64,000 nucleotides of DNA from the IMG/VR virus record IMGVR_UViG_3300042545_001134, positions 1 through 64,000 of that record; one strand, 5' to 3'. Below the pieces are notes generated by a model, which saw only the letters and a list, made by a program, of their open reading frames with translations, did not search any database and had not been told where the DNA came from. The translations under genes and the position numbers were made by a program. Positions 1-64,000 of this stretch are shown one piece after another. The first letter of the stretch is position 1. The number at the start of each line of letters is the position of its first letter.

Positions 1-2
1 TT

Positions 3-140
3 GAAACACCTAACGGAGATTGGGACTTTATTGATAAAATGTACTTCAAGGGTAAAGAACTTCAGATGGACTTTAACCACCAAGAAACTCGAGGTAAGGC
101 ATTAACAATAGAACTTTGGACATTAGAGAATACCAAATAA
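3..140 (+). CDS. 3' end of a CDS entering from the left edge (hypothetical)
   Basis: Open frame from base 3 (ETPNGDWDF...LENTK) to TAA at 138-140. Confidence 0.6.
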   Translation, partial: ETPNGDWDFIDKMYFKGKELQMDFNHQETRGKALTIELWTLENTK

Positions 141-148
141 TTCTTTAA

Positions 149-222
149 GGACCCTTAGCTCAGTTGGTTAGAGCAACTGACTCATAATCAGTAGGTCACA
201 GGTTCGAGCCCTGTAGGGTCCA
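149..222 (+). tRNA. tRNA with CAT anticodon, most like tRNA-Ile2 (lysidine type)
   Basis: Acceptor GGACCCT/AGGGTCC, anticodon arm ACTGA-CTCATAA-TCAGT, T-loop GGTTCGAGCC. Confidence 0.9.
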
Positions 223-226
223 CACA

Positions 227-355
227 TGTGGTCGTACACTTAACTCCAATACCCGAAAGGGAAATCGTTATGTGAAGGCCACTCCCCTTGGTAGACCTTA
301 AAAAGGGCCCTTCCGTTGGTACGACAACGGCTCGCTGGGCCCGGGTCTACTTTTT
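227..355 (+). ncRNA. Candidate structured RNA(s) inside the tRNA cluster
   Basis: GC-rich nested stems GTGGTC/GGCCAC, CCC-GAAA-GGG, GTAGACC/GGTCTAC, GGGCCC/GGGCCC, CCGTTG/CAACGG, then a T-run. Confidence 0.45.
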
Positions 356-427
356 GCGAATATCGTATAGTGGTTATTACTCCATCCTTCCAAGTTGGAG
401 ACGACAGTTCGATTCTGTCTATTCGCT
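356..427 (+). tRNA. tRNA-Gly(TCC)
   Basis: Acceptor GCGAATA/TATTCGC, anticodon loop CTTCCAA, T-loop GTTCGATTC. Confidence 0.9.
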
Positions 428-432
428 CATAT

Positions 433-503
433 TATCCTCTCGTCTAATGGCAGGACCTCAGATTTTGATTCTGATTGTCGAGGTTCGAATCCTCGGGGGA
501 TAA
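433..503 (+). tRNA. tRNA-Gln(TTG)
   Basis: Acceptor TATCCTC/GGGGATA, anticodon arm TCAGA-TTTTGAT-TCTGA, T-arm CGAGG-TTCGAAT-CCTCG. Confidence 0.9.
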
Positions 504-516
504 CTAAAAACACAAT

Positions 517-605
517 GGAAGGTTACCCAAGTTGGTGAAGGGGGCAGTTTGCTAAATTGTTAGGGTGTCACAGCCGCGAGGGTTCGAGCCCCTCACCTTC
601 CGCCA
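517..605 (+). tRNA. tRNA-Ser(GCT)
   Basis: Acceptor GGAAGGT/ACCTTCC, loop TTGCTAA, long variable arm, encoded CCA. Confidence 0.92.
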
Positions 606-638
606 CATAAAAAATATACTTATGATAAACTAAAGGAC

Positions 639-1100
639 ATGAAAATTTTTAAGACATTACACGGAACACCGGTAAATGACATCATCAACTACATCAAAGA
701 TTACCTAAAAGGACGAGAAGACGTTGAACTATTAATTGGTTCAGACTCACAATCGTTTAGTAATTCTAAAACAGTGTATGGGGTTGTTATTGCTCTTTAC
801 ACAAAAGGAAAAGGTGCACACGTGTTATGTACTAAAGATACAACTCCTTTTGAAAAAGACACATCTAGTAGATTAATGACTGAGGTATGGAAGGCGGTAG
901 AAATTGCTGAGTTCCTTAGAGAAAATGGATTACCAAGGGCATCATGGATTGATATCGACTTGAATCCTGACCCAAGATATAAATCAAACAAAGTTCTAAG
1001 ACAGGCGGTTGGTTTAGTTGAAGGTATGGGTTATAGAGTTAGATATAAACATAACGGTGCAATGATAACCTATAGTGCGAACCACTTAGTAAGAATATAA
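639..1100 (+). CDS. RNase H-like protein, YkuK/DUF458 family
   Basis: Motifs LIGSDSQ, RLMTEVWKAVEIA, IDIDLN. Confidence 0.8.
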   Translation: MKIFKTLHGTPVNDIINYIKDYLKGREDVELLIGSDSQSFSNSKTVYGVVIALYTKGKGAHVLCTKDTTPFEKDTSSRLMTEVWKAVEIAEFLRENGLPRASWIDIDLNPDPRYKSNKVLRQAVGLVEGMGYRVRYKHNGAMITYSANHLVRI

Positions 1101-1528
1101 TGGAAAAGAACATCAACATAGTTAACAGACGTGCAAAATTCGAATATCATTTTATTGATACCCTCATTGCGGGGGTATCATTGAATGGTGTTGAAGTTAA
1201 GTTCATTAGGAAGGGACATTTAACTTTTACACCTGATTCGTTTTGTCATTTTCAAAATGGTGAACTGTTCTTAAAGAATGTTACCATATCGGGAATTGGT
1301 GATGATAACATGAAGAGAGATAGAAAATTGTTACTCAAGAAAAAAGAGTTGACTAAACTTAATAAAGAACTCACCAACGGTTTAACAATTATACCATATC
1401 GTTTATTTGAGAATGATAGAGGAATGTTTAAAGTTGAAGTGTGTCTTGCCAAAGGAAAAAAACTTCACGATAAACGTGAGACAATTAAAGAAAGAGATAT
1501 TCAAAGGGAAATAAAAAATTTCCACTAA
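1100..1528 (+). CDS. smpB: SsrA-binding protein SmpB
   Basis: NRRAKFEYHF, AGVSLNGVEVK, RDRKLLLKKKE, LAKGKKLHDKRETIKERD. Confidence 0.95.
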   Translation: MEKNINIVNRRAKFEYHFIDTLIAGVSLNGVEVKFIRKGHLTFTPDSFCHFQNGELFLKNVTISGIGDDNMKRDRKLLLKKKELTKLNKELTNGLTIIPYRLFENDRGMFKVEVCLAKGKKLHDKRETIKERDIQREIKNFH

Positions 1529-1632
1529 ATAATTCATTCTTTATGAATACGGAGAATATTTTCCACTAAAACCCCATTTTCGGTGATTATTTTCCATTAT
1601 AAAAAAATATTTTAAAAAAATTTACAAAAACA

Positions 1633-1663
1633 CTTGTTTTTTAAAATATATTATGTACCTTTG
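1633..1663 (+). promoter_or_regulatory. Bacteroidota sigma70-type promoter
   Basis: (C)TTG-N19-TACCTTTG upstream of the 690-aa gene. Confidence 0.7.
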
Positions 1664-1689
1664 TATTACAACAATTAATTACGACATTT

Positions 1690-3762
1690 ATGACGACAAG
1701 AAATTTAGTTTCCTTTCAGAAGGGTTTGGTATGTTCACCAAACGACGGTCAAGATAATAGAATCGCAGTGGCGACCGTTCAATCTCACTTAATGGAGTGG
1801 GGTTATATGTTAGACGAAGATGCATTCTTCGCATTATCCAAATCAGATTTATCGTTCATAGAGAACTTCAACAACGAAGTCGTTACACATTTGAAAAATG
1901 TAATGGGAGGTAATCGTAATTACCAACCTTTATATAAAAACTTCCCACAAGAAGTTATGTCAATGTCTGATTTCGAATTGTATATTAATGCAATTACCCA
2001 CTATTGGAGTAACGGTACTTGGGAACCATCTACCCATACTTTTGAAAAAGAAATCAAGTTTGAGAAAATCAAATACAACTTGATTAAGTATGGCACATCG
2101 GAAAGATTTTCACAAATCTTCACTGATTTGGTTTCAATTAATACATCATTGACACCTCAAGACCTTGAGATTGTTAAATGGTTCGTTAACAGTGGTGAAA
2201 CATTAGTATTCCCTAATACAATTCCATTCAAAGAGAATTTGTGTACATTGGCGGCAATGGGAATTGAGGGATTACCAGTTAAGACATCAACTGACGTGTT
2301 AAGAATCGCCGTTCATCTTTCAGGTGGAGACATCAGTTTACCTAAAGTTCCTGAAAAGGAAATTAGATTAAACAGATGGTCATCTGCAAAGGGTGAGAAC
2401 CCTGAAAGAGAAAAGTTTAAATTCAAGAAGTTCACTCGTAAAGAGAGACGTTACATCTTGGGTTTACTTGAGAACACAAACTGTGACCCACGTGAAATGG
2501 TTTTAAAAGACCAACGTTGGATTCGTTTAGGTGAAATATTACATCCAGGTGAATATAAAAATCAATTCCCAAAATCTTTTGATGCATTCAATAAGATTAG
2601 AAACGAGAAAGTAAAATCTTGGTTCTCACTTGTTAATGAAGGTTTCAATAAAGGTCTTGAGAATGGTTTGAGAGTATTGTCTCAAAAACCCGGTGAATTC
2701 GCAAGAAGAATCGATTGGTTGGTTCGTACATATCCAAAAGATATCGAAGTAATCATGACACACTTCAGCGAAACGGTAAAAGGTACATCGAACAAAGTAT
2801 TGTTTGAAGTTTACGCTCACTTTGAAAATCGTACTGAACCTATGGATAATAGGTCCGTTATGATAAAGGGGTCAAGAAAACGTACCATGTTACCATCACT
2901 ACCAGCAATCCCTAAAGAGATTGTGGAAACCATCCACTCTAAATTATTTGAAACACTTAGAGATAAGTTTTCAGTAATGGATTCTTTGGGTAACTGTTGG
3001 ATTGATGAGGAATTGAAAAAGATTCCTTTACCAACCAACATGAGAAGTATGAACTTTTCAACTAAACCAACAATCAGAGGTCAAAGAGTTCCACTCGATA
3101 ACCCTGATGCAAAAGTTATCAGACCTTTCATTCATTGGATGGATAAACATGGTAGTGAAGATTTGGATTTAAGTGTTACGTTTGTTGGTGAAAAAGTGTC
3201 AGATGTATTATCTTTCAGTAACTTGAGAGTTGGTGAATCTGTTCACTCGGGGGACGTGAGACACAGACAGGGTCCTTGTGCTGAGTACATCGACATTGAT
3301 ATGGAAGATGCATTGAACCGTGGATACAAATATGTAGTCATTGACGTGAGAAACTTCAATGGTGGTAGTTTGAATTCACTTGAAACATCTTTTGGTATCA
3401 TGGAGAGAGAACACCCCGAATCAAATAAAACATGGTTACCTGAGACAATTTCAAATTGTCAATCATTGGGGTCAACGTCGTCAAACACTTTGATTTCAAT
3501 CATTGACCTTGAAACCAAGGAGTATATCATGTTGGATATAGATTCAGAAGGTTTTGTAACCGCAAGAAGTGACTTCAAAAACACCCTTAAAGTAATTCAA
3601 CAATACGCTGAGTTACCAAAAGTAAGTGTTTACGACCTTATTCTTCTACACGTAGAAGGAAGAGGTAAACAAGTTACCCTTGACGAGAATGTGGATACAC
3701 ATTTTAAGTACGAGGACTTCTGTTACTCTTATGAAGAGACAGGAAAATTGATGGGTGTGTAA
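1690..3762 (+). CDS. Large helical-repeat protein with C-terminal TerD-like domain (resembles the MXAN_6230/SCO0854-type family)
   Basis: KPGEFARRIDWLVR, DLDLSVTF, HSGDVRH..AEYIDID motifs; family assignment from memory. Confidence 0.6.
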   Translation: MTTRNLVSFQKGLVCSPNDGQDNRIAVATVQSHLMEWGYMLDEDAFFALSKSDLSFIENFNNEVVTHLKNVMGGNRNYQPLYKNFPQEVMSMSDFELYINAITHYWSNGTWEPSTHTFEKEIKFEKIKYNLIKYGTSERFSQIFTDLVSINTSLTPQDLEIVKWFVNSGETLVFPNTIPFKENLCTLAAMGIEGLPVKTSTDVLRIAVHLSGGDISLPKVPEKEIRLNRWSSAKGENPEREKFKFKKFTRKERRYILGLLENTNCDPREMVLKDQRWIRLGEILHPGEYKNQFPKSFDAFNKIRNEKVKSWFSLVNEGFNKGLENGLRVLSQKPGEFARRIDWLVRTYPKDIEVIMTHFSETVKGTSNKVLFEVYAHFENRTEPMDNRSVMIKGSRKRTMLPSLPAIPKEIVETIHSKLFETLRDKFSVMDSLGNCWIDEELKKIPLPTNMRSMNFSTKPTIRGQRVPLDNPDAKVIRPFIHWMDKHGSEDLDLSVTFVGEKVSDVLSFSNLRVGESVHSGDVRHRQGPCAEYIDIDMEDALNRGYKYVVIDVRNFNGGSLNSLETSFGIMEREHPESNKTWLPETISNCQSLGSTSSNTLISIIDLETKEYIMLDIDSEGFVTARSDFKNTLKVIQQYAELPKVSVYDLILLHVEGRGKQVTLDENVDTHFKYEDFCYSYEETGKLMGV

Positions 3763-3789
3763 ATCACCTGTCAGTTCTTTGAAATATTA

Positions 3790-4100
3790 ATGTGGCTATG
3801 TGAGTCACTGAGAGGATAACCTTTACCTATTATAGGTGACCACGTAGTGGTACTATCTTAGGTCTTAGAGAAGGTGAAAGTATCGGTGCAAATGTCTTAC
3901 TTCTAACATACAAAAATCAGATACAACGTTAGACACACAATTCTCCACATAAACTTATTGACGGCTATGTACCGGGTTACTTCTACAAAACAATTGGATG
4001 TTAAACCACCCGTACTCTTTCCGTCTACCTTATTACCGGCTATGAGTGTAGTTACTTCTAAACCTATCTAAATGAAAAAACCACTCGTTCAATTTCCGGT
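3790..4100 (+). ncRNA. Three tandem homologous structured RNA units (GGCTATG...TTACTTCTA)
   Basis: Units at 3790-3950, 3961-4024 and 4035-4100 keep the same loop sequences with different, compensatory stems. Confidence 0.7.
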
Positions 4101-4140
4101 ATATTTTATTAACAATAACAATAATTTAAAAACAACAATT

Positions 4141-4590
4141 ATGACAACATCAAAAACAACAGATGAAAAAGTAAAAGAACTATTCGACTTAGTTCAATCA
4201 AAAAAATTAGCAATTGAAAAGGCTGAAAGACCTTGCTGGAAAACAAGTGGTAATTTCGGTTACTCAGCAAATTCAGCACATGACAGAACGTCTATCCCAA
4301 CGGTAACAGACACTCGTAAAATCGTTGAAATGTTCGCATTTCTAATCGATAGAAAAGATAAATCTGAATCTGCAGCAAAAGAACTTGGTGTGGACTATAA
4401 TTTTACTTGGTTAGGATTCGGTGTTGATGAGTGGAAAGAAGATTTTCAAACTCGTGTAAACCAAATCTCAGTCCAAGAAAAACGTAAGGAACTTGCCGAA
4501 TTAGAATCTCGTTTGAATGCAATTATCTCACCTGAGTTAAAGGCACAAATGGAACTTGAGGCAATCGCCAAACTTTTAGAGAATAACTAA
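4141..4590 (+). CDS. Hypothetical coiled-coil protein
   Basis: ORF 4072..4590; likely start MTTSK at 4141 after an A-rich leader. Confidence 0.8.
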   Translation: MTTSKTTDEKVKELFDLVQSKKLAIEKAERPCWKTSGNFGYSANSAHDRTSIPTVTDTRKIVEMFAFLIDRKDKSESAAKELGVDYNFTWLGFGVDEWKEDFQTRVNQISVQEKRKELAELESRLNAIISPELKAQMELEAIAKLLENN

Positions 4591-4651
4591 AAGTGTTTTT
4601 CTTAGTTTAGTAAAACTAAGTGGTGGAGTCGACTTCGGTCAGCACCCGAAA

Positions 4652-4684
4652 GGGGGGTTGGATTTGTCTAACCTCCTTTTTTTT
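4652..4684 (+). terminator. Rho-independent terminator
   Basis: GGGGGGTTGGA/TCTAACCTCC stem plus T-run. Confidence 0.7.
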
Positions 4685-4711
4685 ATCAAATATTTTTTAT
4701 ATCTTTATATC

Positions 4712-5470
4712 ATGAGAATTGTATGTATATCGGATACTCACGGACTCCATAAAAAAATGGAGTTTTTTAACCCATTACCTGAAGGTGATATTTTAATTCA
4801 CGCGGGTGACTGTACCAATGTTGGTAAACCTCATGAGGTTAAAGAATTTGTTGAGTGGTTTCAAAACGTAAAAGGATTTGAAACAAAAATCTTTATTGCG
4901 GGAAACCATGATTGGTCATTCCAAAAAGTTAATGAACCCCACCACTCAGGTGATTATGATTGGTTCCGTCATTTAATCAATGAAGAGAATCTATCCCAAT
5001 CTGATGTGACATATTTAGAGGACACCAATTTTACAATTGAAAGTTCAGAGTTTTCAAAACCAATAAAAATCCACGGTAGTCCATGGCAACCTAATTTTTA
5101 TGATTGGGCATTTAACCTACCAAGATTGGGTGATGAGATTAAAAGTAAATGGGATATGATTCCCGATGATACCGATATTTTAATCACACACGGTCCACCA
5201 CATGAAATCAGAGATTTTGTCAGTAATTGGAGACAAGGTGATAGGAACGTTGGGTGTGAATTATTGAGGTATGAATTGGATAATAGAATCAATCCACTAA
5301 TACATGTGTTTGGACATATCCACGGTGCATACGGTGCCACATACATTAAAGATACTCTTTATGTGAACGCATCAACCTGCACAGAAGGATACGTACCATC
5401 AAATAAACCAATCGTTATTGACGTAACAGAGAATGACGGTAAATTAATCGCAACGTATGTCGAAATATAA
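4712..5470 (+). CDS. Metallophosphoesterase (calcineurin-like)
   Basis: ISDTHG, HAGD, IAGNHD, ITHGPP, FGHIH motifs. Confidence 0.9.
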   Translation: MRIVCISDTHGLHKKMEFFNPLPEGDILIHAGDCTNVGKPHEVKEFVEWFQNVKGFETKIFIAGNHDWSFQKVNEPHHSGDYDWFRHLINEENLSQSDVTYLEDTNFTIESSEFSKPIKIHGSPWQPNFYDWAFNLPRLGDEIKSKWDMIPDDTDILITHGPPHEIRDFVSNWRQGDRNVGCELLRYELDNRINPLIHVFGHIHGAYGATYIKDTLYVNASTCTEGYVPSNKPIVIDVTENDGKLIATYVEI

Positions 5471-6134
5471 TGAACCGATAACAGTAGTAATCTCAACAAG
5501 AAAAATTGATGAGAACTATGTTAAACAAACAAAGAAGAGTTTTTCTCACCCAAAGACACAGGTATTAATTTACGAAAATAATGGTGAATTCTCACTACCT
5601 CAACTTTATAATAAAGGTTTGGATGAATCGGTAAACGATGTTGTGGTTTTCATGCATGATGACATTGATATTGAAACTACCGGTGTAACCAATAAACTTT
5701 TAAGACTTTTTGATACACATCCCGAACATGGAATTATTGGACTTGCGGGTACTGATGATTTGGTGAGTGGTATGTGGTGGCAAAAAAGAGAAAGGATGTA
5801 TGGACAGGTTAAACACGAACATCTTGGTAAGGTACATCGTAATAACTATTCTGGAACGTTTGGAGACGGTTTAAAGGATGTTGTGATTGTCGATGGGTTA
5901 TTTATCGCAGTACACAAGAAAAGGATTGTGGAGAGGTTTGATGAGGAGTTTCCGGGGTTTCACTTCTATGACACACCATTCTGTGTTTTAAACCACTTAA
6001 AAGGGGTTAAAATAGGTGTTACAACTAAAATATTGGTTGTACATAAGTCAGTTGGTGCGGTAGATAAGAAATGGGAAAAGAATAGGTTATTCTTCGAGGC
6101 AAAGTATGGTCACAATCTACCCTTGACTATTTAA
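5457..6134 (+). CDS. Glycosyltransferase family 2-like protein
   Basis: YNKG, VFMHDD, VDGLFIAV, FDE..FHFYD. Confidence 0.85.
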   Translation: MSKYNEPITVVISTRKIDENYVKQTKKSFSHPKTQVLIYENNGEFSLPQLYNKGLDESVNDVVVFMHDDIDIETTGVTNKLLRLFDTHPEHGIIGLAGTDDLVSGMWWQKRERMYGQVKHEHLGKVHRNNYSGTFGDGLKDVVIVDGLFIAVHKKRIVERFDEEFPGFHFYDTPFCVLNHLKGVKIGVTTKILVVHKSVGAVDKKWEKNRLFFEAKYGHNLPLTI

Positions 6135-6178
6135 TGTATCTGACGTATATTTTATTATATTTATAAAAAAAACCACTT

Positions 6179-6415
6179 ATGAAGAAATTAATTGAAATCG
6201 TAAAACAATTCTTAGGTCTTGGAAAAACAGCAAAGGCCATAACCACAGTAACTCAACTAAACAACGAGGTTAAAGAAGCAATCGTTGAAGTTAAGGAAAA
6301 GGTAGAAGAAGTAAAAAAGAAAACAAGATATTATTCTAAACCAAAATCAAAACCATCTGTAGAAACTACTACAGAAAAAAAATCAAAAAAACCGAACAAA
6401 CCTAAACAACAATAA
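6179..6415 (+). CDS. Small basic hypothetical protein
   Basis: ORF preceded by TATTTATA (6158-6165). Confidence 0.7.
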   Translation: MKKLIEIVKQFLGLGKTAKAITTVTQLNNEVKEAIVEVKEKVEEVKKKTRYYSKPKSKPSVETTTEKKSKKPNKPKQQ

Positions 6416-6450
6416 AAAAGTTTACTTACCTTTGTATCGTAATATACAAT

Positions 6451-6857
6451 GGGGATGAATGGAATTGATTGGCGTTGGTATTGTACGTGGGCACGTAGTC
6501 GGATGTCATCTACGACTTAAATAAATGGTGGTAACAATTAGACGGCAACGTTTACAACAACATGGAAGTAGCTGGTTTACTAGCAACTTCTAAGGTGGCA
6601 GCCTAACCGCTCCCACTGGACGGGTCGATGGACATATAACCTTGGAACAGAAGTCCTCACGGTGTGGTACCTACCCAAAAAGGTACAAATGGTCTCGTTC
6701 AGAGTGCTACCATAAAAAAAGTGAACTCGACACAGTTTCTGATAACGATGTCAAAATAGGAATCAGATATTTGTCGGTTGTGAATAATCGAATAAACGTG
6801 TAGTCCATTTATGGTATGGCGAACAAGACGAGGGTTCAAATCCCTCCATCTCCACCA
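6451..6857 (+). ncRNA. ssrA: tmRNA; tag (A)GNVYNNMEVAGLLATSKVAA
   Basis: 5' GGGGATGAATGG, 3' T-arm GGTTCAAATCC and acceptor CATCTCCACCA, tag ORF 6544-6606, TACCTTTG promoter upstream. Confidence 0.95.
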
Positions 6858-6863
6858 AAAAAG

Positions 6864-6888
6864 AAACCCCTCAAAAGAGGGGTTTTTT
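6864..6888 (+). terminator. Terminator after ssrA
   Basis: AAACCCCTC-AAAA-GAGGGGTTTTTT. Confidence 0.8.
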
Positions 6889-6892
6889 ATTT

Positions 6893-7378
6893 TTATTTTA
6901 CTACTGTTTGACTTGGGTCGGATAAATTTTGAATGTAAGCGTCAATTAATCTACTAACGGCTTCGGGTTTTTCGTCAGCCTTAAATTTTACTTTAATTTT
7001 AGCCAAACCCGACCTGTCCGTATTCTTACCTGAATCCACCTCAATGCCTTTAATATTGTGTTCATACCCCTGTTTCTTAAATAACCCCAAAAGGGACCTC
7101 TTTAAATCTGAAACATTGGTTTCATCTTCACCAAATATTAATCTGGCTTCAAATTCAATATCTAATTCATCTAAACCAATAGATGAATGGTCCGCCAATA
7201 TGTATAGAGGTACAACTAATTCCCTCTCCCCAATATAGAACGTTTTTACTTTAGGTGTACCGTCTTCATTGAAGTAGTTTCTTAATGAATTAATATGTTG
7301 TCTTTCACTTATACCTTGAGCGACCATTGCCGCTTCCAATAGACCACCAACAAGTTCCTCAATGTTCAATCTAGCCAT
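6893..7378 (-). CDS. DUF2589-family protein
   Basis: VPLYILADHSSIGLDELDIEFE pattern; tandem with the next gene. Confidence 0.65.
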   Translation of the reverse strand: MARLNIEELVGGLLEAAMVAQGISERQHINSLRNYFNEDGTPKVKTFYIGERELVVPLYILADHSSIGLDELDIEFEARLIFGEDETNVSDLKRSLLGLFKKQGYEHNIKGIEVDSGKNTDRSGLAKIKVKFKADEKPEAVSRLIDAYIQNLSDPSQTVVK

Positions 7379-7435
7379 TTATAATTTTTTATGTTACTAA
7401 TATAACATAATTTTTTGACTAAATCAAGTCATTAA

Positions 7436-8032
7436 TTATTTACTTGGGTCAACTGTAAGTGGAATTAAAGATGGCTCTAACATTTGTGTCAAATAGTCAG
7501 ACAATTTCAACATACCTTCAGTTGGAGGTAATTGTTCTGCATGAACTTTAACTTCATATTTTGCTGAGTTATCTGTACTTCTTGTGTTTTCTTTGTGGGT
7601 TGCCACTTTACCCGCAACTGTTGCGTTAAATTTCATACCCCACCAACTTGCAGATGCTGAAGCCGAATAAGAAGATTCACTGTCAGAACTTTCTTTACTT
7701 GTTTCAGATGTCTTAACTTCCATTGTAAATGCAATGTCAGCCGATGTAATTGCCAAAGAAGGTAATGGAACTAATGGTAACATTGGAACTTTATTATACA
7801 ATTTTTGTATTTCTTGTTCACCAGTTTCTCCGTTAGTAACAACCCTGTTCATTTCAACATCTAATGAACGAGCGGTTGTTTTACCGTCTTTATCTTTTTC
7901 AAATGCAACTTCAGAGATGTATCTCCAAGTTACTTCATTTAATTTTGCTTGACCTTTTGCCATTCCGACAATAGGTGAAACAATCAAATCTTCGATTGGA
8001 AGACCTGCGAAATTGTCTGCGATTCCTGCCAT
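7436..8032 (-). CDS. DUF2589-family protein
   Basis: FAGLPIEDLI..P, VPMLPLVPLPSLAI, STDNSAKYEVKVHAEQ. Confidence 0.75.
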   Translation of the reverse strand: MAGIADNFAGLPIEDLIVSPIVGMAKGQAKLNEVTWRYISEVAFEKDKDGKTTARSLDVEMNRVVTNGETGEQEIQKLYNKVPMLPLVPLPSLAITSADIAFTMEVKTSETSKESSDSESSYSASASASWWGMKFNATVAGKVATHKENTRSTDNSAKYEVKVHAEQLPPTEGMLKLSDYLTQMLEPSLIPLTVDPSK

Positions 8033-8090
8033 AGTTTTTTTTTTAATTTGTTTTTATTACTTATAAATACAAAGAAGTTTATTAAAAGGA

Positions 8091-8294
8091 CTAGTCAAAC
8101 TTTGCCATCCCTTTGTATCTGGTTTTAATTTTTTTTATTTCCCCCATGGCCTCATTATATGATTTTTTGATATCTTCATTGACCGTGAAATCGAGTACAG
8201 TTTCACACCTGGGACACGCTGAAACGGGATGTTTAATAATAAATTCTAATGTTAACCCAAGAGGGGTTTTACACATTGGGCAAGGTAATGACAT
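8091..8294 (-). CDS. Small zinc-ribbon protein
   Basis: CPMC...CPRC. Confidence 0.7.
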   Translation of the reverse strand: MSLPCPMCKTPLGLTLEFIIKHPVSACPRCETVLDFTVNEDIKKSYNEAMGEIKKIKTRYKGMAKFD

Positions 8295-8538
8295 AATCTA
8301 AAATATAGGGATACTAATAGAGAATATAAAGGGTATTCGTAATTGGGTACCCCTATAACGAACAAAGGAGTCAATTAAGACCCCTTCGCCGAGATGTGGA
8401 TACCTCCTTTCGTTTTTAGTTTTAGTTATCGTTTACGGGCGACCAAACCAATAAACTCTATTAATAAATATCCAAAAAAAAAGAGTTAGTAACTAAACTA
8501 ACCCTTTTTTTAAAATTTATTTTAAATATTTTTTAATC

Positions 8539-9957
8539 TTATTTTTTCCATTTGTATTTCATTGTGATATCTTCGTCACCCCTGTCACCAGTTTCTCTTT
8601 GTCTAACTTCAGTGTAACCTTTTTCTTCCAATGATTTACTTAAAATGTAGTAGTCAGGTCCACTCAATTTAGGTCCTTTCCATACAACTACTTTTCCCCC
8701 TCTTCTTACAACCAAATTGTTACTCGATAAAAGTTCTTGTAATTTATTTTTATCCATTACAGGTTCCGCCGGTACCGGTGGAGGTGTAATTGGAGGAAGT
8801 GTTGAACCCGTAGTTGTTCCTGTTAATGTGGTTGTACTACCTGTTGTTGTTCCTGTGGTAGCAGCAACCGGTGGTGCCGGAACAACAGTTGTTCCTTTAC
8901 ATTTGGCAATGATTGCATCATACGTTTCTTTTGTTAATTCTTTCGAACCACCAAGAGCAACCATTGTCTTAGGTCCAAAGTTACCTGTTTGTAAATCCTG
9001 AGACATACCTAAACAAGATTGGACTTCTCTAATTTGGTCACTACTACATCCATATGCCATTGGGAATGATGTACACGGTGTGTATTTAGTTGAACTTCCA
9101 CCGCCAGTGTTTCCACCACCAGTGTTTCCACCACCACCTTGTGTTCCATCATTTCCATCTGGGTCTAACACCACAACCGCTTCATTCGGATACATTTTAC
9201 CGATTAAGTAAAGAACCGCAGCACCTGTGATACCCAATACCGCCAATGTTTTCCATTGACCTCGAGATAAACTAAACACTTTAATGTTACTTTGACCTAA
9301 AGATTTTGCATCCGCACTAAGAAGTTGACCACCTTTTACAATGTTAACTTTACCACCTTTTACTTTACTAAGAAGTGCCGCCCCTTGTTTACCTTCACCA
9401 ACTAATTTTAAGTTGGTTTTAAGTAATGTGGTTGCTTTGTTATATTTTATCTTATCTAACGCTGCGATGGACTTAGTAATCTGTGAGGTTTTCTGACCCA
9501 TTTTCACTACCTTAGCACCTTTTAAATTATCAATATTACCAACTATTTGTTTACCTGCAGTTTGTAATTCTTTTTTAATAACATCATCTAAACTTTTACT
9601 TGCCTCTTTAATAAGGGTTTGTTTTTCAGCTGCAACTAACTGTTTATAAGTTTTACCGAATTTTTTAATCGCCAAATCCTCAACTAAAACCGATAAACTT
9701 CTTTTATAACCCGGAGCGGCTCTAATTGCCGTCAATGAAACTTGTTTAGAGTTTGATTTTGCTAACGTACCAACAACCTTACTAATTTCTTCCGATGCGT
9801 ATTGTAATACTTTAGCGTCAGATGACCTAAATATATTTTTTAAACCTGTAAGAACACTCTTACCAAATCTAGCCAAAAATGCGCCAATTCCGGCAAATTC
9901 ATCTACCTGTTGCGGTGTGGTTTCCATTTCTTTATTTTCCATTTCTTTATATTCCAT
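8539..9957 (-). CDS. Putative virion protein with TM segment, Gly/Thr linker and peptidoglycan-binding-like segment
   Basis: LAVLGITGAAVLYLIG; QIREVQSCLG..GNFGPKT. Confidence 0.6.
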   Translation of the reverse strand: MEYKEMENKEMETTPQQVDEFAGIGAFLARFGKSVLTGLKNIFRSSDAKVLQYASEEISKVVGTLAKSNSKQVSLTAIRAAPGYKRSLSVLVEDLAIKKFGKTYKQLVAAEKQTLIKEASKSLDDVIKKELQTAGKQIVGNIDNLKGAKVVKMGQKTSQITKSIAALDKIKYNKATTLLKTNLKLVGEGKQGAALLSKVKGGKVNIVKGGQLLSADAKSLGQSNIKVFSLSRGQWKTLAVLGITGAAVLYLIGKMYPNEAVVVLDPDGNDGTQGGGGNTGGGNTGGGSSTKYTPCTSFPMAYGCSSDQIREVQSCLGMSQDLQTGNFGPKTMVALGGSKELTKETYDAIIAKCKGTTVVPAPPVAATTGTTTGSTTTLTGTTTGSTLPPITPPPVPAEPVMDKNKLQELLSSNNLVVRRGGKVVVWKGPKLSGPDYYILSKSLEEKGYTEVRQRETGDRGDEDITMKYKWKK

Positions 9958-9979
9958 TTTTTTATTTATTTTTTATTTT

Positions 9980-11110
9980 TTAACCAAAAACCCCCATCGC
10001 TTCAGCGTCCGCCATGATATCGGGGTTTACATCTGTTGATGTATTTTCATTATCTGTCGATGCAGTTGCACTTTGAGTTTTTTCTTTTGATGGTGTTAAT
10101 GCCGTAACAACACCCGCCGTTGCCACACCTACCGCCACAGCCTTTGCCCCTTGTTTTGATAATAATTTACCTAAAAATGCTTGAAGTTTAGTTAGTACAC
10201 TATCAATTGCGCGTAAAATAACTGAAATGACAGTATCTCCCTTAAATTTCTTTGCCAACGAGTTACCTACGTTTTTTAATGTGCCTTTTAATGCTGGTAT
10301 CTTAGTTGCTAATGAGTTTAACATTTTAACCATTGTAGGTGCTGCTTTTTTAACACCAACCTTTTTAATCATTGGAATTGATTTACTAAATACTTTACCA
10401 ATTGCGGCGGTCAACACTAGAGACAATGCGTCCCCAATTAAAAACATGAAAGGTGATTCCTTTCTTTCGGGGTCTTTCGGGTCATAATCATTAGTTGCGA
10501 TTTCATAGATATCTAATAACACAACAATAGCCCAAACAATTGCGTTTGTTTTTACCGCAAGTATTGAAACAACAACGTCAATAACAATACCGACACCTGT
10601 GTATAATCCACGACGAACCCATCTTAAAAATGGTAGAACTCCGTTTTTAAACACCCACTCCATACCTTTCATGATTGTACTACCGACATTCTTGACTCCT
10701 GATTTTATACCATCCCATGCAGTTGATGCTCCCGATTTAATAGTATCCCAAAGACCTTCGTTAATTATTTCACCGTTTTTAATCCATTCATAAACCATAT
10801 CTTTAGACCACTTAGTGTTCTCAAGAATATTGTTTACTTCACTATGAACACTTTCAGTGATTGTATCACCAAGTTTCGTAAGGGATTCTTTTATTAACTC
10901 GTTGAATACATGGGTATTTTCCCATATACTTCCAATTGATTTTCCATCTCCACCAGCAACAAAAACCTCGTCCATCATGATAAGGTATTTGTTATTTTCA
11001 GTTAATACAAAATCAAACACAAAATCTCTTTTTTCAACAAGACCATACATCTTTTTGATGTTCTGTTTTTCAGACTCTGTAATTACGATTTTTCTTTGAT
11101 TTGAGTACAT
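9980..11110 (-). CDS. Putative virion/membrane protein with ITES leader
   Basis: KIVITESEKQNIKKMYG; hydrophobic helices. Confidence 0.65.
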   Translation of the reverse strand: MYSNQRKIVITESEKQNIKKMYGLVEKRDFVFDFVLTENNKYLIMMDEVFVAGGDGKSIGSIWENTHVFNELIKESLTKLGDTITESVHSEVNNILENTKWSKDMVYEWIKNGEIINEGLWDTIKSGASTAWDGIKSGVKNVGSTIMKGMEWVFKNGVLPFLRWVRRGLYTGVGIVIDVVVSILAVKTNAIVWAIVVLLDIYEIATNDYDPKDPERKESPFMFLIGDALSLVLTAAIGKVFSKSIPMIKKVGVKKAAPTMVKMLNSLATKIPALKGTLKNVGNSLAKKFKGDTVISVILRAIDSVLTKLQAFLGKLLSKQGAKAVAVGVATAGVVTALTPSKEKTQSATASTDNENTSTDVNPDIMADAEAMGVFG

Positions 11111-11149
11111 AATTCTTTATTATCTATATAAATATACCGATTTATGAGT

Positions 11150-11398
11150 TTATTTTAAAGGGTTTGATTTACCTCTTTTTAATAATGAACCAACAATATC
11201 CGACCATTTGGTAACACCTACTTGATTCGCAGGACCTCGAGTCACCCCACTCTCCCATTTACCAACCTCGGGATATCCCTGTTTTGAACCAGAACTCGAT
11301 GTTCCGGCGGTTGGTTGTGCGGCTGCGGGGTCCTCACCTTGTTCGGTAATCCCACTTTTTATGAGGTTATATTGTTTCTCCGATACTATTATTTTCAT
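11150..11398 (-). CDS. Small protein with VSEKQ leader
   Basis: Likely start MKIIVSEKQ at 11398. Confidence 0.65.
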   Translation of the reverse strand: MKIIVSEKQYNLIKSGITEQGEDPAAAQPTAGTSSSGSKQGYPEVGKWESGVTRGPANQVGVTKWSDIVGSLLKRGKSNPLK

Positions 11399-11485
11399 GT
11401 TATCATATAAATATCCCAAAAAAAGTTTAAAAAAAATTTGTGATATTCTAAAAAATAAATATCTTTGTCTAAATAATAACCATAA

Positions 11486-12061
11486 ATGGTAACTAATATG
11501 AAAAATTTAATCTTTATTATTGGAGTAATACTCCTTACGGGATGTGAGAAGTATGAATTGGAAAGTCCACCCAAATTAACGGGTGGTAAGTGGATTTTAA
11601 CCGATTACGATATTATCGTAATAAGTTCAATTAGTGACGTTACAGTTGTGAAGAATGATACTGTGTGTATTAATTCGTTTAGTTTACAACATGTAGATAG
11701 TGGTAGAATCGTGATGAGACAAGACTATAATGGTACCGCATTAGATAGACGTTTTATAAAAGGAAGAACAACTTGGGAATTTGATGGTAATGATAAAGAA
11801 TTGTATTGTAACTATATCCAAATGCCGGGGGTTCCTCGACCTAACCCATTTTGGGTTAACTTATCATTGTATGATAAAAATTTAGAAATACTGAACACCA
11901 CAAATGGGTCAGTTACTAATTACACGTATCAAGCAAATGATGTTGGATACCCAAGGACTTTGACATTATTAAGCCCATCAATTGTTACGGATTTGTATAT
12001 GTCTGACGGTACTCGAGATAAGGCTGTAACTGTAAAGATTACCTTATATTTTATGAGGTAG
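11486..12061 (+). CDS. Lipoprotein
   Basis: Lipobox LLTGC after a hydrophobic signal. Confidence 0.7.
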   Translation: MVTNMKNLIFIIGVILLTGCEKYELESPPKLTGGKWILTDYDIIVISSISDVTVVKNDTVCINSFSLQHVDSGRIVMRQDYNGTALDRRFIKGRTTWEFDGNDKELYCNYIQMPGVPRPNPFWVNLSLYDKNLEILNTTNGSVTNYTYQANDVGYPRTLTLLSPSIVTDLYMSDGTRDKAVTVKITLYFMR

Positions 12062-12062
12062 A

Positions 12063-12431
12063 TTACTCGTCATAGATGGTTTCATCCATCTGTGCAAATA
12101 GTTTGATGTATTGTCCCGCCTTTGAGTTTGCCTCATCTTCAATATCCCCTCCGATATCTGCGGGTTTGACTTTTAAACGACCTTGTTCGAATTGTTTGTG
12201 GTGAACCATTTCGTGGGCAATACTTCTTAAAATATCAACCAACGCTCTGTTTTTAACATTTATCTTAACAAACTTCTCCTCATTAGAATAATTGTAGGCC
12301 GCGGTTGTTTTGAGTTTACCTCTCCCGTTCTGTAAAACCACAGTAGGACACTTCTCTAATTGAAGTTCCTTCTTTACAAATTTTACAAATTCGGATACCT
12401 TGTCTCTTTTATTCTCGTCTAAAAAACTCAT
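12063..12431 (-). CDS. Zn-metallopeptidase-like protein
   Basis: IAHEMVH (HExxH). Confidence 0.65.
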   Translation of the reverse strand: MSFLDENKRDKVSEFVKFVKKELQLEKCPTVVLQNGRGKLKTTAAYNYSNEEKFVKINVKNRALVDILRSIAHEMVHHKQFEQGRLKVKPADIGGDIEDEANSKAGQYIKLFAQMDETIYDE

Positions 12432-12517
12432 ACCAATAAATACTACGAAAAATTATTTTAGGTATACGTAAATTTGTATATATAATTAATCGGTTTTTTC
12501 ATATACTTACCAATACA

Positions 12518-12844
12518 ATGGACTGGTACGTAATCCAATATTTGTATCCAACGGCACTGAATAGGTTCTGCAACACAATGTTTCCAAACGTTGGCATACC
12601 TTGTGTTTCGGTGTTGGAGTTCTATGATATTAAAAAATTATATCACTTTTTTGACAAACAGGGAATCTACCTAACAGTTGAAATGATTACACGTGATATG
12701 TGGGTTTATATGGTATCATTAGATAATGGGAGAGTTATCGCCCCGAGTCAAGATTCTAAAAAAAAACGAGAAGACGTTGAGGTACAAGGTTTCTATGAGT
12801 GTTTTCAATTACTTGAGAGTAAATTACGAAATAGTTATATATGA
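12518..12844 (+). CDS. Hypothetical protein
   Basis: ORF track. Confidence 0.7.
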   Translation: MDWYVIQYLYPTALNRFCNTMFPNVGIPCVSVLEFYDIKKLYHFFDKQGIYLTVEMITRDMWVYMVSLDNGRVIAPSQDSKKKREDVEVQGFYECFQLLESKLRNSYI

Positions 12845-13155
12845 TGGAAGAGAACTTTTTATTCCTATTACAGTCGGCAAAACATATTAAATCGGGGAAT
12901 TATGCTGATGATGATATTGATTTCATCACTGAATTAGTATTAACCATTGACAATGAGATATTAATTGGGTATAATAGTACATGTAGTATTACTTCGTTGG
13001 GTAATGATTTAGAATTTTTCAATAAAATTGTTAACTTTCTACTTCGATACTATGAGGAAACCGAAGAATATGAAAAATGTGAACTTTTACAAAATAAACT
13101 AACTGAGTCTACGGACATAAAGAATCAAAAATTGACAGAAAATGAGCATAATTAA
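12841..13155 (+). CDS. Hypothetical protein
   Basis: ORF track, overlaps upstream stop. Confidence 0.7.
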   Translation: MMEENFLFLLQSAKHIKSGNYADDDIDFITELVLTIDNEILIGYNSTCSITSLGNDLEFFNKIVNFLLRYYEETEEYEKCELLQNKLTESTDIKNQKLTENEHN

Positions 13156-13274
13156 AATGAGTGATGAAGAGAAACAAAAAATTCTCGAAAAACACAAACA
13201 GTCCATCAAGGACTCAAATGACAAAAAAGAAGAATTAAAGAAGGGTTTACAAAAACCTGAAAACACAAAAAAAC

Positions 13275-13517
13275 CTAATCAATAAGATTAGGTTTTTCTT
13301 TTTTAGACAATGTTCTCGAAAAGAAAATATACGACAACCAAAAACATCCGGAAATAAAGTAAAAAATTATATCTGCAGCCCAATATGAGCCAGTTATTTC
13401 CATCAGTAATCTGAAAAGGGCGTCGTACCCAAATGGGAGAAAGAACATTGCTAACATTAGCGACGTATCTCTGAAGAGGGTTAATCTCTTTTCCTTGTCT
13501 TTTAATTTTACTATCAC
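13275..13517 (-). CDS. Small membrane protein
   Basis: Two hydrophobic segments. Confidence 0.55.
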   Translation of the reverse strand: MIVKLKDKEKRLTLFRDTSLMLAMFFLPFGYDALFRLLMEITGSYWAADIIFYFISGCFWLSYIFFSRTLSKKEKPNLID

Positions 13518-13588
13518 CTTCGGGGTCCATGTATTATAATTAATCTTATTATGGGTCTAAATCTAAAACGAAATCCTTAATATAAATA

Positions 13589-15988
13589 TCACCAAGTAGG
13601 AAGATAAAATTGATTAAAGTGTCTTAAAATTTCATTAGACATATCTATTGAGCGATTATACTGATGTACTATTTTAAATAGTTCACCATTACTATTATAA
13701 ACCACTTTATTTCTACTAATTTGAATATTTCTAAATCTACCCTTATCAATTGGGTCGTTGAATATTGTATGTAAATGCGCCGCCAATGGTACATCTTCTC
13801 TTAATCCCGTTTTTTTCAGTATTTGAGACGCATACATTAGTTTTAAAATTATTGCTTGGTCTACTCCGTAAATTGATTTTGTATGTTCAGGAATTTTACC
13901 ATATTCATCTAAAACAATATCGGCAAATTCGGATAGTGTTTTTCTATTACCCGCAATAACCCCACAGTTTAATACTTCATACGGACCTACTGCATTTGCC
14001 ATATCATTACCATAAACATTTCCAATAACACCATAGTTCCATTTTTGGTCTTGTATCGGAATACCTTCAGATGATATAATAATATTATCCTTAGGTAGTG
14101 TATCTAAAATTTCAAACGGATTCCCTTGGAAATAGATATCACTAAAGTCCACGCACAATATTGTTTCATAATCGTGAGTATTTGCGAATTCTTTAAACGC
14201 AACTAATCTATCTAAAAATAGATTATCATAAACAGGTTCCCTATCTATAATTTCAAAATCAAACGCAGTTAATTCTCGTCTAACCGTTTCGTCTTTTTCT
14301 TTTGATGCGTCGATAACATATAAATCGTAATTATATGACGCAAAATAACTAACACTCTTTATAAATGGGAACTTAATAGATGAGTTAATATCTTTTATGT
14401 AAGTTATTACCACATTTTTATTTTTAACGTTAGTTGGTGCCAAAAATAATGGTTCTATATTATGTTTATAGATATTCTCGTCTATTTTAGTTAATGAATG
14501 GGTTCGACCATAATGGTTGGTGTCGAACATACTATCAACATTTCTATTTGGTGTGGTTCTTAAAATTCGACTACTATTACTATAGTTTACCGCTTGGAAC
14601 TCTCTATTATGATTTTGATACTTTGTATCGTATTCTACTGTATAATCGAGTAATGTCGTCACATCAACTGTTTTGATACCGGATTGGTGTAGTTTTGTGT
14701 TAAGGTCATTATCCTCAGACCCCCAACCCCAAAAACCATTTCTATAACCACCAACCTTAAAGAAATCATTATAATGCATCAATGTACTACCATAATCACC
14801 CATGTTAAAGTACGCCTCGTTTAAATTTGGCCACTTCCACTCACCATCAATAGGATAAACATCAACATGGTGAATATAGAGGAATTTATATTTGTTCTTT
14901 TTTCTAAAGTTAATAACCGAATTACAGGACAATCCGGCATTCCACTCACCAATATTATCTAACTCCGCAATTAAAATATCGTAAGTAATTCCCCTATCTT
15001 TAAAGAATTTTGGGGTTTTAACTAAATAATCTTTTAGATGTTGTTCACGATTTCTGTATGGTACAACGATTAATACGTCCTTTTCTTCTGGTTTATTTAA
15101 TGTTGCGGAACTAAACTCTAAATTATTTAGTATTTCAAATTCATTAAGACTTCTAACGGTACCTAATGGATAATCTGTTTTATATGTTGGGTCAAAATAT
15201 TTTTTTTCTGCATGCTCGTTTGATTTGTTTTCCCTATGCATCGTATTCTGAACTTCGTTGTAGTGTCTTGGTGAACCACCACCAGTGTTATATTTGTGCC
15301 AAATTAAACATTCAGGTGTCCCAAAAAAATCCCACCCATTGGTAAACGCTCTAAGTGTTTGGTCGGTTTCTTCATAGTTCCAATATAACTGTGGGTCATA
15401 TGGTAACTCTTTTACGTATTCAATTGGTGCAAAAACAAATCCAGCAGCGAATGTTGTCCCTAAAATGGGTTTATTATCACCATGGTCTAAATTACATGCA
15501 TTTTTATCGAGACCAAACCCTAAAGAGGTAACGGCCTTTCTATTAAATGCCCTAATTTCATTCTTAATGATGTTACTTTGAGTCTTACCATTTTCATAAT
15601 CAAATGCGGACGGGTAAAATGATAAAACCGGTTTTTTACTATTTGACTCTTTTAAATATTGTATAAATTTATCATCCCAATCCTTACCAAAACGCATGTG
15701 TGCATCAATTTGTAAGTAATATTTTTCTTGTTCAATAAATGTTTGAATTTTGTGTCTAACCCAAGATACCCCTTTAGTATTTTTATAATCTAAAGAGTAA
15801 ATCTCAACCTGTCGATTACCAAAATCCATTTTATAAATCTCATCAGCCTCAAAATCAGTTTGGTTAAATACAACAACCCTTATTCTATCTGGGTCTTTAG
15901 CGTTTTCATATAGGTCATTAATTGTGTTTATTAAGTCAGCATCTCTATAGGATGCAATGCTTACAAAAATTTCACAGTTTTTAATCAT
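13589..15988 (-). CDS. Multi-domain glycosyltransferase (GlcNAc-transferase-like + GT7 galactosyltransferase-like + third GT-A-like domain)
   Basis: IFVSIASYRD/LQIDAHMRF; IVVPYRNRE/GWGSEDNDL; LCVDFSDIYFQGNP/LNCGVIAG. Confidence 0.75.
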   Translation of the reverse strand: MIKNCEIFVSIASYRDADLINTINDLYENAKDPDRIRVVVFNQTDFEADEIYKMDFGNRQVEIYSLDYKNTKGVSWVRHKIQTFIEQEKYYLQIDAHMRFGKDWDDKFIQYLKESNSKKPVLSFYPSAFDYENGKTQSNIIKNEIRAFNRKAVTSLGFGLDKNACNLDHGDNKPILGTTFAAGFVFAPIEYVKELPYDPQLYWNYEETDQTLRAFTNGWDFFGTPECLIWHKYNTGGGSPRHYNEVQNTMHRENKSNEHAEKKYFDPTYKTDYPLGTVRSLNEFEILNNLEFSSATLNKPEEKDVLIVVPYRNREQHLKDYLVKTPKFFKDRGITYDILIAELDNIGEWNAGLSCNSVINFRKKNKYKFLYIHHVDVYPIDGEWKWPNLNEAYFNMGDYGSTLMHYNDFFKVGGYRNGFWGWGSEDNDLNTKLHQSGIKTVDVTTLLDYTVEYDTKYQNHNREFQAVNYSNSSRILRTTPNRNVDSMFDTNHYGRTHSLTKIDENIYKHNIEPLFLAPTNVKNKNVVITYIKDINSSIKFPFIKSVSYFASYNYDLYVIDASKEKDETVRRELTAFDFEIIDREPVYDNLFLDRLVAFKEFANTHDYETILCVDFSDIYFQGNPFEILDTLPKDNIIISSEGIPIQDQKWNYGVIGNVYGNDMANAVGPYEVLNCGVIAGNRKTLSEFADIVLDEYGKIPEHTKSIYGVDQAIILKLMYASQILKKTGLREDVPLAAHLHTIFNDPIDKGRFRNIQISRNKVVYNSNGELFKIVHQYNRSIDMSNEILRHFNQFYLPTW

Positions 15989-16090
15989 ATTGGTCTCTTT
16001 CTGATAAAAATAATATTTTTTAGGGGATAAGTAAAGGTATGTTTTGTTTTTTCAAAAATATTGCTTATACTTTAAATATAAGTATTAATA

Positions 16091-16456
16091 ATGGGAACAA
16101 CATACCAACCAATCGTGATAAGTCACGCAGAAAATATCATAGAATCATTTAATGAAAGTGGTTTTTTTGAGGATTATGAAATTGAAGATAAGAGTTATGC
16201 CATGGGTTATCTATGTGATAAACTAACGGATAAATTCATTTTAGGAGAACTAAATGAGGATATTGAGGAATATGTGTTTACCGAAGATGAAATGGAAAAA
16301 ATATTACGGGAAATAATTGCCGGAACCTACTTAACCGAATTACAAGATAAAGGGTTGGTCGATTCAATTGAAGACAATAATGAAGAAGAAAGATTTTTCC
16401 TAACAGATTTAGGTAAAGAATGGGCCGATAAGATTAAAAAAGAAAAAGAGGAATAG
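16091..16456 (+). CDS. Acidic hypothetical protein
   Basis: ORF track with host-type promoter. Confidence 0.7.
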   Translation: MGTTYQPIVISHAENIIESFNESGFFEDYEIEDKSYAMGYLCDKLTDKFILGELNEDIEEYVFTEDEMEKILREIIAGTYLTELQDKGLVDSIEDNNEEERFFLTDLGKEWADKIKKEKEE

Positions 16457-16457
16457 G

Positions 16458-16892
16458 TTATTTGTGTTTTATTAACAATTCACCAATAACCTCAATTAGA
16501 CCAACTAATTTCTGAAATTCAACTTGTTCGATATTCATATCTCCCTTGGTTGATTTATATAATTTGTCAAGAAGTTCTTTATATTCTTTTTTACTAGATT
16601 CAACATCAAACTTACCTTCCGCTGCCTTTTTATAATAAGGTAACTTCACCCTAAAGTGATGGTAGGTCAACAATGAGGGTCCACCCTTTTCTTTTGCGTT
16701 ATCCACAATTTTCTTAGCACCACCCATTCTTTTTTCTGCAAACGTATCGAATGATTTTGGGTGGTTATCATGTCCACATTTGTGACAGACATACAAATCG
16801 TCACCACCTTCGGACTTTTTCCATTTCCAATCACAGTGTTCACAATTAATCATCTCAGATGATTCATTTAATATGTCAAAAAATTTTATCAT
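16458..16892 (-). CDS. Hypothetical protein with zinc ribbon and LNES leader
   Basis: CEHC..CHKC. Confidence 0.7.
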   Translation of the reverse strand: MIKFFDILNESSEMINCEHCDWKWKKSEGGDDLYVCHKCGHDNHPKSFDTFAEKRMGGAKKIVDNAKEKGGPSLLTYHHFRVKLPYYKKAAEGKFDVESSKKEYKELLDKLYKSTKGDMNIEQVEFQKLVGLIEVIGELLIKHK

Positions 16893-17185
16893 TTTTTCTT
16901 TTCGTCAACTTGTTGTTGATTAGTTCCTCTTTTGTGGTCCCTTATTTTGTTTTTAAGCACTTTAAGCATTTTGTTTGCGTCATTTAAATTTGATGAGATT
17001 GAACTTAAACGTCCACTTGAGATTGTTTTTAACCCTTCAGGTATACAATCCTGTACTTTACGTAGTTCTTTAACGGTTTCCGCCAATTGACCCTCAAGTT
17101 CATCTATTTTGAATTGAACCTTATTGTAGTCGTTTCTATTGACTTTGGATGTTTCTTCAGAAATTATTTTTCTGATGGTCTCCAT
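16889..17185 (-). CDS. Coiled-coil hypothetical protein (start uncertain)
   Basis: METIRKIISEE start downstream of TATTTATT. Confidence 0.6.
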   Translation of the reverse strand: METIRKIISEETSKVNRNDYNKVQFKIDELEGQLAETVKELRKVQDCIPEGLKTISSGRLSSISSNLNDANKMLKVLKNKIRDHKRGTNQQQVDEKKK

Positions 17186-17331
17186 TATATATTCTTCGTT
17201 AATTTTGTGTTGCATAATAATAAATACTTGGTAAAAGAGTATTTTCCTAAAAAAGAACTCCCCCATTTTATTGGGGGAGCGTGGTTTTATAATATTAGGG
17301 TAAGTCCCTTTAGGGGGGTTAAATAAGTGAG

Positions 17332-17565
17332 TTACTCAACTCTAAAATCGTTGTTTTCTTTACTACTAATTTCGTTATCTTGTTTCATACCCTCTTTAAT
17401 GTAGGTACGTATTAGTTTAGAAACACTCATATTCTTCTTAGTGGCAACTTTCTCGATTTCTCGAAAATACGCCGGTACTACTCTAAATGACAACATTTGT
17501 ACCAATTGTTTCGATTTTGGTACGTCAGGTGTATGTGTATCTTCGTTAAAATTATTGATTTCCAT
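17332..17565 (-). CDS. Ribbon-helix-helix DNA-binding protein
   Basis: MLSFRV..IEKVATKKNMSVSKLIRTYI. Confidence 0.65.
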   Translation of the reverse strand: MEINNFNEDTHTPDVPKSKQLVQMLSFRVVPAYFREIEKVATKKNMSVSKLIRTYIKEGMKQDNEISSKENNDFRVE

Positions 17566-17636
17566 AATTGGGATTTTTATATAAATATTTGGTATTACGC
17601 AAATAATTTCGTATTATTTAAATAAAACAAATAATC

Positions 17637-17990
17637 ATGTCAACAGAAACACAAATCTCAGCAACCAAACAGTGTGAGGAGTTATATCCTGAAACAACTG
17701 CGGAATTTAAAAAAATCCTAAAGGAACAATATGAGTTGTTCTGTAAAAAACAATTAAATTACGGACCAGATAACATTTCAGTGGGAACAAAGTTAGCAAC
17801 CCCCGAAGAAATTAAGTTGTCACAAACAGGATTGTGGTTCCGTATGAATGATAAAATCCAACGATTAAAACAGTTAGTTCTCTTGGGTAGAGAAGACCAA
17901 GTTGGTGAAACAGTTCAAGACACATACTCGGACCTATCCGTTTATGGAATTATCGCACAAATTGTTATTAGAGGTAAATGGGGTAAATAA
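17637..17990 (+). CDS. Nucleotide-modification-associated domain 1 (DUF1599-like) protein
   Basis: KKQLNYGPDNI, RMNDKIQRLK, DTYSDLSVYGII. Confidence 0.75.
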   Translation: MSTETQISATKQCEELYPETTAEFKKILKEQYELFCKKQLNYGPDNISVGTKLATPEEIKLSQTGLWFRMNDKIQRLKQLVLLGREDQVGETVQDTYSDLSVYGIIAQIVIRGKWGK

Positions 17991-18094
17991 CAATTAGTTA
18001 TGTGTCAAAAACCAAAAATAAGGGGGGTAAAAATGTACCCCCTTTGTTTTTAAAGTAAGACCCAAAATATTTATAATAAACGAAAAAAGGGCAT

Positions 18095-18454
18095 ATGAAA
18101 ATCAACACAAATCATCCGACATTTATTTCCTTCTTAGACGGTGTGAATGGGAATATACTATCTAACATCAGTCCTGAAAAGTATTTTTCATTAACCCCAT
18201 CAAGGAAGGTAAGTTTACAATATTTAACTTTAAAACTCGTTATCCAATCAGTTAAGATTAGAGCCAAGTTGACCGATAGTGAATTATCGGAGTTTACCGA
18301 AATTCTAAAAAAGAAGAACGAGGAAAATGAAAATTACGAGTTTGCTGCGGTTTTAAAAGATGTTCTTACAAATTTTGACACCCTAAATGAGATGACTAAA
18401 ACCGGTATAAGACAGAAAAGAACTGTTAAGACCGATAAAACAACAAATGAGTAG
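18095..18454 (+). CDS. Hypothetical protein (UVR-like motif)
   Basis: EENENYEFAAVLKD. Confidence 0.65.
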   Translation: MKINTNHPTFISFLDGVNGNILSNISPEKYFSLTPSRKVSLQYLTLKLVIQSVKIRAKLTDSELSEFTEILKKKNEENENYEFAAVLKDVLTNFDTLNEMTKTGIRQKRTVKTDKTTNE

Positions 18455-18842
18455 GGGAGAAATTGATACTAAACTAAAAATCATATATGCCAAATCCGCA
18501 TTGGAGTGGTGTGAGGTTACTTTAGGTATTAACACCCGTAAAAGACGTAAACTGGAACTAAGGATAAGTGAAAGAAAAAGAAAAAGTGGTAAGTTTTATT
18601 TTTATGGTAATTATTGTTTTTACAGGAATCGAATTGTGATTTACATTTCTAATTGTAAAACATACAAAGACATTGCATCAACGATAATCCACGAATACAC
18701 TCATTATTTACAATCAAGAACAAAATATGAGGAATACGAGAAGTTATATTACTATTCAACCAACCCATATGAAAGACAGGCGAAGAGAAATGAGGTAAAG
18801 TATACTAAAATGTGTTTAAGTGACATTAGGAAAAGTCTCTAA
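18447..18842 (+). CDS. Zn-metallopeptidase-like protein
   Basis: IIHEYTHYLQ..NPYERQA. Confidence 0.7.
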   Translation: MSRGEIDTKLKIIYAKSALEWCEVTLGINTRKRRKLELRISERKRKSGKFYFYGNYCFYRNRIVIYISNCKTYKDIASTIIHEYTHYLQSRTKYEEYEKLYYYSTNPYERQAKRNEVKYTKMCLSDIRKSL

Positions 18843-19040
18843 AACCTCAGCTTCAGGTATTTCCCTTAAAAATAATAATAAAACATCACCTCCTTGGTGA
18901 TTGTTTTGTTTTAGGACCATATCACAATACCAATAGTCTCTAACAGTCGTTATACCTTCCGGTTTTATTTGAGATTCTTTAACTTTTCTATAGACCCAAA
19001 ATAATCGACCTTGGTAATTTAATAATTCTTTTTTTAACAT
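18816..19040 (-). CDS. Hypothetical protein
   Basis: Coupled to the upstream nuclease gene. Confidence 0.6.
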   Translation of the reverse strand: MLKKELLNYQGRLFWVYRKVKESQIKPEGITTVRDYWYCDMVLKQNNHQGGDVLLLFLREIPEAEVLETFPNVT

Positions 19041-19645
19041 TAATGTTTACATGTTGATGACTTGTGTTGTTCCCATTTAGTTGTGGGTTTTTCATTGGCG
19101 AAATAATAACACTCCGTCTTTTTAGATTTGTCCCAAGTAATAAACATATGAAACCCGTCAGGAACTGTTGCACCTGTAGGTAATTTTACACTTTTTATTG
19201 AGTAATCTAAAATTATCTTAACTGTTATTGGTTCAGTATCATCCCATTTTCTAACTTGGTCTTCTAATATTCTCCACTCACCTCTATTAAGGTATTGGTT
19301 TTGTAGTGCGCAATTCAAATAAGAGAACGTCTGTTTAAGATTTTCCATATTATCTGAGAACGCGGCTGCCGGTGCTAAATGTCCTTTATCGTATAAATTT
19401 GTGGCGTAATCCGCAGCATCTGATGTGTGGATTGTCTTTTCAGTATAGAAATCCATAGAACCTCTATTAACGGTTGTTGGTCTATTTGTTGAGTGATAAA
19501 TCAACCATAAAGGTTGTTCTAACTTCTGAGAGTATGATACTTCAAATACTTTATTTTTAACGTGAACAACATCTTTTATCGGTAGGAATGATGACGCTAA
19601 TAGAGTTAGTAGGGTTAGATTAACTATTAAAAGGAATTTTTTCAT
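19040..19645 (-). CDS. DNA/RNA non-specific endonuclease (NucA/EndA type), secreted
   Basis: YDKGHLAPAA, LNCALQ..LNRGEW..LE; signal peptide. Confidence 0.9.
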   Translation of the reverse strand: MKKFLLIVNLTLLTLLASSFLPIKDVVHVKNKVFEVSYSQKLEQPLWLIYHSTNRPTTVNRGSMDFYTEKTIHTSDAADYATNLYDKGHLAPAAAFSDNMENLKQTFSYLNCALQNQYLNRGEWRILEDQVRKWDDTEPITVKIILDYSIKSVKLPTGATVPDGFHMFITWDKSKKTECYYFANEKPTTKWEQHKSSTCKH

Positions 19646-20195
19646 GGGTGTTGTTTTTTATATAGTTAAATATGTCATCTGAGGTATTGGGACCTACAGA
19701 GAATTCAACAAATGGTATGTTATGGGTTATTAGTTTATTCTTAATGTCTTCATCAATCTGTTTTGATTCGTTAAGATTTTGAAATCTACCATTCTCATCA
19801 TACGTTGAATCGTCTCTTTTTAATAGGATGTTTAGATTATTATACTTTTTGAATAGACCTAAAACAAAAAAATCAAACGAATCATCATAAAAAGATGCGG
19901 GATATGATGGTTCCGAATCGTATCGGTCCTTATAGACCATACCTAAAATTATGGGAGAATCAACAATTATGTGTTGAACTTTACCATACAATCTACTGAT
20001 ATTCCTGTGTTGGTTTGCGGTGATATAAAATTGGTCCTTAATTGCGGAATAATTTTCCTCCCACGCAACTATTTTAGGAAACTCAAAGGTTAATTCAACA
20101 TCCATGTGGGTTTTCTTCATTAGGGTAAACAATTGGGCACTTTGGGTTGATTTACCAATACCGGGGCCGCCAAAAAAATTAATTATTAAACTCAT
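19620..20195 (-). CDS. P-loop nucleotide kinase/ATPase (AAA_28/NadR-like)
   Basis: GGPGIGKST, IIVDSP. Confidence 0.75.
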   Translation of the reverse strand: MSLIINFFGGPGIGKSTQSAQLFTLMKKTHMDVELTFEFPKIVAWEENYSAIKDQFYITANQHRNISRLYGKVQHIIVDSPIILGMVYKDRYDSEPSYPASFYDDSFDFFVLGLFKKYNNLNILLKRDDSTYDENGRFQNLNESKQIDEDIKNKLITHNIPFVEFSVGPNTSDDIFNYIKNNTHEKIPFNS

Positions 20196-20287
20196 GTTGA
20201 AAATATAAGAATTTTTAAGATAAAGGTCAAGACCTAATACAATTTGGGGATAACGTTATATTTATTGTAATAAATAAAAAACATAAT

Positions 20288-20614
20288 ATGGATTCACAGT
20301 CATTCTATACTGTTTTAATAACAGCAGTTACAGTTTTAGGTTCCGCAAGTGCTTGGAGATTCTACGAAAAAAGAGCCATGAGAAAAGAGAGGTCAGAAGA
20401 TTATATGAAAGATGAATGTCGAGAAAGGATAGCAAAATTGGAAGTCTTGTTGGAAAGGTCTTCAATAGAAAAGGATGACATGCGTTCAAAAATATTAGAC
20501 CTTACTCGTGAAGTGGCCGAACTTAGGGTAAAAGTGGAATTCTTAGAAGACAAGAACATAGAATTAAAAAAAAGTGTAACACCTAAAACAACAAGAACTA
20601 AAAAAACACAATAA
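20288..20614 (+). CDS. TM + coiled-coil protein
   Basis: N-terminal hydrophobic helix then heptads. Confidence 0.65.
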   Translation: MDSQSFYTVLITAVTVLGSASAWRFYEKRAMRKERSEDYMKDECRERIAKLEVLLERSSIEKDDMRSKILDLTREVAELRVKVEFLEDKNIELKKSVTPKTTRTKKTQ

Positions 20615-21000
20615 TGAAAAAATACGTATTAACAGAATCACAATTTAAATCCTTAATGGATAAAGTAATCACCGAAGAAAGTGGTAAGGGTAAGGGATAT
20701 GGTTGTCCTCGTTCGGGTACACTTGGTCAATGTCTACAAAAATCAGGAATTAAAGGTAAACCAATGTTCAAATTAGAAGGTCCAACCCAATTATTCTCTA
20801 TGTTATATCAAGTAATGGCTGGAGATACATGGAACGGAATTATGAATACCGTATTAGGATTGGATGGATTTTATGGTAAGGATGTAAAGAGTTATGAAAG
20901 ATACTCAAATATCAATTTAAGTATGAATCCAGGTCTTGGTGGTAAAAAAGAATCAATTCAACAAGGATACGTTTTACATTTAGAAGGTCCTTACGATTAA
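20614..21000 (+). CDS. Protein with LTESQ leader
   Basis: MKKYVLTESQFKSLMDKVITEE. Confidence 0.65.
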   Translation: MKKYVLTESQFKSLMDKVITEESGKGKGYGCPRSGTLGQCLQKSGIKGKPMFKLEGPTQLFSMLYQVMAGDTWNGIMNTVLGLDGFYGKDVKSYERYSNINLSMNPGLGGKKESIQQGYVLHLEGPYD

Positions 21001-21563
21001 GAATCTTTTGTCAATTGGTCAAAAACCTCAATAATGTGGGTTAAACCATCATAAGAAAAACATTCAGAGTAACCCGAAAAGTTCTCTAAGAGGGGTCGAT
21101 ATTTTTTGACTCCTCTTTTTTTTGCTAATCGGTCTTTAATCTTCCCCTCCAACTTTTCAGCATCCTTAGTGTCGATTCTTCTCAGTATGGTTTGAAGTAC
21201 ATATCCTTCATATCCGTAGTCTTTACTAAATCTACGCATGATAAACTTCTTAGAAGTTATCCCCACTTTTACAAATGTATTACCCGTACTCTCCTCTTTC
21301 ATCAATATAAGGTATAAAGATTTAGGTAACTCTTTGATTTTCTTTTGTTTATCCTTAGTATGTTTTGATAATTTCTTAAAAACATATGTTTTTGCATCTT
21401 CCAAACTATTGAAGTCTTTCACGTCCCTATAAGGGTTGGGTAAATACTTCTTAAATCGTTGAGAATAAAGGAGTTTACCACTATCTACGGTATATATTTT
21501 TTTGGTCCCTGACTTCTTTTCGTAGAAGGAGTAAAATCCCATTTTAAGTATCGGCTCGGCCAT
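20997..21563 (-). CDS. GIY-YIG/T5orf172-like nuclease-domain protein
   Basis: LYLILM..FVKVGIT..RRF..GYSECF. Confidence 0.6.
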   Translation of the reverse strand: MAEPILKMGFYSFYEKKSGTKKIYTVDSGKLLYSQRFKKYLPNPYRDVKDFNSLEDAKTYVFKKLSKHTKDKQKKIKELPKSLYLILMKEESTGNTFVKVGITSKKFIMRRFSKDYGYEGYVLQTILRRIDTKDAEKLEGKIKDRLAKKRGVKKYRPLLENFSGYSECFSYDGLTHIIEVFDQLTKDS

Positions 21564-21652
21564 GTTGAATTACTTTCCTAATACATATTCGTAGTTTTAT
21601 TTTGTATATCCCAATTTTTTTATATCTTTGCGACAGTTAAAACCAAAAATAA

Positions 21653-21985
21653 ATGGAAAACATAAAAAAGTGTACCGGTTGTAGAAATGAACAACCACTG
21701 AGTAATTTTTACAAAAACAAGTTAGTTCACGATGGTCACAGTAACTATTGTGTTGAATGTACTCGTGTTAATTCTAAGAAGTATTTCCAAAGAAAAAAGG
21801 AAAAAGTGGTTAGGGTTGAAAATGACAATTTAATGAAGATGGTTCTTTTATCTAATAACGATTCTAACAACGCAGATAACCTTATGAAGGTCATGATGAT
21901 TGAAAAGATGTGTAAGACCATTTTAGATGAAGTTGAACACTTAAAGAGAGGTTTCGTTAAGACTGAGTCGGAAGTAGTAAGATAA
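21653..21985 (+). CDS. Zinc-finger protein (HNH-associated type)
   Basis: KKCTGC..FYKNK..DGHSNYCVEC. Confidence 0.7.
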   Translation: MENIKKCTGCRNEQPLSNFYKNKLVHDGHSNYCVECTRVNSKKYFQRKKEKVVRVENDNLMKMVLLSNNDSNNADNLMKVMMIEKMCKTILDEVEHLKRGFVKTESEVVR

Positions 21986-22035
21986 TGTGCACAAACCTAT
22001 GTTTATAGGTATTTATTGTATATATTAATTTTACT

Positions 22036-23559
22036 ATGAAGTTCAACGAAATTATAACAAATGTCATTTATGAAGAGATAAAGAATAAAAAACTCTTCAA
22101 CGCATTAATGGACAAGTGGAAGATGGAAAAACCTAACCTATCTCCAGATGAGGCGGAAACGTTAATCACCTCTTTCCAACGAATCCAAAATGGTTTAAAA
22201 CCAGAAAAACCACAAGTCTTTTCATTCCTAAGCAGGTTCGATGGAGAACAAGGTTTTGAAAGATTCGACCCCAATAATCTAAAGGATATTACAAAGTATA
22301 GTTACCAACAAATATTATTTTTAGTTGGTGAATATGATGATGCTGAGGAAGAAGTTCAAGGTGATGTATTTGTCGGTAAGGACACTAAACCAACCGAAGA
22401 AAGGATTGCAGCATCTAAAGAACTATGGAGTGGAGAAGAAAACCTAATCATAAACGAGGACGGATTAAGAGTATACAGTATACCTGACCAAAAAACCTCC
22501 ATGAAATATGGTTATTATGTTCAAGTAATAAACAAGGCCATACCAAATAGTAACGGTCCTTGGTGTGTAACGTGGAGAGCCGACCAAGGAACAAACATGT
22601 GGGGTAATTATCGAAACAATAGAAGTTTTTATTTCGTTATTGACGAATCAAAAGATACCACAGATAAATACTATTTGGGGGCACTACAAAGAGATGTTAC
22701 AGTTAAATCGGATTTTAGATTAACCTCAACACAAAATAACGGGGATAATCCAATGACTTGGGAGGAAATTGTTCAAATTTACCCTAAACTTGATAACCAC
22801 AAAGATAAGATTGTTGTAAAACCTTACTCTCAAAATGAATTAGAGGAAAAAAGTATAGTGGGTCAGATTACCGAGAGAGTAGGTCATCAATATGAATTTA
22901 AAAGACTTGGTAAAGACCTTAAAAGGGCATACATCAATAACCAAGGTGTACTTAGTAGTCCAGAATCTTGGAGGTCGATGGATGATAAACTAAGAGCGCT
23001 TTATATTTTATCAACAACTGAGTATCAAGTAAAAGATAAGTTTAATAACTTTGATTTTGTTAATGAAATTAGGAAAGTTGGTAGTGAATTTAACCTTTTA
23101 AATAATCGTTTAAAACAAGTAGGTTTAAGTGGTGTTGGTGTTATATATGACCATTTAATGGCCACTGAATTCAGAGTTGCGAGAGTGTCGGCTGACAATG
23201 AAAACATCAGATTATATGAAAGTAAAATCAACGGTAAATCGGGATTATACAACGTAAGAGCAACCGATTGGGTTGAATTGGGGGGACACAGATACGAACC
23301 ATTATACGAACAAATCGATACTGATTTATTCTTTGATGATGAGGGAGAAACGTATGTTGTTGAGACATTCAGTAAATCAATGCAACCATCTAATGATTCC
23401 TTTTATTCTGTTTATTCAGTGGGTGATTCAAATCCCGAATTAAATTCACATTTCCTATCCTCAACGGCGTGGGAAAAATTAAAAAGTAATTTAAAATCTG
23501 AAGACGAAGATGTCTCTAAGAAACCCGGTGAAGAAACCGATATAAAAGAATACAAATAA
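22036..23559 (+). CDS. Putative virion protein with PcfJ-like WCVT domain
   Basis: GPWCVTW..FYFVID; IYEE leader. Confidence 0.55.
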   Translation: MKFNEIITNVIYEEIKNKKLFNALMDKWKMEKPNLSPDEAETLITSFQRIQNGLKPEKPQVFSFLSRFDGEQGFERFDPNNLKDITKYSYQQILFLVGEYDDAEEEVQGDVFVGKDTKPTEERIAASKELWSGEENLIINEDGLRVYSIPDQKTSMKYGYYVQVINKAIPNSNGPWCVTWRADQGTNMWGNYRNNRSFYFVIDESKDTTDKYYLGALQRDVTVKSDFRLTSTQNNGDNPMTWEEIVQIYPKLDNHKDKIVVKPYSQNELEEKSIVGQITERVGHQYEFKRLGKDLKRAYINNQGVLSSPESWRSMDDKLRALYILSTTEYQVKDKFNNFDFVNEIRKVGSEFNLLNNRLKQVGLSGVGVIYDHLMATEFRVARVSADNENIRLYESKINGKSGLYNVRATDWVELGGHRYEPLYEQIDTDLFFDDEGETYVVETFSKSMQPSNDSFYSVYSVGDSNPELNSHFLSSTAWEKLKSNLKSEDEDVSKKPGEETDIKEYK

Positions 23560-23585
23560 AAAAGGGGGTTTAAAACCCCCTTTTT

Positions 23586-24425
23586 TTATGATAATAATGA
23601 ATAATATTCTTTAAAGTGTTTAATTCTATCGGCTAATCCGATTGTTCCACCATTTACTCTTTTTGTAATTTGAGTTACAACTTGGTCACTTGAACCTGTG
23701 TCTGCAATTTTGTGTAAACCATTCTTACTGAAGAACCATGCGGCAGATAACAACGCATAATTAGATGCGACCTTATCAGGGTTTGAACAAATGTCTTCAT
23801 TAATTGATTTACCAAATGCGGTATAGTTTTCTTTACCTGTCAATTGGATGTATCCACGACCACGAAATTTAAAACCTTCTTTTGTTGCTTCCGCACCGTT
23901 ACCCATTCTACCACCATAGACTCTTGACGCAATTGCTTCAGGTTTTCTTTGGTATTGATTGGCAAGTGCTTCTGTTGGGAAATACTTTTTAAAGATACCC
24001 ATTAGACCTTTTGCTGAGTAATTCAAGTTTTCTTGAGTTGCCTTAAATCCACCACTTTCGTGACCACATTGAGCCAAGAAATGTGCAAGTCTTAATGGTG
24101 TGTTAATTCCAAATTTTGCCGCAGTATCGGGAATCATCGCGATAACCGCTTCGGGAATGTGACCTCTTAATTTCTCTAATTTAAGACCTGTACCATTAGG
24201 TACCGGTGCTGGTTCAGTGATTACACCTACAGGTGTGGTACTTTCCCCGAACATTTTTGCCCAAGTTCCATCCCCAACAAGACCGTCAGGTGTTAAATCA
24301 TGTTCTATTTGCCATTTTTTTACTTCTTTTTCTGTACCGGGACCGAACACACCGTCAGCACCCAATCCCAATTTTGATTGGAGTTTTTTTACATCATCTC
24401 CTCTTGAACCTACTTTTAATAACAT
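23586..24425 (-). CDS. Endolysin: peptidoglycan-binding domain + glycoside hydrolase family 19
   Basis: LKVGSRGDDVKKLQ..DGVFGPGT; HFLAQCGHESG; FRGRGYIQLTG; INGG-like VNGGTIGLADR. Confidence 0.92.
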   Translation of the reverse strand: MLLKVGSRGDDVKKLQSKLGLGADGVFGPGTEKEVKKWQIEHDLTPDGLVGDGTWAKMFGESTTPVGVITEPAPVPNGTGLKLEKLRGHIPEAVIAMIPDTAAKFGINTPLRLAHFLAQCGHESGGFKATQENLNYSAKGLMGIFKKYFPTEALANQYQRKPEAIASRVYGGRMGNGAEATKEGFKFRGRGYIQLTGKENYTAFGKSINEDICSNPDKVASNYALLSAAWFFSKNGLHKIADTGSSDQVVTQITKRVNGGTIGLADRIKHFKEYYSLLS

Positions 24426-24540
24426 AGTTTTAGTTTTATCTGTTTTATTTAACTATAAATACTATAAAAATATTTAAACATTTTTTGGAATATTCGAAAA
24501 TAGTATTATCTTTGTTTCATCAATAACTAAAATTTACATT

Positions 24541-25086
24541 ATGAAACGTTTAATTTTAATCTTGCTATTAGTCCCTTCATTAGGGTTTTCACAGACTGTA
24601 GTTAACAATGACTCATTGTTATATCATTTTAAACATATCTTAAATAACTATCGTAAATCCTACGGATTGAACCCTCTTGAGGTCGATGGAGTAATGAAAT
24701 CATTTACCGATAAATGGTCAAAACAAATGTCATTAACCAATTTGGTTGGTCACGGTAGTGGGGATAATTCATTTCAAAAAAGAATTGAAACGTGTGGTTG
24801 TTTCCCACCCGCAACGTTTTGTCTTGAAAACTGTACTGAGATTTACACACCGGACGTAAATACAAATGACCCAGTTTCATGTCCGGTTAAAAACATCGAA
24901 CCGTACATTAAAAAGACGTTTTCGGGTAATATCACCCAATATGAGTTGGCATATTTTGCATTTTTAAACTTTAAAAATTCACCACCACACAACGCGGGAA
25001 TGTTAAATAAGGATACCAAATATTTCTATATTTCGGGCAGTAGAAAGAATGGGTCAACATTTATTGCATATATTGGGAGGAGTTAA
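24541..25086 (+). CDS. Secreted CAP/SCP-domain protein
   Basis: LNNYRKSYGLNPL..SPPHNAGML. Confidence 0.75.
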   Translation: MKRLILILLLVPSLGFSQTVVNNDSLLYHFKHILNNYRKSYGLNPLEVDGVMKSFTDKWSKQMSLTNLVGHGSGDNSFQKRIETCGCFPPATFCLENCTEIYTPDVNTNDPVSCPVKNIEPYIKKTFSGNITQYELAYFAFLNFKNSPPHNAGMLNKDTKYFYISGSRKNGSTFIAYIGRS

Positions 25087-25104
25087 TCTATTTATAAACG
25101 TAAT

Positions 25105-25650
25105 ATGAAGTTAAAGGTAGTCTTATTTGTTTTTATGGTGGTATCGATTACATCATACGGTCAAACTGTTGTTAATAACGACTCTGTATTATATTACTTC
25201 AAAACAATACTAAATGATTATAGAATGGTTAATGGTTTAAAACCTTTGACCATTGATAAGAAAATAAAACCGTTTACAAAATCATGGGCCGAACACATGT
25301 CATCAGTGAATAAAGTTTATCACGGTATTGACAGTACTGGTTTTTCTTTTAGGGCTCAAAAATATTTCGGTAGTGACACTTATTGTGTTGAGACATGTTG
25401 TACTATAACCACACCGAAAGTTTTAAGTGATGGATATATTACCTGTCCGATAAGGGAATTAATCCCATTATTAAGAAAATCATATGATGGGACCGCAACC
25501 CAAGAAGACTTTGCTTATTTTACATTTATTCTTTGGAGAACATCTCCAGACCATAATGAGGCATTACTTGACCCGAACATTAAAAAATTCTATTTAAGTT
25601 CATCCCCATCAAAAGATGTCACATATATGGAATTTGTTGGGACAAATTAA
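25105..25650 (+). CDS. Secreted CAP/SCP-domain protein (paralog)
   Basis: LNDYRMVNGLKPL..WRTSPDHNEALL. Confidence 0.75.
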   Translation: MKLKVVLFVFMVVSITSYGQTVVNNDSVLYYFKTILNDYRMVNGLKPLTIDKKIKPFTKSWAEHMSSVNKVYHGIDSTGFSFRAQKYFGSDTYCVETCCTITTPKVLSDGYITCPIRELIPLLRKSYDGTATQEDFAYFTFILWRTSPDHNEALLDPNIKKFYLSSSPSKDVTYMEFVGTN

Positions 25651-25684
25651 TCAAATAAAGATATTTATAGTTTAAAGAAAAGTT

Positions 25685-26143
25685 ATGGCTAAGTTTATAT
25701 TCACAGAATCACAAATGAAAATAATAAAAACTCAGTTAAATGAGAGTAGAGAAGATACATACGATGTTGGTAAATGTGACATTAATCTTTATTATGGTGA
25801 ATTAACATATAAAGGACACGAGATTAACGACATCAGTGCTCCTGAAATTAGTTTTACATTTTATATTGATATGGATATTAAGAGTTATGGTATAAGAGGT
25901 ATTTCTCTTTATAATCCTGAAGGTCCTTCTGAAATTGAGTTGGAGGTTTCTTATTATACCGGTGAAGACGATGATGAGAGTGAAGACATAGTAACAATAC
26001 CATTAGATTGGGAAAATGTTAACGAAGATGATGGCGATAATGGGTGGATAGGTTATGAAAACCGAATCGAGATTAGATTAAAAAATGATGAAAGTGGTAA
26101 TATTGTTGTTGATTCGATGACCCTTTTCAAAAATAGTTTTTAA
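25685..26143 (+). CDS. Acidic protein with FTESQ leader
   Basis: MAKFIFTESQMK..LNES; TATTTATA at 25662. Confidence 0.7.
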   Translation: MAKFIFTESQMKIIKTQLNESREDTYDVGKCDINLYYGELTYKGHEINDISAPEISFTFYIDMDIKSYGIRGISLYNPEGPSEIELEVSYYTGEDDDESEDIVTIPLDWENVNEDDGDNGWIGYENRIEIRLKNDESGNIVVDSMTLFKNSF

Positions 26144-26297
26144 TACTTTACAGATTGTAAGGTTTTCACTTTACACTTTGTAAAATTTCCTTATACTTAT
26201 TATTAGACCTTGTGGTTGAATCGGAAGTGTCCCTGAGACATTTGAGTTGGAATTGATACCAACGAATTCGGGTTCAAATACAAAAAAATATAAGGAA

Positions 26298-27137
26298 ATG
26301 AATTACACAACCTCAAATAGGTATGTTGTACCTCAATCGTTTGTTACTAAGAGTAAACAAAGATTAAAACAGCACATTGACACCGTTTATCTTAACAACG
26401 GTGATGAGTTCGAAATCGAACTTTACAACCCAACATCAAATAAAGTTTTAGCTAAGATTGAACTGAATGGTAAATCCATCGGTAATGGTATTATACTTCG
26501 TCCTGGTGAGCGAGTATTCCTCGAAAGGTATATGGACGAGGCAAAGAAGTTTTTGTTCGAGACATACGTTGTAAATGGGAATAATCAAGAAGTTAAAGAT
26601 GCAATTGCCAACAATGGTGATGTGGTGGTTAAATTTTATGATGAAACCACATTTTTTAACTCAGGAACAAGTACATCAACAGTTGGTCTGTCTTACCCAT
26701 GGTGGACTACAACGGGTACCTCATTAAATTACCCACCGGGTGTTAGAACCTTTACCACGAGTAATCCTAATACATACTTTACAAATAGTTCAGGTATTAG
26801 CGGTGTATCCAATGGAACCATTACAACATCAAACTATAGTTATACGACTAACTCAATTGTTAATGATTCTAATGTGAATTACACTAAATCAAAAACGAGT
26901 GAAGTTAGACACGTTGAAACAGGTAGAGTTGAAAAAGGTTCTAATTCTGACCAATCATTTACATATGATAATACAAGTTTCAACTCGTATCCGTGTAAAA
27001 CCAATTGGTGGAAATTAAAACCATTAAGTACAAAAGTTCTTGTTAAAGAGGACTTGGTTGTCTATTGTTCCGAATGTGGTTCAAAGAGAAAAAAAGACAA
27101 CCATAAATTTTGTCCACAGTGCGGAACAAAATTCTAA
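26298..27137 (+). CDS. Hypothetical protein with C-terminal double zinc ribbon
   Basis: GRVEKGS; CSECG..FCPQCG. Confidence 0.75.
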   Translation: MNYTTSNRYVVPQSFVTKSKQRLKQHIDTVYLNNGDEFEIELYNPTSNKVLAKIELNGKSIGNGIILRPGERVFLERYMDEAKKFLFETYVVNGNNQEVKDAIANNGDVVVKFYDETTFFNSGTSTSTVGLSYPWWTTTGTSLNYPPGVRTFTTSNPNTYFTNSSGISGVSNGTITTSNYSYTTNSIVNDSNVNYTKSKTSEVRHVETGRVEKGSNSDQSFTYDNTSFNSYPCKTNWWKLKPLSTKVLVKEDLVVYCSECGSKRKKDNHKFCPQCGTKF

Positions 27138-27188
27138 AATAAACTAATCACAAGGTCTTTAAGGGGGGTTACATTTTGTAACCCTTTT

Positions 27189-27482
27189 TTATTTAAAAGA
27201 AATTGGAATTGTTTTAATATCTGATATACGAACATTTTTAAGTGCCAATGTTCCATGGGCGATTGGTGCAAACACACCTTGTTGATGTAGAAATTGAAAA
27301 TAATAATAAAGGTAACCCGGGTCAACTCTATCTTTAAATTCATCCATTATTTTAACACCAATGTTTTCTTCGTAGAAATCTTTGGTTGGTGTTCCTACAG
27401 TTTTTTCAGAACCTTTACGTTGTAACCAAAAATCCGCATCGGGGAAGTTGGTTTTAAAAATACAAATATCTCCTATAGTCAT
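27189..27482 (-). CDS. Small protein resembling a type I R-M specificity (HsdS) TRD fragment
   Basis: DPGYLYYYFQFL..GTLALKNVRISDIKTIPI. Confidence 0.5.
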   Translation of the reverse strand: MTIGDICIFKTNFPDADFWLQRKGSEKTVGTPTKDFYEENIGVKIMDEFKDRVDPGYLYYYFQFLHQQGVFAPIAHGTLALKNVRISDIKTIPISFK

Positions 27483-27485
27483 AAT

Positions 27486-29042
27486 TTAATTTATTTCGCT
27501 TAATCTATCATTTAGGTGTGAGTTAAAATCTTCATCGTCAATATCTGGTGACCACCTGTCATCTAAACTAAATTTTGGTTTATCATAATAACTTCCCAAC
27601 ATTTCATCGAATGCACAACTTGCACTTTCATCACATCTTTCCATTATTTCGTCAACCTCTTCTTCACCTAACCCCATATCACTAATCACCTTATTTAAAT
27701 CAATACGAATTGTTACCCCCTCGTCATTTAATTTAGTAACATCCCCGTATTCTTCTAAAGTACTACGTAGTTCCTTCATCGCATAATCGTAATATGAACT
27801 ATTCGCCGAATCAGAATATGCGGAACCTAATGAATTTTTAATTTCATAATCATTATCATACTCATCTATTAGAGACTCCAATGATTCCTCAGGGTCGTAA
27901 TCCTCACCCGCTCTTTGTTGGATTATGTTACGTATGGTCTGTGAGTTTTCTTCGTTTGTGTAATACTCCAATGCACCTTTCCAATCGTCGTGGTAACCTT
28001 CCATTAAATCCCATATATCTCCCGATAATAGAGTTTCAATATACGATGTTTTACCAGTGTTACCATTCTTATCTTTCCACTGTCTAACCGTCCAATCACC
28101 ATCAACGTAGTTACCAACATAGGTTGGTTCGATATCTAAATCAAAAACCATATCAATTTCTTGATACTGACTTGAATCTAAAATACCCATCTTAACTAAT
28201 TGTCTTTTTAGTTGTCTCGTGTTAAACAATTCGGGACGCGAATCATAAACTTTTTTAATATCTGACTCAGGTAAATCTGTTATTTTAAAATCGGTTGAAC
28301 TTTGATATTCGGAACCAAATCCTTGTATTGTTTCTTTATTGATAATTAAATCAACAATATATGGGTGAAACTCCTCTTTTGGTTTGGAGTTTTTTGTTCC
28401 CTTCATTTGGTAAATAATACCATCACTACTCCCCACCGCAGCAGTCAGGTGACTTTTATTGATTGTATATTGTTCGTTGATTCTTTTGGTTTCCCTTAAT
28501 GAGTAAATTGTGTTATCTGAACTTGTTCTACCGCAATGACCCATTCTATTACATTCCTCATCAGAATTATTTGTTTCGAGGTCAGACCAATAAAACCCAA
28601 TACCGTCTTTTCTATAGTCACGAAGAATTGTATTTTCCTCAATATAATTAATCGCCCCCGACCCCGTATCTAACGATTCGTGCCACTCTCTTGATTTTTT
28701 ATATAAATTACCAAAACCAACATTTTTATATTCATTAACGTTACCGTTTAGTCCAACACGAATCCAATCCATAATGGATACAATTTCACTTCTTCTTCCT
28801 CGTACACCCGAACCTTTATTGAAAACACCAATCGCCTCTTGTTTTGTGATGGGCTCTTCTTGCTCCATTGAACGAATTAGAACTGTATATTCAATTAATT
28901 TGTTACCTAACCATACAGATAGGGCACCCGATAATTTAGATAATAAATCGGCATTATCCTCACTGAAACCAAGTTTTTGGATAAGAACATCCTTCTTACT
29001 TGCCTCAATTATTAATTCTTCTATTAGGTTTATAATCTTCAT
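27486..29042 (-). CDS. Putative virion protein with PcfJ-like MGHCG domain
   Basis: EECNRMGHCG; LIIEA leader. Confidence 0.55.
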   Translation of the reverse strand: MKIINLIEELIIEASKKDVLIQKLGFSEDNADLLSKLSGALSVWLGNKLIEYTVLIRSMEQEEPITKQEAIGVFNKGSGVRGRRSEIVSIMDWIRVGLNGNVNEYKNVGFGNLYKKSREWHESLDTGSGAINYIEENTILRDYRKDGIGFYWSDLETNNSDEECNRMGHCGRTSSDNTIYSLRETKRINEQYTINKSHLTAAVGSSDGIIYQMKGTKNSKPKEEFHPYIVDLIINKETIQGFGSEYQSSTDFKITDLPESDIKKVYDSRPELFNTRQLKRQLVKMGILDSSQYQEIDMVFDLDIEPTYVGNYVDGDWTVRQWKDKNGNTGKTSYIETLLSGDIWDLMEGYHDDWKGALEYYTNEENSQTIRNIIQQRAGEDYDPEESLESLIDEYDNDYEIKNSLGSAYSDSANSSYYDYAMKELRSTLEEYGDVTKLNDEGVTIRIDLNKVISDMGLGEEEVDEIMERCDESASCAFDEMLGSYYDKPKFSLDDRWSPDIDDEDFNSHLNDRLSEIN

Positions 29043-30859
29043 TATAATAAATTCTTGATGTTTTTTACATTCTCGAACAATTTATAATTGGTCGCATATG
29101 TTGCGAGATTTTCAATTTTAACCGGTCCACTTTCACGAGTACCTTTCTTTTTATCACCCAGCACGATGACGATAGACCCCTTCTCACAATCAATTTTCAT
29201 TGAGGGTAAAAAAATATCAAACTCCTCGTTTTCAATTCTATCGGAACCTTTGAATACTTTCTGTACAACATCATTTAAAATTTTACGATATTCAGCACAC
29301 GTCTTCACACCTTCAAAGTCATTGAATACTTTTTCAAAATAATCCTCAATGGGTTTTTGTAAATCTTCATATGTCACCTCATCGGTTTGGTGGTCCCAAA
29401 TACCCTCATAATCGTTATCAATATTGTAGTAACTTGCATAACCATCCAAAACATCAATCATATAATTTTCTTTTCCGTCGATGATTGTGTAATCTTTTTT
29501 TACTAGATATAGTAAAAAATAAGGTATTTTAACTTTTACAAGATTCTCTTTGGTGTAACTATCAAAGTCCATGTATTTTACAATATCATCAACTTGAGCC
29601 TGTGCTGCGTTCTCAAGGTGTATAGTATTTTTATTTACATAATCACTGGAATACCATTCCCAAATATCATCATCTTGAGTGAAATTATCATAGTGGTCCA
29701 TTTTAAATTGTTCGTAATCCGAATACCCGTATAATGTCTTTAATTCTTCACCATTTCTTTTATAATATTCCTCCAAATAGTTAGCCAACACATCTTTTAT
29801 GTAATCACTATCTTCATTGTACATTCTATCCCACAAGACTTCACTCCCATTATTAGCCTCACCCTCATAATAACTCAATGTATCTCGAGTGGTATTTAAA
29901 CTTCCGCCATATGAGGTTATAAATTCAACATTTAACCACTCACCTTCAATTTCCAACGATGCCAAATCATCATCCGTTATAATCTTTTCTAATGCATCAA
30001 TATCTTTATTGATTAATGCGGCGATTATTGGGTTGTTTTTTGCTGATGTGGAAACCAATTTATTTACCAATATCGTAGTATCGTCATCATCAAGGGCATT
30101 TAACCTTTCGATTTGAGTTTTTAGTGTACTCTCATCTACATCATCACCAATAAGTGACGGGAAAAAGAAGTGTTTCACCTCCTCATTCTTATTTAAAAAT
30201 TCTTGTATGTTGATTCTCGCATCTTCTTTATCCATATATTGTTTGGATTGAAAGTGGAGTTGATATTTTTCATTAATATCTGAGTTCTTTATTAAAATAT
30301 AAAGATGCCCCTGTGAGTGATATCTTGAATATAAACTACCTCTATCCTGATGTTTTGGGTTTAAAGATTGTGGACCCCAAGTTGTACACCATTCAGTGTT
30401 TACTCCTAAGTAACAAGATGCCTTCTCCGTGAATGGTACAAAAATCGTCCATAACTCACTTTGAAAGACCTTCCTATACTCTTTCTCATCTAATGCGGAG
30501 ATAATCGAACCAAGGTCTCTTGTGTCCTTCGCATAGTATCCTTTTACTACGTCATATAAATCATTTAATGATTTAATCTTATTTGAATCGAGTGAGACAC
30601 TATGTTTGTAAACATAATCCAAATATTCCTTTGCTCTTGGTAAATCCTCAAGTTTTAATGTTTTCTTTCTATATAAGTTAATCAACAATTTGGCAAACTT
30701 ACCAATTCGTTGAATACCATTTTCGTTTGATTTACTTTGAGGGTCAGACATAACAACTTGATTGAACTCTTCTCTTGGAATGTCCTTATAGTATGAGTTA
30801 TAAATCTCATCGGGAGTCGCCTCCAATAGTAATGATTCAAATAAATCCTCTAATCTCAT
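29042..30859 (-). CDS. Putative virion protein with PcfJ-like WCTT domain
   Basis: ASCYLGVNTEWCTT..LYILI..KYQLHF; LLLEA leader. Confidence 0.55.
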   Translation of the reverse strand: MRLEDLFESLLLEATPDEIYNSYYKDIPREEFNQVVMSDPQSKSNENGIQRIGKFAKLLINLYRKKTLKLEDLPRAKEYLDYVYKHSVSLDSNKIKSLNDLYDVVKGYYAKDTRDLGSIISALDEKEYRKVFQSELWTIFVPFTEKASCYLGVNTEWCTTWGPQSLNPKHQDRGSLYSRYHSQGHLYILIKNSDINEKYQLHFQSKQYMDKEDARINIQEFLNKNEEVKHFFFPSLIGDDVDESTLKTQIERLNALDDDDTTILVNKLVSTSAKNNPIIAALINKDIDALEKIITDDDLASLEIEGEWLNVEFITSYGGSLNTTRDTLSYYEGEANNGSEVLWDRMYNEDSDYIKDVLANYLEEYYKRNGEELKTLYGYSDYEQFKMDHYDNFTQDDDIWEWYSSDYVNKNTIHLENAAQAQVDDIVKYMDFDSYTKENLVKVKIPYFLLYLVKKDYTIIDGKENYMIDVLDGYASYYNIDNDYEGIWDHQTDEVTYEDLQKPIEDYFEKVFNDFEGVKTCAEYRKILNDVVQKVFKGSDRIENEEFDIFLPSMKIDCEKGSIVIVLGDKKKGTRESGPVKIENLATYATNYKLFENVKNIKNLL

Positions 30860-32178
30860 TATTGTGTTTTAATTGTTTTACTAAACGGTGGTATTGGTGT
30901 TAATTCAAATCTTCTATTTGGTGCGGTATCTTCCACCTTGGTTGGGGCTTGTGCTGTCCACCCTGGCCCAAACTTAGTTGTTTCACCCGCACCATAGAAA
31001 CCAAAACTAAGTCCTGTTCCCGTTAATTTTTCATTTATAATATCTGCAATTCGTTTTGCTCTTGCCTCAGATAAACATTTATTATATTCACCTCTTGTTG
31101 CCACTGATTTACACGGAGCATATTTCCCCGTTATTTTTTGTTCTGAATTGGCATCAATACTTGCGTAACCTACAATTTTAGGTGACGACTTCATAATGTG
31201 GTCCGTAAGTGGTTTACCGTGTTGATTAGCATTTGTTTTCATTTTATTCACAAACCCATCAATTTGACCCATTGATTTTCCTTCATCAATAAAGTTAGTC
31301 TCATCAAATTTAAAAACGTCAACTAATGAGAATTCAACTTTAATTACGGTCTCACTTGGAGTTTTACCCGTTGTTGTTGCGGTTCTTGGTACATCTCCCC
31401 CAATTTTCATATTGGGGTTACTATTGAAAACAAATTTCTGTAATTCTAAAAATAAACCTCCCGATTGTAGATACGCATAAACATCATTGTTCACTTTCAT
31501 TGGTAACCTATTATACTTAAAATATGTACCTAATGGGTATTCATCACCCGCGGCAACTGACTCTTTAGATGTGGCCCTATCAGGTTTACCCGTAAAACCC
31601 AATATAAAACGTCCACCATTCTGACGGTCAGTTTTAATGGTAACATCAACCATACCCTTTTCTATTTCCAACAAGTATCTTGGGTTTTTTTCAAAAAACA
31701 TCGCCACTTTAGGGTCCTCTTTTAATATGTCAGCGGCGAACGCCGTTGAGACTGCCCCAACTTTGAACATTCCGTCAAAATCTCCAACATAATAGTATTC
31801 TTTTGTTTCCTCAAGAGGTACCTCACCCTCAACCACTTTACCATTTTCAGTACCTTTAATAACAACAGAGTATGAGTCATTTGGACCTTGTTCCACTCGA
31901 ATTGTAAGTAAGTTTAATAGTTCAGTCTGTTTGTTTGGAAGAATTTCCATATTCATTCTCTCCTCGATATATCTTATCACATCGGCATCAGAAATAAAAT
32001 CAGGTTGTTCGTTAATAACTTTACTAACCAATTTAACTAAATCCGATTCGGTTAATTTAACCATTTTTTGTTTGGTCGTTGGTGGGGACACCGTTCTATC
32101 TGAGGATGTTGGTTGCTCAAGTATATTTTGAACCATATTCTTTAAATCATTCTCAGTAAGTTTTATAATTTTCGCCAT
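30859..32178 (-). CDS. Protein with duplicated LTE leader and C-terminal OmpA-like domain
   Basis: IVGYAS..YNKCLSEARA..GAGET..NRRFE. Confidence 0.65.
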   Translation of the reverse strand: MAKIIKLTENDLKNMVQNILEQPTSSDRTVSPPTTKQKMVKLTESDLVKLVSKVINEQPDFISDADVIRYIEERMNMEILPNKQTELLNLLTIRVEQGPNDSYSVVIKGTENGKVVEGEVPLEETKEYYYVGDFDGMFKVGAVSTAFAADILKEDPKVAMFFEKNPRYLLEIEKGMVDVTIKTDRQNGGRFILGFTGKPDRATSKESVAAGDEYPLGTYFKYNRLPMKVNNDVYAYLQSGGLFLELQKFVFNSNPNMKIGGDVPRTATTTGKTPSETVIKVEFSLVDVFKFDETNFIDEGKSMGQIDGFVNKMKTNANQHGKPLTDHIMKSSPKIVGYASIDANSEQKITGKYAPCKSVATRGEYNKCLSEARAKRIADIINEKLTGTGLSFGFYGAGETTKFGPGWTAQAPTKVEDTAPNRRFELTPIPPFSKTIKTQ

Positions 32179-32255
32179 AATATTAAATGTTACCTATAAA
32201 TATACCAAAATCCGTCTTTATGTTGTAGGAATAACCTTGGGTTGTGTCTTTTAAA

Positions 32256-32337
32256 TTTTACCCAGTATTTATACTAGCACTAGATTCTAGCAATCTAGAA
32301 ATAACTAGAAAAGCATCTAGTATTATACTGGGTAAAA
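32256..32337. repeat. Near-perfect 21-bp inverted repeat enclosing six CTAG sites
   Basis: TTTTACCCAGTATTTATACTAG ... CTAGTATTATACTGGGTAAAA. Confidence 0.85.
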
Positions 32338-32341
32338 TCAT

Positions 32342-32611
32342 ATGAAAGTAATTGTTTCTGAAAAAACGTTAAGTAAGGTAATTGGTAAGTTAGTTACCGA
32401 AAACTATGAATCTGAGAAATTATACCACAGAGAGTCGTTGGTGAAGAAATTATTGGTTAAAAACCAAAAAGGTTTCTTTGTTGCTCCTAAAGAGATTAGG
32501 TCATTAATCGAAAGATTACCGTATATTGAATGTACTGATTCCCAAGGTAACCCCCAAACTTGTACTAAAATACCCGAAGTACTCTACGTTTATTTAACCG
32601 GAAGATATTAA
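32342..32611 (+). CDS. Small protein with VSEK leader
   Basis: ORF track. Confidence 0.65.
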   Translation: MKVIVSEKTLSKVIGKLVTENYESEKLYHRESLVKKLLVKNQKGFFVAPKEIRSLIERLPYIECTDSQGNPQTCTKIPEVLYVYLTGRY

Positions 32612-32665
32612 TAAAAAAACCCTCATAAGAGGGTTTAATTTTTTATAAGGTATTCAAATTGGTTA

Positions 32666-32884
32666 TTAAAAGAATCTTTTAAAACTTGCTTTGATTTTTT
32701 CAACTGATTCGTTCACTAAATCATCAGTCTCATTTTCAATACCGTCTTCAGAATCGCATTCCTCACACACTTCCTCTTCGTTTTGTTCCATTTCAACTGA
32801 TTCGTCAGTTTCTTGTGTAACGAATGAATGACGACGTTCCATAATCATTTTCAATTGACTTTCTGTGATTTTAATTTTTTTCAT
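32666..32884 (-). CDS. Small acidic protein with ITESQLK leader
   Basis: MKKIKITESQLK. Confidence 0.65.
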   Translation of the reverse strand: MKKIKITESQLKMIMERRHSFVTQETDESVEMEQNEEEVCEECDSEDGIENETDDLVNESVEKIKASFKRFF

Positions 32885-32929
32885 TTTTTCGGTTTCTATA
32901 TAAATATCAAGTTATTGTAAAAGATTAAA

Positions 32930-33442
32930 TTACTTAAAGTAACCATCGATTCCAAATTTACGTACAAGTCTATTTCTTCTTTTACATGCTGGATTCTGTC
33001 TCGTACCTCCACGGAAGATTAATTTACCCAATTTTACAATAATAATAATCGCAATTAAACCGGCAACAACTATAACCGCAACCGCAGGTACTGCCACTCC
33101 GGCAATTAAAATTGTCGCACCAACTTGTTCTTGAACAACCGGTTGTTGTGTTATTGGTTGTTCAGGTTGTTTTTTAATTGATTTAACCTGTTTTAAGACC
33201 ATAATAAGGTCATTAACATCCATTGTATCCAATTTAGATTTAATGTTGTTTACAACGTCCGCATACTCCGCTGGTGGTTCCTCAATTGGACACTCAGGTG
33301 ATACTTCCATTTTCTCTTCGGGTGTTAATACGATTCCTGCCTGAGCCAACGCATTGTCAAATTGTTGTTCTTCTGTTGATTCGGTATAAAGTCCTCTGAT
33401 ACGGTTTCTTTCTTCTTCTGTTAATGTAAATTTTTGTCCCAT
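32930..33442 (-). CDS. Protein with LTEEE leader and C-terminal TM helix
   Basis: Start MGQKF at 33442. Confidence 0.65.
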   Translation of the reverse strand: MGQKFTLTEEERNRIRGLYTESTEEQQFDNALAQAGIVLTPEEKMEVSPECPIEEPPAEYADVVNNIKSKLDTMDVNDLIMVLKQVKSIKKQPEQPITQQPVVQEQVGATILIAGVAVPAVAVIVVAGLIAIIIIVKLGKLIFRGGTRQNPACKRRNRLVRKFGIDGYFK

Positions 33443-33553
33443 ATTAATGTTTATTATAAATATCATAAAAATGGGGATAGAAGTAGCGAATTCCTATCCC
33501 CGTGTCCGTGACTAGTCCCGGTCCTAAAGTGAGGTTTTCAAACCTCAACTATC

Positions 33554-34498
33554 TTAATTTGTCGGTTGCTGTACAAGACCTGGTGTCACTGTTTCAGGAT
33601 TTGATACGGTTGGTTTCAACGGTTCCATTGGTTTTAGTTCCTCAGTATCTCTTGATAAAAATTTACGTCCATTAGTGTTCCAAGCTTTTTGAGTTCTTGG
33701 ACCAAAAATACCGTATCCCTTACCATTTTGACCTTTATTAATAATACCACCATTATATCCCACGGCCCAACCTTTAGCATTTACGTCTAACCAATCTTGG
33801 AATAATTTAATTCCATTGGCATCTTTTAATTCTTTTGGTGTTGGTATCAATACTTTTTTAGGTGCAACTTTAAATTCTGGGTCTTTACATGTGTAATTTG
33901 CCATCGTTTTATTTGCCAACATTTTTCTACCGTTAGCAAAATACGTAACACCATTTATTAAGTATGACATTGTACCATCACTATATTTTTGTTGTTTTGC
34001 ACCTTTAAATCCCGTTACACATGGATACTTTAACCAAGGGTCAGTCGCGGGTGCGGCAGGTGCTGCTACAGGTGTCGCTAATAATTTGAAACTATTGGTT
34101 TTAAAATACTTAACAGATGGTTTGTATTTGTCGGCATTTGTTTCATAGGTATTATTTACCCCAATACTTTTCAAGTGTTTAGAAACCATTTCCACGGTGT
34201 ATAAATTATCCACGCCCATATCACTATTAATCCATCCCGCAACATCTAACTCTGAATATAGTTTTTTAAGTTCGGCATTTACTAATGAAAATTGTGCAGC
34301 GTCTTTAATCTTCAAAACTCCATTTCTAAATTTTGTGGGGTCAGTACCGGGACCACTAACTGATGCGTGTATCTCTTTCGCGATACCAATATTTATGTCC
34401 ACGGCTTGTTCATTTAATGGATTACCATATCCATGTTTCTTATGCATATTAAGGATTTCTTCCTTTTCTGACTCTGTTAGTAAAAAATTTTTATACAT
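33554..34498 (-). CDS. Protein with LTESE leader and peptidoglycan-binding-like segment
   Basis: IKLFQDWLD..GIFGPRTQKAW. Confidence 0.65.
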   Translation of the reverse strand: MYKNFLLTESEKEEILNMHKKHGYGNPLNEQAVDINIGIAKEIHASVSGPGTDPTKFRNGVLKIKDAAQFSLVNAELKKLYSELDVAGWINSDMGVDNLYTVEMVSKHLKSIGVNNTYETNADKYKPSVKYFKTNSFKLLATPVAAPAAPATDPWLKYPCVTGFKGAKQQKYSDGTMSYLINGVTYFANGRKMLANKTMANYTCKDPEFKVAPKKVLIPTPKELKDANGIKLFQDWLDVNAKGWAVGYNGGIINKGQNGKGYGIFGPRTQKAWNTNGRKFLSRDTEELKPMEPLKPTVSNPETVTPGLVQQPTN

Positions 34499-34616
34499 TG
34501 TTTTAGTTTTTTTATAAATATTTAATTTTATGGGGTTATCATCCGTTTAACCGAATAAAATATTATTAAAGAAAAGAAAATAGACAAATAAACCGTCTGT
34601 GATATCAATCTCTTCA

Positions 34617-35246
34617 TTACCCGCAATTCCATAATATTGGGTCAGTTTCAAATAGGTTTTTAAAATCCAAGAATATAAGTTCCGCTAGTTTCACCAAGAA
34701 ACTCTTTTGGATATCTAAACCACAACTAACACTTATACTTCCAAGACCTTCGTAAATGTGACACCTTAAAAGACGTAAAATTAACCACGCACCAATTGCG
34801 ATGAATACACCTACAGGTAATGCCAATAAAAATACTTTAACTGATTCAAATGCCGCCATTGCTCCCGCCTGTTCATTCATTTGTGCCGGTTGTTCTTGTG
34901 GTGTTGGTTGTTGTTTATCTTGTCTTTTTTGTCTTCTCATCGCCTTTAGTTCCTGAATCATCAGTTTTAACTCATCTTTCGATGCGGTTGGGAGAACGGG
35001 ATTAAGAATTGATGCAACTTTCTTTTTTGCATTTGTAATTTCGGGAGTCTCGGCGGTTGAACTTGAAACATCCTCTTTAGATACCCCAAGTTGACTTATC
35101 TCGGATGCCAATGTTTTAACAAATTGTAACCCCTGAGCGGATTCGGGACTAAAACAATTTGATTCATCCTCGTTGATTTTACCTTTACAGCAACCCATGA
35201 TAGATTTAATTCTACCTATTTCTTCGTTTAATGTTTGTTTTTTCAT
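34617..35246 (-). CDS. Protein with LNEE leader and TM helix (related to 32930 gene)
   Basis: Start MKKQTLNEE at 35246; QQP..EQ(A/V)GA-TM arrangement shared. Confidence 0.6.
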   Translation of the reverse strand: MKKQTLNEEIGRIKSIMGCCKGKINEDESNCFSPESAQGLQFVKTLASEISQLGVSKEDVSSSTAETPEITNAKKKVASILNPVLPTASKDELKLMIQELKAMRRQKRQDKQQPTPQEQPAQMNEQAGAMAAFESVKVFLLALPVGVFIAIGAWLILRLLRCHIYEGLGSISVSCGLDIQKSFLVKLAELIFLDFKNLFETDPILWNCG

Positions 35247-35250
35247 TATT

Positions 35251-36303
35251 TTATATAAATGGTTGAATAAATTTAGCATAATTAGTTCCACCATCAGGTC
35301 TACTTTCTTTGATGCCGAAATAATATAACATTTCGGGGTCATTAATACGAACTTCTTTTTGTGGAACTGTGTTCATGTTAGTAATAAATTTCTTGTCATA
35401 GGCAAAACGAACCACCCTTTCAATTTTATCGTCATCACCCCAATAAAATACCCACCTAAGGATAGGTGCGGTCCATGGGTCAGCAACCACATTTGTGTTC
35501 CATTTAATCTCATATGCGGTCATGTGTTTGTTGTCCCACTTATTTCTAAGTAACTTTTCACGTTGTTTAACAAACATATCGTCTACCGCCACCATACCAA
35601 GAGAATTTTTACCGTTAGCATAATACGACCCAGTTAAAATCATATTTGCGTTAATGTCTGTATATGTTTCAATAGTATCGGTACTCGTTTTACCCGTTGT
35701 AGTTACGGTTGTTATGTCTTTCTTGTATTTGAATACAAGTGTAACGTTCATAAACTGACCTGGGTTGGGATATTTGGTTGTATCTCTTACTTCATCCTTA
35801 ACACCACCTGTATTCAATACGATGGTTTTAAACGCAACTTTCGCAACATCAGAATCGGAGATTTTATTTTTTTTAAGGAAGTTGAATAGTGCGGGGCGAA
35901 ACGACTGTGCTCTTAACAACGCCAATTGAACATTCTTTTTATACAGGGGGTCCTCAAGGTTTTGACCTTTTGGTGCAACTGCGTAATTATTTTCCTTATC
36001 GTATGGTGTTACCTTACCTAACCATGTGTTACTTGCACCGGCTGTAAAGGTTCCATTAGTAAAAGTCATTTCACCACTTTTTAACATAGCGGGACCATTC
36101 GGTGTTGCATTAATCTTTTCCAATAATGTTTTGGTGAAGTCAGCAAGAAATGGAGTTGGGTCCGACGAGTTAACGGGATACGCCGCCTTAAAGTTAAAAC
36201 TAACTTTAACTTCAATAGGGGTTGTTACCTCATTTAATAATGATGTCCCATTCTTACCGATTAACGATTTAAGTTGGGACTCCGTGATGATGATTTTTCT
36301 CAT
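35251..36303 (-). CDS. Protein with ITESQLK leader
   Basis: MRKIIITESQLK. Confidence 0.7.
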   Translation of the reverse strand: MRKIIITESQLKSLIGKNGTSLLNEVTTPIEVKVSFNFKAAYPVNSSDPTPFLADFTKTLLEKINATPNGPAMLKSGEMTFTNGTFTAGASNTWLGKVTPYDKENNYAVAPKGQNLEDPLYKKNVQLALLRAQSFRPALFNFLKKNKISDSDVAKVAFKTIVLNTGGVKDEVRDTTKYPNPGQFMNVTLVFKYKKDITTVTTTGKTSTDTIETYTDINANMILTGSYYANGKNSLGMVAVDDMFVKQREKLLRNKWDNKHMTAYEIKWNTNVVADPWTAPILRWVFYWGDDDKIERVVRFAYDKKFITNMNTVPQKEVRINDPEMLYYFGIKESRPDGGTNYAKFIQPFI

Positions 36304-36529
36304 ATAGACTAATATTAATAAATACCTGAAACGGTATTATTGTTTAACGGTGGTTAGATAATAACTCAACCCATTATATATAATGAATTGTATATTGTCT
36401 TCACCTTCAATGGGACGGTAACGTGTCCAAATTTCGGTTAATCCTATTTCCCCTTTAATGGGTTTCATTGTTATTTTGTTTTCTTCAAATCTAATCGTAC
36501 GCATATAATATTTTTACTATAAGTACCGA

Positions 36530-36712
36530 TTAATTCCTATGAAGAATAACTTTTTTCAGTGAATCGGATTTTTCGATTGTAATTTCAATGTTAATGTTTT
36601 TCTCACCTCTAAGACGGGCAAGTTCCTTTTGTTGAAAGTAACAGATGATAAGGAGACTTATTGCTCCCGCCATACTGATGTGTTTTTGATATTTTTGAAA
36701 AAATTTAATCAT
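36530..36712 (-). CDS. Small membrane protein
   Basis: One TM helix. Confidence 0.55.
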   Translation of the reverse strand: MIKFFQKYQKHISMAGAISLLIICYFQQKELARLRGEKNINIEITIEKSDSLKKVILHRN

Positions 36713-36719
36713 TGTTCTT

Positions 36720-37268
36720 TTATTTTTTTATCCACCATTGTTGTTGATTACCAATGGCATTTATGTTGTCCTCTCCAAACATTTCGTTTACCGACTCATA
36801 TACACCAGGCCAACAGGTGCAGTAATCATCACCACAAATAAACCCACCGGGTTTTACTTTGGGTAACCAAGACTGTATATCGTTTTTAACGGAATTATAA
36901 TCATGAGCCCCGTCGATGTACACAATATCAAAATACTCATCTTCGTATAATGACGATTGTGAAACGGAATTATTCTTATGGATGTTTATAAGGTCTTTTA
37001 AGGGTATTAAATTGTTTCGAGTTATAGTTTCATAGTCCACACCCTTAACGTGTTCTGGTGACCCCTCAAAGTGGTCAATGGCGTGATATTCGAAATCAAC
37101 ACCTTTATTGATTAGGTCGACACATATCAGTGCGGTACCTCTACCCTGGTAAACCCCAATCTCGGCGATTTTTAATTTACCTGACGGGTTATCTACAATT
37201 GTATTAAATAATTCCCCTTGTTCATGTGGTTGAGCCCAACCTTCTATATTTTGATAGAAATGTTCCAT
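36720..37268 (-). CDS. Class I SAM-dependent methyltransferase (Methyltransf_24-like)
   Basis: AEIGVYQG, DIVYIDGAHDY, LPKVKPGGFICGDDY. Confidence 0.88.
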   Translation of the reverse strand: MEHFYQNIEGWAQPHEQGELFNTIVDNPSGKLKIAEIGVYQGRGTALICVDLINKGVDFEYHAIDHFEGSPEHVKGVDYETITRNNLIPLKDLINIHKNNSVSQSSLYEDEYFDIVYIDGAHDYNSVKNDIQSWLPKVKPGGFICGDDYCTCWPGVYESVNEMFGEDNINAIGNQQQWWIKK

Positions 37269-37326
37269 AATTAAGATTTACACAAATAAATATGGTCCCC
37301 TTTAATTAACGGTCCACAATCTCATT

Positions 37327-37346
37327 CCGGCGTACGAGGTTCATTT
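37327..37346. repeat. 20-bp direct repeat, copy 1 (copy 2 at 39631-39650)
   Basis: CCGGCGTACGAGGTTCATTT identical at both sites. Confidence 0.85.
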
Positions 37347-37580
37347 TTTAGAGAACATTCTCAATGCACTTATCATAAGGATGGTCATACCAACCCCGAG
37401 GGTGCAAGAAACGTCAAAAGACATATTATGAATTCCTGAATGGAACAAAGATGCGAACACCACGGCGGTTAGAATATAAATCCAAAACAACTTAATGAAA
37501 TGATACATCCCAACTGCCAGTATGGTAAATGCGCCCAAAAAGAATGCAAATACAACTTCTAATAATTTTATCATAAACAT
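37341..37580 (-). CDS. Small membrane protein
   Basis: Strongly hydrophobic. Confidence 0.55.
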   Translation of the reverse strand: MFMIKLLEVVFAFFLGAFTILAVGMYHFIKLFWIYILTAVVFASLFHSGIHNMSFDVSCTLGVGMTILMISALRMFSKK

Positions 37581-37651
37581 AAATAGAATATATATGGAAC
37601 AAAAAACCCCACCTTTAAGGGGTAGGGTTTTAATGATTTATTTTAACTTTA

Positions 37652-38050
37652 TTATTTTCTAATCGAAAGAGCACTATCCAATTCGTCATTCGTACCCTCG
37701 AATCCTGGCATTTCAGTATTATCCCTATAGTCCGTTCTACCATCATCCTCGGATTTTGTGAAACCCATAAATTTATATGCCTCTTCATCACTTTGGTTTA
37801 AAACCATTTTATTAAGACTTGTATAAAACTGTTTCATGAATGTCCATTTAATACCACCTTCTTGTTGGGGACCAACAAAATGACTATATTCATCCACTAA
37901 CATTTTTGAAATTTTGTTTGCGGCCTCATCTGCCGCCATCATAGCGATTTGAAGACCACCTAAACCTTCAGATAGTGTGGATTCATTATTAATCCCCATT
38001 ATTTCTTTAACTCGGGATAACTCTTCGTTCAATTTTATTTTGTTTGACAT
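37652..38050 (-). CDS. Protein with LNEE leader
   Basis: MSNKIKLNEELSRVKEIMG. Confidence 0.65.
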   Translation of the reverse strand: MSNKIKLNEELSRVKEIMGINNESTLSEGLGGLQIAMMAADEAANKISKMLVDEYSHFVGPQQEGGIKWTFMKQFYTSLNKMVLNQSDEEAYKFMGFTKSEDDGRTDYRDNTEMPGFEGTNDELDSALSIRK

Positions 38051-38116
38051 AATATAATGTTTAAGAATAAATATCATATAAAATGAAAAACCCCTCGTAT
38101 TAGGAGGGGTTAATTA

Positions 38117-38548
38117 TTAAATTAGTTCGATGGTGTTAATCTTATCACCTTGTCTGATGTTGTCAATTATATCCAACCCTTCCACAACCTTACCGAAACA
38201 GGTATGGTTTCTATCGAGGTGTTGTGTTCCTTGTCTACCGTGGCAGATGAAAAACTGTGAACCACCGGTATTTCTACCAGCGTGGGCCATAGATAACACA
38301 CCTTTATCGTGGAATTGTTTATCGGCGTTTACTTCGCACTCGATGGTATAACCGGGTCCACCGTTACCAATACCGTTAGGACAACCTCCCTGAATAACAA
38401 AGTTAGGGATAACTCTATGGAAGTTTAATCCATCATAGAATTTCAAACCAATTAGTTTAAGGAAGTTACTTACGGTGATAGGGGTTTCGTTGTCGTACAA
38501 CTCAGCAACCATGTCACCTCTGTCTGTGGAAATTTTTACTTTACTCAT
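38117..38548 (-). CDS. Cyclophilin-type peptidyl-prolyl cis-trans isomerase
   Basis: FYDGLNFHRVIPNFVIQGGCP, LSMAHAGRNTGGSQFFI, HLDRNHTCFG. Confidence 0.95.
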   Translation of the reverse strand: MSKVKISTDRGDMVAELYDNETPITVSNFLKLIGLKFYDGLNFHRVIPNFVIQGGCPNGIGNGGPGYTIECEVNADKQFHDKGVLSMAHAGRNTGGSQFFICHGRQGTQHLDRNHTCFGKVVEGLDIIDNIRQGDKINTIELI

Positions 38549-38639
38549 ATATCTCGTTTTTCCAATAATACGAAAAAAATATTAATCAATCAAGACTATG
38601 TTATAAATAAAAAACCCACCTTGTGGGTGGGTCTTAATA

Positions 38640-39545
38640 TTAAAATCCAAAACTAATTTTTTCATTATCGAACTTCGAAAGTACTTCGGAATCGGGTAAT
38701 GCCCCGTTATATATTTTAACTGATTTCAACCAACCACCCCAATACTCAGCGCCATCCCATCTTCTCATCAATCTAATACCACTCTCATTACTACTTAAAG
38801 TTTGTCCTGTTACTTCTTGAGTTTCAGCAAGACCACCATTCACATAAAGTTTAAGGTTTGTACCATCAAAACTACCGACGATATGATACCACGCATTTAT
38901 GGTGTCGATTGAATATCCCGTATCTGTATAGTGCCAAGAACCATTGTAGAATGATGTTGCCAAATTGGCGTTATTTGGTGGACTAAATCCACTACAACCT
39001 AATACGTAGTTTATTCCATAAGAACCCCCTTGAAGGTACGATTCATTAACAATGGTAGGAGCGTCACCTGTATTGGTTCCCGTATAGTAATGCCACACTT
39101 CTACCGTCCAAGTTGGTAACAATGGAAGTGATGTTGGAGTACTGGCCCATTGGTCGGTACCGTTAAAACTTAAAAACGCCCCGATATATTCTGGTGAACC
39201 ATGTAGTGTGAATTCTTTATCACCAACTAAATCGGTCCAAGTTGTTCCTGTACCGGGATATGATAATGGGTCACCTGAGTCCAAGTGTAATAACAACGAC
39301 GTAGTTGATGTAATAGACCAATCAATCACATATGTAACATGTGTACCAAAATCATTTGTTCTTTTTGTAACCTGATATCCATATGTGTCAATTAAAATTA
39401 ACATCATGTCATCGTCCATATGTGAGGAATGAACTAAAATACTATATAGACCCTTATCACATGCGTCCACAACTAAGTCGTTTATGTAACTTAACGAACT
39501 TATCGTTAAATCACTATCTAAATTACTATCTGATGAAATATCCAT
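38640..39545 (-). CDS. LamG/concanavalin-like domain protein (putative tail/receptor-related)
   Basis: LHLDSGD..SYPGTG, WYHIVGSFDG..LYVNG. Confidence 0.75.
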   Translation of the reverse strand: MDISSDSNLDSDLTISSLSYINDLVVDACDKGLYSILVHSSHMDDDMMLILIDTYGYQVTKRTNDFGTHVTYVIDWSITSTTSLLLHLDSGDPLSYPGTGTTWTDLVGDKEFTLHGSPEYIGAFLSFNGTDQWASTPTSLPLLPTWTVEVWHYYTGTNTGDAPTIVNESYLQGGSYGINYVLGCSGFSPPNNANLATSFYNGSWHYTDTGYSIDTINAWYHIVGSFDGTNLKLYVNGGLAETQEVTGQTLSSNESGIRLMRRWDGAEYWGGWLKSVKIYNGALPDSEVLSKFDNEKISFGF

Positions 39546-39630
39546 TATATTCTGTTTTTATATAAATACCACTTAGTGGGTATGTGGATAAAGTCCAATA
39601 TAATAAAAAATTCATCCCGGCGTCGGAGTA

Positions 39631-39650
39631 CCGGCGTACGAGGTTCATTT
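39631..39650. repeat. 20-bp direct repeat, copy 2
   Basis: CCGGCGTACGAGGTTCATTT. Confidence 0.85.
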
Positions 39651-39659
39651 ACCAATGAA

Positions 39660-40931
39660 TTAATAGTTATTCGATAATTTAAGGTTGTCTTCGGCAATCA
39701 TAAGGTCCATATTATCGAAGGTTGTGGAACCTCCTTTTGAATGGGGTTTATTCTTATGGTTCCCATGGACTCTCTTTCCGTTGGTGGACTGCAATGGGGT
39801 AATAACCTCGGTTGTACCATCCAAACGATTAATAACACCTCCAGTCTCAATGCACTTGGCAATCTTATCCTTCTCTGTAAAGGTCCTAACACTATCGAGG
39901 GTATAAAAGAAATCAGATACAAAGGGAATCATATCGTTATATATGGTGTTGAACTTAACTATATGGAATTGTACAATGTTCCTATTGATATTGGCCCAAT
40001 TGGAATCTGATGGGTTGTAGTATGTAGAATCAATTCTGTGGTTCTCCAATTCAAGGTACTTGTTAACAAAATCTTGAATTGTATCTTTCTTTAGGACCGA
40101 GTTATATGAACGGTCCATATCTAACAGATACATGAATAGATTAAATGAAAAGGACTTGGTAATATCTGAACCTGTTTGATGTATCAGTTGAACACATATA
40201 CTCCACGTCTTGAGAGTATCCAAGAATTGTTTCTCGTTATATATAACCGAACTTTTAAATAGGTTGTTTAAGTTGGTATTGGTAATAGTACTTCCTTTGG
40301 ATTGGTGATATAATAAGAAGTGACTCATAAGTTCCAAATCCTTCATCCTTGGAAAGGTGACACCTTTAATGAGTTTGGTTGTCTCACTATAGGTATTACC
40401 CCATTTACGAATAAAATCAGATATAATACCATGACACGCGTTTCGTTTCTCTTGTTTGTTCCAACTCTCACCACTGTTAAGGTATGATGCAATATCATGT
40501 AAATCTAACTTGGTGGCGTTATTAATGATTACCACAGAAATGGGAATGTTAAAGAAGTCCCACACATCGTCAGGGACATCATTCCAGTTAACCTCATCAT
40601 GTAACTTCATAAGATAACGGGTTCTATTACCCCCATCTATTGAAACATATCTTACACCCTGATTATGTAGTTCAGAAAAGTATTGGTGGTCATAAGTACT
40701 CTTTGTGGTTTGTGCAAGAGTCATACAACCCTGAACATCCGCCATTACAATGTTACTTACATCTTTTCCTAATAATAGACACTCCCTATATTCGACCCCA
40801 TTACGTTTTGTCCACACTTGTCTTCGTTGAATCGATTCATCATAACAAATTTTCTTCCCTAATTGTAGAAAATTTTTAATACTCATGTCTTGTCTCATCT
40901 TACCAATTGGTATAGTTCTGTTTGTTTCCAT
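39660..40931 (-). CDS. DUF262 (ParB-like) + HNH protein, GmrSD-like
   Basis: IQRRQVW, IDGGNR, H..PHSKGGSTTFDN..EDN. Confidence 0.7.
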   Translation of the reverse strand: METNRTIPIGKMRQDMSIKNFLQLGKKICYDESIQRRQVWTKRNGVEYRECLLLGKDVSNIVMADVQGCMTLAQTTKSTYDHQYFSELHNQGVRYVSIDGGNRTRYLMKLHDEVNWNDVPDDVWDFFNIPISVVIINNATKLDLHDIASYLNSGESWNKQEKRNACHGIISDFIRKWGNTYSETTKLIKGVTFPRMKDLELMSHFLLYHQSKGSTITNTNLNNLFKSSVIYNEKQFLDTLKTWSICVQLIHQTGSDITKSFSFNLFMYLLDMDRSYNSVLKKDTIQDFVNKYLELENHRIDSTYYNPSDSNWANINRNIVQFHIVKFNTIYNDMIPFVSDFFYTLDSVRTFTEKDKIAKCIETGGVINRLDGTTEVITPLQSTNGKRVHGNHKNKPHSKGGSTTFDNMDLMIAEDNLKLSNNY

Positions 40932-40939
40932 ATATGGTT

Positions 40940-41230
40940 TATTAATTGTGGGACAAAAGTATGTATATTTTTGAATATTCCAAAAAATTCTGAAAATTTT
41001 TTTTTCACTATAGGGGGTGTTTCCCGATTTCCCAAAATTTTCTGGAAATTTCCGGAACGGGTTTCCCCTAAAAAGTCGATTTTTTGGATTTTTTCTGGAA
41101 AAATTTCAGTCACGGCATTGACCCCCCTTTTAGACATAGGTAAATACCCCTATATAAGGGGGGATACGGGAGGGAGGGGGGTATGGTTTAAGGGGAGGGG
41201 GTAGGTATATAACCATAGGGGGTGGTGCCA
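40940..41230. other. Divergent non-coding tract rich in homopolymer runs and a G-rich strand (candidate origin or genome terminus)
   Basis: Strand switch; TTTTCTGGAAA twice; GGGG runs 41150-41225. Confidence 0.45.
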
Positions 41231-41332
41231 ATCAATAATCAACCTGTGGACCTGGGTGGTGAAAATAAATTTGATATAATCGAAATATCTTTTTATCTTC
41301 GTATTGTCTACTAACCAATAGACCCAAACATT

Positions 41333-41605
41333 ATGATAAAGTCATTTGAATTTAGTTATTGTCTTGATGAGGTAGAGTTCATTGAGGGCAATGTAAACAT
41401 CACTATTGATGAGAGTGTGGAGATTGTAAACAAGTTAATGAAGTCCGATGAGATATATGTCGGAGAAAGAACAAGGGGGAGTGTAACCTTTGATGAGAAC
41501 ATTCAACCTATCGTTTACGATGTCAACTATGAGTATTGTAGTGAAGTCGGAGAGGATTGGGATGAGGATAAGTGGGAGGTGTTAAGTGTTCAAGTTCAAC
41601 TATAA
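41333..41605 (+). CDS. Small acidic hypothetical protein
   Basis: Own promoter and terminator. Confidence 0.7.
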   Translation: MIKSFEFSYCLDEVEFIEGNVNITIDESVEIVNKLMKSDEIYVGERTRGSVTFDENIQPIVYDVNYEYCSEVGEDWDEDKWEVLSVQVQL

Positions 41606-41812
41606 CCAAAGGGGGTACGAAAGTATCCCTTTTTTTTTGACCACAGATTTACCATCGGGATTCAAATGTAATTTTGATTGGCACCGACCTTTACCTTACT
41701 ACCAATGTTTATGTTGCCAAACAAGTTTAGCGAACCAACATCTGTTCCCGACATCTTCCCCTTTGCCAAACAAATTATTTCTCCGAAGGTCAGGGTTCGG
41801 GTTCAAAAAAAA

Positions 41813-41833
41813 TGTTGATAACTATGTGGATAA
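41813..41833. promoter_or_regulatory. Tandem DnaA-box-like 9-mers
   Basis: TGTTGATAA (41813) and perfect TGTGGATAA (41825). Confidence 0.45.
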
Positions 41834-41928
41834 CTAAACGAAAAAAAATATAAAAAAAATACTTTTTTATTTGGTACTAATCAATTTTTGACTATATTTG
41901 TGTACCAAACAATTAAAAAACATCAGTT

Positions 41929-42453
41929 ATGACAAAAGAAACAATCAACATCACAAAAAACGAGTTAATCACTTTATTAAGTGAAATTGACAAACCAACT
42001 TTTACTAATGTAGTAATGGAAACAATGGTACGAATGAACAAGACCAATAACCCATACTATAACAAAGTAGTAAAAAGAAGTAAGTGTAACTATTCGTTAG
42101 GGGTAAACTACGAAAATCGTGTGAACAACAACTACGAAAAAGAGGGTATTGAAAATACCTTTGAAACTGAAAAACCAAGTGGCAAAACCCACATTTCAAA
42201 ATGTCTTTTAGTTAGTGACAAAGACAATTCAGTTCACTATGTAATGTTGGAACGATTTGACGAAATCAAACCTACAAACGAATTTATCTTTGAGGGTAAC
42301 GAAATTGACAAACAACTTTTTCAAGATTTTATGGTAAAGTACACCGAGAGTGTTAAACAAGAACAAGAGAGAAAAGTATCAGTTATCACACCGAAAATTG
42401 AGAACATCAAAGAAATCTCACTCAACGGAATGAAGTACATCATTGGGGAGTAA
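41929..42453 (+). CDS. Hypothetical protein
   Basis: ORF with TATATTTG promoter. Confidence 0.8.
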   Translation: MTKETINITKNELITLLSEIDKPTFTNVVMETMVRMNKTNNPYYNKVVKRSKCNYSLGVNYENRVNNNYEKEGIENTFETEKPSGKTHISKCLLVSDKDNSVHYVMLERFDEIKPTNEFIFEGNEIDKQLFQDFMVKYTESVKQEQERKVSVITPKIENIKEISLNGMKYIIGE

Positions 42454-42683
42454 GTTCCCCAACTATGAAAACCGAAGTCCCCACTTGAAAAAGTGGGGAT
42501 TTTTTTTGTCCGAAGAATTTTTCGGGACTCGTGGATTTTGAACTTTGTTTGGCATCGTATTACACGGGGGAGGAAGACGGATTCTGAAATTTGATTGGCA
42601 ACAATGGTATAGATAATTGTATTACATATACTACCCCTGCCAACCAATATTCCGGATGGAGACTCGTCTGAGTGAAAAATAAA

Positions 42684-42715
42684 TTTGGAGTATAAGAAAA
42701 TTTGTTTTATATTTG
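42684..42715 (+). promoter_or_regulatory. Example Bacteroidota sigma70 promoter; similar ones precede most cassettes at 41-59 kb
   Basis: TTTG-N20-TATATTTG. Confidence 0.85.
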
Positions 42716-42738
42716 TATAACCAATAAAAATAAAAGTT

Positions 42739-42954
42739 ATGAAAGTTATCAATTCTCGTATTACGGAACAACCCAAAAGTTTCTTTGACCCGATACCACA
42801 AGTATTCGTTACTATGGAGAATGGAGAAGAACAATTCCTATTTGATTATTATCCCGATGAGATTAGTTTCACACCTAATGAGTTCGTGGGATTAACACTT
42901 GATGAGTGTAGACACTTGAAGTTTATCAAAGACAAGAAGTATCTAACAAGTTAG
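42739..42954 (+). CDS. Hypothetical protein
   Basis: LFDYYPDEISF..EFVGLT. Confidence 0.75.
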   Translation: MKVINSRITEQPKSFFDPIPQVFVTMENGEEQFLFDYYPDEISFTPNEFVGLTLDECRHLKFIKDKKYLTS

Positions 42955-43245
42955 TGTATGAGTAAGTCATCATATAAAGAAAGATTCAAGAGTTTGGGGG
43001 TACTGATTTTGGTATCCCCTTTTTTGATTTATTATTATCTAAGGTTTTTCCTGACGGGGAGATGGTGAACCTTCCCCGATTTTGGTCGGCAATCGTATTA
43101 CATATGGTGTGGTGCCAATCAAATTTCCGGATGGACGGAGATGAGTGGGGTGGTCAAAATAAATTAAAAATAATTGAAAATAAATTTGGTTTATTAAAAT
43201 ATAATGATTACATTTGAATATGTTAAACACTAAAACTATATTATT

Positions 43246-43653
43246 ATGTCATTAGAATTCAATCCAAGAGCACAAGACCATAAGTTTTATGGTACAACTA
43301 TCGGTCAATTTACCGAAGAAGAAAAAGAACTATTCCAAGTTGACCTTATGATGTCAATGGGTTTTTCAATGGTACACCTCTCAAACAAAGATGATGGGGA
43401 GATGAAAGACGAACTGAACAAATTGGGAATGTTAAGGACACACCTTTGTATTCAACTTTTAGAAATCCCCGAAGTGTTATGTAAGATTATGGGGTTTGAA
43501 AAAACACACGAGATGATTGAGGAAAGTAAGTATGGGTTTTCGAGTTTCTTAAAATCCCAAGATGAGAACACGAAAGAACACATGGAAGAAATTGAGGAAT
43601 TAGTTAGTAACCTCAAACGAGATGTTATGATGAGTAACATATCGATGAACTAA
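43246..43653 (+). CDS. Hypothetical protein
   Basis: Cassette ORF. Confidence 0.75.
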   Translation: MSLEFNPRAQDHKFYGTTIGQFTEEEKELFQVDLMMSMGFSMVHLSNKDDGEMKDELNKLGMLRTHLCIQLLEIPEVLCKIMGFEKTHEMIEESKYGFSSFLKSQDENTKEHMEEIEELVSNLKRDVMMSNISMN

Positions 43654-43671
43654 AAGATGTTTGTTTCGAAA

Positions 43672-43701
43672 AGACCTCCACAGAAATGTGGGGGTTTTTT
43701 T
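43672..43701 (+). terminator. Terminator of the CAGAAATG-loop family (also ~47138, ~50073, ~53340)
   Basis: ACCTCCACAGAAATGTGGGGGTTTTTT. Confidence 0.8.
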
Positions 43702-43899
43702 ATGTCCACAGAATTTGGGTTCAGGGACCTGGTGAGAATTTGATTGGCAACGTATTACATGTAGTAGTGGTTCACTGGTGTGCCAATCAAAATGTTTCCG
43801 ACGCCACGGGGTGAGTGAAAATATGTTGAAATTATTTTTTCTTAATGTTGTGTATAATGATATGTGTTGTATATTTGGGTATAATTAAAAACAAACAAA

Positions 43900-44517
43900 A
43901 TGAAAAAGGAGAACATCGCACAAGGAGTAGTGGTCGGAACTATCGTTATTCTTTCACTTTTACTATCAAGTTGTGAAACACAACATTGGAAGTTTGATGA
44001 GGGAATGAAGTTCGGTACGAGTTTGACTATTAAGAACAACACCTATGGAGTGAATGACTTTAAGGTTGGTGAAGTTGGAACGTATGTCGTATCATCGGGT
44101 AGTATTGATTATGGTCGTAACATTGGAAGTACGTGGTATTTCAACGAGTACGAACCTTCTATTACTAACGGAACATATAGTGGTGAGTTACTTACGAAGT
44201 TGTACCAAGATAGTATCGGTACTATTACTTTCAACGAAAACGGAAGTGGAACACTCAACATTACCAATCAGGACACCCTGACGACAGCGGTGAAGTTTGT
44301 TTGGCAAGTTCTTAAAGAAACCAACAACGGAACTTACTTATCTATGGAGTTTGAGAACATACCAATTAAAACGTATGTAACCGAAGAACCTTTGTTTGTG
44401 TTTGGTTATGAAAAGGTGGGAGAGAAGTTGTGGAAGTATGAAACCACAATGGACACTTATAGTGGTAGGTGGAAATGGATAGGTAACAAGTTGTTAAATG
44501 ATGAAGGGGGTAATTAA
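43900..44517 (+). CDS. Lipoprotein
   Basis: Lipobox LLSSC. Confidence 0.75.
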   Translation: MKKENIAQGVVVGTIVILSLLLSSCETQHWKFDEGMKFGTSLTIKNNTYGVNDFKVGEVGTYVVSSGSIDYGRNIGSTWYFNEYEPSITNGTYSGELLTKLYQDSIGTITFNENGSGTLNITNQDTLTTAVKFVWQVLKETNNGTYLSMEFENIPIKTYVTEEPLFVFGYEKVGEKLWKYETTMDTYSGRWKWIGNKLLNDEGGN

Positions 44518-44724
44518 CCCCCTTTTTTTATGTCCACAGAATTTACATCCCCGGTCTTCTGGAAATTGGTTGGCAACCAATTTGTTGACACCAACAATAT
44601 GGTCTGTTGCCAATCAAAATGTTTCCGACGCTGCTGTCTGAGTTGGGTGGATAAAAATAAATGAAAATAAATTTGGTTTATAAAAGAATTTGTTTTATAT
44701 TTGTATAAACAAACACGAAAAACT

Positions 44725-45051
44725 ATGGACTTACAAGTATTAAAACCTCTTTGTCAAAGAGAGTTCGACCCAAACGAAACTTTAAAAGTTTTAAAACACA
44801 ATCCAACAATCTTTTGGACTTGGGGAGTTAGTAAAATGGCTAATGTAGAAGACAAAGGTTTACTGATGAAAGTAAACGGACACCACCACAAGGGGTATGT
44901 TTTTATTACATTGGCGTTTGATGACACCTATTCAGTACATATTATTTCCACACATGGAAATATTAAACAAACCTTTGATATGGTTTACTTTGATGTCTTA
45001 ACGGAAATCATCGACAACCGAATCGAAAGAATTAAAAATTATTCGTTTTAG
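44725..45051 (+). CDS. Hypothetical protein
   Basis: FWTWG..VNGHHHKG. Confidence 0.75.
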   Translation: MDLQVLKPLCQREFDPNETLKVLKHNPTIFWTWGVSKMANVEDKGLLMKVNGHHHKGYVFITLAFDDTYSVHIISTHGNIKQTFDMVYFDVLTEIIDNRIERIKNYSF

Positions 45052-45457
45052 TTGTCATTGGTATTTAGGAACTATTAAAGACAACTAATCGAAGGGGGTG
45101 AGAAATCATCCCCTTTTTTTGTGCTCAATTGGCACTGTATTTCAGGAACTGTACTGGTCCCGACAGGTGTGAATTTGATTGGCAGAACGGAAACCCTTGT
45201 AAATAAAGGAAGTATTACATCTGGGCGCTGCGCTGGTAAACCAGCACGTGCTGCTGTTCTGAGCTCAGTGAATTTGATTGGCACTGTATTACAGATAATA
45301 AGTAAACATTTTTGCTTACAAAACTTGCCAATCAATATTCCGGATGGAGCCACGGTTCGTATCCCCATAAAAATATTTTAAAAATAAATGTAAATAAATT
45401 TGGATATTAAAAAATATGTTGTATATTCGTATAATCAAACAATAAAAATATATAACT

Positions 45458-45751
45458 ATGATTAATGTAATTTTAGACACACGACCTAATGTGTACGGAT
45501 TCGGACACGATTGGTTCTTGAATGTAGAGACGAACTCTTGTTCAAAACAATTCAGACTTGGACAAGATGTTAAAGTTTGTTCACGACTTTTAGGAATGAC
45601 ACCTAAAGAAGTTACAACCGAAATTGGAAGTAACGACTTACGAAGAAAAACTACTCGTAAGAAACTTGGGGAGTATATTCTATACAAGATTGGTATTTGT
45701 TACGAAGAAGAAATTGAAACTTTACAACCTTGGGAACTTTCAGTTGATTAA
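45458..45751 (+). CDS. Hypothetical protein
   Basis: Cassette ORF. Confidence 0.75.
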   Translation: MINVILDTRPNVYGFGHDWFLNVETNSCSKQFRLGQDVKVCSRLLGMTPKEVTTEIGSNDLRRKTTRKKLGEYILYKIGICYEEEIETLQPWELSVD

Positions 45752-46045
45752 GACCTTTCATTTTTGTTTAACCCTCGGACTTAATTGTTCGGGGGTTTTT
45801 TTATGTCTGAAGAACTTGAGTCAGGGGCCCGGGTGAGAATTTGATTGGCAACAAATCTTGCCGAACAAGTTTCACAGTGGGCCCTGAACTGAGATGGAAA
45901 CTTCTTGATGTTGCCAATCAATATTCCGGATGGTGCATGGTGAAGTATCCTTCAGAAAAATAATTTGAAAATAAATGAAAATAAATTTGGAATATCCAAC
46001 TATTCATATTATATTTGTGTATTGTTAATCACTAATACTATTATT

Positions 46046-46249
46046 ATGTCAGAAAAACTGAAAATTCAAAGTTCAATCGTACCAACTGAAAGACCATCTT
46101 TCAACGAATGGGTACAAGAAAAAAATGTATCGGGTTTGTATCTTGAACCAACGGAGTACTATCGAGGTAATTCTACCACAATAGGAATGATGTACCTTAA
46201 AAAAGAAGAAACCCCATTATCTAAATTTATTAAATTCTTTTCAATATGA
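46046..46249 (+). CDS. Hypothetical protein
   Basis: Start MSEK at 46046; ERPSFNEW motif. Confidence 0.65.
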   Translation: MSEKLKIQSSIVPTERPSFNEWVQEKNVSGLYLEPTEYYRGNSTTIGMMYLKKEETPLSKFIKFFSI

Positions 46250-46482
46250 TGAGTAACGAATTAATCGGAAAAAGAATCAAACTTATTACAATGTTTGATG
46301 ACCCACACCCAATCGAAAGTGGAAGTATGGGAACAATTTCTCACGTCGGTGGTGATGTGATGAATGTAACTTGGGACAACGGGAGAAGTCTTGGTGTAGT
46401 AATCGGAGTAGACAAGTACGAAATACTTGAAGACACTGACCTACCACCCCACAATTTTCTTGTCTTTTCGGGAAATATCTGA
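46246..46482 (+). CDS. DUF4314-like protein
   Basis: MFDDPHPI..GTISHV..VTWDNGRSLGV. Confidence 0.75.
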   Translation: MMSNELIGKRIKLITMFDDPHPIESGSMGTISHVGGDVMNVTWDNGRSLGVVIGVDKYEILEDTDLPPHNFLVFSGNI

Positions 46483-46591
46483 GGGACAGCACACGGGTGG
46501 AATTTGATTGGCAACAAAATAAAGTTTCACCCATTGTATATCCCAAAAATTAATCGTATATTTGTACCACAATTTAAAACCCTATATAGAG

Positions 46592-46915
46592 ATGTTAATT
46601 AAACTAACGTATTACGGAACAGGTAAACCAACTTTGGTGAACCTTGAAAGTGTAGAAACAATGTACCAAGTGATAGACAAGAATAGAACTCGTTTATCTA
46701 CAAAGGTGTCATTTAAAGGTGGTAACTATATCAACGTAGAGGAAGAACTGCAGGAAATTTTAAAACACCAATCGAATCTGATGAAAGGCATCGACCAAGA
46801 TTTTGATTGGCAAAGTCCAACAATAGACGATATGTTAGAACTTGATTACAATCGTCAACAAACACATCCTAAACGTGATTGGACACGTAACGAAAGAGTT
46901 ATTAATAACTATTAA
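46592..46915 (+). CDS. Hypothetical protein
   Basis: Start MLIK at 46592. Confidence 0.7.
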   Translation: MLIKLTYYGTGKPTLVNLESVETMYQVIDKNRTRLSTKVSFKGGNYINVEEELQEILKHQSNLMKGIDQDFDWQSPTIDDMLELDYNRQQTHPKRDWTRNERVINNY

Positions 46916-47401
46916 AATAAACGACTATGATTAGTATGTTAAAAGAATTCTACACTTTGAGTAAAGAAGTGTATTACACAGATAGGAAAGAATTTTGGGA
47001 ATCCATATTAGGTATGGTACTCATAGTGGGAATGTTCTTGGTAACGTTCTACGTACTCATCCCTATCTTCACGGAAGGCCCGTCATATCTTGATTAATCA
47101 TTGTTTGGTTCATATTGATTAGTGTTTGGTTAGTAAGAAATCCCTCATCAGAAATGGTGGGGGTTTTTTCTGCTCTGAAGTTTCTTTCCCACTGCGGTCC
47201 GCATGCGGGACCAGGTCCAATTTTGGTTGGCAGTGTATGACATATAAAGGGTGTATTACACTTAGGGTTGCCAATCAAATTCAGGGATTAGCATGACGGT
47301 GAGCAACTCCTCAAGAAAAAATAAATTTAAAATAATTGAAAATAAATTTGGATTATACTTAAAACTGTTTTATCTTTGTGTAACAATTAAAAAATAATCA
47401 A

Positions 47402-48259
47402 ATGACAGAACAAACAAATCGTGTTCAAGATGTACTGAATCAGACAGGCTTGAATTGGACAGTTAGAGAAGAATCTCTTACAACTGAAAGTGGTATCATT
47501 ATCCCACAACAAAAGGCAATCATCCGTGATGATACGAACACGGTATTGTCAGTTCACGGTGAGGGTTATTACCCTTATCAAAATCATCAACTAATTGAGT
47601 TACTTGATAAGGTATCTCAACAAGTAGGTTTACCTATTCACAAAGGTGGTATGTTTGGTGATGGTAAGAAAGTGTTTATCCAATTAAAGTCTAATGACCT
47701 TAAGCTGGGAACAGACAGAGTAGAGGGTTTCATTACTGGTGTTAATTCATTCGATGGTTCAACATCATTGGCATTCGGACCCAGTAACATTACTATCTCT
47801 TGTCAAAACACATTCTTCGCAGCGTTCCGTAACATGGACACTAAAGTTCGCCACACTAAAAACATGGTGATGAGAGTAGATGAAATCTGCCGTGGTTTGG
47901 AAAGAGTTATTGAAGAAGAAGCTGTGATGTTTGAAGATATCAAACAAATGGCGGACACTAAAATGACAAAGGAAAACCAAGAGTGGGTATCTCGTGTATT
48001 GTTTAATATCGAAAGAGAAGTAAACCTTAACGATGAGAAGTCGTTGTCAACTGTTACTCGTAACAAACTATCTCGTTTTGAAATTGACCTTAATGGTGAA
48101 TTGAAAGATAAAGGTGATAGTCTTTGGGGTTTGTTTAGTGGTGTAACAAAATACACAACTCACTCAATGATTAAAGGTGATAATAGTGAGAACAAAATGT
48201 TTGGTGTTTACGGACAAAGAGAACGAAACATTTTCAAACAACTTGTAGAGTTGGTGTAA
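47402..48259 (+). CDS. DUF932/DUF945 phage-plasmid protein
   Basis: GLNWTV, NSFDGST, CQNTF, LWGLFSGVT.Y..H. Confidence 0.85.
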   Translation: MTEQTNRVQDVLNQTGLNWTVREESLTTESGIIIPQQKAIIRDDTNTVLSVHGEGYYPYQNHQLIELLDKVSQQVGLPIHKGGMFGDGKKVFIQLKSNDLKLGTDRVEGFITGVNSFDGSTSLAFGPSNITISCQNTFFAAFRNMDTKVRHTKNMVMRVDEICRGLERVIEEEAVMFEDIKQMADTKMTKENQEWVSRVLFNIEREVNLNDEKSLSTVTRNKLSRFEIDLNGELKDKGDSLWGLFSGVTKYTTHSMIKGDNSENKMFGVYGQRERNIFKQLVELV

Positions 48260-48452
48260 TACGATAAATTTATTTTTTTCTAATCTAAAACCCCGTTGTC
48301 GTGAGATAGTCGGGGTTTTTTTATGCGCTGAAGTGTGCAGTGGAGCCGCACAGTTGCAGCTCAGAATTTGTTTGGCATAAAAAAATATAAAATAAATTTG
48401 GTATAATAAAATAATTGTTTTATCTTTGTATAATAATCAAAACACAAACACT

Positions 48453-48674
48453 ATGATAAAATCTATTGATGAAAAAAAGAGAGGTAAGGTAGAGATTGAC
48501 CTTACCGGTCCTGACGGAAACGCATTTGTACTATTAGGTCTTGCGAGTAAATGGTCTAAACAAGTTGGTTTAGATTCTAAAAAGATTCACGATGAAATGA
48601 CAAGTGGAGATTATGAGAACTTAGTCGACACTCTCGAAAAGTATTTCGGAGATTATATTATCCTTTATCGTTAA
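48453..48674 (+). CDS. Hypothetical protein
   Basis: IDLTGPDGNAF..SGDYENL. Confidence 0.75.
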   Translation: MIKSIDEKKRGKVEIDLTGPDGNAFVLLGLASKWSKQVGLDSKKIHDEMTSGDYENLVDTLEKYFGDYIILYR

Positions 48675-48690
48675 TAACATAATAAAATAT

Positions 48691-48927
48691 ATGGAAAAAG
48701 AAATCATTTTAGAGCAGTTAGAAAAAATAACAAAAAACAAATGTGGTGGTTGGGAATTGAGATATTTTCATCACACCCTCTACGACACAATCAATAATAG
48801 TATATTAAAAGTATTGGAGGAAATAACAAGTAGTGATGACTTTGAGAAAAAATTAGAAGAAAAGATGATTGAATGTACGTTGAAAAAAATAAAGTTGTCG
48901 TCAATCTACGAAAAACTAAACCAATAG
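48691..48927 (+). CDS. Hypothetical protein
   Basis: ORF track. Confidence 0.65.
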   Translation: MEKEIILEQLEKITKNKCGGWELRYFHHTLYDTINNSILKVLEEITSSDDFEKKLEEKMIECTLKKIKLSSIYEKLNQ

Positions 48928-48933
48928 GTTAAG

Positions 48934-48960
48934 AACCCCGAATAACATCGGGGTTTTTTT
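48934..48960 (+). terminator. Terminator, near-identical to 49533-49558
   Basis: ACCCCGA(A/G)TAACATCGGGGTTTTTT. Confidence 0.8.
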
Positions 48961-49013
48961 ATGCCAACTGTGCACTGTACCTGCACAGGTGACAGGGGTG
49001 ATTTTGTTTGGCA

Positions 49014-49217
49014 TTACATATCATCTAAGAACCTATCACTATATTCCTTTTCATCATCTTTTATTTCTTTGTGTAACCTATACATGTAATAGATAACAAA
49101 GACAAACAACTCAACCCATATCGTATATAATATTCCTTCTACCATGTGTAATAAATATGCCAACCAAAATCGGGAGTCGGACGACAGGTGGTCATCTCCG
49201 TAAAAGATTTTGGTCAT
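49014..49217 (-). CDS. Possible small membrane protein, counter-oriented in the block
   Basis: ORF track only. Confidence 0.35.
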   Translation of the reverse strand: MTKIFYGDDHLSSDSRFWLAYLLHMVEGILYTIWVELFVFVIYYMYRLHKEIKDDEKEYSDRFLDDM

Positions 49218-49278
49218 TCACAAATAAATTTGGTAAAAAGAAAAAATTATTATATCTTTACATTCTAAATTAAAAATT

Positions 49279-49527
49279 ATGGAATATTCAGTAGAACCAA
49301 AAATGTTAAAACAATGGACTGACTTATCGAAAGAAGTCCTTCAAGGTAAAACAATTACCGAAGTTCGGTATCTCAATGATGAAGAAATGAAAATGATGGG
49401 TTGGTACAAACGACCAATTTGTTTTTTCTTAAACGATGGTACAAGTTGTATTCTCTCTTGTGATGATGAGGGTAATGATGGTGGAGTTTTATTTTATGGA
49501 AAGGATGGAGTACTTCCCGTATTGTAA
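49279..49527 (+). CDS. Hypothetical protein
   Basis: DDEGNDGG. Confidence 0.75.
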   Translation: MEYSVEPKMLKQWTDLSKEVLQGKTITEVRYLNDEEMKMMGWYKRPICFFLNDGTSCILSCDDEGNDGGVLFYGKDGVLPVL

Positions 49528-49681
49528 ACAAAGACCCCGAGTAACATCGGGGTTTTTTAATTCCCGTGGCGGGAAGGTTCAGGGCGGAATTTGATTGGCA
49601 AAAATAAATGAAAATAAATTTGTTTTATAAAGGTATTAGTTTTATATTTGTATCGTCTACTAACCAATAGACACCAACACT

Positions 49682-50068
49682 ATGAAAAGTACAATTAAAG
49701 AGTATTATGATTTCTTGAAGAAACAAGATTCAGAGAGATTGGAAAAATTATCTCAAGTAAAAGGTCAGGTTGATAATCAAATGGATACCTATATGTCCAA
49801 ACATGGTTGGGTACGAAAAGGTAAAAGTCAAAAGGTATTCTACACCAAACAATTCAATGGTAAGGATATCGTTGTCGAATATCGTTGTAACTACGGAAAG
49901 GACTTTGATTGTGGGTTACCCGAGTTCGTACACGACAAGTCAATCCCTCATAGTGTTGATAAAATACAAATGGGTTACTTTCATTGGAACGACCAAGACA
50001 CAAGTGGTTGGAGTTTAGATGTGGTAATGGAACGAATGGAAGTCTTTTATGACAAGTACACGAAGTAA
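49682..50068 (+). CDS. Hypothetical protein
   Basis: Cassette ORF. Confidence 0.7.
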   Translation: MKSTIKEYYDFLKKQDSERLEKLSQVKGQVDNQMDTYMSKHGWVRKGKSQKVFYTKQFNGKDIVVEYRCNYGKDFDCGLPEFVHDKSIPHSVDKIQMGYFHWNDQDTSGWSLDVVMERMEVFYDKYTK

Positions 50069-50308
50069 AACGAAACCCTCACAGAAATGTGGGGGTTTTT
50101 TATTTACCTGAAGACTTGAGTCGGGGCCCCTGATGGAATTTGGTTGGCACACAATAGACCATTACAATATGTAATACGTTGCCAACCAATATCCGGATGG
50201 AGACTCACATCTGAGATGGTCTATCAAAAAAAAATAAAAAAAGTATAAAATAAATTTGGTTATACGAAATATTGTTTTATCTTTGTATTGTAATCAAACA
50301 AACAAATT

Positions 50309-50509
50309 ATGTCAAAGTATCAAGTATTATCACCCGATGGGTTTACCATCGAAAGAGAACCCTCTTACTACACAAGTAAGAAAAAGGCGATGGAATCGTT
50401 TTTAAAGTGGAAAGAAAATTACCAAAGACAAGGTTACTACTCATCTACAAAGTATGGTAGAATTCATTTGTCTGATTTAGGAGAGTATTGTCAATTTATA
50501 AAATTATAA
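50309..50509 (+). CDS. Hypothetical protein
   Basis: Cassette ORF. Confidence 0.7.
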   Translation: MSKYQVLSPDGFTIEREPSYYTSKKKAMESFLKWKENYQRQGYYSSTKYGRIHLSDLGEYCQFIKL

Positions 50510-50513
50510 TCGT

Positions 50514-50834
50514 ATGGAAAAGTTCAATCAATTATGTGTATGGTCAGGCACACTTGTAGGTGTAGACCAAATTAAAGATTTTGAAAAGTTTATGTTAGAG
50601 GATGTAGGTGCTCGTGTTAAATACGAAACTGAAATCGAAACATTACCAACTGATGGTGTACCCGAAACGGGAGGAAGAAACGATTTGTTCTTCTTTATTC
50701 ACGATGACGACATCATGAAATTCGCGGTACCTCGTTTATCAATGGGTATTCGTTGGTGGGAAGATGTGTTAAGTAATGGTGGTGGAGTATTGTACAAAGA
50801 AGAAGTATTAATAAAATATCCTAAAACTTGGTAA
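50514..50834 (+). CDS. Hypothetical protein
   Basis: GGRNDLFF..RWWED. Confidence 0.75.
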   Translation: MEKFNQLCVWSGTLVGVDQIKDFEKFMLEDVGARVKYETEIETLPTDGVPETGGRNDLFFFIHDDDIMKFAVPRLSMGIRWWEDVLSNGGGVLYKEEVLIKYPKTW

Positions 50835-50836
50835 TC

Positions 50837-51103
50837 ATGGAAAAATTTAATTTCTACCTTGACCAAAAGGTAACAACATGGATGAGAACGGAATTCTCAG
50901 TCGAAGGTGAATCCCGTGAAGTTGCTCGGCAGATGGCAGTGGACTTCGTAAAGAAAGGTAATACATCAGAGTTACCTTGGGAGGAAGTGATGGACACCAA
51001 AGAGATTATGTTTCTTAAAGATAATGGTGGTATGTCTACCGAAGAAATCTTTGAAGAAGATGGAACTTATGTTTATGTAAATGGAAAGGACGAAGATGAG
51101 TAA
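50837..51103 (+). CDS. Hypothetical protein
   Basis: Operon continuation. Confidence 0.7.
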   Translation: MEKFNFYLDQKVTTWMRTEFSVEGESREVARQMAVDFVKKGNTSELPWEEVMDTKEIMFLKDNGGMSTEEIFEEDGTYVYVNGKDEDE

Positions 51104-51263
51104 TCTAATTGAATGTACCTTTTGTTATTGGGTGGGTGAGGAAGATGAACTCCTTACACAAATGGTAGATAATCAGAATAACCCACAAGACCACACCTTG
51201 TACGAGGAAGTAGTATGTCCACAATGTAAAACCAAAGAAGACCTATCATGCAATATAAAGTAG
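51096..51263 (+). CDS. Small zinc-ribbon protein
   Basis: CTFC..CPQC. Confidence 0.65.
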   Translation: MSNLIECTFCYWVGEEDELLTQMVDNQNNPQDHTLYEEVVCPQCKTKEDLSCNIK

Positions 51264-51601
51264 TATCGTCATCAAACCCATCTGAACTTTCGTCGAAGGT
51301 ATCTGAGATGGTGAATTTAGGTTGGCAACCGGTAGGTGGTCATCAAGTAACCACAACACGAGAAGTGAATCGTTATAGTGGACAACAACACATGGATACG
51401 ATGTATCACACCGAGTACACCCAAACAATGGTAAAGGATGTATTACACATTAAAGACGAAGTTGTGAAAGTCCTTAACACGTTAAAGACCGATGCCGAGA
51501 TGGCGTTAAGTGGAGAATGGGATTGTACTACATCGGAAGGAATGGAAAGTTTCAATGACCAAATTGAACTAATAGATAAAGTACTTGACATTTTGAAATA
51601 G
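51248..51601 (+). CDS. DUF1737-like protein
   Basis: YKVVS..LSSKVSEMVNLGWQPVGG. Confidence 0.6.
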   Translation: MQYKVVSSSNPSELSSKVSEMVNLGWQPVGGHQVTTTREVNRYSGQQHMDTMYHTEYTQTMVKDVLHIKDEVVKVLNTLKTDAEMALSGEWDCTTSEGMESFNDQIELIDKVLDILK

Positions 51602-52009
51602 GTTTCGTATTATTAAGTATATAGACTACATTTCATAGTTGTGGTTTGTGTTTGGTTGAATGGGGGTAAGAAATTATCCCCTTTCTTTTTGTCCAAAATT
51701 CCCGATACAATATACGCCAGGGGGAATTTCTGGGCCACCAGTCGATTTTTGCTTGGCAAGAATTAGTATGTTGCCAACCAATATTCATCAGGACCCAGGG
51801 TCAGAACTTCAGGATAATCGTTAAGAAAGAAATTCTAAAATAAATTTGGATATTCCAACTTTTATTATTAACTTCGTTCTATACAAAGTCAAAGTTATAT
51901 GTGGATAACTTTCATCAAAATAAATAAAAATAAATTTGGTGGACTGAAATAAACTTTATATCTTTGTATTGTAAATTAATTATTATTCATTTAACTAAAT
52001 CAAAAGAAG

Positions 52010-52756
52010 ATGATTTCAAACGGAAAAAAAGTGAACCAAGTGTTCCAAACAAAAAACTACGGAATTTTTAAGTTCCGTACCGACAACCGAGTACTTAACC
52101 CTACTCACATTAAAAAACTATCTGAAAAGATGAAGAACATTGGGTGGATTCCCGGTTCTTATGTTGTAATCAACGAGAAAGGTGAAATTATTGACGGACA
52201 ACACCGAGTAAGTGCCGCCAAAATGGTAGGAGTTCCTATCTCTTACACCATTGAAAGAAAGTCAAACTTTGACACCATTCGTAGTTTGAACCAAAACCAA
52301 AAGAATTGGTCATTCACCGATTACATTCACGGATATGTTAAAGAGGACAATGTACATTATACATTGTTAGATGAATTCCTTACCGAGTTCAAAGATTTCA
52401 AACCAACCGAGGCGTTGATGTTTTTACAAAACAATTCAAATCCCGTACATCGTGATGTATTTGAAAGTGGTTCGTGGGAATCAAAAGATGTGGAGTTAGG
52501 TAAAGATTGGGCTAAAAAGATTCAATCACTTAAACCATTCTTTGATAAAGGTTACAACAAGTCAATCTTTGTAAGGTCAATGATTAAGTTGATGTCAAGA
52601 AAACCCGAGTTTACCTTTGAGGAGTTCTTACACAAAGTTCAACTAAGACCTGGAATGATTCACCTTTGTGGTTCAGTTGAATTATACACCGAAATGATTG
52701 AGGACATCTACAACTATCGTAGACGAAACAATGAAAAACTTAATCTTCGTTTTTGA
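52010..52756 (+). CDS. ParB N-terminal-like domain protein
   Basis: HIKKL..VINEKGEIIDGQHRVSAA. Confidence 0.75.
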   Translation: MISNGKKVNQVFQTKNYGIFKFRTDNRVLNPTHIKKLSEKMKNIGWIPGSYVVINEKGEIIDGQHRVSAAKMVGVPISYTIERKSNFDTIRSLNQNQKNWSFTDYIHGYVKEDNVHYTLLDEFLTEFKDFKPTEALMFLQNNSNPVHRDVFESGSWESKDVELGKDWAKKIQSLKPFFDKGYNKSIFVRSMIKLMSRKPEFTFEEFLHKVQLRPGMIHLCGSVELYTEMIEDIYNYRRRNNEKLNLRF

Positions 52757-52940
52757 TTTAGGAACGATGAATAACGAGAGGGGGTATCTGAAAAGATATC
52801 CCTTTTTTTTGTGTCATACATTTCCTTCCCGCCGCAGGACCTGAGATGTCGGATTTTGTTTGGCAAACTTTTTTTTGATATTTTATTGTTTATTCAAATA
52901 TTCTTCTTACCTTTGCTCTTGAAATCAACTACATAGTATT

Positions 52941-53312
52941 ATGTTTCAAAAAGAAAAAAAGAACAACGCGGTCTCATTGAAGAAATCTTTAAATGAAATT
53001 CGTAAGTGTTTAAACAAAAGTATCCCTAATATTTCTGATAAAGAATTAGTAGGGGTGAAGTTTTCTCGTATTGGTGCAGAGTATCGTATAGAGAACGCTC
53101 CCATTCCACCATCTGATACAATCGGATTACAACTTGAAAAGTCATTCAACGACTTCATGAGTAATCTGAATATAAACTATGGTGGAGTTAAGATTGAAGG
53201 TTCCATGTTTTTGGGAACTAAATCGGACATGTTCATGTTGGGTTACAACAACTACGAACGAAAAGGAAAGAAAATAACCAAAAATGGTTATTCAATAGAT
53301 GGAAGTTTATAG
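52941..53312 (+). CDS. Hypothetical protein
   Basis: Cassette ORF. Confidence 0.65.
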   Translation: MFQKEKKNNAVSLKKSLNEIRKCLNKSIPNISDKELVGVKFSRIGAEYRIENAPIPPSDTIGLQLEKSFNDFMSNLNINYGGVKIEGSMFLGTKSDMFMLGYNNYERKGKKITKNGYSIDGSL

Positions 53313-53675
53313 TGTAGATTAATAATTGTTCGGTTCAGGAAACCTCGGCAGAAATGTCGGGGTTTTTTTATGCTGCAAAATCTGTAGCAACGCAGCGCGC
53401 AAACATCCAGTGATTTTGTTTGGCAGAATGTAAACCCCCGTAAATAAAGGAATTCTTATTTCTAGTTAAAACAGCACATCGCCAGTAATGGCAGCGCAAC
53501 CTGGTGCTGTTGCTGCCAGGTGATTTTGTTTGGCAGTTGCCAACCAACATTCACAGTGGGCCCCTGAAGACGACTCGAAAAAATAAATGAAAAAAAATAT
53601 AAAAATAATTTGGTTATACGAAATATTGTTTTATCTTTGTACTGTAATCAAAACATAAACAAAAAAATTAAAATT

Positions 53676-54275
53676 ATGGGTCAGTATTTTAAAGCAATCG
53701 TATTAGGTAACGAACCTAAAGACGGAGAACAAGAAGTAGTAAAGTCGTGGGTATATTCACATGAATATGACAACGGACTTAAACTGATGGAACATTCCTA
53801 TCAAGGAAACACTTACGTTTCTACATTTGAAAAGGAATTAACTCGTAGAGGTACAAACTATAAAAGTCGTGTAGTTTGGGCTGGTGATTATGCGGATGTG
53901 GAACCTGGAGTAAAAATCATTCAAGAAGGTAAAGAGTACGATGCAAATTTGTATTCACTTTGTCATGACGGCAACGAGGTTAAACCTAAAGTGGGAAACA
54001 CTAAAGATTACCCGTACATTTTAAATCACTCTAAAAAATTATTCGTGGATAAAAACAAGGTTCCCGAAATTCAGGATTGGGAAGGCACAAAGATTCACCC
54101 TTTACCATTATTAACATGTGAAGGTAACGGACAAGGTGGTGGAGATTTTAGGGGTGAACATGTTTTAATTGGTTCATGGGCAAGAGATGTTATTTCTGTG
54201 GAAAAAGATAATCCCGTAATAACTCACGGAACTATGGACTACACCGAGATAATTTTTGATTTGAAAGAAGGATAG
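53676..54275 (+). CDS. Hypothetical protein
   Basis: MGQYFK..KLMEHSY..VWAGDYAD..HPLPLLT.EGNG.GGGD. Confidence 0.8.
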   Translation: MGQYFKAIVLGNEPKDGEQEVVKSWVYSHEYDNGLKLMEHSYQGNTYVSTFEKELTRRGTNYKSRVVWAGDYADVEPGVKIIQEGKEYDANLYSLCHDGNEVKPKVGNTKDYPYILNHSKKLFVDKNKVPEIQDWEGTKIHPLPLLTCEGNGQGGGDFRGEHVLIGSWARDVISVEKDNPVITHGTMDYTEIIFDLKEG

Positions 54276-54391
54276 ATAAATAATCCCCCCTAACAGGGGG
54301 GAATTTGTTTGGCAAAAATAATTGAAAATAAATTTGGTTTATAAAAGTATTCGTATTATATTTGTATTACCAAACATTAAACACTAAAAAT

Positions 54392-54787
54392 ATGAAAAGT
54401 ATTAAAGTTCGTTTCAATCTCGGTAGAGGTAAAAACTATTTGAAGTGGAAGGTAACACATCCTGATGGTGATGTTATCTACTATAGTCCTGATGAAGTAC
54501 AAATGGTAATGACCGAGTGTACATTTAAGAACCACAAGAGTACCGCACAGAAAATTTTCGATGGTGCACACAAAACAGTTTGTGCGTGGATACTATGTAA
54601 GGACATTAAGATTTACACAGGTAAACCAATCACGGATGAAAGTAGAAGGGTTCGTTATAATCCACGTGTCCAACCTAACTGGATATTCGATGGTCATATC
54701 ATGGATAATGATGGGGTGCCGAAATTACACACAATTGAAAGTGGCGTTTATATCACAGAAGGAAAAGGTGAAAATTGTTTGGCATAA
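54392..54787 (+). CDS. Hypothetical protein
   Basis: KVRFNL..HKTVCAW..YNPR. Confidence 0.75.
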   Translation: MKSIKVRFNLGRGKNYLKWKVTHPDGDVIYYSPDEVQMVMTECTFKNHKSTAQKIFDGAHKTVCAWILCKDIKIYTGKPITDESRRVRYNPRVQPNWIFDGHIMDNDGVPKLHTIESGVYITEGKGENCLA

Positions 54788-54865
54788 AATAAATAAAAAA
54801 AACTTTAAAAATAATTTGGTATAATAAAATAAATGTTATACCTTTGTACCACAAACAAATTTAAT

Positions 54866-55177
54866 ATGAAAAAGACCAAAGAACTTTATCGAAGTAAACT
54901 ACACACAAGAGATAAATCTCACGATGTAGTAATCATCCAAGACATTACAAGAGTAAGTGGATGTAAATTAAAAATGACCTACGAATGTTACAACGCAGTT
55001 GAACGATTTACAGGTGAACGACTTGTAGGTGGTAAATGGGAGTTTAACTTCTCGATGTCAGATTTGGGTGTATCATCCGATAGTTCAATGTATGTGAGTA
55101 GTCAAGATAACCGACTATCACGAGCAGAGGACTTAATGAAAAGAGGAATAGAATTGTTTAACATTTTAAATCAATAA
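54866..55177 (+). CDS. Hypothetical protein
   Basis: Cassette ORF. Confidence 0.7.
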   Translation: MKKTKELYRSKLHTRDKSHDVVIIQDITRVSGCKLKMTYECYNAVERFTGERLVGGKWEFNFSMSDLGVSSDSSMYVSSQDNRLSRAEDLMKRGIELFNILNQ

Positions 55178-55181
55178 GAAA

Positions 55182-55730
55182 ATGGGATTAGATATGTATC
55201 TCTCGAAAAAGACCTATGTTAAAAATTGGTCTCATCAAACTCCTGAAGAAAAACATTCAGTTGAAGTTAAGAAAGGTGGTGTATTACGCACAGACATCAA
55301 ACCTGAAAGAATAAGTTATATTACTGAAGAAGTAATGTATTGGAGAAAGTCAAACCAAATTCACGGATGGTTCTGTAACAACACGGAAGAATTGGTGGAC
55401 AATGTAAGGTACGATGTATCGAGAGACCATCTTGAACAACTACTCTCTGATTGTAAGAAGGTTTTGGAAATCTTAAACACTTCAACTAAATCAATAACTC
55501 AAGTTGCTGGTGGTTGGAAAGATGGTAAGGAATATATGGTTGATGTCGAAGTGTATGACAATGTGGATGAGGTGATGGAAATTCTACCACCAACACAGGG
55601 GTTCTTCTTTGGTTCAGATACTATCGATGATTGGTATAAGCAGGACATCGAAAACACTATCAATGTTCTTACCGAAGAACTAACAGGTATAGAGGCGTAT
55701 TCGGATTACTCATACTACGCATCTTGGTAA
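55182..55730 (+). CDS. Conserved phage hypothetical protein (MGLDMY family)
   Basis: MGLDMYL, YWRKSNQIHGWF, GFFFGS, YYASW. Confidence 0.8.
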   Translation: MGLDMYLSKKTYVKNWSHQTPEEKHSVEVKKGGVLRTDIKPERISYITEEVMYWRKSNQIHGWFCNNTEELVDNVRYDVSRDHLEQLLSDCKKVLEILNTSTKSITQVAGGWKDGKEYMVDVEVYDNVDEVMEILPPTQGFFFGSDTIDDWYKQDIENTINVLTEELTGIEAYSDYSYYASW

Positions 55731-55808
55731 ATTAAAAATAATGGGAATACCATTAGGAATAATGGTATTCTCTTTATATCTTTGTATCACATATAAAAAA
55801 TAGAAATC

Positions 55809-56450
55809 ATGCCAAACTGGTGTAATAACTTCATAGAAATTCAAGGGGATAAGAAAACTATCCAAAAATTAAGTCGAATCATTGAGAGTTCAAAGATTCC
55901 GGGCGATGATAATCGTGGTGTGTTCTCCGCATTGATTGGGATTAAACCATCTGTTACAGCGGAAGATTATGATAAAGGTGAGTGGTATGACGCAAACACA
56001 TCTTGGTTTGGAACTAAATGGGACATCTCATATGATGAATGTAATTACACATTTGATGATGAGTCCATTTCATTTAGTTGTGAAACGGCGTGGTCGCCCC
56101 CAATTTCATTCCTTGCCACTTTATGTAAGATGTATGGGGTATCAGGTGTTATTACATATGAGGAGGGTGGTTGTGACTTTGCGGGTAAGACCACAATCAA
56201 TGAAGAAGGTGATATATTGGAGGAAGAAGATTACACATACAATGAAGGATTATATTTTCTTAATAATGAATGTTTTTGGATGGAGTTGGAAAGTAACATT
56301 GAATACCACGCAGACGAGAATACTTCACCAGATGATTTCGTTTCCAATTACGATTATGTAACGGACGAAGACAAAGTAGAAATAAAGAAACTTTACGAGG
56401 AGTATCTCGTAGATAACGATATCACAATAGAGAAAGAAGAAAATGCATAG
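55809..56450 (+). CDS. DUF1281/YubB ferredoxin-like protein
   Basis: MPNWCNN, WFGTKWD, CETAWSPP, YEEGGCDFAG. Confidence 0.8.
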   Translation: MPNWCNNFIEIQGDKKTIQKLSRIIESSKIPGDDNRGVFSALIGIKPSVTAEDYDKGEWYDANTSWFGTKWDISYDECNYTFDDESISFSCETAWSPPISFLATLCKMYGVSGVITYEEGGCDFAGKTTINEEGDILEEEDYTYNEGLYFLNNECFWMELESNIEYHADENTSPDDFVSNYDYVTDEDKVEIKKLYEEYLVDNDITIEKEENA

Positions 56451-56688
56451 TACACAACATAGGTCAGTAGTAGAACCCCCCGAGAGGGTTTCGTTTGAAG
56501 AATGGTTTGAGGAGTTTAATGTTTCACGACTCCACAGAGCAAAAAGTATGGAACAACGAGTTCTATTAGATGAAACAGCAGCGTTCGCTGAAGAATATGA
56601 GAAAAAAACAGACGGGACAGCAGCAACCGAGAATTTGCTTGGCAAACTTTTAAAATTTAAAAACAGAATACATGGGACGAGTAAATAA
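56443..56688 (+). CDS. Hypothetical protein
   Basis: ERVSFEEW motif; 3' half contains a box module. Confidence 0.5.
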   Translation: MHSTQHRSVVEPPERVSFEEWFEEFNVSRLHRAKSMEQRVLLDETAAFAEEYEKKTDGTAATENLLGKLLKFKNRIHGTSK

Positions 56689-57160
56689 GACAATTGAGGG
56701 GGTTTTCACAAACATCGTAGGTACCTCAAGTGAAATCAGTACTTACAATCAATTCATTAATCAAGGTGAGGATTTAAATATTTCTAAGGAACTACAGGAC
56801 CTCACTGACACATATGTGAAGTTAGTTAACGAAAGTAAGAACACATTCGAACAGTTGGCATCTTTGGAGGAGATTATCATGCAAATGAGAATCAAGGAGA
56901 ACTTAGATGATATCAAATTATCATTGGTTCGTGAATACATCTACGCAAGGACTCCATTCTATCGCAAGGATAAGAAGGCCAAGGATGTTAGGGTCATAGT
57001 GAACAAAGTGGAGTTTCATCCTGAGGTGGACAGTGAAGGAATCGAGATTTTGTTTGGCAATGAGGAATTCATGGCAAGAGCAAAAGAGAAGTTGGTTCAG
57101 TCAATGGACAGTGAGATAAAGGAGAACATCCGATTACTAAAACAAATGTTGAACAATTAA
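56672..57160 (+). CDS. Hypothetical coiled-coil protein
   Basis: ORF track. Confidence 0.75.
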   Translation: MGRVNKTIEGVFTNIVGTSSEISTYNQFINQGEDLNISKELQDLTDTYVKLVNESKNTFEQLASLEEIIMQMRIKENLDDIKLSLVREYIYARTPFYRKDKKAKDVRVIVNKVEFHPEVDSEGIEILFGNEEFMARAKEKLVQSMDSEIKENIRLLKQMLNN

Positions 57161-57421
57161 ATTTGGAGTCATGGACGAAAGAGCACAATTCATTAGAATC
57201 GCAATGGCAAGATTAAACTCTGTGTACATTTTTAAACCACAGAGGTTGGCGGTTGCGGCAAAGATGTACCGAAAGTACTTGGAACGGAAAGAACAGAGAA
57301 ACGACTAACCGTCCTCAGGATGGTGACAGGTGGTCGATTTTGTTTGGCAGAAAAAAATATCATAAAAGATTTGGAATATTCTAGAATTAATATTAACTTC
57401 GTACTTTAAAACCAAAATATT

Positions 57422-57739
57422 ATGTCATATAAACAACAAGTACAGGATTTACAGAATGATATTATAAAAAATATCAAACGATTCGTGGGTGAACTCGGTC
57501 AAGATGAATTACATTTTAACGAGATGTTTAGAGTTTGGGTAACGATATCAACTTGGGACGATGATTATGTTCGTGTGTCATACGCGGCAGTCGGGTTACG
57601 GGGTGAGTTTGTTATCTGCACCAGTGAGGTTGAGGAAGAAGAAATTCAATTAGGGGAACTCGACATATATGAGTTGTCATACATTTTAGATTTACTAATA
57701 TCAAATCAATTTAAAACCGATAACAATGGACAAGATTAA
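57422..57739 (+). CDS. Hypothetical protein
   Basis: Cassette ORF. Confidence 0.7.
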   Translation: MSYKQQVQDLQNDIIKNIKRFVGELGQDELHFNEMFRVWVTISTWDDDYVRVSYAAVGLRGEFVICTSEVEEEEIQLGELDIYELSYILDLLISNQFKTDNNGQD

Positions 57740-58307
57740 ATTAAACAGTAAGGTCGTTGTATCCGACCCTTGTTACACAATTCCAACTTGGTGTCAGGCC
57801 ATAGTTGATGGTGTATTACCTGGCAACTATAATGTGTTCTGTAAAAGACACGACTTAGGTGACTGGGGAGTTCGTAACTCAATGTTACTTATAGTACACG
57901 AGGACCACACAAACGACACTCTTGAGTGGGAATCACATCCCGCAACAATTGGTGTTGACTCTGGTCAGTGTGGATTCTTCTCAAGTGAATCATATCGTAA
58001 TGACTCTCACCCAATTGAAAAGGGTGGGGCTGACTTCTCTTGTTCTCGAGGTGAAGAAGGTGATGAGTTCTATGACAAGATGGGACAGAGAACTTTGACC
58101 ACAGAGTCATATGGTGTGTATGACGAGGGTGCGGTGTGTTCATCAGGTATAGGAGATGGTTCATATATGTTGTTTACGGCAGAGGATGATTTTGGTAATG
58201 TAATAGGAATGGCGGTGGACTTCTTAATTGAGGGTCCTGAAGACGAGGAGGATGATACAAACAACTTCATCGATTTCGAATTCTATAAAGAAGAACTTGT
58301 AAAATGA
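57726..58307 (+). CDS. DUF4241-like protein
   Basis: VVVSDPCY, IGVDSGQCG, SSGIGDGSY. Confidence 0.7.
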   Translation: MDKIKLNSKVVVSDPCYTIPTWCQAIVDGVLPGNYNVFCKRHDLGDWGVRNSMLLIVHEDHTNDTLEWESHPATIGVDSGQCGFFSSESYRNDSHPIEKGGADFSCSRGEEGDEFYDKMGQRTLTTESYGVYDEGAVCSSGIGDGSYMLFTAEDDFGNVIGMAVDFLIEGPEDEEDDTNNFIDFEFYKEELVK

Positions 58308-58368
58308 TAGTAATAGGAATCATCATCGTTATCGTACTTTTGTCGATACTAAAAGAAATAAAGAAGAA

Positions 58369-58635
58369 ATGAAAAAGTTATTCATAGTGATGGGATTGGC
58401 AATCGGTGGTTGCCAATCACCACAAACCTTAATCATGAAGTCGGACTTCACCGCAGTAAATCAGGACTCCACTAAGTTGTGGATTAAGGATACTGAATTT
58501 GGTAAACATCTGTACAACGCATGGAAGACAGGAGTTTATGGGGACGACACGAAAGTATACCTGTTGGACAGCACAGAATTCAACAATTTGGTTGGCACAA
58601 AATCAAAGTCCAAGAATCCGACGGTGAGTCTGTAG
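58369..58635 (+). CDS. Small lipoprotein
   Basis: Lipobox AIGGC. Confidence 0.6.
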   Translation: MKKLFIVMGLAIGGCQSPQTLIMKSDFTAVNQDSTKLWIKDTEFGKHLYNAWKTGVYGDDTKVYLLDSTEFNNLVGTKSKSKNPTVSL

Positions 58636-58682
58636 ACCCCCCGATTTTGTTTGGCAAGAAATATTAATTTAAATAAATCCAT

Positions 58683-59120
58683 ATGGAACCGAATTTAATT
58701 ATCAAACCATCCCAATGGTTAAACCTTGGGTGGTACGCATTAACAGTGGGAGGATTATACATCCATGAGTACTTGGGGTTATTCTTCTTAGTAATCCTGA
58801 TTTATAAAATCTTGGACATCTACTGTTGGAGTTACAGGTTCTACGACGATATCATTGTGGAGAAGAGAGGAATCCTGAATGTGACCCAAGAAGAGGTTCA
58901 TTACTTCAGAATCAAATCCATGATGGTGGAGGAACCATTCTTCCAACGTTTATTGGAACTGTCGACCATCAACATGTCTACATCTGAACATCTCAAACAG
59001 AACTTCGTTCTACATGGTATTTTAAAGGCAGAGGAAACTAAAGAATACCTTGCGAAGATGACCAAGACTAAGAGACGTAGTAATGGAATCCGCGAGATGG
59101 ATATCATCAACGGGTACTAA
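58683..59120 (+). CDS. Membrane protein with bacterial PH (bPH_2) domain
   Basis: TM hairpin, EKRGIL..YFRIKS..QRLLELSTI. Confidence 0.75.
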   Translation: MEPNLIIKPSQWLNLGWYALTVGGLYIHEYLGLFFLVILIYKILDIYCWSYRFYDDIIVEKRGILNVTQEEVHYFRIKSMMVEEPFFQRLLELSTINMSTSEHLKQNFVLHGILKAEETKEYLAKMTKTKRRSNGIREMDIINGY

Positions 59121-59337
59121 CCCTGATGGACCTGAAGACAGGTGACGATTTTGTTTGGCAGGGATTACCGTCCGACGGGACCTGAGATGGTCGATTTTGT
59201 TTGGCAAGGGTTAACCTTCCTCAGGACGACCCCGGAATCAGGATTTTGTTTGGCAATAGTTTTTTGAAATATTTTGTAACGGGATTTGGAAATGTCAGAT
59301 TTATTGGTTATATTTTATATATAAAACTGATAATATT

Positions 59338-59523
59338 ATGGCAAACAAAAAAATCACTCAGAGACAACCAGGTAAGGTAACTGCATACGAACCTGTGTCG
59401 CATCACATCTACCACGATGGTTATTCATATCGTGTACGTGTGATTAAGAACGGTACCCGTTACAGTCAGAATTTCTCTAGTAGAAAGAAGGCAATGGATT
59501 TCCGCAAGTCATTGTTATCTTAA
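59338..59523 (+). CDS. Small basic protein, AP2/Arm-type DNA-binding-like
   Basis: IYHDGYSYRVRVIKNGTRYSQNFSSRKKAMDFRK. Confidence 0.55.
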   Translation: MANKKITQRQPGKVTAYEPVSHHIYHDGYSYRVRVIKNGTRYSQNFSSRKKAMDFRKSLLS

Positions 59524-59724
59524 TAGGATAACTTTACGTGGGTTCTCCATTCCACAATGGGGGACCACTAGACCCGTGGTAACCCCACGGGTTTTTTTCG
59601 TTACCACAGAAACCTGACTCAGGATGGTATCCTGGATTTTGTTTGGCAAGGACACCCGTGTTGTAACATCTAACACTGTCGATTTTGTTTGGCAAGGATG
59701 TGTATGACAGAACTATTTATATGT

Positions 59725-60465
59725 ATGACACAGAAACTAATAAACCTACTGAATGAGGACGATACTCAAAAGGTAGAACAAATGATACAAGACTTCGAGG
59801 GGTACAACCAAAATGGTATCGAGGTGGTTATGGTGAAGAAAGGTGATAGTGGTGGGGCCATAATGATGATACGGATAACATCCCCAACAATAACAGATGA
59901 TATAGTAAACGAAAAGTTAGAGGTCATCTCAAAGGACTTACAGTCCAAAGGGTATGGTGACCTAATTTTACTTTTCGTAGTTAGTGCCGTATACTATACA
60001 CCTGAAGGTGTGGATTTAAAAATCGATGTGATGAACTATCAACCACACCAAATCAAAAATAACCTGAGATATGAGTACCCTTCAATTCAGGATATACTAA
60101 TGGGTAATGTGGACTTTACTATACAATCCAATGTAATACCTACGGTTAATCAGGACACCGCAGAGTGGATTCGTATTAAGAAGAAGAGATGTATGACAGT
60201 ATATCAGGTACTCCAAAAAGGTTCAGTTAATGGTGTGTCATACACACTAGGTCCCATCCATGGGATGAGTGAGGTGGAACCTACGGTTACTCCGAACTAT
60301 AAAAAGACCTTACAGAGGGACACCATTAATCAACTTCTGTTATCCGTCGAATTAAACGTCCGTATTACAGAGGTCTCCGACCTCAATAGAAAGGACGAAG
60401 TCTCATACGGTATCAAAGAGAAGTTCGAAAAGTTTGGTGTCAACGTGGAAGTCATGGTGAACTAA
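59725..60465 (+). CDS. Hypothetical protein with LLNED leader
   Basis: TATTTATA at 59714 just upstream. Confidence 0.7.
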   Translation: MTQKLINLLNEDDTQKVEQMIQDFEGYNQNGIEVVMVKKGDSGGAIMMIRITSPTITDDIVNEKLEVISKDLQSKGYGDLILLFVVSAVYYTPEGVDLKIDVMNYQPHQIKNNLRYEYPSIQDILMGNVDFTIQSNVIPTVNQDTAEWIRIKKKRCMTVYQVLQKGSVNGVSYTLGPIHGMSEVEPTVTPNYKKTLQRDTINQLLLSVELNVRITEVSDLNRKDEVSYGIKEKFEKFGVNVEVMVN

Positions 60466-60752
60466 AACACATATACATATTTACATATATAGACCCTGTC
60501 ATACGACGGGGTTTTTTATTTTAGGACCGATATAACGATATCCATAGTATACATTTCCAGGAAATTTAAATTTATGTCCTTACTTCACACAAGGTACAAT
60601 CCCAGGGTAAATGTCACTGAGTGGTAAAAAGTGGGGGAAAGTGGCATTGTAATACGCCCAGCCCAAAAACCGGTCATTTTGACCTGACAAAAGTAGGGGA
60701 TTTTCGTTACGACAAAAAATGTCTGGATAGTAGGGTTAAAAACGGGGTTTTT

Positions 60753-61097
60753 TTAGGGGTTATTTTTAGAATCATAAACCAATGGTTCCTCACATACCGG
60801 ACACTCATCCAGTACAATCATATTGTTCCTGCGGAACGACCAACGTTCCACGGTAGGTAATTCATCTACTGTAAGAACCGTATAACCATCCATACATTTT
60901 ACTTCACCATCTATATCATAGTACCTACCTTTATACCTTGTTACTATATGGTTTTTTCTTTGAGAAATATATGGGGTACAATCTTTATACATCTTCTTTA
61001 GTAGGATATGAAACCTATAACATCCTCCTTCGGTATAGATGTATCTTATGTACCCATCTGTATTTCTCAGTTCATCTATGAATGTTAGTATATTCAT
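60753..61097 (-). CDS. Hypothetical protein
   Basis: GGCYRF..YYDIDG; C-terminal CPVC. Confidence 0.75.
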   Translation of the reverse strand: MNILTFIDELRNTDGYIRYIYTEGGCYRFHILLKKMYKDCTPYISQRKNHIVTRYKGRYYDIDGEVKCMDGYTVLTVDELPTVERWSFRRNNMIVLDECPVCEEPLVYDSKNNP

Positions 61098-61118
61098 TTT
61101 ATACTTTATGGTATTATA

Positions 61119-61403
61119 CTATATGGTATTATTGGAATCAACTATCCTTCTATACAATTCATGTTGTAATCTATAAGTCTCTAATCTTTGTTGTTCTTCA
61201 TTAATAGTTATGGTATTATTCTCAATTGGATTGTGTCTTCTTCTATATCGTTCATGACGTATTCTATAACTTTCTTCTTCTGCCTCTATACCATACCTTA
61301 ACGTATCTCTTATTCTTCTTCTTACAGATTCTTCTAATTCATTGGGATATACTTCTATTATACTATTATCAATATATCCCCTGCCAAGTTTAAAATTGTT
61401 CAT
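61119..61403 (-). CDS. Hypothetical protein (MNNFKLGRGY N-terminus)
   Basis: Shares its first 10 aa with the 61413 gene. Confidence 0.6.
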   Translation of the reverse strand: MNNFKLGRGYIDNSIIEVYPNELEESVRRRIRDTLRYGIEAEEESYRIRHERYRRRHNPIENNTITINEEQQRLETYRLQHELYRRIVDSNNTI

Positions 61404-61412
61404 ATATATGGT

Positions 61413-61697
61413 TTAAGACATAAGACTGTCTATTATTTTATCCTGTAATTCAAATATACTATCCATGTTGATATTATCATAATTCAATTCCTCCATAACG
61501 TATTCTGCCCAAACAATATAGTGGGTAAACGTGAGATTATCCTTTATTGATACAATATCCGTGGCAACCCTATTAAACCCCTCATATTTTATCTCAATAC
61601 GGATTGTGGTTTCATCTATATGATATAGTATTATCGATAACCCATATTGGGATATGATTTTGGTATTATATCCCCTGCCAAGTTTAAAGTTGTTCAT
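61413..61697 (-). CDS. Hypothetical protein (MNNFKLGRGY N-terminus)
   Basis: Shares its first 10 aa with the 61119 gene. Confidence 0.6.
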   Translation of the reverse strand: MNNFKLGRGYNTKIISQYGLSIILYHIDETTIRIEIKYEGFNRVATDIVSIKDNLTFTHYIVWAEYVMEELNYDNINMDSIFELQDKIIDSLMS

Positions 61698-61753
61698 ATA
61701 TATGGATTTCTTCAATTTATAGGTTTTAACCCCCTCGATTTTATATCTACACC

Positions 61754-61872
61754 ATAAACAACGTAGAGATACTTATATTATAAAAGTAATCACAGTTGTA
61801 TATACCTTTCAAATTGTGATTATAAACAACTGCAGAACAAATATCAACCTGTGTAGAACAGTTGTATACACC
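61754..61872 (-). CRISPR. Mini-array downstream of cas: half repeat (61861-61872), 30-nt spacer, divergent 36-bp repeat (61795-61830), 32-nt spacer, 9-nt repeat stub
   Basis: Plus strand GTTGTATACACC and GTTGTATATACCTTTCAAATTGTGATTATAAACAAC match the main repeat. Confidence 0.75.
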
Positions 61873-61985
61873 AATAAAAAGTATTTAGTGAGTGGGTTAT
61901 TACCCCGAGATTATCTCCTCCTGTTTATTCAGGGAATCACTATGGGTTGTACAACCAACCCCATCACTTGTGGTGATGAAAATAT
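61873..61985 (-). ncRNA. Guide scaffold copy 1 (omegaRNA/sgRNA-like), overlapping the cas 3' end
   Basis: Homologous to 63751-63868; hairpin GGGTTG-GTTGTA-CAACCC on the minus strand. Confidence 0.7.
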
Positions 61986-63327
61986 CTTGTTTTTTCTGTA
62001 GACCTTTTAATAGTCTACCTTTCTTACTCTTACCTTTTACTTCGTTACCTTCAGCGTAAGTTATATTATATGCCCCAACAATATCGGCATCCTTTAGTTT
62101 ACCGTAATCGTCACACTCAATGTTAATACAGGTGAATTTGGTTTTATCCTTATCCTTTCTATTCTCCTTATCCACATTCTTACAAGTTGGACATGTAATA
62201 GATGTATCTTTTGGATTCACCCACAGGATTTGAATCCCCACCATCTTTGCTTTATATTCAATATCCGTTTGAAGTTGATAATATGCCCACGATTTTAAAA
62301 ACAAATCTTTAGTGTTTGTGGTTATACCAGTTAAGTCCTCCATCTTAATAATACCCACATTGTATTGTTGGGCAATATCAATAACATCCCTACTGATATC
62401 GTGATTCATTAACACGGACCAATTGTGTTCCTTTTCCTTTAATCTTTCCATTCCCAACATCTTTCTTGTTCTTCCATGTCCACCCTTGGCAAACTTCATG
62501 GATTGTTGAAGTGCTCTTCGTATCTTATAGAACTTCATTCTCTCAGTTTGAATCTTTTCACCGATTGAAATCTGTGATGGTTGATGTTTCTCCCCGTCAA
62601 TGTATATTGATACTGGTCTGTTTATACCCAAATCAATTCCCATTACCTTATCAGGAATCATATCCTTTGATTTTGTATCAGGTACTGTACATGTTAATAA
62701 TAAAATAAAATCTTCATCCTTAATTTGAATAGAACTGGTGTTCATTTTGTATTCACCATTCAATATTCTATTGACAATTTTTTCATTACCACTTCTATCC
62801 CTTCCGTAATGTAATTTGAATTTAATTCCTTTGTGAATACTTCTCTCTGATGACGATAATGGTAAGTTAAAAACATAATCCTCCCCTTCTTTACTCACCA
62901 CAGGTTCTTTATTTACCGTACCTTTAAATGGTATTGTTAATGATGTTTTTCTAAATGATGGTATTGACATCTTTCCTTGTAAAATATCATAAAAACTCTC
63001 ATCAATAGTTTTATATATCTTTTGACAAAACGACGATTTTATGTTCGATGATATGATGGTATTTTTCTTCATTAAGTTATAACCCATATTCTCCACCATC
63101 GCCCCGTATTTTTCCTTGAAAATCTCTTTTGATTTAACTTTAGTAATATTAGTTGAATTTTTTATCTCATCCAACTCGTACTGGTTACAAACAGTTAACC
63201 TAATAACTTCGTTTCCAATTTGAACCAAGTCAGATGCAATTCTTTTTACGTAATTGTACGATGCAGTTCTGTCCTTGCTGGTTTCACCAACCGCAATCAA
63301 TTTGATTTTTCTTGTGATTATTGACAT
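61900..63327 (-). CDS. cas12f: Compact type V effector, Cas12f (Cas14)/TnpB-derived RNA-guided nuclease, 475 aa
   Basis: RuvC-I VMGIDLG, GGHGRTRK, RuvC-II KMEDL, W.YYQLQ..IEYKA, Zn finger CPTC..C...EC, RuvC-III DADIVGAYNI; adjacent array. Confidence 0.85.
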   Translation of the reverse strand: MSIITRKIKLIAVGETSKDRTASYNYVKRIASDLVQIGNEVIRLTVCNQYELDEIKNSTNITKVKSKEIFKEKYGAMVENMGYNLMKKNTIISSNIKSSFCQKIYKTIDESFYDILQGKMSIPSFRKTSLTIPFKGTVNKEPVVSKEGEDYVFNLPLSSSERSIHKGIKFKLHYGRDRSGNEKIVNRILNGEYKMNTSSIQIKDEDFILLLTCTVPDTKSKDMIPDKVMGIDLGINRPVSIYIDGEKHQPSQISIGEKIQTERMKFYKIRRALQQSMKFAKGGHGRTRKMLGMERLKEKEHNWSVLMNHDISRDVIDIAQQYNVGIIKMEDLTGITTNTKDLFLKSWAYYQLQTDIEYKAKMVGIQILWVNPKDTSITCPTCKNVDKENRKDKDKTKFTCINIECDDYGKLKDADIVGAYNITYAEGNEVKGKSKKGRLLKGLQKKQDIFITTSDGVGCTTHSDSLNKQEEIISG

Positions 63328-63351
63328 ATCATGTTCTATTTTATGTTCATC

Positions 63352-63692
63352 GTTATATTAAAAACTTCAAGTAAGAGGTATTTACAACATAAATCCCATT
63401 AGTTCGTATGGGTTCGTAGTTGTATACACCTTTCAAATAAGAGGTATTTACAACGTACTTGATGACCTGCAACAGGTCCATCAGTTGTATACACCTTTCA
63501 AATAAGAGAAACCCAAAGTACATGTTGTATACACCTTTCAAATAAGAGGTATTTACAACGTTTTCTCTTTCCCATGAGGTGCATCACCTGTTGTATACAC
63601 CTTTCAAATAAGAGGCATTTACAACTATTAACGGATGTACCAAAAATTAACATATAGTTGTATACACCTTTCAAATAAGAGGCATTTACAAC
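63352..63692 (-). CRISPR. CRISPR array, 36-bp repeat GTTGTAAATACCTCTTATTTGAAAGGTGTATACAAC (minus strand), 6 repeat units, 29-31-nt spacers
   Basis: Plus-strand repeats at 63352 (degenerate), 63419, 63484 (truncated to 25 bp), 63524, 63590, 63657. Confidence 0.95.
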
Positions 63693-63750
63693 ATGGTTAA
63701 CCCCATCTTATTATGAATCAACATATTGTGAATGATTCCCTTATTAAAAA

Positions 63751-63895
63751 ATAAAAGGTATTTAGTGAGTGAGAAGTTAATCTCCAGAAAAATTCCATCC
63801 TGTTTATTCAGGATTCACTATGGGCTGTACAACCAGCCCCACCAAAGTTTTACCTCTGATGAAAATATATTGAAGTTTCCAATATTTCAAAGAAC
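63751..63895 (-). ncRNA. tracrRNA-like scaffold copy 2
   Basis: Hairpin GGGCTG-GTTGTA-CAGCCC with loop complementary to the repeat 3' end; anti-repeat TAAATACCTTTT. Confidence 0.75.
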
Positions 63896-63899
63896 AATA

Positions 63900-63930
63900 C
63901 AAAGATACGTGTATTTTTTAGATATCCAAA
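63900..63930 (-). promoter_or_regulatory. Bacteroidota sigma70 promoter driving tracr-array-cas
   Basis: Minus strand TTTG-N19-TATCTTTG. Confidence 0.8.
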
Positions 63931-64000
63931 TTTTTTTTTAAAAATATTTTTTTATTCATCATCCTCCAACGAATCACTGTATGTGGGTTTATCCTTTGGG

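What the first reader, a model, noticed from the sequence alone, without database searches (positions are those of the whole stretch)
1690..4684. Candidate ribonucleoprotein operon: helical+TerD-like protein, RNA triplet, small coiled-coil protein
Seen: one host-type promoter precedes a 690-aa protein, about 380 nt of structured non-coding sequence, a 149-aa protein, further hairpins (GAC-TTCG-GTC, CCC-GAAA-GGG) and a terminator. Established: TerD domains occur in stress and RNA-repair neighbourhoods, and Ro60/TROVE helical proteins bind Y RNAs encoded next to them. Inference: the large protein is a helical RNA-binding scaffold for the adjacent RNAs, acting against host RNA-damaging defences next to tRNAs, tmRNA and a phosphoesterase.
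Basis: inference. Interest (0 to 1): 0.6.

Follow-up and report, generated by a model that had tools for sequence, protein, structure and literature searches.

The report
TerD-domain protein with partner small RNAs
A jumbo phage gene for a large helical-plus-TerD protein is followed by three copies of a previously uncatalogued structured small RNA, and the same protein-RNA pairing recurs in phages of several bacterial phyla and in many actinobacterial chromosomes, which points to an undescribed ribonucleoprotein built like the Ro60/Y-RNA particle.

Summary
Window 1690-3762 encodes a 690-aa protein with an all-helical N-domain and a TerD-fold C-domain. The 378-nt spacer (3763-4140) holds three homologous structured RNA units, followed by a 149-aa ORF, hairpins and a terminator.

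The RNA unit is real. It has two helices, an internal loop, a 1-nt bulge and a large loop starting U(U/C)(A/C)CUUCU. In 33 units, 96.7% of cells pair and 10 of 13 pairs show compensatory changes. No Rfam family matches it.

Covariance models find the unit only beside homologues of this protein:
- all 24 close viral relatives;
- 10 of 13 distant phage or metagenome loci, one of them weakly;
- 44 of 44 actinobacterial chromosomal loci;
- all 5 hits in 33.5 Mb of three whole genomes.

Some units carry a T-arm or a permuted tRNA (T-arm, closed acceptor, D-arm), as in bacterial YrlA Y RNAs. Phage copies sit among tRNAs, tmRNA/SmpB, CCA-adding enzymes and RtcB.

The parts
1634..1664 (+). Putative Bacteroidota-type promoter (TTG ... 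TAccTTTG) ahead of the 690-aa gene
   Evidence: Seen in the sequence. The consensus comes from my own knowledge. No tool tested it, because the scan covers sigma-70-type promoters only.
1690..3762 (+). 690-aa protein (P0001): all-helical N-domain (about 1-470) plus TerD-fold beta-sandwich (about 473-639) plus C-terminal helices
   Evidence: - ORF.
- AF2 model pLDDT 94.6.
- Families: phrog_33734, function unknown; NCBIfam NF041916 at E 6e-70, below its cut-off.
- Family size: 2441 representatives at 50% clustering.
- Invariant residues: G38 R205 R339 D493 S520 G521 D522 E532 G569 D606.
3773..3788 (+). Conserved leader motif AGTTCTTTGAAATATT ahead of unit A. It recurs between some units in relatives' arrays.
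   Evidence: It occurs exactly once in the 64-kb window, so it is not a general phage promoter. Its role is unknown.
3791..3949 (+). RNA unit A: a canonical unit (P1 UGUGG/CCACA, CUAU, P2, GUCUUACUUCUA) with a branched insertion of about 90 nt on the 5' strand of P2
   Evidence: partial R1 match at 3886-3942. An alignment of 14 homologues gives 17 covarying pairs.
3960..4025 (+). RNA unit B (66 nt): P1 GACGG/CCGUC, J CUAU, P2 with a 1-nt bulge, loop starting UACUUCUA, J UCUUU
   Evidence: R1 67.7 bits, E 1e-14. Single-sequence fold z = -2.18. Covariation.
4035..4100 (+). RNA unit C (66 nt): P1 ACCGG/CCGGU, same architecture as unit B
   Evidence: R1 60.8 bits, E 6e-13. Fold z = -3.02.
4141..4590 (+). 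149-aa protein (P0002). It is a neighbour in this phage lineage, not a conserved component of the system.
   Evidence: - phrog_2574, function unknown; no Pfam or NCBIfam family.
- Its homologues in deposited phages (Bacillus, Synechococcus phages) lie in records that gave no P0001 match.
- The atlas gives viral hypothetical clusters only.
4601..4686 (+). 3' hairpins (including GAC-UUCG-GUC and CCC-GAAA-GGG) and an intrinsic terminator (long hairpin plus U8)
   Evidence: Fold of 4590-4690 gives -32.4 kcal/mol, z = -3.75. The simple terminator scan did not list it.

Best explanation
**Proposal.** The locus encodes a ribonucleoprotein of a new family that is organised like the Ro60/Y-RNA particle.

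**Components.**
- The 690-aa protein is a helical solenoid with a TerD-fold, probably Ca2+-binding, domain. It is proposed to bind the small RNAs encoded next to it.
- The proposed recognition element is the invariant core of the RNAs: P1 ending GG/CC, the CUAY // NNUUY internal loop, the bulged P2, and the single-stranded (U)UACUUCU.
- The variable terminal loop of each RNA is proposed to be the effector part. It can be a plain loop, an anticodon-arm-like hairpin, or a T-arm or permuted tRNA.
- By mimicking tRNA, that part would tether or gate tRNA- and RNA-handling enzymes. Candidates are the CCA-adding enzyme, RtcB ligase, phosphoesterase, exoribonucleases and anticodon nucleases.

**Setting.** In this jumbo phage the module sits inside a translation-maintenance island: tRNAs, SmpB, tmRNA and a metallophosphoesterase.

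**Shown:**
- the protein fold;
- the RNA structure, by covariation;
- the exclusive and ancient gene-RNA linkage;
- tRNA-like modules in some units;
- metatranscriptome (RNA-library) contigs over the gene in four lake runs and over parts of the array in two (suggestive only; such libraries can contain DNA).

**Inferred:** that the protein binds the RNAs, which RNA part it recognises, and any role in RNA quality control, repair or counter-defence.
For: 1. **RNA structure.** In 33 units, 96.7% of cells pair, against 35-50% when partners are slid. 127 cells show double changes, and 10 of 13 pairs are compensatory. The same holds on 49 and 82 model-fitted matches.
2. **Linkage in phages.**
   - All 24 close viral loci keep 1-7 TTACTTCT anchors beside the gene.
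   - R1 finds units next to homologues of 22-37% identity in phages of Xanthomonas, Rhodococcus, Ruegeria and Rhodobacter, an unannotated human-faecal 'Bacteriophage sp.' record, an uncultured 485-kb phage, and two metagenome contigs.
   - All 49 strong matches are on the gene's strand, with none elsewhere in 204 kb.
3. **Linkage in bacteria.**
   - 44 of 44 actinobacterial loci have 1-2 units just downstream.
   - All 5 hits in three whole genomes (33.5 Mb) lie within 1.6 kb of the gene.
   - No other conserved neighbour gene was found.
4. **tRNA mimicry.**
   - One Weasels2 unit holds T-arm, closed acceptor and D-arm, and gets 26 bits from Rfam YrlA.
   - T-arm hairpins occur in phage units and in the second actinobacterial units. 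34 of 156 units have a 7-nt-loop hairpin, against 4.3 +/- 2.1 in shuffles.
5. **Context.** tRNAs, SmpB, tmRNA and a phosphoesterase here. tRNAs and tmRNA. tRNAs and RtcB. CCA-adding or nucleotidyltransferase genes.
6. **Fold.** Three Ro60 structures give the longest co-linear alignments to the helical domain, 221-316 residues.
7. **Expression.** RNA-library contigs cover the gene in four lake metatranscriptomes. They cover 3568-4027 and 3841-4039 in two of them.
Against: - No direct evidence shows that the protein binds RNA.
- There is no TROVE similarity by Pfam in any of 75 members, nor by hhalign (probability 0.2%).
- Two distant phage homologues (WXIN, SCTP-2) showed no unit even with filters off. 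Neither did one short metagenome contig, and the Streptomyces RING-fused homologue gave only a marginal hit (E 0.097).
- Actinobacterial loci lack RNA-repair neighbours.
- Metatranscriptome contigs can contain DNA and give no ends or strand.
Confidence: 0.6

Rival explanations
1. The RNA units are cis-regulatory elements of the protein's own mRNA. They would be autoregulatory protein-binding sites, or a riboswitch-like leader or trailer, rather than stand-alone partner RNAs.
For: - The units always lie directly beside the gene. In Actinobacteria they start 20-30 nt after the stop codon and can be followed by a terminator.
- One RNA contig bridges the gene's 3' end and units A and B.
Against: - The position varies: upstream, downstream, or on the opposite strand (Pleionea).
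- Copy number ranges from 1 to about 8.
- In XacN1 the array lies upstream of the gene; unit 1 and the tRNA-like gene beside it each follow a TTGACA-N17-TATAAT-like promoter, and the array ends in its own terminator.
- Some units contain T-arms or a whole permuted tRNA. A cis operator has no need of these.
Confidence: 0.12
2. The RNAs are tRNA-part decoys, or substrates, that work without forming a stable particle. The loops would mimic anticodon arms (often CUUUUAA, like tRNA-Lys UUU) or T-arms to soak up host anticodon nucleases or tRNA-modifying enzymes. The protein would be a processing or chaperone factor.
For: - Hairpins with 7-nt loops of the form CU-NNN-R-N are enriched in unit loops. 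The 'anticodon' UUU appears in 7 distinct units.
- Phage loci lie in tRNA islands.
Against: - Anticodon-like hairpins are confined to some phage units. Actinobacterial units and many phage units lack them.
- The invariant part of the RNA is the P1/J/P2/CUUCU core, not the mimic. This argues for a common binding partner, and the one gene always present is this protein.
Confidence: 0.13
3. It is a type III toxin-antitoxin-like or abortive-infection module. A tandem RNA array would neutralise, and be processed by, the adjacent protein. Phage copies would act as anti-defence mimics.
For: - Tandem RNA repeats beside a protein gene resemble ToxI/ToxN in layout.
- Bacterial relatives include RING-fused forms, one of them next to a CHAT protease gene.
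Against: - The units are strongly diverged and covarying, not near-identical repeats.
- Many bacteria have a single unit.
- The protein has no nuclease fold or family hit.
- There is no PADLOC match for the phage or bacterial members.
Confidence: 0.05

Closest known systems
Ro60 (TROVE + vWA) with Y RNAs / YrlA, including phage Ro60-Yrl particles (PMC4201824; PMC12135203)
   Same: - A large helical-repeat protein with a C-terminal metal-binding-type domain.
- One to several small RNAs encoded right next to it, made from a closing stem with an internal loop and bulge plus a large loop.
- Some partner RNAs carry a tRNA-like module (T-arm, closed acceptor, D-arm) in the YrlA order.
- Found in bacteria and large phages, beside RtcB and tRNA genes.
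   Different: - No TROVE sequence signal.
- A TerD beta-sandwich takes the place of the vWA domain.
- The RNA core motif (GG-CUAY ... UACUUCU ... UUUCC) is unrelated to the Ro-binding helix, and Rfam Y_RNA/YrlA models do not reach threshold.
- Arrays reach about 8 units.
TerD family (tellurite-resistance/Ter stress proteins; PDB 3ibz, 2kxt, 2qz7)
   Same: The C-domain (473-639) has the TerD fold, and it keeps the acidic motifs that align with TerD's DxD and GD motifs.
   Different: - Stand-alone TerD proteins are about 190 aa and belong to Ter operons.
- Here the domain is fused to a 470-aa helical domain.
- It scores below every Pfam threshold.
- It is linked to an RNA, not to ter genes.
NCBIfam NF041916, MXAN_6230/SCO0854 family RING domain-containing protein
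   Same: Clear homology over residues 308-671 (E 6e-70). The atlas fold search finds the same helical fold in these actinobacterial proteins. At least one RING-fused member has an RNA unit at its 5' edge.
   Different: - The phage protein and the 44 actinobacterial 'TerD family' proteins lack the Prok-RING_4 domain.
- The score is far below the equivalog cut-off of 600 bits.
- I found no function described for that family in the searched literature.
Type III toxin-antitoxin systems (ToxIN-like)
   Same: A tandem array of structured RNA units next to a protein gene.
   Different: The units are diverged and covary. The protein is 690 aa with no RNase fold. There is no PADLOC match.

Membership tests
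Ro60 / TROVE proteins | Sequence match to the TROVE domain (Pfam PF05731) | tested here: not met
   - No TROVE hit for P0001 or any of 75 family N-domains at E <= 1.
- No PF05731 match anywhere in the 310-kb phage genome, while the control genomes and phage Bxz1 do match.
- hhalign of the family profile against a 20-sequence TROVE alignment gives probability 0.2%.
Ro60 / TROVE proteins | HEAT-repeat ring closed by a vWA domain with a MIDAS site | tested here: inconclusive
   - Ro60 chains give long co-linear alignments: 1yvp_A 316 and 268 residues, 9l5y_B 287 and 221, 2nvo_A 305 and 251.
- The C-domain is TerD, not vWA.
Ro60 / TROVE proteins | Small partner RNAs encoded adjacent, with a tRNA-like domain in at least one | tested here: met
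   Adjacent units in nearly all loci. T-arm or permuted-tRNA modules in some units.
Ro60 / TROVE proteins | The protein physically binds the RNAs | not testable with these tools
   Needs EMSA, RIP or a structure.
Y RNA / YrlA (Rfam RF00019, RF02553) | Score at or above the Rfam gathering threshold | tested here: not met
   - No hit in window 1-9000 at E <= 1.
- The best hit anywhere is 26.4 bits against a gathering score of 69. It lies on the tRNA-like part of one Weasels2 unit.
- No hit in six actinobacterial loci.
TerD domain family | TerD beta-sandwich fold | tested here: met
TerD domain family | Sequence match to Pfam TerD (PF02342) at threshold | tested here: not met
   No Pfam hit. The profile search against PDB finds TerD only at E 0.065.
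NF041916 RING_SCO0854 | Equivalog score of at least 600 bits and an N-terminal Prok-RING_4 domain | tested here: not met
   236 bits, covering 308-671 only. P0001 has no RING domain. A true member, P0301, does have Prok-RING_4.
Type III toxin-antitoxin | Near-identical short RNA repeats plus a small endoribonuclease toxin | tested here: not met
   The units share only the core motif (mean column identity 55%). There is no RNase fold and no PADLOC hit.

The most novel reading that the evidence does not exclude
The protein is not a diverged Ro60. It is an independent invention: a second, previously unrecognised class of bacterial and phage ribonucleoprotein. It would consist of a helical scaffold with a TerD domain and a dedicated family of 'CUUCU-loop' small RNAs. 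It would have converged on tRNA-mimicking partner RNAs, and it is widespread in Actinomycetota chromosomes and in large phages of at least four host phyla.
Probability: 0.45. Interest if true: 0.9.

Novelty: new variant of a known kind. Interest (0 to 1): 0.82.

Why it matters
If confirmed, this adds a second widespread family to the short list of bacterial and phage particles built from a dedicated protein and tRNA-mimicking small RNAs. Until now that list has essentially been Ro60/Y RNA.

- It gives a first functional handle, an obligatory RNA partner, to a large orphan protein family. The family has 2441 clusters at 50% identity and includes proteins annotated only as 'TerD family' or 'RING_SCO0854'.
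- It defines a new structured RNA class that is absent from Rfam.
- It makes the role of TerD domains outside Ter operons directly testable, along with the purpose of the tRNA/tmRNA islands of jumbo phages.
- The culturable hosts and phages that carry it make experiments straightforward. They include Rhodococcus phage Weasels2, Xanthomonas phage XacN1, Ruegeria and Rhodobacter phages, and Rhodococcus, Streptomyces and Nonomuraea strains.

Tried and rejected
- **Rfam.** E-value scans of window 1-9000, of four phage loci and of six actinobacterial loci gave no family for the units.
- **Thermodynamic signal.** The whole spacer is not significant (z = -0.58). Only the comparative evidence counts.
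- **Protein family searches on P0001.** Pfam, PDB sequence search and PADLOC gave nothing. DNA-level search of the phage collection gave no match.
- **TROVE homology.** Rejected at sequence level.
- **P0002 as a third component.** Rejected, because its homologues occur in phages that gave no P0001 match.
- **AGTTCTTTGA as a genome-wide phage promoter.** Rejected: one exact copy in 64 kb, and 13 one-mismatch matches against 8.7 expected.
- **Conserved protein neighbours in 44 actinobacterial loci.** None found. The top 'clusters' were spurious frames over the RNA or over the gene start.
- **Scans that did not work.** The profile scan of viral contigs with alignment A2 failed because no block was conserved enough. 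The scan with P0061 found nothing. Relatives cannot be drawn for a virus record.
- **Shared 8-mer with the phage tmRNA.** ACUUCUAA occurs in both the unit core and the tmRNA tag region. I treat this as probable coincidence, because the core is equally conserved in Actinobacteria.
- **Complex prediction.** Not used: it cannot take RNA, and no protein-protein claim is made.
Full report
**1. What is in the window**

The window belongs to a 310,691-bp virus record that is 93% complete, so it is a jumbo phage. Near-identical DNA occurs in many lake-water metagenomes. The layout of the first 7 kb is:

| Coordinates | Feature |
|---|---|
| 149-605 | four tRNAs |
| 639-1100 | RNase H-like protein (PF04308) |
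| 1100-1528 | SmpB |
| 1690-3762 | 690-aa ORF (P0001) |
| 3763-4140 | 378 nt without a credible ORF |
| 4141-4590 | 149-aa ORF (P0002) |
| about 4601-4686 | hairpins and a hairpin-U8 terminator |
| 4712-5470 | metallophosphoesterase |
| 5457-6134 | glycosyltransferase-like protein |
| 6451-6857 | tmRNA |

The promoter it noted fits the Bacteroidota TTG/TAnnTTTG type by eye. It could not be tested, because the scan offered covers sigma-70 promoters only.

**2. The protein**

- P0001 has no Pfam, PDB-sequence or PADLOC match. It belongs to phrog_33734, of unknown function.
- The family is large: 2441 representatives at 50% clustering, of which 1028 score E <= 1e-30.
- With a 75-sequence alignment, AlphaFold2 gives a confident model (pLDDT 94.6, pTM 0.90). 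It has an all-helical region of about 470 residues, a beta-sandwich and terminal helices.
- The family profile aligns its D-x-D and S-G-D motifs with those of TerD, at E 0.065. These acidic positions (D493, S520-G521-D522, E532, D606) are invariant in the family.
- NCBIfam shows homology to the MXAN_6230/SCO0854 RING-domain family over residues 308-671 (E 6e-70, below the cut-off). P0001 itself lacks the RING domain.
- The atlas fold search finds the same helical fold in actinobacterial 'TerD family' and RING proteins.

**3. Is the protein a Ro60?**

- By sequence, no.
  - No TROVE hit in any of 75 family members.
  - No TROVE gene in this phage, while the control genomes and phage Bxz1 do match.
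  - hhalign against a TROVE alignment built from Bxz1 Ro and 19 relatives gives probability 0.2%. That TROVE alignment was of low diversity (57-77% identity).
- By structure, the result is ambiguous.
  - Three Ro60 entries give by far the longest co-linear alignments, 221-316 residues. They are Xenopus 1yvp, Deinococcus 2nvo and Thermus phage phiLo 9l5y.
- I therefore do not file the protein as TROVE. The likeness is one of architecture.

**4. The RNA**

The spacer contains three homologous units: A 3791-3949, B 3960-4025 and C 4035-4100. Each unit has these parts, 5' to 3':
- P1, 5 bp, always ending GG/CC.
- A 5' joiner, CUAY.
- P2, which is 4 bp, a 1-nt bulge, then 4 bp. Its last pair uses the first U of the conserved UUACUUCUA.
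- A large terminal loop that begins UACUUCUA.
- A 3' joiner, NNUUY.

The evidence that this structure is real:
- On 33 short units from this phage and its relatives, 96.7% of cells pair, against 35-50% for slid partners. There are 127 doubly changed cells, and 10 of 13 pairs show compensatory changes.
- Model-fitted alignments of 49 and 82 matches agree.
- Unit A is the same unit with a branched insertion of about 90 nt, supported by 17 covarying pairs.
- No Rfam family matches at permissive thresholds.

**5.

- *Close relatives.* 24 viral contigs with 72-91% protein identity all keep the array downstream, with 1-7 core (TTACTTCT) motifs.
- *Distant phage homologues (22-37% identity).* Covariance model R1 finds units directly beside the gene in:
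  - an unannotated human-faecal 'Bacteriophage sp.' record;
  - Xanthomonas phages XacN1 and Xoo-sp13;
  - Rhodococcus phage Weasels2;
  - Ruegeria phage RpAliso;
  - Rhodobacter phage RcXuper;
  - a 485-kb uncultured phage;
  - two metagenome contigs;
  - weakly, Lactobacillus phage LpeD.

  It finds none in Mycobacterium phage WXIN, Salicola phage SCTP-2, or one short contig.
- *Specificity in phage loci.* In 204 kb of loci, all 49 matches lie in the array next to the gene and on its strand. In this phage's own 310 kb the only significant matches are the three units.
- *Bacteria.*
  - Homologues in Kibdelosporangium, in Pleionea (unit on the opposite strand) and in a RING-fused protein also have units.
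  - A scan of one genome per species found 44 actinobacterial loci, in Rhodococcus, Amycolatopsis, Kutzneria, Nonomuraea, Microbispora, Streptosporangium, Streptomyces and others.
  - A second model, R2, finds one or two units 20-300 nt after the stop codon in all 44, and none elsewhere in 283 kb.
  - In three whole genomes (33.5 Mb), all five matches at E <= 0.01 lie within 1.6 kb of the family gene.
- *Neighbours.* No protein-coding neighbour is conserved in the actinobacterial loci. The RNA is the protein's only constant companion.

**6. tRNA mimicry**

- The third unit of Weasels2 carries a T-arm, a closed acceptor-like hairpin and a D-arm inside its terminal loop. This is the order described for YrlA (PMC4201824). 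It draws a sub-threshold Rfam YrlA hit of 26 bits.
- In Bacteroidota-type phage arrays and in the second (about 90-nt) actinobacterial unit, the loop holds a GG-UUCGAAU-CC T-arm plus a neighbouring hairpin.
- Hairpins with a tRNA-style 7-nt loop occur in 34 of 156 units, against 4.3 +/- 2.1 in shuffles. Besides T-loops, they include anticodon-arm-like CUUUUAA/C loops in seven phage units.
- In several relatives a further unit replaces the anticodon arm of an otherwise complete tRNA-like gene.

**7. Context and expression**

- Phage copies sit in tRNA and RNA-maintenance islands:
  - here, tRNAs, SmpB, tmRNA and a phosphoesterase;
  - tRNAs and tmRNA in the faecal phage record;
  - a tRNA cluster and RtcB in Weasels2;
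  - tRNA nucleotidyltransferase genes in XacN1, Xoo-sp13, RpAliso, RcXuper and a metagenome contig.

  This echoes the rsr-yrlBA-rtcBA arrangement of Ro60 systems (my own knowledge).
- Contigs from four lake metatranscriptomes cover the gene. One (3568-4027) bridges its 3' end and units A and B. Another covers 3841-4039 without a single difference.
- These are contigs from RNA libraries, so they show presence only. They do not show ends, strand or level, and DNA carry-over is possible.

**8. Interpretation**

The best-supported reading is a two-part ribonucleoprotein that works like Ro60/Y RNA.
- The helical-plus-TerD protein binds the invariant core of its neighbouring RNAs.
- The variable, often tRNA-like, loops engage other factors.
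- This is inferred from the exclusive linkage, the architecture and the neighbourhoods. Binding has not been shown.

The rivals fit less well, for the reasons given under each:
- a cis-regulatory element;
- free tRNA-part decoys;
- a type III toxin-antitoxin-like module.

The 149-aa protein is not part of the conserved system. It is not required by the data, because the module also lives in actinobacterial chromosomes with no conserved neighbour gene.

**9. Novelty**

I found no description of this RNA or of the pairing.
- Rfam 15 has no matching family.
- Literature searches on TerD, TROVE, Y RNA, SCO0854 and RNA motifs found nothing.
- The jumbo-phage survey PMC7824862 mentions only stand-alone TerD proteins and canonical ROT/TROVE proteins.
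- The searched library omits much subscription literature, so prior mention cannot be excluded.

I rate it a new variant of a known kind, namely a Ro/Y-like particle. There is a substantial chance that it is an independent, categorically new family.

Noticed in passing
L012:6693-6820, and likewise L005 about 6795-6910, L015, L017, L019 (relatives' arrays). Absent from the window.: A complete tRNA-like gene has an acceptor stem, D-arm and T-arm. Its anticodon-arm region is replaced by a long hairpin plus a truncated CUAU...UUACUU unit. ARAGORN and Rfam tRNA do not call it. The fold has z = -2.93.
   Followed up: partly
window 1100-1528 and 6451-6857: The phage encodes its own SmpB and a tmRNA (tag GNVYNNMEVAGLLATSKVAA), which is a full trans-translation pair. 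The 8-mer ACUUCUAA in the tmRNA tag region also occurs in the RNA-unit core. This is probably coincidence.
   Followed up: partly
L012:3813-3885, L015:3834-3908, L017:3312-3386, L019:1012-1084, L022:3572-3643: Relatives carry a tRNA with anticodon CUA (an amber-suppressor type, which ARAGORN calls 'Pyl') just upstream of the gene. This hints at TAG reassignment or suppression in this phage group. The window itself showed none among its five tRNA/tmRNA calls.
   Followed up: no
L002:3659-3733 (Xanthomonas phage XacN1): Between two RNA units lies a tRNA-like gene ending in CCA (GCGACGG...CCGUUGCACCA). It has its own TTGACA-N17-TATAAT promoter. It is not called by ARAGORN and is not annotated.
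   Followed up: no
L005:8742-8956: A relative has a group I intron (Rfam RF00028, 65.8 bits) about 2 kb downstream of the array.
   Followed up: no
L045:4753-9702: The RING-fused bacterial homologue is followed by a 468-aa protein, a CHAT protease-domain protein and a protein of more than 1600 aa. This may be a conflict-system neighbourhood.
   Followed up: no
L042:7668-8669: The Streptomyces RING_SCO0854 gene is followed by an RNase_T-family exonuclease with a BRCT domain. Only a marginal RNA-unit hit lies upstream (4897-4960, E 0.097).
   Followed up: no
window 3773-3788 and between units in L005, L016, L018, L019: The motif (TTT)AGTTCTTTGAAAATATT recurs just ahead of some units. It occurs exactly once in the 64-kb window. 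It could be a processing signal or a unit-specific promoter.
   Followed up: partly
window 6893-8032 (- strand): Two adjacent DUF2589 (PF11655) paralogues lie just past the tmRNA.
   Followed up: no
L058:3736-3831: In a Nonomuraea genome, a TPP riboswitch (64 bits) lies directly after the RNA unit. It belongs to the next gene.
   Followed up: no

What the first reader, a model, noticed from the sequence alone, without database searches (positions are those of the whole stretch)
3774..3788. Identical 15-bp boxA-like element heads both ncRNA-rich transcripts
Seen: GTTCTTTGAAATATT lies at 3774-3788 (+), just before the RNA triplet, and at 63895-63881 (-), just after the promoter of the tracr-CRISPR transcript. 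Established: boxA (GTTCTTTGA-like in many rrn leaders) recruits NusB/NusE antitermination, and boxA-dependent antitermination of CRISPR arrays has been described in proteobacteria. Inference: the phage uses host Nus factors to transcribe untranslated RNA tracts.
Basis: partly seen in the sequence, partly recalled or inferred. Interest (0 to 1): 0.6.

Follow-up and report, generated by a model that had tools for sequence, protein, structure and literature searches.

The report
Host rRNA boxA heads phage RNAs
A 310-kb freshwater phage of Bacteroidota places exact copies of its host phylum's ribosomal-RNA "boxA" signal in front of its tRNA arrays, its CRISPR-Cas12f-like operon and a cluster of unnamed small RNAs, which suggests it borrows the host's rRNA antitermination machinery to transcribe long untranslated RNAs.

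Summary
GTTCTTTGAAATATT lies at 3774-3788(+) and 63881-63895(-), and these are its only two exact copies in the 310,691-bp phage record. Identity alone means little, because about 22 15-mers recur by chance in a simulated 64-kb window. The weight comes from what the sequence is. Its core GTTCTTTGA is the conserved box of Bacteroidota rrn operons. It occurs in 36 of 55 sampled 16S leaders on the sense strand and in 0 of 55 on the antisense strand. It also occurs in 20 of 20 sampled 16S-23S spacers after tRNA-Ala. The exact 15-mer sits upstream of 16S in Chitinophagales and Mucilaginibacter genomes. In the phage, 6 of the 14 core copies lie on the sense strand of the 1.5% of strand positions that is ncRNA (P about 3e-8). 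Four of them are in the tRNA array outside the window. Three boxes follow a Bacteroidota -7 promoter box by 4-7 nt. Related phages put the box before tRNA clusters, tmRNA and a GOLLD RNA. The phage encodes no NusB, NusG or S10, while all 81 sampled Bacteroidota genomes encode NusB and Rho. Identity as an rrn-type boxA copy is well supported. Nus-dependent antitermination is inferred, not tested.

The parts
3774..3788 (+). boxA-like element of the rrn-leader type (GTTCTTTGAAATATT). It begins 11 nt after the stop of ORF 1690-3762 and has no promoter of its own.
   Evidence: The core is kept in 15 of 24 related phages while the flanks vary. A metatranscriptome contig spans 3568-4027.
1690..3762 (+). 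Upstream ORF of 690 aa with no Pfam match. Its transcript would carry the box at site 1.
3791..3949 (+). RNA unit 1, the long form of the GGCUAUG...UUACUUCUA family. Closing stem is TGTGG/CCACA.
   Evidence: Metatranscriptome contig depth is 60 at 3846-3994 against 6.7 on the ORF in run X3.
3960..4025 (+). RNA unit 2, short form. Closing stem is GACGG/CCGTC.
4035..4100 (+). RNA unit 3, short form. Closing stem is ACCGG/CCGGT. It overlaps the first ATG (4072) of the listed ORF 4072-4590, whose real start may be the ATG at 4132.
63900..63930 (-). Bacteroidota-type promoter: TTTG (63930-63927), 19 nt, TATCTTTG (63907-63900).
   Evidence: The full promoter motif occurs 42 times in the genome against 13 for the pattern read backwards.
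63881..63895 (-). boxA-like element of the leader type, beginning 4 nt after the -7 box. It would lie at or within a few nucleotides of the 5' end of the transcript.
   Evidence: best matrix hit in the genome, 21.3 bits. It is kept exactly in related phage L005 despite a 3-nt indel between promoter and box.
63713..63880 (-). Conserved leader, probably a tracr-like RNA. Segment 63762-63724 can pair with the CRISPR repeat.
   Evidence: Duplex of -21.7 kcal/mol. The leader is almost identical in L005. A weak terminator-like hairpin lies at 63814-63797.
63353..63692 (-). CRISPR array: five 36-nt repeats (the last one degenerate) plus one repeat truncated at its 5' end.
61900..63327 (-). Cas12f/TnpB-like effector gene (475 aa). 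It lies directly downstream of the array on the same strand, with no promoter motif or terminator-like site between them.
   Evidence: Pfam Cas12f1-like_TNB, 1.4e-14..
149..605 (+). Four tRNA genes on the + strand, like the 21 tRNA genes at genome 303528-310632. That larger array holds four more boxes, at 303607, 304978, 305455 and 306594, all outside the window.
6427..6857 (+). tmRNA (6451-6857) with its own -7 promoter box (6427-6434) but no boxA. Relatives G159 and G160 do have a box here.
59259..59273 (+). One-mismatch copy (GTTTTTTGAAATATT) that has lost the C aligning with the critical C5. It scores low (12.3 bits) and is probably not a working box.

Best explanation
The 15-mer is a phage-borne copy of the rrn-type boxA of Bacteroidota.

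Proposed mechanism: host RNA polymerase starts at Bacteroidota sigma-A promoters, or reads in from an upstream gene or tRNA. As soon as GUUCUUUGA emerges in the nascent RNA, the host NusB-S10(NusE) dimer binds it. Together with NusG and NusA it converts the polymerase into the Rho-resistant, processive form used for rRNA. That form carries transcription through long untranslated stretches:
- the tRNA array of about 7 kb;
- the roughly 540 nt of leader and CRISPR array that precede the Cas12f-like ORF;
- the roughly 300 nt of small RNAs between ORF 1690-3762 and the next ORF.

Shown here: sequence identity with the host rrn leader and spacer boxes; strand-specific enrichment at phage ncRNA operons; recurrence in relatives and in unrelated phages; no phage-encoded Nus factors; NusB and Rho present in every sampled Bacteroidota genome.

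Inferred, not shown: NusB-S10 binding, the role of Rho, and any effect on read-through.
For: (a) Host rrn identity. GTTCTTTGA is exact in 36 of 55 Bacteroidota 16S leaders on the sense strand and 0 of 55 on the antisense strand. All 20 of 20 16S-23S spacers carry GTTCTTTGA followed by cat(a/g)(t/g)tg after tRNA-Ala. A box in both the leader and the spacer is the arrangement known for E. coli boxA (PMC13753749). The exact 15-mer lies 68-178 nt before 16S in L051, L053 and L114 and at 7 rrn leaders of Mucilaginibacter flavidus.

(b) Published boxA sequences. The positions reported as critical in E. coli and lambda (G2, C5, U6; PMC3177189) are kept. The box differs at one position from the B. subtilis box shown by NMR to bind NusB (AUGAUCUUUGAAA; PMC13753749). 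It also differs at one position from the M. xanthus CRISPR/rrn box GCTCTTTGAAA (bioRxiv 10.64898/2026.07.09.737519).

(c) Phage-wide pattern. Six of 14 core copies lie on the sense strand of 9.3 kb of ncRNA territory, which is 1.5% of strand positions, and none on its antisense strand. Binomial P is 3e-8 and the Markov expectation is 0.07. Six of the top 7 matrix hits are these sites.

(d) Variable context. The box follows a -7 promoter box by 4-7 nt at three sites. It follows a tRNA at two sites and an ORF at one, with no promoter. This fits an RNA element, not a promoter element.

(e) Evolution. Five relatives have gained a promoter before the box at site 1 and kept the box. Relatives carry boxes before tRNA clusters, tmRNA and GOLLD RNA. 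The phage tRNA-Ala is only 57-66% identical to host spacer tRNA-Ala, yet the box 5 nt after it is exact.

(f) IMG/VR-wide. Of 118 matches to the 16-mer pattern, 29 have a co-oriented tRNA within 300 nt downstream and 1 has an antisense tRNA. Background is 0.068 and P is 1e-9.

(g) Factors. No NusB, NusG or S10 in the phage. NusB in 81 of 81 and Rho in 81 of 81 sampled Bacteroidota.

(h) Need. There is no promoter motif or terminator-like site between the array and the effector gene, nor a + strand terminator-like site between the RNA units and the next ORF, so the downstream ORFs depend on read-through.
Against: - I found no experiment showing that this box binds NusB or blocks Rho in any Bacteroidota. 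Function is carried over from E. coli, Salmonella, Vibrio, Legionella and B. subtilis.
- The box is dispensable in places. The phage's own tmRNA has a promoter but no box. Relatives L206-L208 lack it before the long RNA unit, and L203 and L205 have one-mismatch versions.
- In host rrn leaders the box lies 21-200 nt after the nearest -7 box. In the phage it can follow by only 4-7 nt, an arrangement not seen in the hosts sampled.
- The CRISPR array is short (about 340 nt), so the need for antitermination there is modest.
- As far as I know, tRNA operons outside rrn are not known to use boxA in E. coli (my own knowledge).
- BoxA can also promote Rho termination in some contexts, such as suhB and hisG (PMC5725501, PMC12360218).
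- The metatranscriptome data are contigs, which cannot show starts, strand or a single transcript.
Confidence: 0.65

Rival explanations
1. The box does recruit the Nus complex, but the benefit is co-transcriptional folding and processing of structured RNAs (tRNA precursors, tracr/crRNA, GOLLD, the GGCUAUG units), not protection from Rho. Such a chaperone role has been proposed for rRNA.
For: Nus factors with SuhB are reported to aid 30S biogenesis and rRNA folding (PMC4807359, PMC10250234). Everything headed by the box here is highly structured RNA. Several boxes sit only about 10-30 nt before a tRNA.
Against: The two roles are not exclusive. At site 1 and in the CRISPR operon, protein genes lie downstream of the untranslated stretch with no promoter motif between, which fits suppression of polarity. 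Nothing here separates the two roles.
Confidence: 0.15
2. It is a promoter-proximal DNA or initially transcribed element of strong stable-RNA promoters in Bacteroidota, for example a target of growth-rate control, and not an RNA signal for Nus factors.
For: At 63895(-), 304978(+) and 306594(+), and in several relatives and unrelated phages, the box begins 4-8 nt after TAnnTTTG.
Against: Three phage boxes follow a tRNA or a stop codon with no promoter. In host rrn leaders the distance to the nearest -7 box is 21-200 nt, and 16 of 46 leaders have none within the stretch read. All 20 spacer boxes lie deep inside the operon.
Confidence: 0.07
3. The boxes are passive passengers or chance matches: remnants of host rrn fragments, such as tRNA-Ala plus spacer, picked up with tRNA genes and doing nothing in the phage.
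For: One box lies 5 nt after a tRNA-Ala(TGC), as in host spacers. Repeated 15-mers are common by chance. Eight of 14 core copies are clearly chance hits inside or antisense to genes.
Against: The phage tRNA-Ala is only 57-66% identical to host spacer tRNA-Ala, while the box is exact. Boxes also head RNAs with no rrn counterpart: CRISPR leader, GGCUAUG units, GOLLD, tmRNA. The core is invariant while flanks diverge. Enrichment is strand-specific.
Confidence: 0.05
4. The box acts negatively. As at E. coli suhB, the NusB-S10 complex on the box promotes Rho termination or blocks translation, which would limit expression of what follows.
For: BoxA-dependent repression of suhB and enhancement of termination in hisG are documented (PMC5725501, PMC12360218).
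Against: In those cases the box sits next to a ribosome-binding site or inside a gene. Here it sits before tRNAs and other stable RNAs that the phage presumably needs in quantity, and it copies the rrn boxes, which are positive elements.
Confidence: 0.05

Closest known systems
rrn boxA and the ribosomal antitermination complex (NusB, NusE/S10, NusA, NusG, SuhB, S4) of E. coli
   Same: A short U-rich box in the nascent RNA with G, C and U at the critical positions. It is present in both the leader and the 16S-23S spacer of the host phylum's rrn operons, and it needs no phage protein. The phage copies both the leader type and the spacer type of its host phylum.
   Different: The sequence is GUUCUUUGA rather than GCUCUUUAA. 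It lies in a phage, before tRNA arrays, a CRISPR-cas operon and other ncRNAs rather than rRNA. It often sits within a few nucleotides of the transcript start. No boxB or boxC partner was looked for. Binding and function are untested in Bacteroidota.
boxA in the leaders of bacterial CRISPR arrays (Stringer et al. 2020, eLife 9:e58182, as cited in PMC7862264 and bioRxiv 10.64898/2026.07.09.737519)
   Same: The box lies between the promoter and the first repeat, and it is identical to the box of the organism's (here the host's) own 16S leader. The rationale is the same: a long untranslated transcript exposed to Rho.
   Different: Here the array is phage-encoded and short. It is fused to a tracr-like leader and lies upstream of the effector gene, so the box would also serve the effector mRNA. 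I could not read the original paper (not held), so I cannot say whether phage-borne arrays or Bacteroidota were covered there.
nut-site boxA of lambdoid phages, acting with N protein
   Same: A phage uses a boxA RNA and host Nus factors to make host polymerase resistant to termination.
   Different: Lambda needs boxB and the phage N protein and acts on mRNA operons. Here I found no phage factor, and NusB, NusG and S10 homologues are absent from the phage. The box is the unmodified host rrn type, and its targets are ncRNA operons.
B. subtilis rrn boxA-like element AUGAUCUUUGAAA (PMC13753749)
   Same: It shares UCUUUGAAA. It has G rather than A at the position where E. coli has A. It binds NusB directly by NMR.
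   Different: One position differs in the core (GAUC against GUUC), and the phylum is different.

Membership tests
rrn-type boxA (NusB-NusE binding RNA element) | Sequence fits the boxA consensus, with the critical G, C and U positions kept | tested here: met
   GUUCUUUGA aligned with E. coli GCUCUUUAA keeps G2, C5 and U6 (positions from PMC3177189). It is one substitution away from the NusB-binding B. subtilis box (PMC13753749) and from the M. xanthus box (bioRxiv 10.64898/2026.07.09.737519).
rrn-type boxA (NusB-NusE binding RNA element) | Same sequence as the box in the host's own rrn leader | tested here: met
   36 of 55 Bacteroidota leaders carry the exact core on the sense strand only. 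The exact 15-mer lies upstream of 16S in L051, L053, L114 and Mucilaginibacter flavidus. The host species itself is unknown.
rrn-type boxA (NusB-NusE binding RNA element) | A second copy in the 16S-23S spacer of the host rrn operon | tested here: met
   20 of 20 spacers. The phage boxes at genome 303607 and 306594 are of this spacer type.
rrn-type boxA (NusB-NusE binding RNA element) | Lies in transcribed, untranslated RNA, on the sense strand, downstream of a promoter | tested here: inconclusive
   Promoter motifs lie directly upstream at three sites, all six boxes point the same way as their ncRNAs, and a metatranscriptome contig spans site 1. Contigs cannot show strand or starts, and no transcription start site was mapped.
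rrn-type boxA (NusB-NusE binding RNA element) | Bound by NusB-NusE (S10) | not testable with these tools
   This needs EMSA, ITC or NMR with Bacteroidota proteins. NusB is present in 81 of 81 sampled Bacteroidota. The phage has no NusB, NusG or S10.
rrn-type boxA (NusB-NusE binding RNA element) | Confers resistance to Rho-dependent termination and raises distal transcription | not testable with these tools
   Rho is present in 81 of 81 sampled Bacteroidota. A functional test needs reporters with box mutants, Rho inhibition or nusB depletion.
CRISPR-leader boxA (as in Salmonella, Vibrio and Legionella str. Lens) | Box lies between the promoter and the first repeat of a CRISPR array, on the array's strand | tested here: met
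   Promoter 63930-63900, box 63895-63881, first repeat 63692, all on the - strand. The related phage L005 has the same layout.
lambda-type nut site | boxB hairpin plus a phage N-like protein | not tested
   No N-like protein or boxB was searched for. The box works without them in rrn operons, so this family is not the one proposed.

The most novel reading that the evidence does not exclude
A wide range of Bacteroidota phages, not only this clade, may have taken over the host's rRNA antitermination signal as a portable module. The module is often a cassette: a -7 promoter box, 4-8 nt, then GTTCTTTGA. It is placed before any stable-RNA gene, including tRNA arrays, tmRNA, GOLLD, tracr-CRISPR-cas operons and a new GGCUAUG RNA family. 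Phage ncRNA output would then be tied to, and protected by, the host Nus/Rho system. This would be a general rule for how large phages express untranslated RNA, and it would work without any phage protein.
Probability: 0.45. Interest if true: 0.65.

Novelty: new member of a known kind. Interest (0 to 1): 0.55.

Why it matters
- **Large phages and untranslated RNA.** Large phages carry kilobases of untranslated RNA genes. How these escape Rho, which ends untranslated transcription, has hardly been asked. An unmodified host rrn box in front of them gives a simple answer that can be tested.
- **Nus/Rho biology in Bacteroidota.** The result gives a defined RNA (GUUCUUUGA plus flank) and natural test cases for this biology. 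I found no direct experiment on boxA in this phylum in the papers searched.
- **A practical marker.** The box marks the heads of ncRNA transcription units in Bacteroidota phages. Here it pointed to a tracr-CRISPR-cas operon, a GOLLD RNA and an unnamed RNA family. It may also indicate the host phylum, and possibly the host order.
- **Engineering.** For use in Bacteroidota, the promoter-plus-box cassette is a candidate part for expressing guide arrays, as was done with boxA in Legionella (PMC7862264).

Tried and rejected
- **Rfam.** At permissive thresholds on 3600-4200 and 63300-64000 there were only chance-level hits. The RNA units and the leader belong to no Rfam family.
- **Box as a promoter element.** I tested whether the box doubles as a -33 or -7 element for a downstream promoter. 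Read by eye, the spacing and downstream sequence do not fit.
- **Core copies that are chance hits.** The copies at 72165(+) and 66676(+) looked intergenic or high-scoring, but they are antisense to minus-strand coding sequence. The other copies at 75050, 88373, 131861, 169576, 171348, 177853 and 241554 lie inside genes.
- **59259(+).** It has lost the C of the core and scores low, so I do not count it.
- **Other genome hits to the 15-mer.** Some are unrelated: a copy beside what reads as a transposase gene in Bacteroidales, a conserved coding region, and a Chitinophagaceae intergenic element with no rRNA nearby.
- **Host use outside rrn.** In G139, box counts outside rrn equal the reversed-pattern control.
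- **CRISPR arrays after the box elsewhere.** None was found downstream of the box in the 116 IMG/VR loci sampled.
- **Inner stem of the RNA units.** My crude complementarity test did not beat its control, so only the closing stem is supported.
- **Papers not held.** Stringer et al. 2020 and Arnvig et al. 2008 are not held. What I say about them rests on citing papers or on my own memory.
- **Relatives of G000.** The genome search draws no relatives for a virus record, so I reached a Bacteroidota handle through the pattern scan.
- The large protein searches, structure prediction and complex prediction were not needed.

Full report
**1. What the window is**

The window is the first 64 kb of a 310,691-bp IMG/VR virus record. 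The record is linear, 93% complete by CheckV, and 34.7% G+C.

It is a phage with several RNA genes:
- 25 tRNA genes, all on the + strand, and a tmRNA. Twenty-one of the tRNA genes lie at 303528-310632 and four at 149-605.
- A CRISPR array next to a 475-aa Cas12f/TnpB-like gene.

Promoter motifs of the Bacteroidota kind (TTTG, 18-20 nt, TAnnTTTG) occur 42 times, against 13 for the same pattern read backwards. Freshwater and lake metatranscriptomes hold parts of the sequence.

**2. The observation**

GTTCTTTGAAATATT is at 3774-3788(+) and 63881-63895(-), exactly as reported. There is no third exact copy in the whole genome. The flanks differ, so this is a 15-nt identity and not part of a longer repeat.

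Site 1 begins 11 nt after the stop codon of ORF 1690-3762 and ends 2 nt before the first of three RNA units. Site 2 begins 4 nt after the -7 box of a canonical Bacteroidota promoter: TTTG at 63930-63927, 19 nt, TATCTTTG at 63907-63900. It heads a 168-nt conserved leader, the CRISPR array and the effector gene, all on the - strand.

As a bare repeat the pair is unremarkable. Simulated 64-kb windows of the same dinucleotide make-up hold 21.8 +/- 6.0 recurring 15-mers.

**3. What the sequence is**

Among them the 15-mer lay 178, 68 and 88 nt upstream of the 16S 5' end in L051 (Chitinophagales), L053 (a Chitinophaga pinensis MAG) and L114. Infernal confirmed the 16S in two of these. The draft genome of Mucilaginibacter flavidus has seven exact copies. 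Five sit 47-71 nt from contig ends, the usual mark of multi-copy rrn operons.

I then took an even sample of Bacteroidota genomes, located full-length 16S genes and read 400 nt upstream of 60 of them. Fifty-five stretches were long enough to use.
- 36 of the 55 have GTTCTTTGA exactly on the sense strand, and none has it on the antisense strand.
- 46 of the 55 fit a slightly relaxed form.
- The box typically lies 75-150 nt before 16S.

In 20 of 20 complete rrn operons a second copy, GTTCTTTGA followed by cat(a/g)(t/g)tg, lies after tRNA-Ala and about 100 nt before 23S. A short conserved box in both the leader and the spacer is the arrangement known for E. coli boxA (PMC13753749).

The core keeps the G, C and U that are critical in E. 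coli and lambda (PMC3177189). It differs at one position from the B. subtilis box that binds NusB by NMR (PMC13753749). It also differs at one position from the M. xanthus CRISPR/rrn box (bioRxiv 10.64898/2026.07.09.737519).

The element is therefore the rrn boxA of the presumed host phylum. The window's 15-mer is the leader variant.

**4. Where it occurs in the phage**

GTTCTTTGA occurs 14 times on both strands, against about 5 expected. I scored the genome with a matrix built from the host leaders. The seven best hits are:

| Genome position | Strand | Context |
|---|---|---|
| 63880 | - | CRISPR leader |
| 306594 | + | tRNA array |
| 303607 | + | tRNA array |
| 304978 | + | tRNA array |
| 66676 | + | antisense in a gene |
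| 3774 | + | before the RNA units |
| 305455 | + | tRNA array |

The boxes at 303607 and 306594 are of the spacer type, down to the ATATTGG and ATGTTGG tails.

Six of the 14 copies lie on the sense strand of the 9.3 kb of ncRNA territory, which is 1.5% of strand positions, and none on its antisense strand. Binomial P is 3e-8, and the Markov expectation there is 0.07. Rfam finds no other known ncRNA between 76 and 300 kb, so the territory was not drawn to fit.

**5. Architecture**

Three boxes follow a -7 promoter box by 4-7 nt: 63895(-), 304978(+) and 306594(+). Two follow a tRNA, by 5 nt after tRNA-Ala(TGC) and 11 nt after tRNA-Ser. One follows a stop codon.

In host leaders the nearest -7 box is 21-200 nt away. 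The variable context argues for an element read in the RNA rather than a promoter part. The very short distance to the promoter is a phage peculiarity.

There is no promoter motif or terminator-like site between the array and the effector ORF. There is also no + strand terminator-like site between the RNA units and the next ORF. In both places a protein gene therefore lies behind several hundred untranslated nucleotides. That is the situation in which Rho causes polarity.

**6. Relatives**

- **CRISPR locus.** The one related locus found (L005, effector 76% identical) keeps the 15-mer exactly, although the promoter differs and 3 nt have been inserted between promoter and box.
- **Site 1.** Of 24 related loci with the 690-aa ORF, 15 keep the exact core within 120 nt after it, while the few bases before it vary. 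In five of these a full promoter has appeared directly upstream (TATCTTTG, taat, box), the same cassette as at the CRISPR leader. More distant relatives have a one-mismatch box before the long RNA unit (L203, L205) or none (L206-L208).
- **Other RNAs.** Four related records carry co-oriented boxes at the heads of tRNA clusters. Two carry one between a promoter and what reads as the tmRNA 5' end, where our phage has a promoter only. One relative has two tandem promoter-box cassettes, and the second heads a GOLLD RNA (RF02032, 325 bits).
- **tRNA-Ala.** The phage tRNA-Ala is only 57-66% identical to host spacer tRNA-Ala, yet the box after it is exact. The box is therefore kept by selection and not by recent capture.

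**7. Beyond the clade**

Twenty-nine have a co-oriented tRNA starting within 300 nt downstream, eight have one only upstream, and one has an antisense tRNA. The background in the same tRNA-rich loci is 0.068, giving P of 1e-9. Many of these show the order terminator, promoter, box, tRNA. Several other matches look like host rrn spacers inside contigs that IMG/VR files as viral.

**8. Factors**

The phage has no match to NusB, NusG or S10. NusB and Rho are present in 81 of 81 sampled Bacteroidota genomes. The boxes sit behind host-type promoters, so the polymerase concerned is the host's.

**9. Expression**

Only assembled contigs were available, so starts, strand and levels cannot be read.
- One freshwater metatranscriptome contig runs from 3568 to 4027, covering the ORF end, the box and RNA units 1-2.
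- Another covers 3841-4039 without a mismatch.
- In run X3 the contig over unit 1 has depth 60, against 6.7 for the contig over the ORF.
- tmRNA-like contigs are far deeper.

This is compatible with co-transcription but does not prove it. DNA carry-over cannot be excluded.

**10. What lies behind the boxes in the window**

The leader segment 63762-63724 can pair with the repeat (-21.7 kcal/mol), which fits a tracr-like RNA fused to the array transcript.

The three units at 3791-4100 belong to a family with the conserved strings GGCUAUG and UUACUUCUA and a closing stem NNNGG/CCNNN. Across 50 distinct units from relatives, the three variable outer pairs are fully complementary in 43. The figure is 21% when the 3' ends are permuted, and each position shows three or four different Watson-Crick pair types. 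They are real structured RNAs, and Rfam does not know them.

**11. Interpretation**

The identity of the element as a copy of the host rrn boxA is as firm as sequence analysis allows. Its function in the phage is inferred: recruitment of host NusB-S10 to make the polymerase processive and resistant to Rho over untranslated operons. That inference rests on three things:
- homology to tested systems;
- the strand-specific association with ncRNA;
- the position in front of protein genes that need read-through.

The main alternative is that the same complex chiefly helps RNA folding and processing. A promoter element, a passive remnant and a negative role are less likely (see the rival explanations).

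**12. Novelty**

BoxA-Nus antitermination of rRNA, of lambdoid phage operons with N, and of bacterial CRISPR arrays is known. I found no report in the held library of rrn-type boxes before phage tRNA arrays, phage CRISPR operons, GOLLD or tmRNA, or of boxA function in Bacteroidota. The two most relevant papers could not be read, so prior mention cannot be excluded. I file the finding as a new member of a known kind.

Noticed in passing
window 3791-4100 (+); relatives L191-L214: A family of tandem small RNAs of about 63-98 nt (long form about 160 nt). They share the conserved strings GGCUAUG and UUACUUCUA and a covarying closing stem NNNGG/CCNNN. There are 50 distinct units in 25 phages, and the closing stem is fully paired in 43 of 50, against 21% in the permuted control. 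Some units carry a T-arm-like GGTTCGAATCC. There is no Rfam match. Function is unknown.
   Followed up: partly
window 6451-6857 (+): A phage tmRNA with an unusual 20-residue tag (GNVYNNMEVAGLLATSKVAA). It has its own promoter and a strong terminator at 6861-6888. Contigs of it and of variants are the deepest in four freshwater metatranscriptomes (depth up to about 550).
   Followed up: partly
genome 306810-306872 (+) = L189:6810-6872: A freshwater-1 RNA (RF02979, 73.4 bits, just over its gathering score of 72) lies inside the tRNA array, in the unit headed by the box at 306594.
   Followed up: no
L246:433-839 (-) and upstream to 1560, in related phage G160: A GOLLD RNA (RF02032, 325 bits) is preceded by a promoter-plus-box cassette. 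A near-identical copy of the cassette about 240 nt upstream heads another noncoding stretch of about 170 nt. blastn finds no counterpart in the window's phage.
   Followed up: partly
genome 64240-64360 (-) = L190:240-360, just outside the window: A 121-nt match to the tRNA model (37 bits) that aragorn did not call. It may be an intron-containing or aberrant tRNA. It lies directly upstream of the CRISPR promoter on the same strand.
   Followed up: no
window 63353-63692 (-): The CRISPR array holds one repeat truncated at its 5' end (about 63520-63495), joined to the preceding spacer. The last repeat is degenerate. The array lies upstream of the effector gene, not downstream.
   Followed up: no
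window 1-148 and genome 310560-310691: The + strand tRNA genes reach both ends of the linear record (303528-310632 and 149-605). The two ends may therefore be neighbours in the real genome. The window starts inside the 3' end of an ORF.
   Followed up: no
L268, L269, L271, L280, L285, L286 (Bacteroidota 16S-23S spacers): Some Bacteroidota spacers carry a further box-like element, exact or with one mismatch, between the 16S 3' end and tRNA-Ile. These operons then have three boxes.
   Followed up: no
L014, L018, L042, L071, L084 (Bacteroidales): The exact 15-mer also occurs in a conserved context upstream of an ORF that reads like a transposase, apparently unrelated to rrn.
   Followed up: partly

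Follow-up and report, generated by a model that had tools for sequence, protein, structure and literature searches.

Genomic setting of the array

The stretch of DNA analysed here (the window) comprises the first 64 kb of the 310,691-bp IMG/VR record of a giant phage. Near its start, a 378-nt gap between two plus-strand open reading frames, at positions 1690–3762 and 4141–4590, holds an array of three structured RNA units. The upstream frame encodes a protein of 690 amino acids, designated p690, and ends 27 nt before unit 1; the downstream frame, directly 3' of the array, encodes a 149-aa protein assigned to phrog_2574. With its mechanically chosen start (4072) the latter frame would begin within unit 3, but homologues favour the ATG at 4141 and the length of 149 aa. 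Since the 149-aa protein is kept 3' of the array only in the clade of the window and in one other locus (L206; loci retrieved in this work carry L numbers), its membership of the system is uncertain, and its comparison with the PDB gave noise only.

The genes around the array form a translation-related island, with four tRNAs (149–605), the SmpB gene (1100–1528) and a tmRNA (6451–6857, tag GNVYNNMEVAGLLATSKVAA), all on the plus strand, and also an RNaseH-like protein, a metallophosphoesterase and a glycosyltransferase. Beside the tmRNA gene lie two adjoining genes for DUF2589 proteins (6893–7378 and 7436–8032, minus strand), followed by a tape-measure-like protein (9980–11110), so that the island abuts structural genes. 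At the far end of the window, a 475-aa frame on the minus strand (61900–63327) combines a Cas12f1-like TNB domain with an OrfB_IS605 domain and thus represents a gene for a TnpB-type transposon-associated nuclease in a phage genome. Searching the array region by blastn against GenBank phages gave no match, and neither a promoter nor a terminator consensus was found in the window between the array and its neighbours.

Architecture of the three units

The motif GGCTATG occurs three times in the 64 kb, both strands counted together, as does TTACTTCTA, and all occurrences of both are located within 3790–4100; GGCTATG followed by TTACTTCTA at a spacing of 4–14 nt was found twice, compared with none in 100 shuffles. 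The coordinates and motif strings of the original prediction, which had described three tandem hairpins in this interval, were correct. The units share a common plan, which begins at the 5' end with the helix P1, in which two invariant G-C pairs close a short run of variable pairs, and with the segment CUAY (J5'). It continues with helix P2a of 4 bp, a 1-nt bulge, helix P2b (3 bp plus a U-A pair) and the single-stranded UACUUCUA, and ends with a variable apical region, the 3' strands of P2b and P2a, the 5-nt segment NMUUW (J3') and the 3' strand of P1. P1 thus ends in GG/CC and is followed by a 4x5 internal loop, CUAY facing NMUUW. All three units fit this plan. In some units of related phages the bulge is replaced by an insert of 30–95 nt.

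Unit 1 (3790–3950, plus strand) is of the large form. Its P1 is made by 3790–3795 with 3945–3950, and its J5' CUAU occupies 3796–3799; P2a pairs GUGA (3800–3803) with ACAC (3935–3938), including one A-A mismatch, and P2b, the distal half of P2, pairs GUCU (3894–3897) with AGAC (3931–3934). Between them, at the bulge position, a domain of 90 nt (3804–3893) is inserted, which has its own covarying helices, with compensatory changes among 14 orthologues, including those of 13 relatives. UACUUCUA is found at 3898–3905, the apical region at 3906–3930 and J3' AAUUCU at 3939–3944. Unit 2 (3958–4027, plus strand) shows the canonical short form, with P1 at 3960–3964/4021–4025, J5' CUAU at 3965–3968, GUAC (3969–3972) paired with GUAC (4012–4015), the bulged C3973, and GGGU (3974–3977) paired with ACCC (4008–4011); UACUUCUA (3978–3985), the apical region (3986–4007) and J3' UCUUU (4016–4020) complete it. 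The bulged C noticed previously in this unit is real and lies at the family-wide bulge position.

Unit 3 (4033–4102, plus strand) is also of the canonical short form, with a slightly weakened P2. Its P1 is formed by 4034–4039 and 4096–4101 and its J5' CUAU lies at 4040–4043, followed by P2a, GAGU (4044–4047) paired with GUUC (4087–4090), the bulged G4048, and P2b, UAGU (4049–4052) with ACUC (4083–4086), which contains one mismatch; UACUUCUA, the apical region and J3' AAUUU are located at 4053–4060, 4061–4082 and 4091–4095, respectively. The helix of this unit is in a different register from that originally drawn, the family register being GAGU-g-UAGU with ACUC-GUUC and AAUUU as J3'; in the unit 3 orthologues of L133 and L123, P2 is perfect when paired in this way. 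Two further details of the original drawing have to be modified. CTAT is conserved and unpaired, as proposed, but it is not a hairpin loop, being instead the 5' strand of the internal loop that faces the 5-nt NMUUW. Similarly, TTACTTCTA is conserved but not wholly unpaired, as its first U pairs in the U-A pair closing P2, and the unpaired invariant block is UACUUCUA.

A tandem DNA repeat and a CRISPR-like or ToxI-like array were considered and rejected, as TRF finds no repeat and the copies are 75–83% alike in the conserved segments only. The idea that UACUUCUA is an anticodon loop (CUUCUAA, Arg-UCU-like) was also dropped, the flanking bases being unpaired when the unit is free-standing; L206 alone has the CUA of UACUUCUA doubling as an anticodon. 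The complement of UACUUCUA is absent elsewhere in the window, where no cis target was thus found.

Covariation and the covariance model

The outer stems were recovered by minimum free energy folding, and the thermodynamic z-scores were unremarkable (−0.6 to −2.7); stability was therefore dropped as evidence for structure, and the support for the fold comes from comparison and not from energy. In a close set of 43 non-identical short units from related phages, in which 13 pairs were scored, 96.1% of the cells form standard pairs and 11 of the 13 pairs show compensatory changes. The corresponding controls gave 71% paired cells in shuffles and 33–49% when the 3' partners were slid by 1–3 columns. 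A distant set of 53 units had 92.1% of its cells paired, with compensatory changes in 12 of the 13 pairs, these counts being somewhat biased by the retrieval pattern, although many units in these loci were found by the model alone. Across the distant set GG, CUAY, UACUUCU(A), the UU of J3' and CC are near-invariant. The earlier suggestion that stems differing in sequence but still pairing reflect natural covariation is thereby borne out. The many G-U pairs make the fold strand-specific, and the strand is that of the flanking genes; an element acting at the DNA level (origin, pac site or cruciform) is disfavoured, as these pairs tie the fold to the transcribed strand.

A covariance model, R1, was built from the alignment of the 43 close units, units 2 and 3 among them. 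Applied to the window, R1 finds exactly the three units of the array, with 72.6 bits (E 8e-14) for unit 2 and 62.9 bits (E 1e-11) for unit 3, both belonging to the training set. Unit 1 gives a partial match of 18.5 bits, since the model has no room for its 90-nt insert. The three units are members of one strongly supported structured RNA family, and the view of the locus as an array of structured small RNAs holds, given the strong covariation and the strand-specific fold.

Distribution in phages and bacteria

Arrays of three to seven units occupy the same place in 24 related phage contigs, whose proteins are 72–91% identical to p690. The search was widened with a stricter sequence pattern applied to viral contigs and to one genome per prokaryotic species, followed by filtering with R1, a first loose pattern scan of the viral contigs having given mostly chance matches. 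Units were found in many unrelated huge-phage contigs (95–400 kb) and also in some contigs of MAG or bacterial origin, so that the covariance-model search of other genomes, proposed as a check along with the original prediction, yielded structure-conserving homologues, both close and distant. The pattern scan of the genome collection returned about as many matches as expected by chance and was useful only after the covariance-model filter. Among 100 bacterial and archaeal loci fetched by pattern alone, six pass R1 at E<1e-3; a p690 homologue is encoded in five of these six and in none of the other 94, which represents a nearly independent test.

Four GenBank phages with distant p690 homologues were also examined, and divergent units were seen in unannotated gaps beside the gene. 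The Xanthomonas phage XacN1 (homologue ORF396) has two units upstream, with the motif variant UUCCUUCUA, the Rhodococcus phage Weasels2 (gp266) has three units downstream, and the Ruegeria phage RpAliso (RPALISO_9) has one unit upstream; in the uncultured gut phage MT835874, whose homologue is unannotated, the match beside the gene is weak (E = 0.31). The long unannotated gaps beside the homologues of RpAliso (L313, 656–2491) and XacN1 (L310, 3490–3986) hold divergent units and possibly further RNAs, only one unit being detected by the model in the 1.8 kb of the RpAliso gap. At one further locus (L286/L314) the gene lies among ordinary bacterial chromosomal genes, with no tRNA nearby, and a single GC-rich unit ends 10 nt before its start codon.

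Association with tRNAs

Other loci have units within their tRNA arrays, in the orientation of the tRNAs, and in six of these (L216, L156, L164, L203, L175 and L045) the unit starts 0–5 nt past a tRNA 3' end. The apical regions themselves often resemble parts of tRNAs: hairpins like an anticodon stem-loop are present in 30 of 91 apical regions versus 10.3 ± 3.0 in shuffles, a count somewhat inflated by orthology, and T-arm-like hairpins (GGUUCGAAUCC) occur in the apical regions of one orthologous group. A unit of L206 (531–658) encloses a full tRNA-Met with CCA, with 2 nt between UACUUCUA and its start and 3 nt between its end and P2.

In the clade of the window, the array closes with a tRNA gene that default ARAGORN misses and whose anticodon arm carries an insert of 49–65 nt. 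This insert is a circularly permuted version of the constant part of the unit (hereafter the handle), with P1 capped by a loop of 4–5 nt and the ends open at the apical side. In the permuted form 89.7% of the cells are paired, compared with 20–43% when the partners are slid. Such genes close the arrays at 6787–6911 of L123, about 6329–6460 of L126 and about 6651–6778 of L136, and, on the minus strand, at about 340–524 of L206 and about 6775–6912 of L163. Notional removal of the insert leaves canonical cloverleaf tRNAs; the intron mode of ARAGORN, with the insert at positions 30–34, identifies Gln(UUG) in L131, Ala(UGC) in L136, a suppressor (CUA) in L206 and a tRNA with GUA in L163, and the type of L123, read by eye as CG|AGG-CUGUUAA-CCUCG, is tRNA-Asn. 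The anticodons vary between close relatives on similar tRNA bodies (GUU, GAA, UUG, UGC, CUA and GUA), which suggests that the anticodon of the embedded tRNA may turn over fast. A permuted model, R2, found embedded copies only in the clade with p690 of at least 59% identity; R2 includes the tRNA flanks and is maybe too specific.

The unit thus comes in three arrangements, free-standing, around a tRNA, and circularly permuted within a tRNA anticodon arm, and for phages or bacteria no description of this three-way arrangement was found in the literature searched. Canonical tRNAs with a CUA anticodon, i.e. amber suppressors, labelled tRNA-Pyl by ARAGORN, were also seen in relatives (L126 1238–1310, L130 3813–3885, L133 3834–3908, L135 3312–3386, L137 1012–1084 and L140 3572–3643). 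Their presence suggests that TAG may be recoded in this phage group.

The adjacent protein p690

Homologues of p690 with 24–59% identity (tblastn) are encoded directly beside units, on the same strand, in 13 distant loci (L087, L152, L156, L157, L161, L170, L173, L175, L206, L216, L225, L264 and L286), and every distant locus encoding such a homologue has a unit adjacent to it on the same strand. The fetched stretches of the unit-bearing loci L155, L203, L045 and L002 contain no p690 gene; in two cases (L164/L173 and L161/L187), another locus from the same contig does encode p690. In RpAliso the p690 gene neighbours that of a CCA-adding enzyme. An HNH endonuclease gene was noticed between tRNA genes of Weasels2, just upstream of the p690 homologue (L312, 1079–1648).

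The protein consists of an all-alpha N-terminal part (about residues 1–440), with many invariant Arg, Lys and His residues, and a C-terminal TerD-like beta-sandwich in which the acidic metal-site residues are conserved. Its AlphaFold model is confident (pLDDT 87), and the only significant fold matches in the PDB are TerD proteins; no solved structure matches the helical part in the fold search. Comparison with PDB sequences (phmmer and profile search) gave nothing, and Pfam has no family or domain for p690. The protein falls in phrog_33734, in a family of more than 2,190 clusters, and NCBIfam relates its body to the MXAN_6230/SCO0854 RING-domain family, below the model cut-off, in agreement with the ESM Atlas. 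Neither TROVE, vWA nor other known RNA-binding domains were recognised in p690 by Pfam, PDB profile search or fold search, and TROVE gave no match at E<=1 in p690 and 17 homologues. To our knowledge, TerD domains have not been described as RNA binders.

Transcription of the array

The region is present in four freshwater or lake metatranscriptome assemblies. RNA contigs over the array span 3568–4027 (run X1), 3841–4039 (run X2, without differences) and 3846–3994 (run X3); in run X3 the depth is 60 over 3846–3994 compared with 6.7 for a contig on the adjacent p690 gene. The tmRNA reaches depths in the hundreds and several neighbouring genes have zero, and this unevenness argues for RNA over contaminating DNA. 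The evidence consists of assembled contigs, carrying neither strand nor end information, and DNA admixture is possible; with this reservation on their content, the metatranscriptome contigs show that the array is transcribed. Within the tmRNA, variant joints (skips of 68–150 nt) were seen in different runs.

Searches against known RNA families

The whole window, scanned with Rfam 15 at gathering thresholds, gave only tRNAs and the tmRNA. With cmscan of 3600–4300 at E<=10, two chance-level matches to unrelated families appeared and no Rfam family could be assigned, including known small self-cleaving ribozymes and group I and II introns; a group I intron is also rejected on size. Neither ARAGORN nor the Rfam tRNA model called a tRNA within 3790–4100. 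Nothing relevant came from literature searches on the motif strings, on TerD in connection with RNA or on tRNA introns of huge phages. As already supposed in the original prediction, the units are not assignable to a known family, and with no Rfam 15 entry and no description found in the literature searched, the RNA family is apparently undescribed.

Proposed function and alternative explanations

The handle combines covarying helices with about 17 fixed unpaired nucleotides, and since it tolerates two insertion sites as well as circular permutation, it behaves as a self-contained three-dimensional module. The companionship with the TerD-domain protein holds in phages of several bacterial phyla and on a bacterial chromosome. 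That the units bind this protein is strongly suggested by their linkage to one protein family across 24–91% identity; as the protein is their sole constant companion over this range, the units are taken as its cognate RNA ligands. It is probable, in our judgement, that they constitute an RNA family whose handle is the cognate binding platform of the adjacent TerD-domain protein and presents tRNA-like cargo. The handle would consist of P1 with its two G-C pairs, the CUAY/NMUUW loop, the bulged 8-bp P2 and UACUUCUA, and would accept insertions at the P2 bulge and in the apical region. Its cargo may be a hairpin resembling an anticodon stem-loop, a T-arm-like hairpin or a whole tRNA, or else the handle itself may be placed in a tRNA anticodon arm, the variable and often tRNA-like apical part presumably being the working end. 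The units would be transcribed with neighbouring genes or tRNA arrays, and for units located behind a tRNA, maturation of the tRNA 3' end probably defines the 5' end of the unit. The RNA-protein particle formed in this way would most likely link the protein with RNAs resembling tRNAs or with tRNA-recognising factors. We infer the physical binding, the processing of the units and the downstream function from these comparisons; the last of these, by analogy with Y RNA and Ro60, might lie in tRNA processing, in surveillance or in the interception of anticodon-directed host factors.

The main rival to this binding platform, which we consider unlikely, is an excisable element, an intron-like or processing cassette that the neighbouring protein or a host enzyme would cut where P2 meets the apical region. 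The permuted copy would be spliced from tRNA anticodon arms, with ligation by another enzyme, tRNAs in apical position would be released, and the free-standing units would be relics or regulators of the machinery. The clean cloverleaf tRNAs that ARAGORN in intron mode obtains after removing 49–65 nt are what excision would produce, the complete tRNA-Met with CCA inside a unit of L206 is in line with release, the same two junctions would serve both topologies, and the invariant Asp, Glu, His and Lys residues of p690 are compatible with an enzyme. However, the distance between the invariant motif and the inferred 3' junction varies (+4 to +13), the scanned proteins of the window included no recognisable RNA ligase or splicing endonuclease, and close relatives differ in the anticodon of the embedded tRNA, which would be odd for a decoding tRNA. 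Furthermore, the permuted form was found only in the clade with p690 of at least 59% identity, whereas the family is far wider and includes a tRNA-free bacterial locus. A more elaborate version, somewhat less likely still, is a protein-dependent system of RNA excision and rearrangement in bacteriophages and bacteria, in which the handle would be a new tRNA intron as well as a leader/trailer clamp cut by the TerD-domain protein, keeping tRNAs, the amber suppressor included, inactive until the protein is made, and displaying fast-changing anticodon-loop decoys against host defences.

The linkage to p690 could instead mirror cis-regulation of the protein's mRNA, the units serving as a leader or trailer that binds the protein on its own message for autoregulation or transcript stabilisation. 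The position of the units, on the strand of the gene and adjacent to it, is as this would require, as are the single unit of L286 ending 10 nt before the start codon and the array of the window, joined to its neighbours with no separating promoter or terminator consensus. We nevertheless regard it as improbable, because a locus may contain as many as seven divergent units, located upstream or downstream of the gene, and units also occur far from the gene in tRNA arrays and right behind tRNA 3' ends, from which processing would release them; their cargo is diverse and tRNA-like, and the array depth in run X3 is about nine-fold that of the adjacent gene. A small self-cleaving or otherwise catalytic ribozyme of a new class is very improbable. 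Circular permutation and large peripheral insertions are features of hammerhead and twister ribozymes, and the natural tolerance of the units for both, together with helices that covary freely around about 17 nearly invariant unpaired positions, would suit a catalytic RNA; but almost every conserved nucleotide is a pyrimidine or A and a conserved, unpaired core rich in purines is lacking, none of the known ribozyme models gives a match, and the strict association with a single protein family speaks for an RNA-protein particle. As for a Y RNA of the YrlA type bound by a Ro60 orthologue, the resemblance is general only, comprising a bulged terminal stem, a tRNA-like apical module and multiple copies beside a protein gene in phages (PMC4201824). 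The chance that the units belong there is negligible, and membership is refuted: there is no Rfam match, the partner has no TROVE or vWA domain, and a GGUCCGA-like motif is absent from all three units.

Relation to known systems

The genes of Y RNA and YrlA lie beside that of the protein, often several per locus and also in phages; the RNA ends pair to a stem that binds the protein through a conserved bulged region and includes a GGUCCGA-like Ro-binding motif, and the distal part mimics a tRNA (PMC4201824). The units described here are likewise small structured RNAs by a protein gene, with a terminal bulged stem and a tRNA-like distal part, so that the reminder of Y RNA and Ro60 in the original prediction stands as an analogy and not as a family assignment. 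They differ in that the partner is helical and TerD-like, Ro60 being composed of TROVE and vWA, and in their signature of CUAY, NMUUW and UACUUCUA, the 5' strand of the stem reading NNNGG-CUAY-NNNN in place of GGUCCGA; furthermore, units are also found permuted inside tRNAs and wrapped around a tRNA.

With tRNA introns, i.e. the archaeal and eukaryal bulge-helix-bulge introns, permuted tRNA genes and bacterial group I introns in anticodon loops, the embedded copies share the insertion in the anticodon arm of canonical tRNA genes and the occurrence of the same element in permuted arrangements relative to the tRNA. In contrast to those introns, the 49–65 nt are far too few for a group I intron, a bulge-helix-bulge motif was not recognised by eye, the junctions being ambiguous by 1–2 nt, and the element is mostly free-standing, with a dedicated linked protein of unrelated fold. 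An RNA encoded next to the gene for its presumed binding or processing protein is also the arrangement of type III toxin-antitoxin systems (ToxI-ToxN), of omega RNA with TnpB or IscB and of retron ncRNA with its reverse transcriptase. Unlike ToxI-type arrays, the units are not near-identical repeats, their stems differing and covarying; p690 does not belong to any known family of endoRNases, nucleases or reverse transcriptases, and no guide-like terminal segment is present.

RNase III hairpins of the phage T7 type combine two stems with an asymmetric internal loop of about 4x5 nt between them, and the units resemble them in being hairpins in phage polycistronic transcripts with such a loop. 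They differ in having an invariant single-stranded 8-mer on the apical side, a dedicated protein and copies on a bacterial chromosome and inside tRNAs. As recognition by RNase III explains none of the 8-mer, the partner protein, the occurrence on bacterial chromosomes and the insertion into tRNAs, processing sites of this kind are less likely than the protein-binding handle.

Significance

The array would add a widespread and strongly constrained RNA family and would provide a first functional clue for the very large p690 family, whose members are encoded by giant phages with Bacteroidota-like, actinobacterial, proteobacterial and gut hosts and by some bacterial chromosomes. Three cultured phage-host pairs carry the system, XacN1 with Xanthomonas citri, Weasels2 with Rhodococcus erythropolis and RpAliso with Ruegeria pomeroyi, and direct experiments are thus possible. 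Were the excision and rearrangement reading to be true, it would mean a new type of tRNA intron, timed activation of tRNAs and anticodon decoys against anticodon-directed host defences. The findings tie p690 to tRNA biology and point to an unrecognised RNA-protein machine; they make testable why huge phages carry large tRNA islands and what the unannotated gaps of those islands contain.
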